Assembly: GCF_002113885.1 (NCBI RefSeq)
Contig: NW_018406168.1
Coordinates: forward strand, 3,714 to 67,713
Reading direction: 5' to 3'
Source: Mizuhopecten yessoensis
Lineage: Eukaryota
DNA: 64,000 bases
Position numbers and translations under genes: made by a program. Positions 1-64,000 of this stretch are shown here, piece after piece. Positions within the stretch are counted from its first letter, which is position 1. Every line of letters starts with the position of its first letter. A model generated the notes under the pieces. It had not been told where the DNA came from, searched no databases, and saw only the letters and a program-made list of their open reading frames with translations.

Positions 1-2340
1 AGGACTGATACCAGGGCTACAATATATATCTGTCTTACGTTTTTTGACAAAGTCAGAGGACTGATACCGGGGCTACACTATATATCTGTCATATGTCGAG
101 TAACATAGTCAGAGGACTGATACCAGGACTACGCTATATATCTGTCATACGTCTAGTGACATAATCAGAGGACTGATTCCGGGGCTACACTATATATATG
201 TCATACGTCTAGTATATATCTGTCATACGTCTAGTAACATAGTCAGAGGACTGATACCAGGACTACACTATATTTCTGTCTTACGTCTTTTGACAAAGTC
301 AGAGGACTGATACCGGGGCTACACTATATATCTGTCATACGTCGAGTAACATAGTCAGAGGACTGATAACAGGACTACACTATATATCTGTCATACTTCA
401 GGTGTAATAGTCAGAGGACTGATACCAGGGCTAGACTATATATCTGTCATACGTCCAGTGTTATAGTCAGAGGACTGATACCAGGGCTACACTATATATC
501 TGTCATACGTCTAGTGACATATTCAGAGGACTGATACCAGGGCTACACTACATATCTGTCATACGTCCAGTGGTATAGTCAGAGGACTGATACCAGGACT
601 ACACTATATATCTGTCATACGTCCAGTGACATATTCAGAGGACTGATACCAGGGCTACACTATACATCTGTCATACGTCCAGTGTTATAGTCAGAGGACT
701 GATATCAGGTCTACACTATATATCTGTCATACGTCCAGTGTTATAGTCAGAGGACTGATACCAGGACTACACTATATATCTGTCATACGTCCAGTGACAT
801 ATTCAGAGGACTGATACCAGGGCTACACTATACATCTGTCATACGTCCAGTGTTATAGTCAGAGGACTGATACCAGGGCTACACTATATATCTGTCATAC
901 GTCCAGTGATATAGTCAGAGGACTGATACCAGGGCTACACTATATATCTGTCATACGTCCAGTGATATAGTCAGAGGACTGATACCAGGGCTACACTATA
1001 TATCTGTCATACGTCCAGTGATATAGTCAGAGGACTGATACCAGGTCTACACTATATATCTGTCATACGTCTAGTGACATAGTCAGAGGACTGATACCAG
1101 GGCTACACTATATATCTGTCATACGTCCAGTGTTATAGTCAGAGGACTGATACCAGGGCTACACTATATATCTGTCATACGTCCAGTGATATAGTCAGAG
1201 GACTGATACCAGGGCTACACTATATATCTGTCATACGTCCAGTGATATAGTCAGAGGACTGATACCAGGACTACACTACATATCTGTCATACGTCCAGTG
1301 TTATAGTCAGAGGACTGATACCAGGGCTACACTATATATCTGTCATACGTCCAGTGATATAGTCAGAGGACTGATACCAGGGCTACACTATATATCTGTC
1401 ATACGTCCAGTGATATAGTCAGAGGACTGATACCAGGGCTACACTATATATCTGTCATACGTCCAGTGATATAGTCAGAGGACTGATACCAGGGCTACAC
1501 TATATATCTGTCATACGTCCAGTGATATAGTCAGAGGACTGATACCAGGGCTACACTATATATCTGTCATACGTCCAGTGATATAGTCAGAGGACTGATA
1601 CCAGGGCTACACTATATATCTGTCATACGTCCAGTGATATAGTCAGAGGACTGATACCAGGGCTACACTATATATCTGTCATACGTCCAGTGATATAGTC
1701 AGAGGACTGATACCAGGTCTACACTATATATCTGTCATACGTCTAGTGACATAGTCAGAGGACTGATACCAGGGCTACACTATATATCTGTCATACGTCC
1801 AGTGTTATAGTCAGAGGACTGATACCAGGGCTACACTATATATCTGTCATACGTCCAGTGTTATAGTCAGAGGACTGATACTAGGACTACACTACATATC
1901 TGTCATACGTCCAGTGTTATAGTCAAAGGACTCATACCAGGGCTACACTACATATCTGTCATACGTCCAGTGTTATAGTCAGAGGACTGATACCAGGACT
2001 ACACTATATATCTGTCATACGTCCAGTGTTATAGTCAAAGGACAGATACCAGGGCTACACTATATATATGTCATATGTCCAGTGACATAGTCAGAGGAGT
2101 GATACCAGGGTTACACTATATATATCACTACATATCTGTCATACGTCCAGTGTTATAGTCAGAGGACTGATACCAGGATCTGTCATACGTCCAGTGTTAT
2201 AGTCAAAGGACTCATACCAGGGCTACACTACATATCTGTCATACGTCTAGTGTTATAGTCAGAGGACTGATACCAGGTCTACACTATATATCTGTCATAC
2301 GTCGAGTGACATAGTCAGAGGACTGATTCCAGGGCTACAC
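1..2340. repeat. Tandem satellite/minisatellite, 56-bp unit, about 42 copies, runs off the left edge
   Basis: Unit AGTCAGAGGACTGATACCAGGGCTACACTATATATCTGTCATACGTCCAGTG(A/T)TAT recurs every 56 nt (e.g. 1081 and 1137). It is near-perfect at about 1300-1700 and more diverged or rearranged at the edges. Confidence 0.98.
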
Positions 2341-5300
2341 ATTTTATCTGCAATCAATTGTTTTTTTCGAAGTAATTAAAATTACTGCGATCAAAACCAA
2401 TGTAACGCCGTGTATTTATTCCATGCCAATCGTCATCGAATATTTCCCCTTAATACTCAATCGATTTAAACATATTGAGGATTTATAATTGGTACAATAT
2501 TCTAAACAGTCAAAATTACACACAAATACTTTCTTTCATTCTAGCACATGCAGATAAATCAATAAAATGTTGTTTTTTGAAATGTGTATTGTCGATCGAT
2601 TAATGCTACCTTTTAGCAAACAAAGATGATATTTGCTTTTCTGTTTTCTTCAACATTTATCCAGTTTAAATAAGCACCAGCTTAAACATCATCATCTGGT
2701 CTACATCGATACCCCCGTCGTCAGGTTCTAATTAGATCTGGTGGATGAAGTCAATAAACTGATTGTTCACAAATGGAAAAGTTCACATGGGTGACTTGCA
2801 TTGTAAGTGCATTTTTATGTCAAATGATTAAAGTTTCATATATGTTTTTGTGTTCGGTATATATACAGTCAATTGTGGATGGTGACGTTTTTGGTTATGA
2901 TAAAAAAAAATTGTCGTAATAAAGTAGACATTTCTCTGGGTATTAATAATTACAAAGTACGTAATAATCGTTTTCCACTTACTGCGACTCGTAGTGATGA
3001 GTAGAATAGATATTGAAATTCAGTTGTTTGGAATTCACAACGAAATATCAATATCACACAGAGTCACTACGCTGAAACCAAATGAAACGCGGGGATCACC
3101 CATCCAGCTACTTACCACGCTCGACGTTGCTGAACCGCCCCGCTGGAAATTCCTTAACTGTAATAGTAGCATTGCCTCATTATCAATCTCATCATTCTCG
3201 TGACGTCACACTTAAAACGCAAAAGATACCACTGGTAAATGATGGATATTATTTAGGACAATGATATCTATGGTATTCGTATAGATGACTTTAATTTTCT
3301 TCTGACAAAATATCAATTACCGTACTCTGTTACTAGTGAAATGCAAATACATCTCTATCGCTTTTAACTGTTTGCTTAACATTTCTATACATATGGGGTC
3401 TTAAATGTTGTTCTATAAGTACATTCACTAATTCTTGTCGTCAACGTTGCAGAGACAATTTATCTGTAAGTTAGACAGTAATGTTATACCAATAATTGCT
3501 CTCCTTTATTGCCATTTTGTCTTTCCCTGAAAGGTAAACGCAATGCTGATTTTTGTTCCGGTGTGCAGTTCCGTGCCTTTCAAGCATCAGGCGATATCAC
3601 AAGACGGACATTACATGTATATCCCAGATACATACAAAAAGGATACAAAGTTTCGTCAAACGTTAGGAGAAATTCATCAAAAAAGGACGAAATAAACACT
3701 TTTTTAAAATTTCTATTTCCAGTTTTAGCGGTGTCTTCGTTCCTTTTGCCGTTGTCACAGATGGCATGACATTAAAAGAAGAAATTGCAGCTATGAGCTA
3801 CCATATCTCAATTAAATTGGTACTGTCATTAATCGTTATGGAACAGGGAGTAAAATCGATTTGATGATTGCTGTATACTGTTACCAGCGCATAAAGTTTG
3901 TACACCCTGACATATGAACAGTGCTTCATGTACAATGTATATACATATTCTGGACAACAAGATAGTAGGAAAAGCAAACGAATAACGCTAGGTAAAGTAA
4001 CTATTTGCCGGAGGACGTCAATGTGATTCAAATGAACTGCTCGCGTCATAATTTTGATAATTGAAAATAAGGTAAACAAAGAATTCGAATAGTTCGATAT
4101 TGGAAAGGGTGGAGGCTGGACAATTGAAACAACGAAAGGCTGATGGTAACCGAGAAGATGCTGTCAGGTGTTATATTTGTGATAATACTTTGGACTGTGA
4201 GAGGTAAATATCGTTTGATTTTAAAACAATTGATGACTTGGAAAAATATTCTTTATTACAGTCACTTACAAATACTTTTATAAATTTAGAACAAATGAGG
4301 ATGGAGAGATGGGGAAACTGCTTAACAGACAAGGTATAACTGAATAATACCATCGTATGGCATTGCCACTTTACAGCCATACTAAATTCAGTTGAAATTC
4401 ATTTAGGCTATGAATGCCATGGGCCGCTTGTTTACGTCATCATTTTCATGACGTCATAAATGTTACGTTGTATACCACTGACCCTCCCTGGGCGATCGCT
4501 GTTCTGTTCATAGAACAAGCAAACACGACACATACATTATTTGAGCTAAATGCTGAATTATAATAAGTGTAATTGAATTTTCTATGAGATGAACAGATTC
4601 CCAAAAATGGTAAATATAAGTAGTGATCTGCTTTCAGTTTGCATTCATATTGCATACCAATGCCAACTGAAAGCAGTTCAATGCTTAAAGGACTGAACCA
4701 TCTGATATAACTAAATAGTCTAACCTCTTCAATCCATGCTGCTTTGTTCCGAGAATCTCGCAATCTAGATAGATAATGCTTAGAACGGACTTTAATAAAA
4801 AGAATTATACTCGATAACCCGTGACTGGCGTTTAATCGGCAAGACAATGTCACGTGACTTCTAGATTTTGTCTTGGCATCAAATGCATCTAGCGTAGCTA
4901 TTTATGTTCTGACAAAGTTGTTTACAGACACACAGACGTAACTCGGTGGCCGCAAGGTCATTTTTGACACCGTTTCTTCGTCCGACCAGACGCTAGTATT
5001 TTATTAACTCACTGAATTGTGATAAAAACAGGATAAAAGTTTGTTCACATTGCTACAGTCCAAAATCTGAAACAACAAGTCAGGGGCTTTTTTTCATGTC
5101 GAAAGTACAGTGATATAAAGACATTTTGGCAATGAAGTTATACCCTGCTATACAGAAAAGGTATATTTACCATTTCTCTTTTTTTAATAACTTGAACATT
5201 TTCAATATCAAATGTTTGCATGATCATAATACTCCGTATATCGGTATGCATTGTTAAAATAACCCCAGAAAGATAGGAAGCTTACAATTAGAAACTGCAC

Positions 5301-5481
5301 ACACAGTCAAGAGATAGATCATTCTTTTGCAAGAGGGTATCGAGGAAACCTCCTAATTACTGCGCCTAATTACTAATCCATTACACATCAAGGCGCTATT
5401 TAATTATGGCGATCATTCCTGCACAAATCCTCGCAAAAAGGAAAAACTCTTTACAGTAAGACGTTCCAGTTACCTTGATAC

Positions 5482-5559
5482 TAGTCTGAATTATTCTGAC
5501 GTTTTATCGACAAAACGATAAAAAAAAAAGTCGATAAAACGTCAGAATAATTCGGACTA
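5482..5559. mobile_element. 78-bp non-autonomous DNA transposon (MITE), 30-bp TIRs, 9-bp TSD
   Basis: 5482-5511 TAGTCTGAATTATTCTGACGTTTTATCGAC is the reverse complement of 5530-5559 (1 mismatch). Flanked by CCTTGATAC at 5473-5481 and 5560-5568. Confidence 0.9.
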
Positions 5560-6189
5560 CCTTGATACCTGTACTACAACAAAAATAAAACAACATACAA
5601 ATGTATATTTGTTTTAAACATTTCCTCAACAATGGAAATGAACAGTTAAATATAACCTTTTTTATCTGCGTTTTAATAAAGATCAAATGCAAAATGTCGT
5701 CGCCTGTGTAAAACTCTAATTGATATTCTGTTTAACGTTCACCTAATTAAATCACTTGCTTTTCCTGTGAACACACACATGGGAAAAAATATCGATATCG
5801 CCACATCGCAATAGACCTATAGTCTAAATTCCTGTCCCATCCTGAAATAAAGAGTTTCTGTCTGTAACTAGTTATAAATCGGCACACGGTGTGAAACAAT
5901 ACGAAGTTGGTGAAAGGGGGCGTTAAAACTGGTGTTGGTGGTCTTGAAAAGTCATTATTGATTTCGACATAAATGCATTATAAATTATTTATTGTAGGAG
6001 CGTGATGCATAAATAAATTGTGTAAAGACTTTAACTTTAAAAATATTAATTATTTCGTCCATACTCTCATCAAATAATCAAAAGTTGTTGAGATATTATA
6101 TGTGGAAAGAGAAATGTACACGTAGACGCATGATCATAATGGCGTCTCTTGTTAGGTCTATCAATTATGAATTTATGATCAATCAATTA

Positions 6190-7730
6190 TCTGTAACACA
6201 GAGGCAAGCTAAGGGTGACAAACCCAGACACTTTATTAAGAACTGGCGACCAATTTTGCCTCAGAATCTATAGCTAATAGAATAAAACCTTTTTTGGGAA
6301 AATTAATTAACCCCGATCAGACAGAATTTTTATCAGACGATACATAGGTGAAAATATCAGACTCATTTATGACATTATGCAATATACTGAAGAAATTAAT
6401 ATTCCTGGCATGCTACATCAATGATTGATTTTGAAAAAGCTTTCGATTCTGTTTCATGGAAATTTATTGATGGAGTTCTCATGTTTTTTAAATTTGGAAA
6501 TGATATGAGGAAATGGATAAAAGTTTTACATAGAAAAGCCAGTTCTGCTATAAATCAGGGGAGGGGATTTATCTGCCTTTTTCGAGATTAAACGCGGTTG
6601 TCGTCCAGGGGACCCAATCGCACCATATTTATTTATACTTGGTGCAGAATTTTAACTATTAGAATTAGAAATAACAGAAGTATAAAAGGCATAAATGTTG
6701 ATAATTGTCCAATCCAATGTTTTTTATAAAAAAAAACTCAACTCGGTCCTTTTCAACTTCTTATGGAATAGTAAGACAGACAGAGCTAAGAGAGAGGTAA
6801 TTGTAGAAACTTACATTGAAGGAGGTCTTGAAATGGTCCATGTTAAGAAATATATAGAAGCTTTTAAGCTAGGGTGGATCAGGAGAATCTCTAGCTCAAT
6901 TAGAATGGCTAGGAATTCTGAAAAAATATAGACGTTCCGCTTTTATCTAAATGTGGGAATGATTATCTACACGTAGCGAAAACTAAATGTAAAAATATTT
7001 TCTGGGAAGTTGTATTTCAGGCTTGGGATAATCTTAGAGTTAACGAAGAACTTGTTAGAAATATTAATGATAATGAGGAGTTGATACTTAAAGCTCCAGT
7101 ATGGTTTAACTAAAACATTGTTGTTAATAACCAACCAATTTTCTACAAAAAATGGTTCGATGCAGGAATTAGTTTAGTGAATGATTTAATAAAAGGCAAT
7201 AGAACTTTTTCCTTTTGTAATTTTATTGAATTGTGAACTGTGTTTGGTACAATAACAAATTATTTACAGTATCATGGAGTAATCCAAAATATTAAGAAAT
7301 ACTTGAGGCCTTTTACATCTCCATTCCTCTTAATCTTGAGCTAATTCTAAAGAAAAAAAAAGGTCGCAGGACTTCTACCGCTTACTCCTGAGAAATAATA
7401 TTAACATAACTGGTCAGCAAAACTAGGGGAAATTCTTTGACTGCAATGTAAAGGTACAGTATTCCTTTTCGATCAACTAAAAATTCTAAACTCCGTTGGC
7501 TACAATTTAAGGTTAACCGCTATATTCTAACAACTAACTCTTATGCACATCGCATTGATAATGAAGTTCTTCTTCTGATCAAATTCTATATCTACAGAAC
7601 AAGAGCTATACATGGTACTCTCTCTGTTATGGATCTAGCTAATGTTATAAAAGAAAAATATGTGGTTCAAAAATGTATTTCATATTGTAAAAGTGATCAT
7701 TGTCTACATTTTTTTTCTAAATGAATAGAA
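6190..7730 (+). mobile_element. Decayed L1/Tx1-type LINE ORF2 fragment (RT and C-terminal region)
   Basis: Frameshifted motifs KGDKPRHFIKNWRPI, IGENIRLIYDIMQY, IDFEKAFDSVSW, GDPIAPYLFI and FNFLWNSK...GGL...LGWIRR. Many stops; the YADD segment is missing through an internal deletion near 6700. Confidence 0.88.
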
Positions 7731-7989
7731 GAAATAGATGAAATTAGTTGATTTTGCCTAAAACCTGACATGATTTAGGCTAATATCTTAATTATTCAGT
7801 AACAATTCTGTTACTTAACTTAAATTAGTATCTAGCTCTGTTTTGACTTCCTTCCCTGACATGCTTGTTCTGATATCTGTTTTTATCTTTTTTCTTTTCT
7901 TTTTTTTCCTCATTTCTGTTCTCTTATCAGCTTCTTTTTCTTTTCTTTTATCCTTCCTTCTTCCTTATAGCAATACAGTGTGATATTAA

Positions 7990-8400
7990 ATGAAATAATA
8001 TCTATCCTTATGCAGTCTTTAGTGATACAAATTTCTTTTTGCATAATTTGTGGGGCCCCAGAAACAATATTTCACCTTTTTTGGGGATTGTACACATAGT
8101 CAATCACCTTGGATATGTTTTATAAATTCAGTTTTTCTCAAATATGATGTTGTTTTAGAAAAATAACCTGCTAGTTTCCTATTTAGTTGATAATGTTCAA
8201 TTGATGGGTTTAAATATATGCATATTGCTTATTTAGAAATACATATCGTTGATGCGACAATACAGTGAAATTCCTAATTGGGAAACATGTAAGACTTTTA
8301 TTCAAAATTACAGAAATCTTGATCTATATTCGACCTATATGTTGACCCAAAATGCAGCGAACAGGATCCGACAAAAATGGGAAAGTATCAAACTTATTTT
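7990..8400 (+). mobile_element. Second L1/Tx1-like 3' fragment (zf-RVT-like remnant)
   Basis: About 8040-8100 reads C..CGAPETIFHLF(W)..C, the CCHC knuckle typical of L1/Tx1 ORF2 C-termini. Heavily decayed. Confidence 0.5.
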
Positions 8401-8411
8401 TGAATGAACAA

Positions 8412-8484
8412 TGATATTTTGTGTATAGTGTATAAGTGATATTTTGTGTATAGTGTATGGGTGATATTTTGTGTATAGTGTATG
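8412..8484. repeat. Minisatellite, 25 bp x 3
   Basis: TGATATTTTGTGTATAGTGTAT(AAG/GGG) starts at 8412, 8437 and 8462. Confidence 0.9.
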
Positions 8485-9799
8485 TTTTCATCAATAACCT
8501 TAGTCTCACTTGTACCTTAATTATGTGATTGACGCATTTTTTTTAAATTAAATCCTCTGCGTATTATCATCAGGACACAAAAAAGAATGATTGAGATATG
8601 TTTAGAAAAAAACTTTCAGTAATTGCTATAGAAAAAAGTTCATATTACACATTTGACGATACACTTAAGTAAATGTATGAAGGCATTAGTTAAAAAAAAA
8701 TGAAAGAGAGAGAACATTGTACTACTTTGATGTACAAAGATTGTCGTTATGCCGATATATAGTCTCAATTCCTGTTCCATCCTGAAACACTGGCTCGATT
8801 TTTAAATTTTGTTACAGTCACCGAGGTTTAACAGGTAAGGAGGTCAAATACAATTGTAAGTTTCTGTCTGTAACTGGTTATAAATCGGCACGCGGTGTGA
8901 ATAAGTGAATCGTTGTTGATCTCGACATAAATGTATTACCAAGTGTTTCTTTTATGAGTGGTGATATATAAATATATTATGTAAAGACTATAACAAGACA
9001 TTAAAAACGTTAATTATTTCGTTCATATTCTCAACAGATGGTAATCAAAAGCTGATGAGATTTAAGACGATGACAAAAAATGTACACGTATTGTTTAATG
9101 CCGGCTCTTTTCGAAGATTTCTCCCGGTAGAAATATTCACATTACCTGGTTGATTACAAAAAGGATCTTAAGAAAATATCCGGATTTTGACTTTTTGTGC
9201 CTGTGGTAAAAACAGAAATAAGAAAGAAGCACCGACAGAAGGATAATGCAACTGACATCAGTTCCAAGATTGTCCGGTTAGTTTTCATCCTTCCGGAAAT
9301 ATTCGATGAAGGCCGATTGAGTATGACGTGTTTGTGACCCCATAGTATGATAATATCTGAACGAAATTGCATGCATTTTAGTATCAGATTTTATGTGATG
9401 GACTTTTTCACTCAGAATGTATATAATTTTTTATCAAAATATAGAAATATAACAACAATTCTGTATACGTATATATTCTGTTTCTTTTATTTTCCCTAGC
9501 AACAGATGATTACAAATGTAAGTTCCATCTCATTCCCGCGAGACTACGTCAAAGGAGAAACTCTACTTTGTATTTCGTCTTGATTTTTTGTCTAAATATA
9601 AGAGTAATAAAAACATGAAGATTGTTTTTACTATATGTAGATATAATGTATACGAGTATGTGTTGAAAAATAATTGGTTTTACTTCAAGGATACACTTCC
9701 GGTTTCCCCACTGGACGGCTGCTTCCGGCCGAAACAAATGTATGCACGCATGTGTTGCTATTAAAGAGCTTCACTCGGGCGCCAATTCTTAAACAAATA

Positions 9800-10130
9800 A
9801 CGTTCTTTGTTACATAGTTCTTGGTACATCGACAAATAATAATCTGATCCTAGGGACTATTTTGTTGTGCTTAAACAAAAAACCTACTCTTAGGTACATA
9901 TTTCTTGGTACATCAACAGATAATCTTGCCTGAAGTACAGTGTACATACTTGTATTTCGTGGTACATACGTTAAGTATATCTGACCTTAGGAACATACAG
10001 TATTTCGTTGTAAATATATAAAGAATCTGATCTTAGACACAAATACCTTGGTAATAAACAAATAATGTAACTTGGTACATATTTCATGGTACATAAACAA
10101 AGAACCTGGTCAACAAATGATCTGAACAAT
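9800..10130. repeat. Old degenerate tandem repeat (about 40-bp scale)
   Basis: Recurrent (CT)TGGTACAT...ACAAATAATCTGA.C.TAGG motifs. Confidence 0.6.
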
Positions 10131-10813
10131 GGCACACTTTTATGTGGCGCAAAAACGTAAAGTCTGCATCACGATAACCTTAAAAGGAAGCGTCATAGTG
10201 TGGAGCACAAACAACAGGCCTGAACCACGATACAGTGTTTCATGCTTCACATTGATGTATTAATGGAAATATTACCATATTAACCACCACATGGCATTGC
10301 CACTATAAAACTCATCTAAGCTATGAATGCCGTGACCAATTCTTGATGTCAACAATATTTTTGGTGGCATCATAATTTTAACGCTGGAGACCAATCAACA
10401 GGCATATACAATACATACACTAATTTGTAGCAAATTTTGAATTTTGAGAAGTTATTTTAATTTTCTATGAAAAAATCATATTGGTTAACATAAAAACCAT
10501 TGATAATCACACTGTATTTTCAGAGTGTGTCGTGAGAAATGTCTGCTCATCGCGAGCACGTGGGTAAAATCGAGATGCCATCGTTTTTTTTCTGATAAAC
10601 TGTTTATCATCTATAACAAAATATGTACTACCACCTTATATATTCTTCCATTCATAAAAGTAAAAAAAAAAGATCTTTCAATCGACTAGTAGGCTCAATA
10701 ATTATCGCGATCATCGGTCTGTGATAAATTTAAACAAATGGAAAATTTCCGCGGAAGAATACCATGAACCTAAAATATATGAAGAAAAAATAATTTTGAA
10801 ACAGTATTATTGT

Positions 10814-10880
10814 CATTTACCTCTCAATATGCACATTTACCTCTCAATATGCACATTTACCTCTCAATATGCACATTTAC
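10814..10880. repeat. Minisatellite, 20 bp x about 3.4
   Basis: CATTTACCTCTCAATATGCA starts at 10814, 10834 and 10854, with a partial copy at 10874. Confidence 0.92.
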
Positions 10881-11661
10881 GCTTCAAATGATACTGCTAT
10901 CCTCAAAATAATTGTTTATACCTTGAAAATGATTTTGTTTATGACGGACTATTTTCTTACGCGGATCACTTTTATATTGGTACTATATCCGGTTCAGGAC
11001 GTCAACTCGCGCGACCAGACGTTTTTAAGAAGATACATTCCCAAATTGGAAAATCCTTTCTCGATTTTTTTTTCAATTTGAGTAATTTTATACTGACAAC
11101 CAATGATAATGAATTTATTATGCTGACGTTAGGTGGTATGACGTAGTTACTGCTTTCCATTGGTAATTCTAGAAAATGAAGGCCGACCTGATAAAGTCAA
11201 ATTCATTGGAGCGCGCTAACATATGTTTTCAACAGTGCAATTCACAGGAATATATCGAATCAATAAGTAACAATGGGTACACAAATAAATAAATGAGTCT
11301 TCAACGAGCATTTAAATCATTGAACCAGCGAGGGTAGAATTAATTTACTTTATTCTCTTTATGATATGATCCAGTTCTTGCACTGACTTTGCCGTCCTGG
11401 GAATTAGTCCTCTATTAGCAACGTGCTAGGTGCAAAACAATGACACCGCTACAGACAAATGTCAGTAAATTATTCGGCAAATGAAAACAGTTTCATAAAT
11501 GTCTCTTGATAGTTGGCTTCTTAACGTCTCAAATATGAGAAGGTTGCGGCTGGCCTAGGAATACAATATCTTTTTCTTCCCTTGGGGTTTTCCTGTAATA
11601 AGTAATGTAGTCAACATAACTAATTTGCTTATTCAGAAATCAGCAACGTTTCTAATTTCAG

Positions 11662-11719
11662 ATATATCATTACTGAATCACGTTCTGTTGTTACCTTCTG
11701 GCCACAGCTCTGATAGGAA
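11662..11719 (+). pseudogene. Candidate signal-peptide exon of the FAMeT-PAN gene (start codon apparently ACG)
   Basis: TTTCAG acceptor ends at 11661 and GTAAGC donor starts at 11720. 11680-11719 reads (ACG)FCCYLLATALIG plus 1 nt; the phase-1 end joins the 12467 exon (A+GC = Ser). No in-frame ATG. Confidence 0.4.
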
Positions 11720-12466
11720 GTAAGCATACAAACTTTGTTGTAATTGTACTGTTGGACAAACACGTATATAGTTAATATCATTGCTCTGTATACCCTATAT
11801 TAAAACAGGATGTACACTATGTATGTTCCTATAAGTAACAGTACTGTGTTGTTTAGACCAGATACACCATAATGTTGAGGTCTAATTAGGGAATAAGTGA
11901 TTTGAAGAAATGGGTAATTAATAACATTGTTCTTCACTTATTTGTACAATAACAGATCATAATCATCATGCGAGTTTTAGATATTCTAATATTAAGCGAT
12001 TCAATTAAAATTCGAATCAAACAAAAACGGCAGAGAAAAACGCAAAATAAATTGGAATATATTTCAAAGCTGTAGGGATAAAACATACTCTGTACCTTCG
12101 GGTGTTGTAAAAAGGTGGCTAAATATGCCGACATATACAACTTAATTGCACGTTCATCGAGTCATTGGAGACTAGATATTACTGGAAAGTATTCGTACAT
12201 AGCAGAAATGAACAGTGCAATTAACTGCCCAGTTCACAATGAATCACCTAAAATAATTTGATTTAAATCTAAGTTACACTTTAAACTTTGAAAAGGATAT
12301 TAAGGGATGCTTTTTTTCAATAATATTTTCTCCAGAGTTGATAACAGTACCAGCCATTTTTCAATTTGGCCCGGATCGTTGGTGACCTGGCAACACAAAT
12401 GCATAACCTGAAAATTGCGATATACACACGATATAAATTAAATGTGTATTTTACTGTTGACAACAG

Positions 12467-12875
12467 GCTCCGACATCGATGTTACCACCTCCAGCGTGAA
12501 ACGCTACCTCAGCTTAACCCATTACGGTTACGTGTATCATTTCACGTTCCAGTGAAAGCTTGTCACGATGTACATGTGGGTCTGTTTAACGAAGATGGCG
12601 GCGCAACATTCAACTACGAAATTGTTATAGATGGATGGACAAACAGAAAGTCGATGTTGAGGGCCCCACCATTGTTTGTAGAAAATTTCGAGAGGAATAC
12701 TGTTGATTGTAATGCCTACAGGAGCTTCTGGGTGTCCTGGAGAAGTAACGTCGTGGCCGCCGGACGTGGTACGACATATTATTGTCAGTCACTGATCAGA
12801 CACCGAACCAGGTGCGATACATCGCAATAACTACAGGATATGGCTCCTCGGGTGAATGGAAAATACCAAATAAAC
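12467..12875 (+). pseudogene. Exon encoding a farnesoic acid O-methyltransferase-like (Methyltransf_FA) domain, with two frameshifts
   Basis: Family motifs VKACHDVHVGL, YEIVIDGWTNRKSMLR, DCNAYRSFWVSW, VAAGRG and VRYIAITTGYGSSGEW are spread over three frames, with shifts near 12550 and 12775. Acceptor ACAG ends at 12466 and donor GTAGG starts at 12876. Confidence 0.85.
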
Positions 12876-13399
12876 GTAGGAATATCACAATATCTATATG
12901 CAATCTAAAAATTGTAAAACTGGAAATGTTCACGTTTGGAAATGTTTGCGTTGTTACCTTATAAACTAATCGCGTTGTGAAACTGTTTGCATTTCCATTG
13001 ATTTTGACATCTATTTTGATATATATTCACTTGTTGATATTTTTTGCACACCTGGAAAATTCTCCCTTTACAGTGTGTATTGTTTTATCTTATCTCAATT
13101 AGTATTCGACCAGCTTCACGATAATTGATCTAGGTTGTTAAAGAATATGCATTATAAGATTTGTATTTTTATATATCATATATATACAAAGTGCATAAAT
13201 ATGTGCTGCTGTTACATATAAGGTTTGTTCTTAAAGTTACGGGGCAAGTATCTTTTTTGAAATGTTTCTCTTGGAGAAATAGTATCTTTATTGTATTGGT
13301 AATGGCATTCAAACAGAAAGTCTGAAGTTCGGAAGGGAGTTATTGACAACTCATAATATTCTTCTGTGGCAGGATTGCATTTTATCAAATTTAGTTTAA

Positions 13400-14330
13400 T
13401 GTTGTATAATAATTGTTGTATAATAATATGTCCGGTATAGAGGTCAGTAGTGTGACGTCAGTATACATCTATTATCTGATTGGCTATTGGGTTGGCGCGC
13501 GATACCTTTGTATGACTAGGTAGACGAGAGAGCGACGACAACGACAACTGACAAGAATATAAGTGAGGTATAAACTCGATTTCTCGATTTACAAACTAAC
13601 CTGTCGATCTTTTCTATTTGTCCTTTCTCCTGTCCGGCGTGCGGTATTTCCCGCGAGCAGTATCTGATACGGTATTTTATATTATTTTAAATAAAACATG
13701 TATGTGTGCGTACGCTGGGTTTACCTGAGTGACCGCCATTACACCGGCCGGTACGATTGTGTTTATATTCCATATCTTATTATTTGTATCGTTTATGTTT
13801 CCAGACTTGAATATGTGTACAGACTAATACATGAGCTGGACATATTGTAAAGCCTTCTGCCACACAGAGGTGATTATTTCATTACAAGTCATAAGAATCC
13901 CAATATATATATATCCTTTTGAATGTCCCGTCATGGTGTACGTCCGTGAATAGTTTTCACCATTTATGAGTAACGTCAACAGTAAATGCCAAAAGGCCAT
14001 ACACTTATAATATAATATATGTGTAAAGGTAAATTGTAATCCATATTGTAACTAATAGATAAGGAAATAATATATGCCCTATTTCCAATTCTTTATTTGT
14101 TATTATATAATCCCCGGTTAAACGTACGTATTTTACAGCTAAGTGTTAATTGTCAGATTGTACTCGTATCTGTAATATATGTATCGATAGCGTTATGTGT
14201 ATGCGTAGTAAAGTATTGTATGTTTGTATCGTTGCAGGGTAGGATTTACCTACAATAAAACCACTGGTTCGTTATCAAAACGTCGAGCTTGGGTTGTGTA
14301 TTTACCCCAAATACCCCTCGGTTTCACTTC
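13400..14330 (+). mobile_element. Possible solo LTR or LTR-like insertion in the FAMeT-PAN intron
   Basis: Begins TGTTG. Contains CRE (TGACGTCA) and reverse CCAAT (ATTGG) motifs, a CpG-richer body and AATAAA at about 14254, and ends ...CGGTTTCA. No clear TSD found. Confidence 0.3.
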
Positions 14331-14337
14331 TATTTCA

Positions 14338-16861
14338 ATTTCAAAGTATTTTATTGACAATACATATATAATACAAACATTTAAGTTAACATTAAAGAAG
14401 ATATTAGAACAGTATTGACAAAAGAATTAGACAACAGGCTTTGCCTATATCAGTCTTCTTCTAATTCCGGTAGATATGTACAATGCTTAAATATATAAAA
14501 TGTTGTGATTCGTTTCCTCTCACACTCATGCACACCCACACCCACACCAGCTTATGTCTAATACTCGTTATTTAAGGGATAAAACTTGCCTGAATAACAA
14601 TAATTATAACAATACATGAATATTCATTTGGAAATTTATCTAGCACGTATAAGTAACGAAACGTTTTGATGATTTAATATAAGAGTCAACATGTATAAGA
14701 ATAGTTTTATTTAATTGGTTGGATGCATTACTAATACCATATACTAAACAGTGCAGATTTAAATATCCTACTAGATTATAAATAGTGGTAATATGATGCC
14801 TAATATTAGAATACAGAGGACATTGAAAGAAAAAATGTATTAGATCTTCCCTCTGTACACCACATACACAGGAAGCATCATCAATCAGATGGTCTTGTAA
14901 CTTATCACAGTTAAGATCACTTTTAAAATTTCTTAGCTGACATAAAATTATGTTAAGTTTCCTCGGAACACAGTTAATAAAAGTTTCTGAGACGGATGTA
15001 TCAAAGGTTTTTTTAAGTTTCTTTTTAAAAGATGAAATTGAGATGGAGTCTCGTACAGTGCTATCAAGTGCATTCCATTTTACCATTGTAGAAGGGAAGA
15101 AGCTATTCATATAAGTAGTAGTTCTTGTCTGTGGTATATTAAAGAATCTGTTATTTCTGAAGGTATAGTTATTATTTACATTTAGAAATGGTTGAATGAT
15201 ATTATCGAGATAAGTTGGAGTGTAATTATTAAGAATCTTATACATTAATGTTAGTTTATGATTTTGTCTTCGTGTGTGTAATGTTTCAAGTTGTGTTTCA
15301 GTATACAGAATATGATGAGATGTACCTCGTCTGAGGCCAGTAATTAAACGCATAGCTTCTAGTTGAACTGATTCTAAAAGATCTGATTCCGATTTGGTAC
15401 AATTATCCCATACTATATCAGAATATTCTAGCACAGGTCTTATATAAGAGACATATAATGTTTTTAATGTATTCCTATCAACTGTAGTTTTTAAAATTCT
15501 AAGAATACTTAGTCTAGAGTTCGCTTTCTTATAAATATTTGAAATGTGATCTGACCATGTCCCTTTACTGTTAAATGTTAGTCCTAAGTGAGTATGGTGT
15601 TCATGTTGTGCAATTGGAGTATTGTTAAATAGCAGTTGAGGATGATTGTTAATGTGTCTACGAGAGAAGTTAATAGCTACAGTCTTATTCGGATTGAATA
15701 GGATCTGCCATCGCTTTGACCATTCAGAGATTGAGTCAAGATCATCATTAAGCATGTTAGCAGGTGTTGTAAGGTCATTGTTATTATTTACTATTACATA
15801 GAGGGAGGTATCATCTGCAAAGAGTTTTATATGAGAAGTTACATTATTAGTAATATCATTAATAAAAAGAAGAAAGAGGAAGGGACCAAGGACAGATCCT
15901 TGAGGAACCCCTGCAGACATAGGTTTGGTACTAGATTTATAACCTTCAAAGATAACCCTTTGTTTTCTGTCAGATAAGTAAGCTTTAAACCAATTATATG
16001 ATTTACCTTTAATACCATATGTTTTTAGTTTATATAATAGGCCCAAATGCCATACTCGATCAAATGCTTTACTTATGTCACAGAAAACAAAACGCAAATC
16101 TTTACCTTGGTCTAAATTGCCACTTATAGTATTATAGATATCAGCTAGTTGATTAGTAGTGGAGTCTTTGGGTTGAAATCCTGACTGATGTACACTTAAC
16201 ATATTGTGACTTGAAATATAATTAAACGTATATTTAAAAATATTTTTTTCTAACATTTTGATAAAAATAGATGTAATAGCAATAGGTCTATAATTATTGA
16301 GATCACTGATATCTCCTTTACCTTTATAGAGAGCAGTAACATTAGCCGTTTTTAGTACATCAGGTATTACTCCAATAGATAAAGTTCTATTAAATAATAG
16401 TTTGAGTGGGTATACTAAAGAAGCAGAAATGTTCTTTACAATCATAGGTAAAATACCATCAGGACCAGCTGGTTTGTTTTTATTAAAAATGTCAAATTGG
16501 TCAGTTATATCTTGTTCAGTAATGTTAATGTCAGAAAGTTCAAATGGACATAAGGGAGGTAAATCAGGTAGGTTAGTGTCAGTAATATCAGAGGCAATGG
16601 TGGTAAAGAAGTTATTTAGTGCCTCAGCTTTATCTTGTGGATGGATTAATATTTTATTGTTAGATTTTAGAGGATAAGAATTAGTGCTAGTGTTATTCAT
16701 TTTTCCTATAGATTTTGCTATCTGCCACCATTTTCTTGGATGCACTGTTTTGTCGGCAAGACAATTTTGAAGTTTCTTAAAGTAATTTTCTTTGGATTGC
16801 CGAATAATTTGTATAGTATCATTGCGACAAGTTCTAAATTTTGCCCAATCTTGTTCCCTAT
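14338..16861 (-). mobile_element. 5'-truncated CR1/L2-group LINE with intact 3' end
   Basis: Open RT frame, then about 300 bp of 3' UTR, AATAAA and a short (TTGAAA)-type tail on the minus strand. No endonuclease domain. Imperfect 16-bp direct repeats flank it (14322-14337 and 16862-16877). Confidence 0.93.
14640..16859 (-). CDS. LINE ORF2 reverse transcriptase (N-terminally truncated, uninterrupted)
   Basis: AGPDGI, NYRPIAI, HQSGF, DISKAFDRVWH, GVPQGSVLGP, catalytic LFADD, HLGL and C-terminal CxCG..EDLIHFFFQC. The frame stays open upstream of the listed GTG (REQDWAKFRTCRND...) to about 16859. Confidence 0.93.
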   Translation of the reverse strand, partial: REQDWAKFRTCRNDTIQIIRQSKENYFKKLQNCLADKTVHPRKWWQIAKSIGKMNNTSTNSYPLKSNNKILIHPQDKAEALNNFFTTIASDITDTNLPDLPPLCPFELSDINITEQDITDQFDIFNKNKPAGPDGILPMIVKNISASLVYPLKLLFNRTLSIGVIPDVLKTANVTALYKGKGDISDLNNYRPIAITSIFIKMLEKNIFKYTFNYISSHNMLSVHQSGFQPKDSTTNQLADIYNTISGNLDQGKDLRFVFCDISKAFDRVWHLGLLYKLKTYGIKGKSYNWFKAYLSDRKQRVIFEGYKSSTKPMSAGVPQGSVLGPFLFLLFINDITNNVTSHIKLFADDTSLYVIVNNNNDLTTPANMLNDDLDSISEWSKRWQILFNPNKTVAINFSRRHINNHPQLLFNNTPIAQHEHHTHLGLTFNSKGTWSDHISNIYKKANSRLSILRILKTTVDRNTLKTLYVSYIRPVLEYSDIVWDNCTKSESDLLESVQLEAMRLITGLRRGTSHHILYTETQLETLHTRRQNHKLTLMYKILNNYTPTYLDNIIQPFLNVNNNYTFRNNRFFNIPQTRTTTYMNSFFPSTMVKWNALDSTVRDSISISSFKKKLKKTFDTSVSETFINCVPRKLNIILCQLRNFKSDLNCDKLQDHLIDDASCVCGVQREDLIHFFFQCPLYSNIRHHITTIYNLVGYLNLHCLVYGISNASNQLNKTILIHVDSYIKSSKRFVTYTC

Positions 16862-16878
16862 TTTTACTTCTGTTTCAG

Positions 16879-17144
16879 AACCATCATTATTTTGCTCCCA
16901 ACAAATCCAAATGAAACTGTCCCCAGGACTTTGGAACACAAACATGACGGTCAACATCACGTGGTCAGTGACCGCTGATAACCTCGGACAGTGCGCCGTT
17001 ACTTGCTCAAGGAGTAGTTCATGCATGTCATTTGTGTATGACAATGTGACAAAGACGTGCCAGGGTCATGGTGAAAAGTTCAATAACATCTCAGAAGGTC
17101 AAGGTCACACACATAGCGGAAGTCACTATTACATTAAACCATAG
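16879..17144 (+). pseudogene. Terminal exon encoding a PAN/Apple domain (same gene as the FAMeT-like exon)
   Basis: TTTCAG acceptor ends at 16878. QCAVTCSRSSSCMSFVYDNVTKTCQGH has the PAN C-x3-C-x5-C-x-SF-x-Y-x6-C pattern. Phase 1 matches the 12875 donor (C+AA = Gln). Stop TAG at 17142-17144. This exon itself is intact. Confidence 0.82.
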
Positions 17145-17854
17145 ATTTGTCTATGTCACCGTCGACACTGTTACCATGAAAATGTCTGTGACAAGAAAAT
17201 ACTATGTCACCAAATTAAGTGTTTTCAGATGATTAACTTTCTCGTCCTTTTTTTGGAATTTTCTGTCGTCTTTCTGAACAGCAACTTTTAAAGTTCTGTT
17301 CTTATTTCTATTTTACCTGTATCGATAAAACACCCGTATCCGTTCAAATCATCCCAGCGAATAAGTAACATGCAAACTTATGAAGACACACAGGACTGTA
17401 TTGGCTTGATTGGTATTTACTATGACAAGCAGCATGTTCATCCTCAGAACAATATGTGTGGGATCATACTTGTAATGGTATGTATATTCCTGCCAACACT
17501 TAATTTAATTCGAGATCGTTATCACCAAAACCATTCCGTTGCGTCGACTTATAAGATAATGAGGTCAACTTATCGTGACAATAATCAAGATAGCGGGGTA
17601 TTTATTATGATAATTATCGTGCTAGTTATTTCGCTATCATGCTAATTTGGATGAATTGTGATTCTTTTCTGTCAATGTCGGCATAATTAACTGAATAAGT
17701 CGCCTTAAACATTTAAAACTGCCACTGCTAATAACACTTATTTTGGCGTTCGAATCTGACGCACGCTCTAACCTTAGTTTACAGCCCAGGGTCGGGTATT
17801 GCCTTGCTAAATATGAACCCAGTGCTTAAAACAAGAGTTGGTTAAAGGTAACAC

Positions 17855-18100
17855 TGTACTGAAGAGAAAATATGTACGGCCAGATCGGAGTTCGAACCCA
17901 GATCGCCGAACTCTATACAGGCATTTTAACCAATTTAGCTACCTGACTGCCGGTCATCGATCCCGTCCAGGCCCGCTAGATTCCCCCACGTTTTTCTAAG
18001 TATTTGTCCCATAGACAACACTATTTATCACTGTAACAGGAGAGAAAAAAGTGCACGGCAGGGCCGGAATTCAAAACCTAGATCTCATAATTCTAGACGC
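17855..18100 (-). mobile_element. tRNA-derived repeat with TRIM-like layout: partial unit, 51-bp spacer with polypurine tract, full unit
   Basis: Minus strand: partial unit ending CTCCTGTTACA (18032); spacer ending AGAAAAACGTGGGGGAA (17997-17981); full unit 17980-17855 with A-box-like GGTAGCTAAATTGGT and B-box GGTTCGAACTCC, ending ...GTACA. Confidence 0.7.
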
Positions 18101-18104
18101 ATAT

Positions 18105-19140
18105 TCTTAACAGATAATGAATAACTTATTGATAGACGCCTTCCGACCAGGATTTGGGTGTCAATCCACCCTGTTGCGACTTGTTGGGGATTGGCGTAGA
18201 GCCCTGGACAACCATGAGTATGTCGCTGCCATACTGATGGACCTATCCAAGGCTTTTGACTGTCTTCCTCATAACTTATTGGTCGGTAAGCTGGATGCCT
18301 ATGGCCTGAGGAAAGCCTCAGTTAACCTGGTGTCCAGCTACCTGAGCAGCAGGAAGCAGCAGGTAAAAAGTGTGCTCGAAATGCGTTGACTAGCTGAAAG
18401 TGCTGAAAGGGGTACCCAAGGGTTCTATTTTAGGACCCTTGCTTTTTAATGTATTTGTAAATGATATGTTTTTGTATGTGACATCCTGTAAATTATATAA
18501 TTATGAAGACAACAACACTGTCAGTGAATCAAATAAAGACCCAGATGTTTTAAAAGATAATATTGAAAATGACTGTCAAATTTTAATAGACTGGTTTAAA
18601 TTAAACCAGATGAAAGCAAACCCTGATAAATTCCAGGCCATTTGTATAGGGAAACGTTCGGTAGATGCTATACAGTCTTTTAGTATTGGCGAAACAGATA
18701 TTGTTCCTGACAGTGTTGTCAAACTTTTATGTGTGAACTTTGATTCATTTTTAAACTTTGAAGCTCATATTTCTGAAATTGTATGAAAGTCACAAGGCAA
18801 TTGTCATTTTAAAGCGAATTGGGAGTTTTTTTCCAAACAAGGTAGACTTTTAATTTATAATTCTTTTATTGTTTCAAATCTTAACGACTGTCATTTAGTC
18901 TGGCACTCTTGTTCCATGAAGAGTGTCATGTTCACAACTCATCCTTCAGACACTTACTCAGTATTATCAACAGCGACAGGCTTCATGTAAGGCGTCTGAC
19001 GGATATGGGCTGTGAGGTTATCAAAATTATAAACAAAATGTCTCCTGAATATATTCATAACCTTGTAAATGTTAAGATGTCTAATTATACTTCAAGAAAG
19101 AAAATACTGCAGAGGTGCCCAGGGTCAACAATGTGAAGTA
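18105..19140 (+). mobile_element. Decayed CR1/L2-group LINE RT fragment (a different family from the 14338-16861 element)
   Basis: AFRPGFGCQSTLL, MDLSKAFDCLPH, GVPKGSILGPLLFN, degenerate catalytic YEDN and MKANPDKFQ, with stops and frameshifts. Confidence 0.92.
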
Positions 19141-19144
19141 TATA

Positions 19145-19182
19145 TAGTTCGAATTATTCTGACGTTTTATCGACTTTTTTTT
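19145..19182. mobile_element. Solo TIR of the 5482-5559 MITE family
   Basis: TAGTTCGAATTATTCTGACGTTTTATCGACTTTTTT matches the reverse complement of the right end of 5482-5559. Confidence 0.8.
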
Positions 19183-20999
19183 ATATGTCTTTGCAATACA
19201 TGTATTTATAAAGAGTGATAATTCATACTGTGCCCTGGCTACCTCTGCCACCTGACATTTTGGATTGTGTGATACTATTTTTATCTTATTTCATTTCGTA
19301 TTATATATGTTTTAATTATATTCTATATTTTTGCAGCATCTTATTTGTATTTTAATGCCGTATATTCTATAATATTTTCTTTTACAAAATTTAACAAATT
19401 TTATTAATGGATTTTGGTATCTTTTTTTAATCTACACTATGTAAGTGTATATTCTGTCAATTTGTATGCTTTGCTATATTAGCATTGTATGTATATTCCA
19501 TTTCATAGTGTTTTAATCCTAAGTCCTAAGTAAAAAAAAATGTGATATACAGGTATTCATTCATTTACTATTAACTTTGTCATTTATTTACTTATTCTGA
19601 ATAATACTTATCTGTGATTACATTCAATGCTTTTCATATATTAACAATATTTTTAAATATTTATGGTTTCAAAAGAGTCATTCCGGGAGCTTTTGTAGGT
19701 AGGGGACTCCCAATCACTTAGAAGCCTGGGATATGCTACTTTCTGTGATAATTATTACTGTTTTTTTTTATCAATATATGTGATTATCTCCATTTACTTG
19801 CATTATAATATGTTATTGTTATTTTACATGTTTTTCGCAATACCAGCTTGCAAGAGTTAATGTTCCTTGTTTACCTGTATGCGACGTTAAATACAGTTTC
19901 TTGTATCTTGTATCTTGTAGACACCACATCTTCCTTTTTACTTCGAATTGACGAATACATGCACATTGTGGTGCGAAACCTCGAGATCATTCAAGAAATT
20001 ATACAAAATTTGTCCGAAAAGAAAACAATATGTTCTGGCATTTATTTGTAGCTTACACAGGGCACAGCCACCTTATTGACATCGAGATAACACAAAACCT
20101 AGACCGTTTACCAAGGCAAAGGGACACAGCACAAACACCCTGGGAGATATGCTGGAGGTCATTACTGGTAGTGATTATAAAATAAGAAATGGTAAAGGCA
20201 TAAAGTAAGAGACTCAATTGATTTTCTTAACGAATTCAATATTTTAGAGACGGAGCTTATCTTACCGAGTGCTTAATACACAAACATATTCCTACATCCT
20301 AGATATCTTCATCGGCGGTGTAAAATCAAATATATCAACAAACATATCAAGATTTGCATGTTTATATCAATAATACATACCGAGCGTTACTTTGAACCAG
20401 TGATATGAACTGTTGTATTTCTCCAATGCTTATCCAGACACAGCCTTAAATGCGCTCACATAAAACTTTCTTTTAACTAGTTTTAATATGTGACAAGGTA
20501 AAAATGTAAAGTTAAGAAACTGAAAATGGTATTTTTGTGCAAGTCTCTACGAAAACCACCTCAATCATTGACATAATTTGATGTTATATTAACGTATCAT
20601 TTGAACAGGAAATTATACAAACATGTTATATATATTTACGGAATAACACTGACACGATGATCAAGGCTCGCCTCTGAATAGATAATACAAATGTACATCA
20701 ATCTGAACTGGACTCTGCAATTACAAGTTGAATTCATTGATGATTTTTCAAATAATGCAGAGATTTCCCTCCCTTGTTTTATGGACGTTACACAAACTTA
20801 TGTCCCGACAAAGCACAGCTCATCACTACACACCATGACATGTTAACTATCAATACGTAAGGGAAGCCTATGGACCCCCAAAGGCAAGCTAGCCTATTTA
20901 TAACTAGCATGTAGTGTATAACATACAACGATCGCGAAATTAACTATATGCAGAGAACTATTAAGAAACTAATCACCCTCCAATCTTCTTCTCTAATCA

Positions 21000-22327
21000 A
21001 CCACTAACCGACAGTACTAACCATAAACATTTAGGTCTTACTTTTAATGAAGATGGTAAATGGGGTCAACATATTCATAATATTTATGATACAGCATATA
21101 AAAGAATTAATATATTAAGAAGTCTTAAAACCTCACTTGATAGAAGTACACCTAACACTATGTATATATTCTATATTAGACCAATCTTAGAATATGCTAA
21201 TGTAGTTTGGGATAATTGCACCGAAAAATCATTATTAGAATCAGTCCAACTAGATGCTGCTAGAGTAGTGACGGGGTTTCGTAGAGAAACATCACACCAT
21301 AAATTGTACAAAGAATTGGGATGGGAAACCTTAGCTGATAGGAGGGGGAAAAATAAATTAATTTTAAGATATAAAATATTGCATANCCCCCCCCCGGTAT
21401 GTAGAAGAACTCTGAGAGCTAATTTAATAGTTTCTTTCCCTCAACATTTCGACTTTACAATCAGTAAGACCCAGATATGTTAAATGCTCAATCTCGTCAC
21501 AGTTTAAGAAACTAATTAACATAACTAATAGTATACCAAATAATGACAGTGGTAAAAAACTGTGATGTTTGAAACATCAATAGTATACTATGTCAAATTA
21601 GAAATATTGCTAGCAACTTAAACTTTGATCTCTTTAATGACCATCTATTAGACAATTACTCTCTGCTACTCTACTCAATGATAATCACTCGCACTATACT
21701 CTACATACTTTTACTAAATGGTTGTAACCAATGTGACAATGAAACCAATAAAAACATCCTAGAGATTGTCTCAACCTTTATCTTGAACTCAAAAAGATTT
21801 ATATAACTATAATTATCTATATCAACTTATATTATAATGTACTAATAATCTTAATGTTGTAAACATGAACAGCAAACAAACTTATGGTTATAAATACCAG
21901 TAAGCACTTACTATAAACACAGTGTGAATATGATATACTCGCCCCTTAAATCAACATGGACTTGTATTTTTAGCTTATTCATAATATTTAATGTATATAA
22001 GCCTAATATTCAATTATTTATGAGTTACTCTGTGTGGATGTTGAACTCCCATGGAGAATCAACTAAAGGAATATGTCTAAAACTCGCTCATTACTCTGGT
22101 GAGGTCAAGAAGTAGCACAGCTTGACTTGTGACCTTTTATAAGCAGTTAGAGTTATCTCCCCTTTACCATACGACTTGCGCTTTGTATTTTCATTTCACT
22201 ATAAATTATAATATATTTATATGCTGATTTATACAAATGCATGCAGGAGAGAACTGATATAGACATAGCCTGTTGTTCGATCCAATTCATGCAACATTAT
22301 GAATAAAATTTGTTGAAATGAAATGAA
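21000..22327 (+). mobile_element. Decayed CR1-group LINE 3' part, related to the 14338-16861 element (scattered remnants may extend back to about 20100)
   Basis: KHLGLTFNEDGKW, YIRPILEYANVVWDNC, LLESVQLDAARVVTG and ILCQIRN align with the 701-aa ORF. Shared 3' motif at 22246-22277, then AATAAA and a TGAAA tail. One N at 21386. Confidence 0.9.
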
Positions 22328-22329
22328 CA

Positions 22330-23720
22330 CATTCGTCCTTATGTTTTCCATACCGTTAATATGCCGAAGCTGCGAGAAGTATGGTCAACATGAAAAATGT
22401 GTAGACAACAATGGTCTGCAAGTATTGTGGCAGTGAAGGTCGCGTCGACCAAAAGCGAGTGTGGTATCACCAACCAGCGCTGTTTAACATGATATCTAAA
22501 ACTGTATAAATACACTTCTGTCGAAAACGAAAACCACACTGTGAACCCCACCCCCACTTAATGGCATAAGATTCCCAATTGTTTAGCAAACCAAATTTCT
22601 TTGACTGATATTCTATTAGAAATCCTTTTTATGCCACAAATACATAAAGCATCTGAAAGATAAGTCTTCAAATGCGCTAAACGTTTTACGAGTCCTTTCC
22701 TGCCTTTACAGATTACTTATTTGATGAATACTTGATAATGAGTCAGTGGTCGATGTGTCGGTACACGGTTCTTACATCACATATGGGTCTGCAGATGGTA
22801 GATCTAATTCATCACCTAGGACTGCGTCTGGCACTTGAAACTTTTCGAACATCACAAGTGAAAAGCCTTTACGAGGAAGCGAATGAACCATCTCTTTTCG
22901 ACAGAAGAAAATCAACTGGCGTTACAGTTTGCTGTCCAACTCATATCAGATGAAAATAATTACCTTAAACCCAGTCTTCAGGGGCTGAACGTAACTTTTA
23001 ATGACATTGAAAACAAAATACCGGATGTTACACCATGGCCTATACAGACACATGCTATGAGTTTAGCATTACATGAGCGGGCAGAATCCAGTACGTTGCC
23101 TGCAGAAAACGAAACCTCCTTTCGGGAGTTCATTTCAAGGTTTCTGCTCCTATGCTGTTTTACACTGATGGTTCCAAAGATGGCAAAAATGACGCAACAG
23201 TCTGCTTCTGTGCTTACATTTGCAATTCAATTTGACTACCAGACGATACCTATATTTTTCTCCGTGGAAGTATTTTCATCGGCTTGGCCCTCGACCGTAT
23301 CAATGAATGCTGCGTTGGAAAAGCAATATAATATGTTCAGAGTCTGTCGGTCCTCCAAACACTCTTGTACAAAACCTCTTTATCCGCATATCTCGATCTT
23401 AATGAATGCAAAATTACGTTTCTATAGAACGTCCTAGCCACGCCGGGATAGCAAGTAATTAAAATGCCGACAGAGCAGCAAAACTTGCATTAAAACCTTA
23501 GCAAACAGATATCAAACTGTCGTATACAGATTTCTAACCCGTTAAACTACGATCGGCCATCCAAAACGAATGGCAGTAACGATGGCCTCTCGAGACTAGC
23601 AACTAACATTCAAAAGTACGACCAAACCTTAAACCTTGTCTACCTAGTCGGAGACATCGCAGAGAGTAGGTTGTCCTTTCTCGGCTACGTAATGTTCATA
23701 CTTTTCTCGCACCTCAGACA
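22330..23720 (+). mobile_element. Decayed RNase H-containing LINE (I/Nimb/Ingi group)
   Basis: IHHLGLRLAL..FRTS..KSLYEEANEPSL..RR, RNase H motifs YTDGSK (23161) and PSHAGIASN*NADRAAK (about 23435-23490), and RRE*VVLSRLR..HT. Many frameshifts. Confidence 0.88.
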
Positions 23721-24121
23721 GATATATCCCACGTCATACCCCATGCTAGATTTTTCTATCTCGCCTGGTCTGTCTGGCACCTTAATGTGACATTTCACAG
23801 ATTTTTTACACAGCGATGTATTCATCCGCACGTTACCGGCTCGAAATTGACAATCTGCATTATACATATTCTGTTTTGTCATTATATGTTTTGTTATAAT
23901 GTACATAATGTAATTAGATATCTGATGTTATAGATAAAATATAATCTACACTGTGAAATACGTTGTCTTCTTTGTAAGGACGGACTATATTTTTACGTGG
24001 AAGCATTCAAATGTAGCTTTAGCAGTGTGGATGCCATATTTAGCTGATCCCAGACGGGATACTTGTAATCTTTAGCACAATTGGAAAGTTTTTTCGAACT
24101 AAAAAGTGCGAGAAAAAGATA

Positions 24122-24280
24122 TATATTACCTGTAACTGGGCGAGATTGGTTTATCTCAGTCTCGGGCTAATATTCTGTAACATCACAACCTCACCTTACG
24201 CCTCGGTTGTGATAATGTTACAGAATTCTGCTCAGCCCTCGACTGAGATAAATCGATCTCGCTCAGTTACAGGTAATATA
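24122..24280. mobile_element. About 160-bp fold-back (palindromic) MITE-like element
   Basis: TATATTACCTGTAACTGGGCGAGATTGGTTTATCTCAGTC pairs with GACTGAGATAAATCGATCTCGCTCAGTTACAGGTAATATA. An inner arm, ATTCTGTAACATCACAACC, pairs with GGTTGTGATAATGTTACAGAAT. Confidence 0.82.
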
Positions 24281-25431
24281 GTCTCACTCGTGTTAATTGG
24301 CTTACTAGTGGGGATCCACCTATATGCCATGCATGTAACTCTCCATCAATAATGGAGTACATGTTGGTAACGTTCAGATTTAGATACATTCGTGATAACT
24401 ACTTCCATATTCCGGATATGAAAACCCTTTTAACTGCCGTAGACTTGGCGGTAGTATTTGACTATTTAAAAGCCAATTGGTCTGTTTTATAAACTTTTAT
24501 TCCATTCACCTACTTGACTCATTTTACGGCGTTTCTTTACACTTTTGATAACTAAAATTTATATTTAACGCCCTTGCGATTTTTAAACTTTGCAAGCCCA
24601 CCCTGCTGATGGTTTCAGATTGACGTGTGATTTTGATGTGAATTGCTAATACTATTCTGACTCTATATGGCAATAGTTGTCGATGGGCCGTTAAATTCAG
24701 ACAAACAAACAAACATACATCCTCAATTGCTTAAGGAATTAATAATTGATAATAGTGGGCACTCGTGAAAGATACCAAAATATTAAAATATTAGCCACAC
24801 TCGTGAAAAATATTTGGTATTACTGAAGACACTGTTAGATATTCTGCTTATTACATTTTTTTTTACGAAAACCTACCCCGGATCCAATATAATTACTGAC
24901 CTACATAGTCTGCTGGCTTTCATAAAAACGAAAACTAGATGTGGAATTAAACGTTGCATTTACCCCCTAGATTAATTCCTCCATGATGGGTAACAAATGA
25001 TTATTCTGGACAGTATTATGGACTGATGTCTCGGACGGATTTTTATCGAGGTCTGCGTATCGTTAAGCTAACCAGGCTTTTACTAGATGGGCCATTTGAA
25101 ATTTTTCCCATGGTAGCTTGTAATCGGTCAAATTAGCAAAAGAGATATTGGTCACTAGTGACAAATATCACTTTTATGGAATGAATAATTTTTAATATTT
25201 CACTTGTAAATATGTTATAATCAAGTTTCATACTATGAGATCGTCAACATAAAAAACAGCAACTGCAAAATTATAAGGGTTATCTCCCTTTGTCCATAAG
25301 CAATCAATTTATGATTTTTTCATTTAAAAAACTAGAAATATCTTCACTTCCCATTTGACCCCTTCACTGTTCAAATTTTAGCATAGTAAAACACTGAAAC
25401 GATATGTTTGACATTCAAAATCCCATCTAAA

Positions 25432-26911
25432 AAGCGCCAACTGTACCTGTACCGGCCGCAGTTTATACTTCTAACTGTTTAGGGACCATATATGCTTCTG
25501 AATAAGCGCCCACTGTACCGGCCACAGTTTATACTTCTGAAGTATAAACTGTGGCCGGTGCAGTGGGCGCTTGTTCAGACGCATATATGGTCCCTAAACT
25601 TGGTGCCTAATACTTCAGAAGTATAAACTATGGCCGGTACAGTGGGCGCCTGTTCAGAAGCATATATGGTTCCTAAACAGGGTGCCTTATACTTCAGAAG
25701 TATGAACTGTGGCCGGTACAGTGCGCGCTTGGTCAGAAGCATAAATGGTCCCTAAACATGGTGTCTTATACTTCGAAAGTATAAACTGTGGCCGGCACAG
25801 TGGGCGCTTGGTCAGAGGCATATATGGACCCTAAACAGGGTGCTTATACTTCAGCAGTATAAACTGTGGCCGGTGCAGTGGGCGCTTGGTCAGAGGCATA
25901 TATGGTCCCTAAACATGGGGCCTTATACTTTAGAAGGATAAACTGTGGCCGGTACAGTAGGCGCTTGGTCAGAAGCATAAATGGTCCCTAAACATGGTGT
26001 CTTATACTTCGAAAGTATAAACTGTGGCCGGGACAGTGGGCGCTTGTTCAGACGCATATATGGTCCCTAAACAGGGAGCTTATACTTCAGAAGTATAGAC
26101 TGTGGCCGGTACAGTGGTCGCTTGTTCAGAAGCATATGTGGTCCCTAAACAGGGTGCCTATACTTCAGAAGTATAAACCGTGGCCGGTACAGTGGGCGGT
26201 TATTCAGAAGCATATATGGTCGCTAAACATGGTGCCTTATAGTTCAGAAGTATAAACTGTGCCCGGTACAGTGGGCGCTTGGTCATAAGCATATATGGTC
26301 CCTAAACAGGGTGCTTAAACTTCAGAAGTATAAACTGGGGCCGGTACAGTGGGCGCTTAGTCAGAAGCATATATGGTCGCTAAACATGGTGCCTTATATT
26401 TCAGAAGTATAAACTGTGCCCGGTACAGTGGGCGCTTGTTGAAAAGCATATATGGTCCATAAACAGGGTGCCTTATACATCAGAAGTATAAACTGTGGGC
26501 GGCCACAGTTTATACTTCTGCAGTATAAGGCACCATGTTTAGGGACAATATATGCTTCTGAACAAGCTCCCACTGTACCGTCCACAGTTTATACTTCTGA
26601 TGTATAAGGCACCCTGTTTAGGGGCCATATATGCTTCTGAACAGGCGCCCACTGTACCGGCCAAAGTTTATACTTCTGAAGTACAAGGCACCATGTTTAG
26701 GGACAATATATGCTTCTGAACAAGTGCCCACTGTACCGGCCACAATTTATACTTCTGAAGTATATGGCACCATGTTTAGGGACCACATATGCTTCTGAAC
26801 AAGCGACCACTGTACCGGCCACAGTCTATACTTCTGAAGTATAAGCCACCATGTTTAGGGACCATTTATGCTTCTGACCAAGCGCCCACTGTACCGGCCA
26901 CAGTTTATACT
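25432..26911. repeat. Tandem satellite, 78-79-bp unit, about 18 copies, with two orientation switches
   Basis: Unit TATACTTCAGAAGTATAAACTGTGGCCGGTACAGTGGGCGCTTGTTCAGAAGCATATATGGTCCCTAAACAGGGTGCCT (period 79 at 25621/25700/25779). Reverse-complement copies lie at 25432-25537 and 26499-26911. Confidence 0.97.
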
Positions 26912-28234
26912 ATGTTTCTCCTATAGTGATCATATTACAGTTTTGTTTGTTTTAATACTTCTGAATTAGCGTCGGCTGTAGTTGCTGTACTTTTGAAGCA
27001 AGTGCCCTTGAAGTTGTGGTAGTTTATATATATCTTAGGTAAGCGTCCATTGAAGTGAACTATTTACTTTAAATTCAATAATAAAAAAACAATGACATAA
27101 AAAGGTTAAAACGAGAAATACTTTTTATGATTTATACTACAGTATTACTCATACAAAAGACATTCTACTGACTACCTGTGCTGATAATTTGACATGCTCA
27201 GCTCTCTACTGTACAATATGCAAGTAACCAATTCCTGTATATCATGACAGAGTTGCTTCCCTTGTAACACAACTGGTAAGCCCCGTGGTAGAACGGATCG
27301 GGTTTTCACACCCTGCTGTGAGTAAGATTGATATAATTATGTTGTACGGTTAGTGTGATAGCATGGAACCACGGTAAAGTGAACGTTTGTTTGTGTCGAG
27401 AGTTAATCTTCTCATCGGCGTTTTATAGCGTAAAGCGAGTGAAACTTGTCAAAACCCTGTGTCTGGTCAGCTTCACTAAACAGATAGGGCATAGTGTATC
27501 TTGAATGCAATTAGCATTCAAAGTCAATGTCAGACACCTCTCCTGGAAAACAAATCGTATAGAACGCAAAACACAAATACACACGATCTTTGAATTTCAA
27601 CGAAAATGCATGTAAGTTTGAGATTAAAATAACGAGTCCAAGTGCATCATCGCGATTACAATATTTGAACTCACTATAAAGGTTTACAACCTATATTCTA
27701 TAACGATCCTGAATATCAGTCCTAAGGCTATACACAGGGGCCTGATACATTTAATATATACACATAGGGCATGACACTTGGAATTGTATTAATCAAAGAT
27801 TGATTGATCTACAAGGGGGGTGGGGGGGGGGCGCAAACACAGGGACATGAAAACGTGTTACAGTGTGCACTTTTGGACTTGTCCTAAAGTGTAGCAAGAT
27901 ATTGTTCTTTAGGGCTTTAAATAATCTCTCGTGGTAACAATGCCATCCCAAAGGTATAGAACGTGTATATACGAGGTGACAGGTTTACCTAGAGTTAAGT
28001 GTAACCCCTAACATGTCTAAAGTTAGTCTCTACACATCCGGATATATCCAACCATTACAATTAGCTCTAACAAGTTATCAGGTCCCTGTGCATTATAACT
28101 ATGACTTATGACCATATAACTTATATATAGGTGGCCACATACACATAATGAGCGCGAGGAAATTATACTGAGGATCTAAATTGTTATATGGCTAATTGCA
28201 ACAAAAATATTGCAACGAATTTGGTGAACATATT

Positions 28235-28363
28235 TGGAGCGGAACAGGACTGGGTCGATCGTCGGCGACCAGGTAGCCCAATTGAAAGAGCGTCCGTCTA
28301 GAGTTCCGAGTGTTCCGGGTTCGAACTCAGGTCTGGTCGTGCATTTTCCCATCTCCCGTTAGA
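28235..28363 (+). mobile_element. Solo copy of the tRNA-derived unit (SINE-like or solo LTR)
   Basis: TGGAGCGGAACAGGAC...CCAGGTAGCCCAATTGAAAGAGCG...GGGTTCGAACTCAGG...CTCCCGTTAGA is colinear with 17980-17855. Flanked by TATT and CATT. Confidence 0.72.
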
Positions 28364-29319
28364 CATTGATACAAGAACAAGACCCTGTACATGGCGCTAA
28401 GAACAGTATATCGATATAATGCACAATGACTGTAGAAAAGGTACTACACAGGGTCAGACGAATTAATTTATTCTATCACTAAAGACAGCAATGGTGTATT
28501 CACAGGGACATGACACATTCTATCATAGATAGTTTGATAAATATAAGACCAGATAGTTACACTACCACTGTCCGGTATTATATATACGTGTAAGGCCCCT
28601 GCGGTTTCAAATAAAAGAGAATTAAAAAAATACGTGCAAATTTGACCCTGAAATGATTTAAAATCAATTTTCTATTTCGTAAATGATAAAATAAGCGTAT
28701 TCCGTTATCAAAATATGTTTGATAAATGTTAGAGACTAGGTCAATTATCATTTTCTGGGACACAATTTTCCCAGACGGGCGTTCAGAATAAAAAGTAATT
28801 TCAAAAGGAATAACTACAGTATCTTTTACAGTCTCGAGTTCTCAGTGAATAGTGTAATATAATTGCGTTCAACACTCAAAACAAGCTCCAGCCTTTTCTA
28901 TCAACAACTTTCAGTTTTGATACAGGTTAAAGATATAAGCAAAATTTGTTTTTATCATAAAGGCAAATTATTTATTTTGGCAAAGTGTACACTGCTTGCA
29001 ATCTTCAGTAATTGAAATATGGTTCAAAAAACATTCCCGCCCGTGCCTCTATTTAAAGTGATAGCGATAGACTGATTCAGGATAGCTGAAAAAACATGAA
29101 GTGAAGCTATGGTAGTTTTTTTTATATGGTTGTTTAAAACCTTTATGTCGAGCCGTTTGTATGAAGCAACTTTTTGGAATTTCCTTCCGGCATTGTATCG
29201 CCTTAGATTCCCCTCAATTTTTGAAAACATTCTATTATTTTAAATCTCAGATTCAATATTGAAACCACATTGCTTCAGATATTTTTTCGCATTCAAAGTT
29301 TTAACTTGTCTTAGCTGCT

Positions 29320-30060
29320 GTTTATCTGTAAGACCTATTAATATATAAATCTCATATGTCTGTAAAGACCACCTGTCTATAAAGACCGAATGTCTACAAA
29401 GACCGTCTATAAAATTAAATACCATCCGTCTGTAAAGACTACTTGACTATAAAATCACCTGTCTATAAAGACTTTTTGCCCAAAAGATCAACTGTCTATA
29501 AAGATCAACTGTCTATAAAGATCACTTGTTTATTAAGGCAACTTGCCTATAAAGACTACTTGCCTTTAAAATCACCTGCCTATAATACACACTTACCCAT
29601 TAAGACCACCTGCCTATAAAAATCACCTGTCTGTAAAGAAAACTTTCCTATCAAGCCCACCTGTCTATACAGACTACTAGCCTATACAAATCACCTGTCT
29701 ATAAAGACATCTTGTCTTTAAACACCACTTATGTATAACTACCACTTGTCCATTACTATGACCTGTCTATAAGAAACACCTGTCTTTGAATACAAACCTG
29801 TCTGTAAAGACCGGCTGTCTATACCAATCAAGAGTCAATAACACTACAGTGTCTATGAAGTCACCGTGTCTCCTTAGTTATAGACAGGTACCTTCAAAAG
29901 ACAGATATGTCGTATATAAAATATTGCAGCAAGTTTATTCAGTTTCTACAGGACAGGTGGTTGAATAAATGTGTGATAATTATAGATCGCTGACAATTGG
30001 AGACAGGTGCTAATAGACAGGTGATATATATATACAGACTGTCAAGGATATACGGTTTAC
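29320..30060. repeat. Degenerate (AAAGACCACCTGTCTAT)n repeat with an inverted right part, fold-back-like
   Basis: About 17-bp CACCTGTCTATAAA sub-repeats at 29360-29830, then reverse-complement AGACAGGT copies at 29880-30030. Confidence 0.8.
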
Positions 30061-30182
30061 TTTCAAGGATATGGTTTATATGGTGTCAGGTGCGGGCTAG
30101 ATTAAAACTCAGGTCATTCTTCAAATTGTTATTTACCTGTAGCCAAACCCATTCCTGACAGTCTAACGGTCACTGTAATAGT

Positions 30183-30468
30183 TATTCCGCTAAAACTGAC
30201 CATAATTGCAGGCTCAAAAGTTTAAAATTCAATTTAATAAAAAGATGTAGAGTCCATATTGTATTGAGTACGGACATGACATCTAGTCAAGTGGGTGAGA
30301 AATGAATCAACTGAAATAAAGGTATGATTATTTTCTCTGACAAACATGTATATGATTTCCAGATTTCGACGACAACCCCGCATTTTAAAGAGCAGTCGAT
30401 AGCTGACCATAAACAGGCGACCGATCAGAATGTTTGAGCCTGCGATTATGGTCAGTTTTAGCGGACTA
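30183..30468. mobile_element. 286-bp non-autonomous DNA transposon, 36-bp TIRs, 9-bp TSD
   Basis: TATTCCGCTAAAACTGACCATAATTGCAGGCTCAAA (30183-30218) versus TTTGAGCCTGCGATTATGGTCAGTTTTAGCGGACTA (30433-30468). TGTAATAGT at 30174-30182 and 30469-30477. Confidence 0.9.
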
Positions 30469-30769
30469 TGTAATAGTGTGTAACACGCATTGTAAAACTG
30501 TACATAGTCTTAATTATTGTGATGAGAAATGAATAAATACAGTGTACCTTATGGCATACAAGCCTTTCATTTGTTTTTCATTCCGTAATATTGATCAACA
30601 AATTGTACCAAATCGCACAGTTGTGCGGAGAGAAGCGCACAACGGGGCGAACGATTGCGAACCGTACAATTGTGAGCCCTATGTGCGGACGATGTGTAGA
30701 AGGTGTGTGCACGATGTATGCACGATGTGCAAACGCTATTTTTGGTGCGTTGTGCGGTCACACAACTGT

Positions 30770-33700
30770 ACCATCTATCTACTACTACCACCGTCCGTAG
30801 ATATCACATGTCTCCAACAACCATCTGTCTATAACTACAAGCTATCTACTACTACCACCGACCGTAAATATCACCTGTCTCCAACAACCATCTGTCTATA
30901 ACTACCACCTATCTACTACTACCACCGACCGTAAACATCACCTGTCTCCAACAGCCACCTGTCTATAAGTACCACCTATCTACTACTACCACCGACCGTA
31001 AATATCACCAGTCTACAACAGCCACCTGTCTATAACTACCACCTATCTACTACTACAACCGACCGTAAATATTACCTGTCTACAACAGCCACCTGTTTAT
31101 AACTACCAACTATCGACTACTACCACCGACCGTAAATATCACCTGTCTACAACAACCACCTGTCTAAAACTACCACCTATCTACTACTACAACCGACCGT
31201 AAATATCACCTGTCTACAACAGCCACCTGTCTATAAATACCACCTATCTACTACTACCCCCTACCGTAAATATCACCTGTCTCCAACAACCACCTGTCTA
31301 AAACTACCACCTATCTAGTACTACAACCGACCGTAAATATTACCAGTCTACAACAGCCACCTATCTATAACTACCACCTATCTAATACCACCGACCGTAA
31401 ATATCACTTGTCTACAACCGCCGCCTGTCAATAACTACCACCTATCGACTACAACCACCGACCGTAAATATCACATGACAACAACAGCCACCTGTCTATA
31501 ACCACCACCTATCAACCACTACCACCGACCATAAATATCACTTGTCTACAACAGCCCCCTGTCAATAACTACCACCTATCGACTACTACCACCGACCGCA
31601 AATATCACCTGTCTACAACAACAACCTGTCTAAAACTACCACCTATCTACTACAACCACCGACCGTAAATATCACTTGTCTACAACAGCCCCCTGTCAAT
31701 AACTACCCCCTATCGACTACAACCACCGACCGTAAATATCACATGTCTAACTACCACCTATCTACTACAACAACCGACCGTAAATATCACCTTTCTACAA
31801 CAGCCGCCTGTTTATAACTACCAACTATCGACAACTACCACCGACCGTAAATATCGCCTGTCTACAACAACCACCTGTCTATAACTACCACCTATCTACT
31901 ACTACAACCGACCGTAAATATCACCTGTCTACAACAGCCAGCTATCTATAACTACCACCTATCTACTACTACCACCGACCGTAAATATCACCTGTCTCCA
32001 ACAGCCACCTGTCTATAACTACCACCTATCTAATACCACCGACCGTAAATATCACATGACAACAACAGCCACCTGTCTATTACTACCACCTATCTACTAC
32101 TACCACCGACCGTAAATATCCCCAGCCTACAACAGCCACCTGTCTATAACTACCACCTATCTAATACCACCGACCGTAAATATCACATGACAACAACAGC
32201 CACCTGTCTATAACTACCACCTATCTAATACCACCGACCGTAAATATCACATGACAACAACAGCCACCTGTCTATAACTACCACCTATCAACTACTACCA
32301 CCGACCGTAAATATCACATGACAACAACAGCCACCTGTCTATAACTACCACCTATCTAATACCACCGACCGTAAATATCACATGACAACAACAGCCACCT
32401 GTCTATAACTACCACCTATCTAATACCACCGACCGTAAATATCACATGACAACAACAGCCACCTGTCTATTACTACCACCTATCTACTACTACCACCGAC
32501 CGTAAATATTACCTGTCTCCAACAGCCACCTGCCTATGACTTCCACCTATCGACTACTACCACCGACCGTAAATATCCCCTGTCTACAACAGCCACCTGT
32601 CTATAACTACAACCTATCTACTACTACCACCGACCGTAAATATCACCTGTCTCCAACAGCCACCTGTCTATAACTACCACCTATCTAATACCACCGACCG
32701 TAAATATCACATGACAACAACAGCCACCTGTCTATAACTACCACCTATCGACTACAACCACCGACCGTAAATATCACCAGTCTACAACAGCCACCTGTCT
32801 ATAACTACCACGTATCGACTACTACCACCGACCGCAAGTATTACCTGTCTACAACAGTCACCTGTCTATAACAACCATCTATCTACTTCTACCATGGTTC
32901 GTAAATGCCACCTGTCTATAAAAACCACCTGTCTATAACTACCATCTATCTACTTCTACCACCGTCTGTAGATATCACCTGTCTACAACAGTCACCTGTC
33001 TATAACTACCATCTATCTACTTCTACCACCGTCTGTAGATATCACCTGTCTACAACAGTCACCTGTCTATAACAACCACCTAGCTACTACTACCACCGAC
33101 CGTAAATATCACCTGTCTCCAACAGCCAACTGTCTATAACTACCACCTATATACTACCACCGACCATAAATATCACCTGTCTCCAACAGCCAACTGTCTA
33201 TAACTACCTCCGTCCGTAAAAATCACCTGTCTTTAACAACCACCTGTCTATAACTACCACCTATATACTACTACCACCGACCGTAAATATCACATGTCTG
33301 CAACAGCCACCTGTCTATAACTACCTCCGTACGTAAACATCCCCTCTCTGTAACTACCACCTATCTATACTACCTACGTCCGTAAATATCACCTGTCTAC
33401 AACATCCACCTGTTTATAACTACCACTTGTTTATAACTACCTCCGTCCTTAAATATCACCTGTCTACAAGAACCACCTGTTTATTACTACCACCTGTCTA
33501 TACCTGTCTCCGTCCGTAAATGTCACCTGTCTACAACATCCACCTGTTTATAACTACCACTTGTTTATAACTACCTCCGTCCTTAAATATCACCTGTCTA
33601 CAAGAACCACCTGTTTATTACTACCACCTGTCTATACCTGTCTCCGTCCGTAAATGTCACCTGTCTACAACATCCACCTGTTTATAACTACCACTTGTTT

Positions 33701-34230
33701 ATAACTACCTCCGTCCTTAAATATCACCTGTCTACAAGAACCACCTGTTTATTACTACCACCTGTCTATACCTGTCTCCGTCCGTAAATGTCACCTGTCT
33801 ACAACATCCACCTGTTTATAACTACCACTTGTTTATAACTACCTCCGTCCTTAAATATCACCTGTCTACAAGAACCACCTGTTTATTACTACCACCTGTC
33901 TATACCTGTCTCCGTCCGTAAATGTCACCTGTCTACAACATCCACCTGTTTATAACTACCACTTGTTTATAACTACCTCCGTCCTTAAATATCACCTGTC
34001 TACAAGAACCACCTGTTTATTACTACCACCTGTCTATAACTGTCTCCGTCCGTAAATGTCACCTGTATACAACATCCACCTGTTTATAACTACAACCTGT
34101 CTATAATTACCTCCGTCCGTAAATATCACCTGTCTACAACATACGCCTGTTTATTACTACCACCTATCTACTACTACATCCGTCCGTAAATATCACCTGT
34201 TTACAACAGCCACCTGTCTACTACTATCTC
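30770..34230 (+). repeat. Tandem array, about 67-bp unit built from about 17-bp sub-repeats (C/A-rich arm), with a 134-bp higher-order block
   Basis: ACCACCGACCGTAAATATCACCTGTCTACAACAGCCACCTGTCTATAACTACCACCTATCTACTACT, period 67 (30921 and 30988). Period 134 at 33401/33535/33669. Confidence 0.97.
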
Positions 34231-35885
34231 TGTTATAAACATGTGGTTGTTATAAACAGTTGGCTGTTGTAGACAGGTGGTTTTACGGACGGTGTTAGTT
34301 ATAGACAGGTGATTGATGCAGACAGGTGATATCTACAGACGGTGGTAGAAGTAGATAGATGGTAGTTATAGACAGGTGACTGTTGTAGACATGTGATATG
34401 TACGGACGGTAGAGGAAGTATATAGGTTGCTGTTACAGTGAGGTGATATATACGGACGGATGAAGTTATAGACAGTTGGTAGTTATAAACAGATGGATGT
34501 TGTAGACAGGTGGCACTTACGAACCATGGTAGAAGTAGATAGATGGTTGTTATAGACAGGTGGCATTTACGAACCATGGTAGAAGTAGATAGATGGTTGT
34601 TATAGACAGGTGACTGTTGTAGACAGGTGATATCTACAGACGGTGGTAGAAGTAGATAGATGGTAGTTATAGACAGGTGGTTGTTATAGACAGGTGGCAT
34701 TTACGAACCATGGTAGAAGTAGATAGATGGTTGTTATAGACAGGTGACTGTTGTAGACAGGTGATATCTACAGACGGTGGTAGAAGTAGATAGATGGTAG
34801 TTATAGACAGGTGGTTGTTATAGACAGGTGGCATTTACGAACCATGGTAGAAGTAGATAGATGGTTGTTATAGACAGGTGACTGTTGTAGACAGGTGATA
34901 TCTACAGACGGTGGTAGAAGTAGATAGATGGTAGTTATAGACAGGTGGTTTTTATAGACAGGTGGCATTTACGAACCATGGTAGAAGTAGATAGATGGTT
35001 GTTATAGACAGGTGACTGTTGTAGACAGGTGATATCTACAGACGGTGGTAGAAGTAGATAGATGGTAGTTATAGACAGGTGGTTTTTATAGACAGGTGGC
35101 ATTTACGAACCATGGTAGAAGTAGATAGATGGTAGTTATAGACAGGTGGTTGTTATAGACAGGTTACTGTTGTAGACAGGTGATACATCTGCAGATTGTG
35201 GTAGTAGTCGATTGATGGTAGCTATAGACAGGTGGTTGTTATAGACAGGTGATACATCTACAGACGGTGGTAGAAGTAGATAGATGGTAGTTATAGACAG
35301 GTGGTTGTTATAGACAGGTGTCATTTACGAACCATGGTAGAAGTAGATTGATGGTAGTTATAGACAGGTGACTGTTGTAGACAGGTGATATCTACAGACG
35401 GTGGTAGAAGTAGATTGATGGTAGTTATAGACAGGTGACTGTTGTAGACAGGTGATATCTACAGGCGGCGGTAGAAGTAGATAGATGGTAGTTATAGACA
35501 GGTGGTTGTTATAGACAGGTGGCATTTATGAACCATGGTAGAAGTAGATAGATGGTAGGTATAGACAGGTGACTGTTGTAGACAGGTGATACATCTACAG
35601 ACGGTGGTAGAAGTAGATTGATGGTAGTTATAGACAGTTGGTTGTTATAGACAAGTGGCATTTATGAACCATGGTAGAAGTAGATAGATGGTTGTTATAG
35701 ACAGGTGACTGTTGTAGACAGGTGATATCTACAGGCGGTGGTAGAAGTAGATAGATGGTAGTTATAGACAGGTGGTTGTAATTGACAGGTGATATTTACG
35801 GACGGTAGTAGAAGTCTATAGGTGGTTGATACAGAGAGGTGATATATACGGACGGATGTAGTTATAGACAGGTGGATGTTGTAAA
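34231..35885 (-). repeat. Inverted arm of the same satellite family, 134-bp higher-order repeat
   Basis: Reverse-complement units (TTATAGACAGGTGG...). GCATTTACGAACCATGG recurs at 34563, 34697 and 34831. Confidence 0.97.
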
Positions 35886-37404
35886 CTAGAATAAAACCTG
35901 CATGGAAAGCGATTTTGTCAACATTGCACAAAGTAATATTTAAAAGGTTTTCTCGTGGGAAAAATAACGCTCTATCAATACGCTAAATAACAATATCGAT
36001 TTGACAATGAACCCATGTGAGTTTCTCTTACAACAGAAATAGAACGCTAAGAGATAGATTTAATCTTGTGGTGTTTCTGAATCCGGACACTATCAGATTA
36101 ACTTCTCTTTCAGAAAGGCTAGATTTAGCAACGTAACTAGTTTCTCTACAAAGAACCGAGATGCAAATAGTCAAATACAAAAATGGACCAGTCGAAGAGA
36201 TTTTCAAAATAGAAATATTATCAACTTTGGGATGAATGGAGATAAAAAGTATGATTCATATGTAAAAGAACGGTAAAACTAATAACCCCTTCCAGTTAAA
36301 TATATTTCTTATGAATCGCATCGTTCAATTTGACCGGAAGTGGTACTATAACTTTCCACTTCCGGGCGATCTCTGATACTGATACGAATATTGTTAAAAC
36401 CGGAGTCAGTTTCCGGAATATTTCGATCCCCGGCTATCTTTAACGCTAAATGGAAAATTCTAGTCGCAAAGCGATAATTGATCACATGTCTGAGCGAGCT
36501 AAATACAGCTTAGAAACAGTGTAGTGTATTCAAGCGGGGGTGTTCCATTACATGAAACTACGTGGAAAGGTTATAGCATGCATTTACACAAAATTTACAA
36601 CACCTGAACTATAAAAATTCGTACGATATTGATTTGTCGGGTGTTTTATAGGTTGACTAGTATTCGTAAAAGTGCTTTCGGATATAACCGTTGCCCTTTT
36701 TGAGTTTTTGAAGTATTCTTCCTGCGTAAATGGAAATCTTCCTCATCACTGTAGCTCTGCTGAAACAATCGGACGTGTTTGATAATTACCATACAGAGAT
36801 CCTATAACCTACCTCTAAATGTCACACATCACTAGAGACCTTTGCAGACAATGATTGCTGCATATCTTATAAGTTAATTGAATTGTTGTCATGTAAAAGT
36901 GTTAAAACATTAAGTCGATTGGGTAAATAGTTAAGATATGCCACCGCGAAAAGTGAAAACCTTCGTGTAGAAATATTGGTGAAGAATTATTATTTAATAT
37001 TGTGTAATAAATGCTTATATGAAATCGCGTCCGCCATTTTGAACTTTGTAATGTGATTCTTATAGTAAGTATACATGTAACCTATATTGTGTATTGTATT
37101 TAGAAGTAAAGAAATGAAACTATACAACAACCACAAGTATAACCACATGTCGATCAGTAACGTTTCTGCCATATTAAACCATAAAAACAAATTGTAATAT
37201 TAATTTTGTATTGTTGTAGTTTTTATTACAAAGAAACCTGACATTACTGACACCTGTCTTTACGGTATCCTTTACAATCTGACCATTACAGACTGTTTCC
37301 TCTCGTTTTGTCTTGGATGTACCCTGCCACACCGGAAGTCTGTACTTTCAAACAGGTATCACTGTATAAAATCATACGGATGCAACTTGTGACGTCATTC
37401 TATA

Positions 37405-37555
37405 TTTTTAAGCATTGTACATAGCTACCGGAAATAGAAGAAAACTGATATAGGCATAGCTTGTCGTCTAAATCTTTTGTCAATACTGTTCTAATATCTT
37501 CTAATATGTTTGTATTATATATGTATTGTCAATAAAATACTTTTCAGAATTTGAG
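37405..37555 (+). mobile_element. Short 3'-end copy of the same CR1-group LINE as 14338-16861
   Basis: Colinear with the reverse complement of about 14340-14492 (AAGCATTGTACATA.CTACCGGAA.TAGAAGAA.ACTGATATAGGCA.AGC.TGT.GTCTAA...GTATTGTCAATAAAATACTTT). Confidence 0.9.
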
Positions 37556-37994
37556 TGATATCGTTGTAAATATTAAAATCAATAGTATGTTTTACATTTA
37601 ATCAATGAAAATATTGTATCATAGTATTCAGATCCAAAGTATGATACTGTACGTGTTAGACATAGATCTGCGACAGAAGGTTATGGTACGTGTAACTTAA
37701 TTGAATCTTACAAACGGTGTTAAATTCAAATGAACATCCAAATAATTCAATCTGTGTGATTTAGTTATTGAAATATAAACAATCTGCAGTTTAATTTATA
37801 ATAGATCAATCCAGCTACAGTTCCAAACCTTAATAAAATTCAAACAACTCACTGATCTCAAAATTAGTCATATTCTAACAATCAATCCATATCACTTGTC
37901 CATCTTGACCACTGTATGTATGGCATGATGTAACCGGAAGCGGAGAAGACACATACAGGCTACGCTTGTTTTGTAATACATTTGTTTGAATTAA

Positions 37995-38215
37995 TTTAAT
38001 ATCTTGATTTTTTTATATATATATATTTTATATGTTTTATATATTTTTTAAATAATATTTTATATATTTTATAAAATAATATTTTATATATTTTGGTTAT
38101 TCATTTTGGTTATATATTTTTATATATTTTATAAAATATTTTATATATTTTCTTTATTTTATATATTTTGATTATATATTTTATATATTTTATATATTTT
38201 ATTTATTGAATTGAA
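37995..38215. repeat. AT-rich low-complexity tract
   Basis: Degenerate (TATATATTT)n. Confidence 0.9.
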
Positions 38216-40062
38216 TTGTATTTAAATGGAAACTTATAAAGGGTATTTTAAACAAATAATCTAATCATTTGTTTTGTGTAATTTCGTTATTGAAAGATAA
38301 ACAATCTGCAGTTTATTTTTAGTAGTGTTATATCTTTTTCATGGTTTTGATTTTATAGTGTACGTATAATTAAAACCTTAAACCCAGTAGGATTTTTAAC
38401 TTTACACAATACTAAAAGTATAAGTTTTTTGTACGAATCTCGATATACTTCACGTAAAGAATCTTAATGGAATAATTTCTTGTTTGGTGGTACACTTTTA
38501 CAAAAAGGAGAGGATTGAGTTTAGTTAACCGTTATTGTCAATTCCTCAGTCTACTGTTCAATACTGCTAAACTATAATTCCAATTAGCCAGCCTGTAAAT
38601 TATTACGTAATCCAATTAATCATTAATTGTCCCACTACCTATCCGGGTAAAAGCACTCTAGGACAAACAATACTTGATCTAATCATAGGGACAATTGTCT
38701 ACCGATGACAACTGTTGGTATTTTTAACAACTTAGCGATATGATTGTTTTAATAACATCAATTATGGCTGTAATTATCACGGCTAATGTATTAATTGTTT
38801 GTACTATGGCCGACGGTCACTATTTTCACAACCTACTCGACACGGTCAATTAACGGTTTGGAGGTCACAGATGGTCAAGGTTACACAGCCGTCTTACCGG
38901 CAGATATACTCATCAGACAGAATAGCGAGGTAACCATAGGGAAGTCGACATATGGTACTTATGATTGTAAGGAAAAATTAGATTTGCCAATGCATTGCTT
39001 TTTTGGATTTTTCAATACAGAATAATTTTAATGTGTTTCCTGTTTTTATTAGGAGGTGACGGTAATTATCTGTCACTTACTTTTTGGAATGAAAATATAT
39101 ACAATTTCATTCAAAAAATAAAAATATGATTGAATAAAATGTTTATGGTATTTCGTGTATATGATAATTATTCGCATGATAGTTTTCAGGTAGAAAATAA
39201 CGTATTAACCCAAGATTGCAAATTTCAATCCTAAATAAATGGTACTATCTGAAAAGACTGTACATGAAAATTGTATTCCATGTATATAGTATTACATTGC
39301 TACTTTGCAGACCCAGGGTCAGGAAATAACTTAAAATAAGTTGTGAAAATTTATATTTTAATATTCTTTGAAATAAAGTAGAACTCCAAGAACTAGACAA
39401 GACATAAGCATGCAATATGTTCATATATGTATCATGTTTCAAATATTTATTGATGTTTTTCTCTGTATAGTTGCATTTATTTGACACTGATCTACAAGCC
39501 AACACAATTATATTGATCTTAAATGGTAGAAGATTGGTTCGTGAGTGTATGGCGAGTACATAGGTCTGGTAGCATCCACTATCAAATAAACCAGAGACAC
39601 TACAAATAGATAATGTATATGTTTCGTCTATTCACAGACACATGAGTATTTGTTACATATATTTGGACCTAAACTGAGGTGTTCAGAGTAATATCACACG
39701 TATTTGATCTTAACACATAAAACGTGTAATATTGAATATGGTTTTTAATGAATGAAGAAGATTAACAATGTCAATTATCAGCTGTTCTGTAACAAATGTA
39801 TCAACAGGGACGATGGAATATGATTAATTAACAATAGTAAATGAACATATTTGATGTATTCTGTTTTGAATGATAAAGATAATGAAAAGTGCGTTTATAG
39901 TGTCTCGAAGGTCAGAATTGACCGGATGCCTTAATGTTCTTTTATGAATATACTATATTATTTTGATACTATTAATCTGAACAAATATTTAGGTCCAAAT
40001 ATAGCTATAACAAATTCTCATGTTCCTGTGCCTGTCACAAGACTATAGAGGTAAGATAACCC

Positions 40063-40280
40063 TTGTTTCAACAAATTTTATTGGACAAAAAAATGCACAA
40101 TTGGATAAGACAACAGGCTTAGCCTATATAAGTCTTCTCCTATCCGGTATTAATTGACAAGAAGCATAAATTTAGTACATGGAACAACGAGACAACCTCA
40201 TATATACACTCACAACCATACCAAAACACACATACACCCTCACATACACATAATAAATAAGCATTCACAAATACACACAT
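40063..40280 (-). mobile_element. 3'-end fragment of a related CR1-group LINE
   Basis: GACAACAGGCTTAGCCTATATAAGTCTTCTCC (40109-40140) matches 14430-14460. TTTCAACAAATTTTATT mirrors the tail at 22302-22318. Confidence 0.75.
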
Positions 40281-43200
40281 AAGATAACCCTTCTGTCGGG
40301 GTAAAGACAGTAACATGTATGGTCCCAGTACCCTATAATCCAACAGTAGGACAAGGGCAGTAGCATGTTTAACCAGCCACCGGACCAGAAAAATGTGTAC
40401 GAAAGTAACACATGACCCAGACAACTTCCATTTTCTGTTTGGTGGATGTTGTGGGGTCAAATTATACTCGGACTATATTAAGAAAAATACCGGAAACCCA
40501 CATAGACTGACCTCCAACACCAGGAAATAAGTGACCATTAAAGTCAACATTTTACATTAAAACATACTCGCCCACTCAACCTGGTGACCCCTCACTCGGT
40601 TCTAATGACGTCCATGGGCTAACCGCCATTCCAGTCAATATGTGTCTTCTATTTACTTATCATTAAAATCAAATTTATATATGTGCGTTGTTGACCAATG
40701 TTTTAGAGCCTCCATTCAACATTGTTTGATGAAGATATACAGCAACGACAGCTCTACAGATAACGTATTGGGGGCCCCCCTGTATTACAATACAAGGTAT
40801 GACCAGGCCCAAATACGACCGTTTCTATTGCGTTGTACGCTTGACGATAACCTACCTCAATACTTCACGAATCAAACATTAAGATGAATTTGTTTTTAAC
40901 ATGTGTGATATTTTAATGTTGGTAAATGTGTGTGATGCTTGTATATCCTAATTTGAATTTTCTGTATTAAATTTTAATATTAATGATAATTGGTAAATGT
41001 AATTTCATATTTAGAAAGACTGACAATACCTGGTACCAACACACATCAAAGTGCCGCGGTAAGCTGGTATTTTCAAAGAAAAATTGATACAGGAATCTTA
41101 ATGACATGAAGGTATGCCTTTTAAGATAAAAAGCAGGAAATGTTCTTTTCCGTTTGTCGTGAATTTCTACAGAAATGGCTGGATATTATGACGTCGACAT
41201 ACTGACTCATGCCATCTGTGACGCAATATATCAAAATGAAGGTATTCACAATCGATGATTTCTGTGAACCAAAATAGAAGATAATGTCTCCAAAGAATGA
41301 CTTGCCTAATTGCACTATGGTTCATATCTGAAGAGCTTAATAACTTCGGAGACATTCAGGTCTGCCGAATCACACTGAATGTCATAAGACCCGACTAATC
41401 TGGGGCCCCCTGGTATGATTGGATTCTTGTGTGTCCTCTGTTTAGGGAAATTGAAAAAAATAAGCAAAAGCAAAAACAAGTTTGATCTACTGTTCCCTAC
41501 CCTTTTTCTTCGGCGGTGTTTCTCTGGACACTCGGCTTTACCCTACATGACTGTTATCGGTAAACACAATACAAACATACACATCATATACTACAGTTTA
41601 ACTCATTGCAAAGCAATTCTCGTTATTTCACACGAATCTGTATACACGTAAATACGTATATCACATCTATCGAAATAAATAACATTCGCAAAGTTACCGG
41701 GTGCCACTTGTAGTTTAAGAAATGTTTATCCTTCTTTAGAGTTCCTGATGTTGTATTCCCTTTTGTTTTGGCTTCACCACAGTTGTTGTTGTTTTCTTTT
41801 CGTGTCATTTCTGTCCTGATTTGTTGATGTTGCTGTATTGTTTTTATTCTGACTGAACGAGGACTACTACAAAACCGAGGTCGTACTAGTCAATCAGTGG
41901 TACCGCATGAATTATGTTTAATTTGAGAATTGACCCTTTTGAAGACCGGGTGTTATGTTAACAATTTTTGGATTCGACGCCTATACCGATAATATCAGGC
42001 AAGATCGGGTTTAGTTCAGCAAGATTGTTTCGTTTAATTTCCAATTAAATACAGTTTTGTCAACACAGACCCATAGAAACGTCTTGCCAGTATGAGCTGA
42101 AGTAGAATACACGGTGACTTTGCAGTATAAATACCATATTTTTACCTTAATACTCAAATCAAAGGTCGCTACGTTTAGGACAAGTCGAGCCTGAAAGGAA
42201 AGAAAACAATAAGTTTGAGCGGGAAATTATTAAGGAACTTGTTGAAATATCAGCATTGATAATTTAGAAATGACATGCATTTTGTAATGAGAAAGTATTT
42301 TTGTGAAACAAGCAGATTTAAAACATATCTACCTATGGTATGTGTGTAGAGTATTGCACTATCGAACAAGTGTCTCCAGTGAAGAGTTCCTTCTACTTGT
42401 CTAACAGATTACTGGAGAGAGGTTCCGAATGTTCTAGCTAGCTAGGCATAGGTAGAACTTGTAATAATTGGCTGTATGAATATAGAGGATAGATATCAAA
42501 GTGATAGGAATCTTTTCCTTAAACGTTAAAGTTTTAAATGTCTTGTTCTTCGTGACATATATGTATCATTTTTTTTATCTTGAATCATATATACGTGTAC
42601 TGTTTCCCCGATTTGTCTCAGCCTCCTCATCCAAACACTTTACAGGATTGTGATTATTCTTTACAGCTGTGAAATGAAACAATGCAGGAACTAACTCGTT
42701 TCTCATAATAATAAAGGAATTGATATTTCACTCGAAGGAGGTGAGGTTAAATAACGTTTTATAATGAGATGATGCACATTTTCATGATTATAAACGCTTC
42801 GACAATTAATATATTAAGGTTGCAAAGCAAAGCTAAAGTGATGTTTAATTTTCACAAAAACAAAAATTATCAAAATATTTATATAATTTCTATACAGCTT
42901 TACACCATTGCTCTCTTAGGAAGCCTCAATGTGAACTCCGTAGTGAAGATTTAGTTTTATTGGGAAAACCTAAAAGAATAGCCTAAAAATAGTTCATTTT
43001 CAAGTTATTTAAATCAAAATGGCATTTTATCAAGTAAAATATCAAACAGACACTAACAAAGACAGTATGATACGATAAATAAGTGTGCTCCAAATGTTCA
43101 TGAAAGCTGATACTTTTAAATTAATTCTATTTTTTTACCATCTATTTCTTTAGTGTTTTCATTTTATCAGCACGTGTGTGTTCTATTAAAACCGTTAACA

Positions 43201-45423
43201 CGTTGGAATATATGTATTTAGATAAAACTGTTTACATCATCAACTCAAGAAATACAAAATATGCATCTGCATTCGGCTAGATGTGCTGGAGGTCCACGAA
43301 AGGGTTGCTGTTCTTGCCAAAATATTTCTACATCTATAATTAATGATGATTTAATATTGGCTTGATACTATGTTGTTCAATTAACATTTATTTTCCAAGC
43401 CAAAGTTGAGGAAATAGAACTCTATATTATGTTTATAAATACTGCAAGTGTTCGTGAGCCAAAGACCTCTGACAGCAATATTCGCTAGTACATGTAAATT
43501 AAATTTCGCAAGAACCAACCCTTGAATAGACCTCAGTTCGTATACTTCATTACATACAGTACAATTTCTATAATTCTGCAAATACTAAATATTTTATTCC
43601 AATTCCAAATGAATACCGTTTTTTTAACATAATATTATTTACAGTCTCATCCCAACATGTATGGCAAAATGGAAGTATAGGGTAGCAAAACAAAAAAGGG
43701 CTCATGCAAGAATTCAAACAAGCAATGCAATGCGCATAATCTCTTCTGATCTATGAAATCCTAGCGGATTGGCAGGACATAACTATGTCACAAATTCGTT
43801 AAATTACATGGTGTTTTTTTTGTGTGATGATGCGGATTATAATCAAAATTATGATCTTCTATTTCTTTTTTAGAGATGAAGACCCTCGCAAAAACCAGGG
43901 TGATGGGTGCCAAGATAGAGAGACCACCGAAAACAAAGAAGTGGAAGAAAAGACAAGATCTGCGTCCGAAGTTTAACAACTGGGACAGGAAATACATTTT
44001 GATATTTTCAGTCTTCATACATTGTAACTGTGATTGCATCAGAGTTATCTCCCGTTATTGCTACTGTAGGGGTTGCTCATGTGTACGTCATAGGACAGTT
44101 CAAATTGCCATTCATGACACTTTTCGACAATTTTCTATCGGTGCGGAACCCTTTTTTGAAGAAGTGTTATACGGTAGCATACCTCTTTAACATTATGTAT
44201 ATACACTATACATGTAAAATAATCTAAACACAATAAATGATCGGGTTGTAAGGAAAGCCTTCTGTTTGAAAGCGAACCATGAAGCGGAAGTCGGACACGT
44301 AAATTATGGTTTCGGTCAACCAAGCATCGATGCAGTCTCGTGGAATCAACGTGAGACTGGCTAAGCGAGACTAACTCGCACAATTCTGGGCCCTTTTATC
44401 CCATTTTATCTCTCAAAGTAAAACCTAAACGCCTGATAATGATAATGGGGATGACGGGACGGTTCCTCACTACCGATAGTGTCCCTGGAGTATCAATTTT
44501 ATATGACCGTTTTATATTTACAGTAAACTGACACGAAAGACTAAAAGCGGACTTGATCAAACAATAGTGCCATAAAAGTTTCCGAAAACTCTGTTGTAGG
44601 CCATTATTAGGTCGGCGTTGGGTTCTCTGCCTCTGATCAGGGGCAGCTACCGACATTGATTTTAACAGGGTCGAGACCCTGGTGCTATATCAGTCTAGCG
44701 GTCGTTTAGCTCAGTAAAGGTCTTCAAGGTGGAGGTACACGTAACAAGTGTACATTGAATCTCCAATGTCTTTCGCCTTCCTTCTCTTCTTTTAAGATAT
44801 TTATGACATCACAAAACTAGAGTGACAAATTCGTAACATTCATTCAAGGGTACATCTTTGCTTTCACGTGTTAGTATCCTAGAGTTATCTCCATTGCTTT
44901 TTATTAGCAATGTACGCATGTCACGTGATAGGGGTTTCTCTGGTAAACACCAATCATATGGCAGTTCTTAGAAAACAATATGTTAGCATGCGATTCCTGA
45001 GTGCATGTCGAGCGGCTGGGTAATACACACTGATATTGTTTTTCTTGGACGTTTTTCTTGGTGTTTCCTCTTTCGACGGAGAAACACTCGTAACCCGCGA
45101 TGAAACAAACCGGAAGTGATTAACCATTCGGAAGTGTGTCACCTTTCTAATTTCTGATATACATGGTACACAAATAAATCTGAACAGAAAATTAACATGG
45201 AGTGGGGTTGTGTAGTTTGTGGTCCCCCGTCTGACTTCCTCTGACATGATCTTGTAGTAGGTGGAATACCAAGTGCTTAACTTTCCTTCTGCTTTGTGTG
45301 TCAATGGTGTCTTTGGTTTTGTTTTCTTGTTTTTCCTGTGTCTGCTTCTGTCTTCGTACCAAATTTGAGTTAGCCTAGCTAACTGTCGATTTGGTATTGC
45401 ATATTGACGCTACGTGAATGTTT

Positions 45424-46152
45424 TCGATATTGTACCGATGGAGCTCTTTATCTCGATACTGTACCGATGGAGCTCTTTATCTCGATACTGTACCGATGGA
45501 GCTCTTTATCTCGATACTGTACCGATGGAGCTCTTTATCTCGATATTGTACCGATGGATTTCTTTATCTCGATACTGTACCGATGGAGCTCTTTATCTCG
45601 ATACTGTACCGATGGAGCTCTTTATCTCGATACTGTACCGATGGAGCTCTTTATCTCGATACTGTACCGATGGAGCTCTTTATCTCGATATTGTACCGAT
45701 GGAGCTCTTTATCTCGATACTGTACCGATGGATTTCTTTATCTCGATACTGTACCGATGGAGGTCTTTATCTCGATACTGTACCGATGGAGCTCTTTATC
45801 TCGATACTGTACCGATGGCGTTCTTTATCTCGATACTGTACCGATGGAGCTCTTTATCTCGATATTGTACCGATGGATTTCTTTATCTCGATACTGTACC
45901 GATGGATTTCTTTATCTCGATACTGTACCGATGGAGCTCTTTATCTCGATACTGTACCGATGGAGTTTATTATCTCGATATTGTACGGATGGAGCTCTTT
46001 ATCTCGATATTGTACCGATGGAGGTCTTTATCTCGATATTGTACCGATGGAGCTCTTTATCTCGATACTGTACCGATGGAGCTCTTTATCTCGATACTGT
46101 ACCGATGGAGCTCTTTATCTCGATATTGTACCGATGGAGTTCTTTATCTCGA
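45424..46152. repeat. Minisatellite, 29-bp unit, about 25 copies
   Basis: TCTCGATACTGTACCGATGGAGCTCTTTA, period 29 (45451 and 45480). Confidence 0.98.
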
Positions 46153-49100
46153 CTCTAATCAGACATTTGTGTATCAGATTGTGATACTAAATACATATAT
46201 AAGCCCACGTCAGGTGTAAGGTTGTTTCCGCCAATATGTATTGTTCAAGAAATGATGACGAAATACTGACTTCACCTGAAATCATAATTTATATTCAACT
46301 GTACAATGCAAGAAATCACATTGCTCGGGAAACGATTTTTGATCAAAAAATGTTCGATCGGACATCAGGTTTTGGTGCTGGCCTTAAAATCATTTTAAAT
46401 TCGTCGGCGTAAAAAATGTGAAAACTGCCACTGCTATTAAAAAATATAGGACCACTTGTATTAAAGGTGTTTTAAGTGCTTGGTGGGACATTGACAGTTG
46501 AAATTATGATAAAATTATGATTAATGACTAGAATATTTGCCTGTTGACGAATTTCAATACTAGTGTGATAAATGATTTGAACAGCAAACGTTTCTTCCCA
46601 GCATGACCAGGAGTGCAGCCATTGGACAAGTACCTAGTCTCTGAAACGCTTCATTTCGCTCTGACAATTACGTGGAATAACGCATTCACAACGACGCTTC
46701 AAATACACACCAGGTATCAGCAGGTAAACAAGATGGCCGTGATATATAACAATCTAGCTTTGACGTTTAAAACTTTTTAAACGACGAAGATTAGAATTGT
46801 GGGGAATTTAAATCAATTGAGTGCTATGTTTTGACATTAAGTGTGTCGAGTCGAGAGGTATCTATTTATCCAAATATTTCAGGGTGTTTATATATAAGAA
46901 AAAAAATATAATCTAGATTTAAAGTTAAGGGTTGGGCAGGCACCTTGAAGTTGGATACTTGCATATCTATACATGAAATATAAAGATTTGTTATCATGCT
47001 AAACCTGTGCCTCATGCGAGGCGATATGTTATGAAAGCTAAAACGTATTTAAAGGGTACATAAGCAAACACAAGCTATACGAGAAATTCGAGCGTTTCTG
47101 TTTTTCAATTGCAACATAAACTGACATTCAAAATCTCTAAATGTTATTATCAGCTAATGAACCAAAATATTTCGACAATGAGGGACTTTTCAATTTAAAG
47201 GAGGACAAGCTTGCAACGTGCTTAAGTGTGTTTAAGTCTAGAAACATGTTTACCTACGTGTTTGTATCCTGTTAAATTGCAGTTGGCTCCACATATGTGA
47301 AAAAATGTTTTGATGCAATATGCAGTAAAGCTGAATTGAATTGAAGTGAAATGATGCTACAAATCTGTAAAGGAATTGAGGTAAAATAATCCAACGCAAT
47401 ATAGTTACTGAACAACCTCTCTTCAATACTAACTGTCAAGCATCGTTTTCCTTGGTCAGCGATAACGGGAGAAACATGCATAACGTAACAGATGATACTG
47501 CTTCAACAGATCATGTTGAATAAAGCATTGTGCTGACTGTAGAGATTGTGTGTCGGTATCTTTTCAATGTGTTTATGGTTTCGACTTCAGTTTATATAAC
47601 ACATGGTGTGCATTTTGTAAACACTTCATAACAAAGTGGGAAACACCGCTCTAACACGGTCTTATAAGGCTAAAAACGTCAAATGAGACCACGCGTGGAG
47701 GTACACTTTCAGATCAAGTACGTAACACGATTTAAACAAAAAATTGTCCTATTATGAAGAGCAAAATCCCCAAATGTACATACATGCACCTGTATATAAT
47801 ACTGTAAGCGTTATAAAATCTTCATAAAAGATTTGTCATATAGCTGGCTACCAGGTATTCAATTCACCGACGAGATAAGTGGGAAACCTAAAAGTGAACG
47901 TCACAATCAGAGTATCGGCTGGACTAGGATTTTTAACGTGTTATTTATGTATGCGTAATTATTGATAAAATTCTCCGCTTTTGATAAATTGTTTTTTAAT
48001 ACAGAAGGGTCGAAGATAAGATGACATAAGTTAACACCGGTGAAGCTCGGGGTCTTGTCACGGATTCGAGTGACAAGTCACGACAGACGAGATGTGCGGG
48101 TCTGTTGTGGGTTCATACATTATTCTAACTTAAACAACTCTGATACCATAGCAGTTTCATAAACAGGACTGTCTATAGCGACCAGACGGAGACACAAAAT
48201 GAACAAGGCGAGCTGTAGGTACATGGATTATCAACAAACGTTTGAACAGCGACTTTTAGGGGACGTCTGTCATACCCAGGGACAACGTAAACACCTGTCT
48301 AAAACGGTCATCCTACAGAACGGCCATAGATCAACTGCAGGGATGTGAACTTATGTGAATAAACAGTTCATGTCCTTTTCAAAGCGGTCACTCATGAACA
48401 CCTCATAAACGAATTGCGTTCATCCATGCAAATATGTCAACATTCAAGGTGATGCTGTTTTGCAAACATTGCGTATTTAGAATTTGAAAACAATATGCTT
48501 GTGTGTTAAGACCTGGAAAGTTAAACGGCCTGGAGTGTTGTAGTGAAACATGTTTTTTTTTGTGTTCAAAAAGATGGTTGACGGACGTGGAGCTAGATAT
48601 TAACTATAGTGTGTCTGATTTGATTGCCATGTCAGTTGTACTTCAATGGTATTGTATAGACTCGTGCATTCCATTAAATTTTATCTAAACGTCCAAAATA
48701 ATCAAAAAACATACAGTTGAAATTGAAAACTCATCAGCATAACGGTTTGGAATTGAAGGTCAAAATAGAGTTAAGGCAGGTATTTTAGGATGCTGTACGT
48801 GTTTCCTCTGAACCTCCAACCACCAGGTGTAAAGCCATACTGCAAGGTGACAGTGAAATGTACTATTTGTCTATTGCAATGATACAGGACCGTCTACATG
48901 CGTTTGTTTACCGACACAGGGTCGAGACAGAGCAAGGGGGAGGAGAATGGTGCTAACACCGCTACTAGTTGATGATGAGGAAAACGTCTGCAGGAACGCT
49001 CTTAACGTAGCCAAACCACGCTAATGTTTACTGTACATAACGCTTGCAGTTTTAACACCCGGCAGTAATATCTAAACCAGAGAAACCATCTTTTTCATAC

Positions 49101-50224
49101 ATCTGATATAGCAAGACGAAAGATATATAGGGGGTTTCGGAGTTAGGGAAAAATTACCCAAACGCTTTGAAGATTCCTCAAGATTGTAGACTTGAGTCGA
49201 TCAACAGTTGAGCGTTCTAGATTCAGTCCGTCGTCGGGTATTGTGATGGACTATCGTCTGTTTGCGTGTGAGAAGCACGTCCAGTGCCGTAGAGGGAAAA
49301 CATTATATTGGTTTATACCAGCTCGTACTTTAGCACGTACGAGTAGACCCGGGATGGACCAAATTCATATTAACTACAGGTAAGCATTACAGGTAATAGA
49401 GATCATTCTTAAGTCAGGTTGCTGTTTATAAGTGTAGACTGTCTCAAATATTAATATTTTTAGAGGATGTGTACGAATGTTAAAGTATTGAACGGTAATA
49501 TGTTGATACCTTGCTAAGGATAATAAAATCTGAACTTTACACAAATCACAAGTAAGCCTTCAGTTAAATCTAGTATAATGTTTATAAAATCAATGTTGAG
49601 CCACGGTAAACACCCAAAAAAAGACAATAAAAATCTTTTGAGATCTTCATTCTAGAAATAACATTAAGAAAATAACAATGTTTTACTATATCTGCTTGTA
49701 TACCGCAATATGTATGTAAATTATTTTCTTAGAAACTAATAAAAAAGAATTTCACACAATGACAACATATGCTCTCAACTTTAATTTCTCTATGAACAAA
49801 TATGTTCCTTATTGTATTCGATATTAATCCTGAAAACCGTTTAGAAGTATACTCCGAGAGGATGGCAGTAATACCGTAATAGAGCTTTTGTTTATTACTC
49901 TGATGCCGGGTAGTTCTAGTTGACAATCTGTTGTAACACCGTGCCGTTGATTCAATACCAATTAGTTAATCAATAGGTATTTTTGTATCTATTATTAAAC
50001 CTATTTTGATAACAGGAAACTTCACAGTCTGTCGCTGTCATTATTTAAATAAATGTTGCAACAGGCGCTTTAAAATTATTGTGACGCAGAGCTATAATTA
50101 TCGCATTCAGACAGTCTGAGTCGATGTTTACTACATAATTAGATTTATTTAACTATAGGCTATCATGGAGTGAGTTTGAGGCGAGTGAGACCGTTTCCAT
50201 TCATTGAGGGGACAAGTGGAGGAA

Positions 50225-50345
50225 GCGACACCTTTGTAAAAACATTCACGACTTCATTATCGTTCCGGTTGGGCGGAACCAATGAAAAGCCTTCATCTGA
50301 AAAGTGGGCGGGGTTACCGTTGTTGAAATCCCCCTCAGTGTTGCT
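50225..50345 (+). promoter_or_regulatory. Putative Wnt4 proximal promoter
   Basis: GC boxes at 50271-50276 and 50306-50313, CCAAT at 50279-50283, CCTTTGT at 50231 and Inr-like TCAGT at 50335, about 430 bp upstream of the ATG in otherwise AT-rich DNA. Confidence 0.55.
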
Positions 50346-50763
50346 GGATAGCCTAGATCTCTTCATTTATGCATAAGATTTAACAGTGTGTGCAAAGAAG
50401 GAGAAAAAACTTGCTGTTATATACACGGAACGGGAATTTATCACGTGAAAGTAAGCCGGGATTTGAGACATGTGGATTTCGTAGTAAACATATACACAAC
50501 ACTAGTATACAATATTTCTCAGTGTTGATAAAGAATAAATTGCGATGGAGTTATACACACCTCTCAGGATAGCTGACTAACTCGGGGATGTACGTCGTGC
50601 GAGTTTGTAGTATAGTGAATTTAAAATATCAAAAGTTTTGATAAAAAACCTTTCTGTGTTTTCACCCCAAACGTGAAGCCTACCGAGGATTTTGTGTTTC
50701 ATTTGGAGCTTTTTACAAGGACTAGATAAACTGGTGATACACGTCGTATATCTAGTCATAACG

Positions 50764-50849
50764 ATGAAGCGACCAGACTGTCTATATACCTTCATAGGAG
50801 TGTACATCCTCGTACAGATCCCTCCCCTGGCTGATGGTATCCGGTGGCT
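50764..50849 (+). CDS. Wnt4: Wnt4 coding exon 1 (signal peptide)
   Basis: MKRPDCLYTFIGVYILVQIPPLADGIRW + CT, then a GTAAGT donor at 50850. The phase-2 end joins the A at 56690 (CTA = Leu), giving the Wnt-typical W-L junction. Confidence 0.85.
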
Positions 50850-53800
50850 GTAAGTATATATTATATATTGTTTTATATTAATCACTTTTATTTCAGGTGG
50901 TAATTAATATAGATATATTACCGCTGAGGTGCAAAGCTTCATGGCATTGTAAAATCTATAGGATTTTGTCATTGCTATTCTATGTATAATTTACATAATA
51001 ATTACATGTTCTATAAAAGTGTTCAATAAATAAATAGTATAAAACATTAAAATATGTCGGAATCTGATAAATTGACTAGAGTTTTGTAAACTGCACGTGT
51101 TTACATAAATAAAGGTGAAATTACATTCCCACTAATTAACCATAATGTTTTAACTGATTTAATGATGAATTCATTTCATTCAATCTTGAAGCTGATGACT
51201 GATTAATCGTAGACCGAAATATTTTCTGAAATAAAAAATAAAATCAGTTTAATCACATGCTAATTGCTTTCTCATTAGCAGACCACCTGTGGGATTATAC
51301 AAAGCTCAATCAAATTTGAGTGATTTCGGTGTTTTAGAACCTAAGCAGGTACGGCTTTAATAACGAGACCCCCTCACATCGCAAACTCGATTTACCTGGA
51401 AAAAATTCTCGTCTGTCTTAATTTACGTTTAAGCTATAAAAATTTCGACCAAGTGGAGTGGATATATTAAGGTATAGAAGTGAGTGTATTACACTTTCCT
51501 TCGTAAGCCTCACACAGATAAAGGTATTTAGAAAGTGAACGTTTGGGCAGTTCATTTCTTGGTTACTGTAATTGGTTAACTACATCAATAGATATCTGAA
51601 GACAGAGATCGCCTGGAAGCTTGGACATGGGGCTGAGATTACAAAGGCCTCTGTTATAGGGATTTGTATTATACAGGGAGCCATATCAATTTTTGGTTGA
51701 AGGGAGCTATGTAGAAAAAGGGCTATGATTGCTACATTGAATATCATTATCAACAAGCTAGTTTTTATCTCCAAATGTACAATATACCTTCGATAGGGGA
51801 ACACCGTTAACCTCGAGCAGGGGTAGAGATTCTATCGAGTCACGGAACATTTCTATTGAGACTCAGTTATAAATATAAAGTCTACACGTATAAATCCCAT
51901 CCCTAGTTCCCTATCACTATGTCTAACATTAAATTATTTGTATTCCTTCCGAATTCTCATCATATTATGTATGACAATTAGAATGTATTGGAATAGTCTG
52001 TCATAGGGGAAAGCATGGTCCCCACAGGAGGGGCACTGCCCTGATAGTGGGATCGAGGGAGGAAGATTGGGGGAGAGAGAACAAGCCCCGAGGAGTTTCC
52101 AGTATACCAGACAAACGAGCATCATAAATTAAAGCACCGATCTGTCAAAACACATGTATTTCTTCATTAATGGAATTTTGTGGGTTTCCGTCATTTCCCA
52201 ATTCCTATATATACATGCGTAAATAAGATTGATGCGTCGAAATTTCCCACATGATTTTTTTAAAATTTTGAATGATAGATAGCCTTACGGTGTTGTAGTC
52301 TATATTGATTCAGCTTAAGTCATTCTAGTGTAAAAATTCCGACGTAAATCTGTCTCACTACAATGGTAGAGGCCTACCCCGTCGGCAGTAAAGTCATCGG
52401 GGACAACTTCATAAAACAGGAGGAGAAGGGATCGTTTGAGTCATCCTAGTTGCACCTGATAATATATAGTATATTATACCAACGATACAACGAAACGAGA
52501 CATGAGTAAACAAAAATTGACCCGCTATTGTTGACAAAATTGCGTAACTTCTGTCGCTTGCACTGTGACATATGTGTACATTATCCCTGTCGAAAATTGA
52601 TAAAATTATAATTTGATTTTATATCAAGCACACTCTGTTTAGAACGTAACACCGGTAGCTTTATTGCAGTTATCAGTCGGTGCAAACCACTTATGTCCAT
52701 ACACATTCCATTGTCTGGGTATAAAATTAAAGTTCTCCTCCGATAATCACAAAAACGTTCAAACTAAAAGGTATATTATTGAAGTGCTTTTAAGGTTATA
52801 TCTACACAATCTTATTGTAGTTTCGTATCTCCTTTCCAAAAAGAGTCCCATGCTTGGAAACTAGGAAGTGTCTTTTCCAAATGAAAACTTGTTTAGATAA
52901 AATAAGAAATTAACAACACATCTGAAAGGTAAACAATAATACATGCATCGAGGATTCCAGACAGTTTTAAATGTTTTTGAAACCAGATTCAAGGGAGATA
53001 ACTCTAACACATAAGTACAATTGGTACGGTAGCATATACCCTTAAAGTACAAATTTCTGGGACCAAAATGCAAATTACGTCAAAATGAATGTTTTTAAAT
53101 TTTATAATGTAGTACTGTTCCCAACAAAGGGCGGTAGCTGGTATTGTCTGGGTGATCTAATTTTGTCAGACAGAAGATTTCGCTCTCCATGGAATACCTA
53201 CTCAGGTAGATAAAGTGTAGATAACCAGCACATAAACATTACGATAATATGTTTTATTAATTTATTGTAGATGTTGCTCTCTTCATTTTAAATTTAAATG
53301 AATTTTGACAACACCAGGCTGATGTTAAACCTTGATATCATTTTAGATCAGAAAAGATAAAAAAAGAAAAACCCAACTTTTCACTTTTCTAAGGAGCACC
53401 GACATCATATTCCGCATACAATTGAATATACATATATATCTCAGCCTGTTTGACGGAGATGAATGGAGAAGTAGAAATTTCTATCAAAAACATTTACATC
53501 TATAGAGCATACAGTTTTATAATGATGGAGAAGTGTAATACATTGTAACGGTTACGCTTTGGTACTCTTTATTTATTTTGATCATTAATATACCAGATTC
53601 GTTTTTGATATTAGTCACACCAACATACCTGACATGTTTCTTTATCACACCTGTTTAAATCAGCAGGTTTACTAGTCTCTGTACTTTACTATAGCTATCC
53701 ATAACCAGTTAATACTAAAGTTCAATATCAAAATTTAATTTCACCATTTTTTCGTATAATTTTCATTTTGTATTAACGACAAACTAATACGATTGGCCTA

Positions 53801-56689
53801 TATATTGTTCTTTGTGTACCATATGTAGCCGTACAACATGTACATCAAATATCTCCCCTGAGGAGCATTTGGAAGAGGTGAAAGTATTAGGAAGTCCGAT
53901 CTCTTTTTTAATGTAAAGTTCTACCACCACAACGAATTGTGATGCTATTTTGTTAAAGTAATAGATGTGTGTACATATATGTATATACTTGTATACATAT
54001 ACGAGTGTCACTTTTGGATTTTTTTCCTGTAATACGTACACAGTTCGTCTGGCCATGCATTTTTTAACGGTATACGTGTTCTATGAGTGTTTATAAATAC
54101 AACAGTGTCGGCAGTTGCATTCACACATACATGAGGCTCTGAAATCTAGAATCGGCAGAGAATCTGATCTATCCTGACGTTTAGGATACTGGTAAAGGTG
54201 TAGTGCCCCTTCTCCGTCGTACAGGTTCACGACCCCTCCGCACACATTCTGTTCGTGAGGTCACAATGTCGGATATGTACGATGAATGAAACATACCACA
54301 TGTCTCCAAAAATTAGACTCTTGTCACCTACATGTCTCGGTGTTTACTCTATGGTGAGATGTATATTTGAGTTTTTAAACTTATCATGTTTAGTTTAGTG
54401 TCGCAGAAGAAAATAAGTATCCTGTTAGCTCCGCTTTTATTGTAGTTACGAATAATCTCCAGTCAAGAGTTGTCTAAAGGAAATCTTCAGTGAAGGAATC
54501 ACTTTAAATTAAGGACTTTCCTTACAAAGGGACCGAACACTTCAAAAATACATCAACATATTCATCTACGATTGACAAATAGCTTTGGAGGAGTTATATG
54601 ATCACGTGATAAAAAATATAAATTATCAGTACACGGTCCATTGGTCGGGGAAACATCCGTACCATAATTGTATCTGTTAAAGCTAACTGACTGATCTACC
54701 TCATGATAAATAAATGTATATATGTTAAAATACCCCAAGTGTTAAAAACTACATTGAATAATTCAGATTTTTATCTTCGCCTATTGGTTATGAATAGCCC
54801 TTACACTGACAGAGCTAACGCTCACAGTGGAACTTCCCTGGGGCTAAAACACATAAAGTCTTTTTCGGAATTTTACTTAAATAAGAATTTATCAGATCAT
54901 TTTGTGATAACTCCTCAAAAAGTAATAAAAATCCTATAGCTATCGAAAATATTTTTCTGTTCAGATGAAAATGAAAAGTCTTGGCCGTATTTCATTCAAT
55001 AAATTTATACTTGTATGCATAAATGTATTCACAGATTATTAAAGGAATCCCTATCATGAGCTAGTCACTCAAACCATTGATTTCACACATTAACCAGTTC
55101 GAGTCATAGTTGGTAATTAAATCGTTTTATCTTGTGTGATCCATTTTGTACTCAGTTTAACATTAATCACATGGACAGCCTTGTCCAGAAGCCCTAACCT
55201 AACGACGACGGGCGCCCTAGGGAGGGGGACGGTAGGTGGGGACTGGGGACTATTTTGAGAACACATCACAATATATGTAATTAACTTATTTGAATATTAC
55301 TGAATTATTAATATATCTTAATTTGAGATAAGTACACGATAATTGCTTTAGGGCTTCTTATTATTACTGATTTACCGATATGCGCGTGCAATATCTTATA
55401 TAGCAACTAACTATATAGCTATACATGTGTCTATATATACGTCTACACTCTGGAGACATTTCAAAAACTTATTCTAGTTGACGGTACACACATTCCATGT
55501 GTACCGGCATATTCCATATATAAATAAAATCTTTGATATAAATTGAGTTTAAATACGGTCTTGACTTGGTGTCCAGTCTAGTTACCTAGATAAGATTATG
55601 AAATGATTTATCAACCAGACGTACTCGTATTCGTAGCCAGTGCCCGGAGTCGTGTTCTAACTATAGAACAAAGCACAAAGCGGAGACAGAGAAATCCGGA
55701 CGTGTTTCGGACACACTAATGTGAGTTGTCTTCTGCGCCGCGTCCTGTTACAACCCCATTGTGTGTTTTACTCATCATTGTATTTTGTACCGTTTGATGT
55801 AACATTGCCTGCAGAAGTTAGCTGTCTTCGTCAGAACACATTAATCGCCTCAATGTGACAAACGTCATCAATGCTGTGATATTATAAAAACAGCCGTGGT
55901 AAACGTCATCACTATACCAACACACTTGACGATCAATGTGAGAAAAATGATAAGACTTGAAACTCCATCAAACATGTATAGACGTCTCATTAATATACTC
56001 CGTCATCGGACAAACAATTTGTCAAACATTGACACAAATAGCTCATAATAAGACAAATCATAAACAACTAGCTAACAAAACACCTGCAAGGTGGGTAGTT
56101 TCAAATCTAACGCAGAAGAAATGAAAATAGAGATATCGGTGTCATAAACACGTTATCATCGCATTATGCATGCAAATGTTATTGCTCATAATATAAATGA
56201 ATGTACCCCAATCGATCACTGCAGACATCTGTTGTACTAAACCATAAGGTAACCCATATACGTACCAGGTAGACCCAACATTCCATACGCAGGTGTCATT
56301 AACAAGTATATAATGTAATTGAAAATAAACCCTATATAAATAAACCCAATATAAATATATCTATTTTTTTTCAATTAATTATTATATTAATTTATTTAGG
56401 GAGTACTCGTGACTACATTGATTTTAAAAAATATTTAAAAAAAAAAAGCTGTATAAATGAGCACAGACCAACTGCATATAAGGGAAGAATAACGGAGACG
56501 TACGAGAAGGTGGAGTATTTAACTCGCACTTTTGATCGTTTATCTCTTGTTATTCAAATAAAGTTGTTCTTTATTCATTGATATACTGAGTTATATACAT
56601 GGGCATGTTTTTATTTGTTTTTGTTATTAGACTAGTTCCTATGTATATATCATGTCATTAATTTGTTTGTTTTTCTCTCTTATTTTCAG

Positions 56690-56925
56690 ATCTCTCGCGC
56701 GGATGAATAGCGTGGCAGCAATACAAGTTCCTGAAATGTGTGATTCCTTATTTGGATTAGTGAAACGACAGCAGAAAATATGTAGGAAAAATTTAGAAGT
56801 AATGGACAGCGTAAAACACGGTGCTCATTCGGCTATAGACGAGTGTCAATTTCAGTTCCGTAACCGTCGGTGGAACTGTAGTACTGTTAATGCGAAAAAA
56901 GTTTTTGGAAATGTTCTTAAATTAG
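56690..56925 (+). CDS. Wnt4: Wnt4 coding exon 2
   Basis: Polypyrimidine tract and TTTCAG acceptor. SLARMNSV...CRKNLEVMDSVKHGA..AIDECQFQFRNRRWNCST...VFG; NLEVMDSV is characteristic of Wnt4. GTGAGT donor at 56926, phase 1. Confidence 0.97.
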
Positions 56926-59900
56926 GTGAGTGAAATTTTGGTTTTATGTATTTGATGTCCCAACTTTCAAACATTAATAAAATATATTAATTAAGGTTAT
57001 ATTCTACCTTGCTCTGATTTCCTAAAAAAGTTATACATTCCTTAGTAAATCTTCGATTCATGGGCTTGGACACCATGGATTGTCCATCCAACAATTGTAG
57101 ATAAGTGCATATAAATAAACCCAGGTATATTTAAATGCATCTTTGACACTCTTGGAGAGCACAACCCATTTGTTTCAAAGAGTTTCTAAACATTCAGACA
57201 ACGATAAATATAACTTTTAAGAGAGAAAGCTCTAAAAACAGTAATCTTCAAAAAAGTTCAAATTGTATTTTTCGATTTGACAACCTCTGAGGTAACCATT
57301 TATAGAGGAATATGTTTAGTCCAACATGTTGAACAGAACATAGAATCGAGGGAAAAGACGCTAGAAAACGCTGGGATTGTGGAAGTACTATAACTAGTGA
57401 AGGTCGTACCTCAGAGGTTTCACTGTATTGGGAACACAGGACTATGAAATCATCTCAATATCTAGCAGTTGGCACATACAATTTGAGGGTCGTTGGCATG
57501 CCTTAGCCTATTAAGATGGTTCTTAAAGACTTTTTGGCTATTTTCAATAGTAAATTGGTAGCTAAAAAACCTCATTAGCAAACGCAGTGCTTATACTGTA
57601 TAAATGTGTGTTTAACATATACCTGCATTACTTCTCGTGATACACTTTAAGTTGCATTAGTAGCCGACTTTACAAAATGCCTGTCGTAGATAACAGATGA
57701 AATCGATGGCGGTTGTTTTGGATACGCCTGTTTTAATGTTAAAAGTACACCGCCTTTTAACTGTTTTATAAACTGTTAACGCAGAAACTATAGGTGTTAA
57801 AATAAATGAATACGAACATGCATGTGGAATTTTAACCATACAAACCCTTTTTGATGTCATTAGCCTTAATTTATCTTCTCAAAGTTAGACTTTTCCCCCA
57901 AATTTGATGATAAAAACGCCCCCACGTGACATAAAATGTGTCTTTATTTAGTGTGAGCTGTGACCAGATGACGATACGATGTAAAATCGACCCACCGTCG
58001 TGACGCTATACAGGGCAGACATCGCCTCTCGCACTTTTATACGTACGTGTAAGGTGTAAATCACACACTGAATACCTCCCTCCCCCGAATAAGAATGAAT
58101 GAGATCATTTTAACATTCCTCATTCTCAAATAAGAATCTAGGCAATTCCAACCAAAATAGCCTATTCCATAAACGTGCCTCCAAAATAAGAATTGAGGTA
58201 ATTTCAATGAAGTTGCCCATTTCCATAAAAGTCCCTCCCAAATATGAATTGAGATCATTTCGATATCCTTCATTTTTTCAAAAAATAAATAATAATAATA
58301 ATAATAACAAAGCAGCAAAATAACAATAGCATGCATATACTTCAACGTTCCTTTTTTTTTTTTTTTTATCAACGATCGAAGGTTTAGTTTATTTTTATGA
58401 TCTGTTTTTTTTTTTAAGTTATATTCATCAATCGCGACATTGTTTAACGATGTTTCATTTTAGCGCGTCAAGCTAACCAAACTTAAGACTCGGTATTGAA
58501 CCGTTCTAAATTCACTTTCCGTCACCTTCATGCTAATTCAGCGAGCTTTAGCTATGTATACATATCGGTAAACTCCAGTTTACGGCAAGTAAATATATGT
58601 CACAACGGTGAGAGATCTACCGTATACCCGACACACAGACAGACAGACATTTATATATTATATACTTGATGTTTAAAGTACATACATCCTATGTTTTAAA
58701 TCCTCTACACCTTTCATCCAATCTTCGAAATCAGATCTGGCACGGAAGAAAATGACTGACATTATCAAATAGCGAGAAAAATTCTCGAAATTGCTGATTC
58801 TTATGAGTTTTATATTTCTATACCATAGAGTAAACAGAGGGTATTTTTACTGGACGTGTGAAATCCTACGCTGGCTAAACTCAATCACTGCCCGATCATC
58901 ACGCTTACAAACAGTTAGGGAACAAGTGCGTTATTTATTTAATCATATTGATTTCAAGCTTTCAAACAGGTTATATAACATTCGTGCGACTGTGTTAGTT
59001 TGCTTAGTTTTATAAATGTAAATATGTAAGATAAACGCTATTCGAACGGAATCGGTAGGAATAATAGCGGTAAGTTCATCTTAATGGAACATCGGGTAGG
59101 CTCTTTATTATTTCGTTATTTGTCAAACACCGTTCATACACAGATACTAAATTGTATTTACATACACGGTGTTTGTCAATATGTAAACAAAACAGAAAAA
59201 GTTGAACAAATGTCGCCCGTCAGTAATACAAATTCTGGATTAATGTATGACATGTGTAACCTTTCTTGTGTGGGGCCTGTTGCTGAAGAATCAGGGGCGA
59301 GTCCGTTTGGGCTCTTCTGACACTATTCCGGAGAACACAACTGAACTGAGTTTCTTTTGCTTAACGTGACAATATACAGACGTTTTTTAAGATCTAAATC
59401 TTATGCATTCAGTTTCTAGATCAGTTTTATTTTACTAAATTCGATGCAGCCCTTATTAAGAAGGGCTAGTAATCTATAATAGTCACAACACAGTAGGACA
59501 CCTAGCGGTCACCAGGTGTTGAGGCGGACGTATTCTCAGCTTATTAACTTTGTTGACACTAACATATAACGTTACGAAGGCGAACGGAAAAAAATCTGTC
59601 GTGTTTGTTTGTTTAAATGGATGAGGATAAAGTGATGCTCCAACAGGGATCACTTGCCTCTATATTTCATCAGTTGACACTCGTCAGACACAGTACTTTC
59701 TTCCTCGGGAAATTAGTCGCTCTTTAGTAAACCAAGAACAGTCGGACAATTGGGACACAAAAATATGATTAATACAGCATAATTTAGGAGATCAGATAAA
59801 TTTATTACTTTTATTTATATTTTGACGTAAGAGCTGAAAAAATCTTACTCAGACGGGTCGGTGATAAATAGGTATGAAGCAATGCTGCTGGCTGATAGGT

Positions 59901-61372
59901 AGGAAAGGAGCGCATTACACCGTCCTGCAAACTATCCTTAACAGTGATAATGTGTTAAATAAACAATTAACATTCATCAGTAATAGTGTAGCTTGCCCAT
60001 TCCGTGACGACGGTAGGCTATATGTGTGGGTGGGTTACATATTCACATATATAGAATACTGCTTATGTAAATTCGTTATTTTGAAAGAAAATACCTGCAA
60101 TGAAGGATAAATGACGTGACATGTGCGACAAAAACCTCATCTCGAGTGGGAGAGACAGGTCAGAAATAAAATACTACTTAGCTACAGGTAACCGGAAGTA
60201 TATGCATTAAAAACACTTGGCCTTAGCTGTGATCAGATATAAACATTCCTAATTTGTAACTTTCCTTTAAAAAGATAAAGCTTATTTAAGACCCATCACT
60301 TGCCATGATGAATTTTAACGCTGAAGTGTTTTGTCAAATGTTTCCAGTTATATTTTCTGTATATAAATAACGTTTAGGGTCTCAAATAATTCACGCTTCT
60401 CGCTTTAAGTGTGAATGAAGACGGCTGTTAATTCAGGATTGCTGTTCGCTGATCGGAACTATCGAGAGTTGATACCATCTCGCTAACGTTAAAGTGTATT
60501 ACGTACAAGGAGATAAAGCACAATTGAAAGCACACATTTTGAGAACATTTGAGAAGAGCTAGTAAGTGACCGGGACATTAATCAACCTAAAGATATTCTA
60601 AAGCATGGTTAGATTGAAAAATAACGATTCTTCATTCAATTTGCAAATTTCAGAATTTTGTAGCCGCTTTTTTATTAAGTTTGAAGATTATTTTACGCAA
60701 CTAACTTTTATATCGATTGAATCTACACTTTAAAATTAAAATCCATTGCTTCTAGTATTTTCAAAAACTAATTTTTATCATCAGGGAATGTCTTGACTTC
60801 CGGTTTGTTTGTTTTTGTCTAACACCATAAGAGACAATGCGCACGTGCCGGTGATTTATGAGACCGGTGGCAATGGTAACAACTTCTTGGCGACCTAAGC
60901 CTGATGTCCGTCTCCACGCCTCAATAAGTTTATGATGTTTTTTCATTACCGTTAGGAGTGAAATGGTTTACATTACCGCTAAAGCTATCTCCCTCTTACA
61001 TGTACAAAGATACCCGTAAGTGGTAGCCGCTCTGTCCTATGTGCGATAACAGTCGTGTGGGAAGTCCTCCTACACGATAGTAGATGGCCTGTACTCATAC
61101 ATCAAAATGCAATAATCCATATGGAATTATTTCAAATGATAGAAATTAAATATTACATAGCCAATTTCCAGATTTGAAATATATATATAACATCGACACA
61201 AAACCAAAGTAATGGGTTCTAGGGTACTCTTATTTCAAATCAGTTATGTCTTAAACAAAACTAGTTTGAAATGTTTCAGAATCATGCAAAATAAAAATAA
61301 GAGCATGTGAAATAAAAGTAAAAGAAAATCAAACTAAATGTGTTTTATTTATGTCAACCTTTCTCATTACAG

Positions 61373-61650
61373 GTACCAGAGAAGCGTCATTTGTTCATGC
61401 CATCTCTGCAGCAGGAGTTGCACACGCAGTCACGCGCGCCTGCAGTAGTGGCGCCCTAAGTAGGTGTGGTTGTGACCGATCAGTGACGGGACGGAGTCCC
61501 AAGGGATTCGAGTGGTCTGGTTGTTCAGACAATGTAGCATATGGCACAGCGTTCTCAAAAGAATTCGTTGATGCCCGTGAGAGACGAAGAAATATTAAAA
61601 ATTCTGGAAGAAAACTGATGAATTTACATAACAACGAAGCCGGAAGAAAG
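61373..61650 (+). CDS. Wnt4: Wnt4 coding exon 3
   Basis: TTACAG acceptor, phase 1 (G+GT = Gly). TREASFVHAISAAGVAHAVTRACSSG...CGCDRSV.G.SP.GFEWSGCSDNVAYG..FSKEFVDARER...LMNLHNNEAGRK. GTAGGT donor at 61651. Confidence 0.97.
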
Positions 61651-64000
61651 GTAGGTCATGTTAAATAGTTGCAATATTTGTAAAACCTATTTTTTTGGCA
61701 AATTGTCTTTATATGCGGCACATGTTTACGTCTGCATAAACACCAATATCCATACCGGGAACGAAAATAAGAAATTGAGAATTTCTCTTTTAGATGTCAT
61801 CGTTTATCATTGTACATATCAGCTTTGTCAGGAGTCGTGAAGTTATCTTTTTGTCACATCGAAACACTTTGTAAAGTAACAAATTTAATGAATAATTGAC
61901 AAAACAGTCTGAATGAAATTATTAATAGTGCAACGCATCAGAATTTAAATTTTACAAAATTGACGTTTTTGAGTGACGTTTTGGTTTGCCTTTCTCGCCG
62001 ACATATTGTGTGGCGTATCGTGAACACTCAAGCCGCGCGCCCTCTACCCTCCCCCTGACTTGAAGCCTCGGCGCATAAATATAGACCTGCTTTCCGGCAA
62101 TCATCCAGCGTCGACTTTTAGAGAGATTTAATGGGTATTTTGATGTTAGGGTTACAATGGGATTAAGCTGGATCTATGTCCAACCTTTTATTAACGAGAT
62201 ATGTGGCGAATAATTTATCGCCGATCGCTTGTCGTTATTGGGGTGTGGAGACTCGCGTCTTTATAAGTGTAATGGCCGAGGCTTCTTTCCCAGGATCTTC
62301 AGGACGTGCTACAGGACCCGTAAATCACACGACGATTGTCTGCCCATTTTAGGCCGACAATGCCGGACACTTTCTCCAATCGTCCCTAGGACATTCTCCA
62401 TTGTAGTGTCAATTTAATGTTGGTAGATATTAAAGCCCAAATTATGTAAATATAGGGAATGAATTTTGAAATGAGTGTTGACATCCAATTACTAAAACCA
62501 TCGTTGAAAAAGAAATACGTTTTCATTTTACTGCATTCTGTCCTTCACGCAGAAGACAAGAATGTCATTTTTGAATTTTTAGAATATATATAATTCCTTT
62601 CAACTCCTAGATATAAGATTAGTGTGTAAATGCAATGAGATGTTTCGAAAAAAAGTTCGTTATACTAATCTGTAAGTAAGGTTATTCCGTTTAACAAACT
62701 GAGTATTGAACTAACAAATCTGAAGATGAGTTGTTTCCCATTTCTCAACGTGTGTAAACTATACTAGAAACAATGGCTATCTGAAATGTGGACTTTGGAA
62801 AGCACTCAGGGCTGTATACATAACTGGTTAACCGTCAGTGCGATAAAGCTTAAGTTACCGTCATAGTTTATAAGTTGTCTGACACACGACAGAACCTATT
62901 AATATTACCAATAATTTCAGATCAGAATAAGGATAGTTTGCCCCCAAAACACCCCGAATCATATACTATGAACGTTTTATAGCGTCCATTGGAGACGGCG
63001 TCTGACTCTCGCATACTTACGTAAACCCCGCGAATGTAGACACTGTAATCGAATAAAATGGTCTAAAATAACATCAATAATGGCACATTGTTTTTAAGGG
63101 GCTGTTCCCTTCCGTATTGGCGGTAAATGAACACATTTTTATCTTCCGGGCCGGTAGTTTTCTATCAATATAAGCAGAGGGCGGACCGCCACTCTCTGGT
63201 CTACAGAATGTAGTACACGTGTTCATCAAAACGTTAATCTTTGTAGCATTTGTTGTCGCTAAATAAAAACAAGATATTGCAAAACATTTTCCCGAATTAA
63301 TTACAATACATACAATGAATATTGATAATGCATAATGGTATTTCCCCAGATACTAACGCTAGCTAAATCTGGTTCTGCTAAAGTTTATGGCGACCGATTT
63401 TCTGGAGTGCACGTTCAATAGCGTGTTCTCGAAGATTTGTACTCACAAAATGATGAAAAATATGTATATAACGCCTACTTGATTCCATTACACCGTCTTT
63501 TTTTTAGGGAAGTCTTAATTTGCAACCCATTTAATACGCTGTATGAATTAAAACTCCCGAAATATTTCAAAATGTGATCCACTTGTATCCGCAATAAATA
63601 CTATCCCGCGAAAATTGACGAATATGCAGTATTTTGTAAACTGGCTGGCCCCCTGTGAGCATGTGTGGTATAATAAGATCTTTATTAGGCTATAAGTGAC
63701 GGGAAGGGGGCATACCTTTGTATCCTTAATGTCCGTATATCAATAGAAATGTAGGTCCATGCTGAACATCTCAATACCAGCCGAAACACCTGGCTAGCGT
63801 ATATACAGGTAGAAAAGTCACACCGTAAATATCTCCATCTTTTACCTGCTGATCCGTGTCTACTTGGAGGCATAGTGGGGATATTCTCTCGTCAACAAAG
63901 TCAAAATATTCCATTAAAATCCCCCATACCTGTAATTTACGTGGTTTTTCACCTGTTTCATTTTAAATCGCACCTCGTTCATATACTTAAGTACACGGCA

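Follow-up and report, generated by a model that had tools for sequence, protein, structure and literature searches.

The window, as we call the whole stretch of 64,000 nucleotides of Mizuhopecten yessoensis DNA analysed here, contains on its minus strand a decayed series of repeat units. Read in the direction of the element, the series begins with the remnant of an LTR (18032..18107, LTR positions 53-128), which ends in CTCCTGTTACA and is matched with E 1.9e-9 by a profile made of 100 real copies of the LTR. There follows a spacer of 51 nt (17981..18031), which BLAST and profile matches to internal regions of the His and Arg types described below place at positions ~72-122 of ~123, and which closes, as read from the sequence, in a decayed polypurine tract (17981..17997) adjoining a full LTR. 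The latter (17855..17980, E 1.6e-20) is 126 nt long, strongly diverged, carries a tRNA-derived segment and ends in ACA; motif matches within it comprise a Pol III box A-like motif TRGCY...YGG (17930..17941) and a box B core GGTTCGA (17892..17898), with a run of four T thereafter (17870-17867). Next to this LTR, a second internal region is represented by its positions 1-77 (17778..17854, E 1.3e-11), the 5' part; it is cut on its 3' side and assigned to the His type by alignment with real copies. Its decayed primer-binding site (PBS, 17839..17853) agrees at 10 of 14 positions with the complement of the host tRNA-His(GTG) plus CCA, and the first 17 nt are 74% like His-type copies versus 45% like Arg-type copies. 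The partial unit ending at 18032, the spacer with its purine tract (18031-17981) and the full unit with its boxes (17980-17855) had all been correctly described in a first-pass annotation of this DNA, which considered the PBS too degraded to identify; the site is indeed decayed and is absent from the spacer, yet it can be recognised in the second internal region (17854-17778), which had been missed.

Profile searching of the window gave, together with these two LTRs, a third match on the plus strand (28235..28363, E 1.7e-35), and all three lie far beyond chance because the next match in the window only reaches E 0.44. This third copy, which does start with TG at 28235 as noted earlier, is a solo LTR of 129 nt with TG...GA ends and the flanks TATT and CATT, a 4-nt target duplication (TSD) with one mismatch. 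Outside the element, a broken LINE-type reverse-transcriptase fragment (18108..18783, plus strand; Pfam RVT_1 in two stretches of the translation, E 4.6e-4 and 2.5e-8) starts directly beside the upstream LTR remnant. The previous suggestion that the LINE had cut this LTR holds with regard to their adjoining, but a clean insertion is unsupported, the first 52 LTR positions being found by the profile search nowhere in the window, including the region beyond the LINE. The upstream remnant and the full LTR are identical at 54 of 71 aligned positions (76%), and in the LTR tree the full LTR occupies a terminal branch of 0.33 versus a median of 0.065. ARAGORN called no tRNA in the window, and the window LTR is also without an Rfam call. 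The outer ends of the array have been lost, and its own TSD is unreadable.

Judging from this layout, the window copy is the remnant of a decayed tandem array, composed of part of an LTR, a deleted internal region, an LTR and a cut internal region. The idea of a whole element made of LTR, 51 nt and LTR had therefore to be given up: the spacer retains the final ~50 nt of an internal region of ~123 nt, having lost the PBS along with the first ~70 nt, and the deletion is a one-off. Its length is found in one of the 125 LTR-to-LTR intervals of the fetched loci, and a genome-wide pattern for the spacer junction gave two matches, the window copy and one unrelated site without an LTR; a subfamily with a 51-nt internal region was rejected on both grounds. 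For the window copy only, two independent deletions in an array could be replaced by the insertion of an LTR end at internal position ~74-77, or by a circularly permuted one-LTR circle, since the second internal region reaches position 77 and the first begins at 72-74, an overlap of ~4-6 nt with the size of a target duplication. We hold such an origin to be unlikely, given that the first three bases of the spacer equal the start of His-type internal regions (GTG), as fits a simple deletion, that tandem arrays are common in the family (6 chains of 3-5 LTRs among 203), and that the junction has no second copy in the genome.

The family to which this array belongs was delimited by a DNA search of the host genome, where the best 40 of 116 candidates were scored, all matching. 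The first 30 loci showed the unit in three arrangements, namely LTR-internal-LTR, solo and array. Another 30 loci were picked solely by a 38-mer from the LTR start (64 exact genome matches), and 16 of these 30 showed a second same-strand LTR 60-150 nt away (loci L198 and L199 being one element). The 210 loci, minus 23 in one minisatellite, gave 203 distinct chains, of which 72 have both outer ends clean, two of these insertions being twins within locus L030. LTR-to-LTR intervals (n=125) fall mostly at 80-89 nt (27) and at 120-129 nt (56), many loci having been selected by junction patterns. Elements of ~344 and ~379 nt result, below the 1000 bp set for Helenus, with LTRs of 128 nt and non-coding internal regions of 88 or ~123 nt, whose last 13 nt are 95-98% purine (50 internal regions) and form a polypurine tract abutting the 3' LTR. 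Dividing the 64 exact matches by 5 of 180 gives a very rough family size of ~2,300 LTRs, with a wide error.

Clean insertions start with TG in 64 of the 72 cases and end with CA in 64. Exact 4-nt TSDs flank 37 of them and TSDs with at most one mismatch 58, so that 35 are without an exact one, whereas mismatched flanks used as control gave 1.0% exact of 5112. At the 37 exact sites the target preference is symmetric, ATA-N4-TAT (A in 19, T in 29 and A in 23 sites at -3, -2 and -1; T in 21, A in 24 and T in 26 at +1, +2 and +3). Such symmetric flanks are expected of an integrase. Two solo LTRs (L013:1502-1629, minus strand, and L016/L017) show exact 5-nt TSDs. A dependence of TSD length on the primer type was rejected, with exact 4-nt TSDs in 11 of 21 Lys, 7 of 14 His and 6 of 16 Arg insertions, and no 5-nt case among them.

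These data leave very little room for ordinary tRNA-derived SINE copies that happen to lie near one another, a reading to which we give almost no credence. It is true that the unit has boxes A and B with a tRNA fold, and that 15 of the 72 clean insertions are single units, a common form; nevertheless, fixed 4-nt TSDs, TG...CA ends and conserved spacers with a PBS and a purine tract are foreign to it. Runs of at least six A follow only 3 of 72 copies versus 1 of 72 upstream, with an A content of 0.34 on both sides, and flank repeats of 7-20 nt occur in only 2 of 72. A SINE2 has a tRNA-derived head with boxes A and B at its 5' end; in the present unit the boxes occur and the tRNA-derived segment starts at LTR position 32. 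The SINE pattern of tails, variable TSDs and absent unit-spacer-unit pairs did not appear, and the class proposed in the first-pass annotation, a TRIM with tRNA-derived LTRs (Helenus), has proved right: TG...CA ends, LTR pairs, PBS, polypurine tract and 4-nt TSDs occur together without tails. Altogether, with a probability of roughly 0.93, we read the locus as a dead and rearranged tandem remnant of a gene-less Helenus TRIM, likely transcribed by Pol III and likely mobilised by a Gypsy helper, whose family comprises three tRNA-primed subfamilies, His and Arg being likely related through PBS replacement. The observed basis of this reading comprises the LTR pairs, the PBS complementarity, the polypurine tract, the 4-nt TSDs with their symmetric target, the solo LTRs and the arrays.

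The tRNA-derived segment, positions 32-106 of the LTR (75 nt), matches the Rfam family RF00005: in three complete elements, four of the six LTRs exceed the gathering score (37.7-46.2 bits, cut-off 29) and a fifth falls below it. ARAGORN calls tRNA genes in 33 of 125 LTRs, 28 of them as Ser(AGA), which might suggest that functional tRNA-Ser(AGA) genes have expanded into a family. Serine tRNAs, however, have a long variable arm, and in the alignment of the 75-nt segments to the tRNA model the variable loop is short. Functional genes are also made very improbable by the position of the units within LTRs, which decay like neutral DNA (LTR pairs 82-88% identical), and by the same false calls having been reported for fungal Helenus (PMC10886601).

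Box A (TRGCY...YGG) is present in 73 of 109 family LTRs and box B (GGTTCRA) in 65 of 109, and from these promoter boxes transcription by Pol III appears likely. Still, the replicating RNA of a TRIM with Helenus structure could be made by Pol II, either from an LTR promoter or by read-through from the host, in which case the tRNA segment would be a passenger. This would agree with the T5 run that immediately follows the tRNA segment in the majority of Lys and His LTRs (31 of 40 and 12 of 17; Arg LTRs have mostly T3, 15 of 23) and at which Pol III would tend to terminate within the 5' LTR, making it necessary to assume read-through; it would also agree with RNA reads that mostly continue into the flanks, and the Pol III promoter of Helenus is stated as not validated (PMC10886601). 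We nonetheless regard a Pol II origin as doubtful, because boxes A and B are kept at the above frequencies in decayed LTRs and also across bivalve Helenus families (PMC10886601), because the 31 nt of LTR upstream of the tRNA segment leave little room for a promoter, and because Cassandra offers a validated precedent for a Pol III-type LTR promoter (PMC10886601). As for the RNA itself, four RNA-seq runs, 18-19% of each covered, placed 619-810 reads on one copy. The reads cover LTR and internal region, derive from many diverged copies and continue into unlike sequence in 87-93% of cases, with no pile-ups of starts or ends and with mates equally on both strands, the libraries being apparently unstranded. 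Such a pattern fits passive read-through, and the libraries are uninformative on Pol III.

A further feature of the family is that one kind of LTR is combined with three PBS types, complementary to the host tRNA-Lys(CTT), tRNA-His(GTG) and tRNA-Arg(ACG). Exact patterns of LTR end plus PBS occur genome-wide 50 times for Lys, 140 for His and 44 for Arg, with no match to any of the reversed controls; 25 of the 100 His junctions among the matches listed lie in one minisatellite. Genomic tRNAs ending in the complement of the Arg PBS gave 18 matches, and all six scanned loci are tRNA-Arg(ACG); those for the His PBS gave 14 matches (3 of 3 scanned being His(GTG)) and those for the Lys PBS 9 (3 of 4 scanned being Lys(CTT)). 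Perfect pairing extends over 11-12 nt in 20 of 21 Lys-type copies and over 12-15 nt in 8 of 16 Arg-type copies, the other Arg copies being broken after 4 or 8 nt, while 13 of 14 His-type copies pair over 7 nt, one bulged base and another 7-8 nt. These proportions are inflated because the copies were partly chosen by the junction patterns, but that choice has no bearing on the match to host tRNAs. Priming by the tRNA segment of the LTR itself was rejected, as it has no complementarity to its own PBS (best local complementarity scores of 4-5, one copy per type).

Two peculiarities of these sites can be added. The base that bulges from the His-type PBS, extra with respect to the host tRNA-His, is present in 98 of the 100 His junctions among the matches listed, two being without it; a variant host tRNA-His was rejected as its source, all 14 tRNA matches lacking the extra base, and amplification had evidently not led to a correction of the bulge from the primer. 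The 14-nt PBS of the Arg type is for its part almost self-complementary and folds onto itself (e.g., loci L043 and L047), and a G-to-A change in 16 of 44 Arg junctions, most simply explained as CpG decay, turns it into a perfect palindrome.

Comparison of the subfamilies indicates where they differ. Internal regions of the His and Arg types are 81% identical between types over their last 106 nt (87% within His, 80% within Arg), and only 51% over their first 18 nt; Lys-type internal regions have only their last ~42 nt in common with the other two (78-80%). The majority sequences of Lys and His LTRs differ at two columns, and Arg LTRs differ at six columns that lie beside the PBS, toward the 3' end. 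The LTR tree leaves 40 of 78 branches open, and Arg is the sole group that clusters (22 of 23 LTRs, support 92/93). Because mean LTR-pair identity amounts to 0.88 for Lys (n=17), 0.84 for His (n=10) and 0.82 for Arg (n=10), the family is old in the host genome; a few young Lys arrays reach LTR identities of up to 0.97. Of the His and Arg types, one likely gave rise to the other when its PBS was replaced, and the diversity of primer sites within one LTR likely records a switching of the borrowed host tRNA.

These comparisons can be read as an exchange of modules: Lys and His types combine nearly the same LTR with different internal regions, and His and Arg types combine the same internal body with a different 14-nt PBS and adjoining LTR end. 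Tentatively, and somewhat short of even odds, we propose two primer switches by module exchange, each subfamily having depended on a different Gypsy helper in successive waves, to judge from the mean LTR-pair identities, and a hairpin before the polypurine tract serving as the shared recognition signal. This short hairpin lies in the last ~40 nt of the internal region of all three types (e.g., loci L008, L018 and L093), and by eye it recurs, with other letters in the stem, in the printed Helenus families of oysters and scallops; the word hairpin is absent from the main text of PMC10886601. Its pairing exceeds that of slid controls (76% versus 41-57%, and 87% versus 28-48%), which is weak evidence, the structure having been taken from one member, and the folding energy of single internal regions was not significant (z from -1.6 to 1.2 for Lys, -2.9 to 0.8 for His and -2.2 to 0.9 for Arg). 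A role of the hairpin as recognition signal is possible.

How the element would have multiplied can be sketched from the above. Transcription would start in the 5' LTR, at its tRNA-like segment, and stop at the T-run of the 3' LTR; the minus strand would be primed at the PBS by a host tRNA and the plus strand by the purine tract; an integrase would insert the resulting DNA with a 4-nt stagger, and recombination between LTRs would yield the solo LTRs and the arrays. The enzymes for copying and insertion likely came from a Gypsy-type helper. Pol III transcription, tRNA priming and Gypsy trans-mobilisation are steps that we infer by analogy to Cassandra and Helenus. Helpers were sought for the Arg type only: the genome contains no 16-nt Arg PBS, and no intact helper was found. 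Variant matches to the Arg PBS comprised family members in 5 of 6 cases, and in the remaining one a different LTR-like end with a 15-nt PBS for tRNA-Arg(ACG). The latter belongs to a decayed LTR-like element (L235:8585-8900 and 4310-4798, minus strand); 3.8 kb downstream, the same strand carries a weak remnant of an integrase (E 9e-4, below the cut-off), and two other copies of the element's LTR end are without the PBS. As an intact Arg-primed helper this candidate was rejected, being decayed and with its other end copies lacking the PBS, and we take it as a lead rather than as an identified helper.

The Helenus class (TRIMp3) was defined by Kojima in 2024 with 51 bivalve families and 4-nt TSDs (PMC10886601), the same TSD length as in the family described here, and it is already known from scallops; the diversity of primer sites in one LTR family is an added detail. 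Our LTRs of 128 nt compare with 129 and 130 nt in Helenus-2_PeMa and Helenus-1_ArIr (PMC10886601), and one real copy (L018:1316-1443) equals the printed Helenus-2_PeMa LTR at 118 of 127 positions aligned by hand (~93%) (PMC10886601). The Lys-type internal region (88 nt) resembles by eye the Lys-primed ones of 90 and 93 nt in these two families, each of which is listed with one internal region per LTR, whereas several types occur here (PMC10886601). For the ~123-nt His and Arg internal regions, a motif search of the supplement gave no match among the printed families, although a motif broken at a line end could escape it (PMC10886601). Primers named for bivalve Helenus are Lys, His, Ile, Pro, Glu and Ser, and wasp Helenus use Arg(TCT) (PMC10886601); an Arg(ACG) PBS is in neither the bivalve primer list nor the supplement of that work (PMC10886601). 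The His and Arg subfamilies may already have been entered in Repbase or Dfam. Primer changes were inferred by Kojima from comparisons between families (PMC10886601). By keyword search that work was the sole relevant match in the TRIMp3 literature, with none found on scallop Helenus or on primer switching.

Closest in layout to our His type are, by eye, the tRNA-His-primed oyster families Helenus-2C_CGi and Helenus-1_SaGl, with a long hairpin, CCTGGG, a short hairpin and a purine tract (PMC10886601), LTRs of 128-129 nt and a similar tRNA segment (PMC10886601); they differ in sequence, in internal regions of 101-103 nt and in a PBS without the extra T seen here. Cassandra and Ajax (TRIMp3) likewise combine a Pol III-type promoter inside the LTR with tandem arrays (PMC10886601), but their LTRs are 5S-derived instead of tRNA-derived, they occur in plants and nemerteans, and Ajax has 5-nt TSDs (PMC10886601). 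Solo repeats and tandem arrays are also formed by biv-TRIM, a bivalve TRIM (Satovic 2019, PMC6934838); in this case, however, the repeats measure 202-218 nt and the internal region 77-80 nt, with no clear PBS and no tRNA promoter reported (PMC6934838). Identity with biv-TRIM was rejected in view of the 128-nt LTRs and the internal regions of 88 or ~123 nt found here.

Genome annotation would wrongly take roughly two thousand LTRs, a very rough figure, to be SINEs or tRNA-Ser genes. His and Arg subfamilies that share one internal body in one genome pin the primer change down to the PBS and the end of the LTR, which makes the idea of a helper switch testable. If true, module exchange would be a preserved record of how a retrotransposon parasite changes its helper.

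Some further observations concern repeats and neighbours. At G000:C588 (~104860-110805) a minisatellite with a period of 52-57 nt consists of the last ~39 nt of the LTR plus the His-type PBS, with pieces at L236:4862-6047, L236:8699-8942 and L237:1-805; it is a TRIM-born tandem repeat, grown directly from one LTR copy. Within the window, an open stretch on the plus strand (~16930-17130) has a cysteine pattern in its translation, which we take to resemble an exon of a PAN/apple domain, and the Helenus copy may therefore lie in or beside a host gene. Tandem arrays occupy window positions 23-2300, 30650-35600 and 45280-46300, with periods of 56, 67 and 29 nt, respectively, and the array with the 67-nt period (30650-35600) holds an inverted block.
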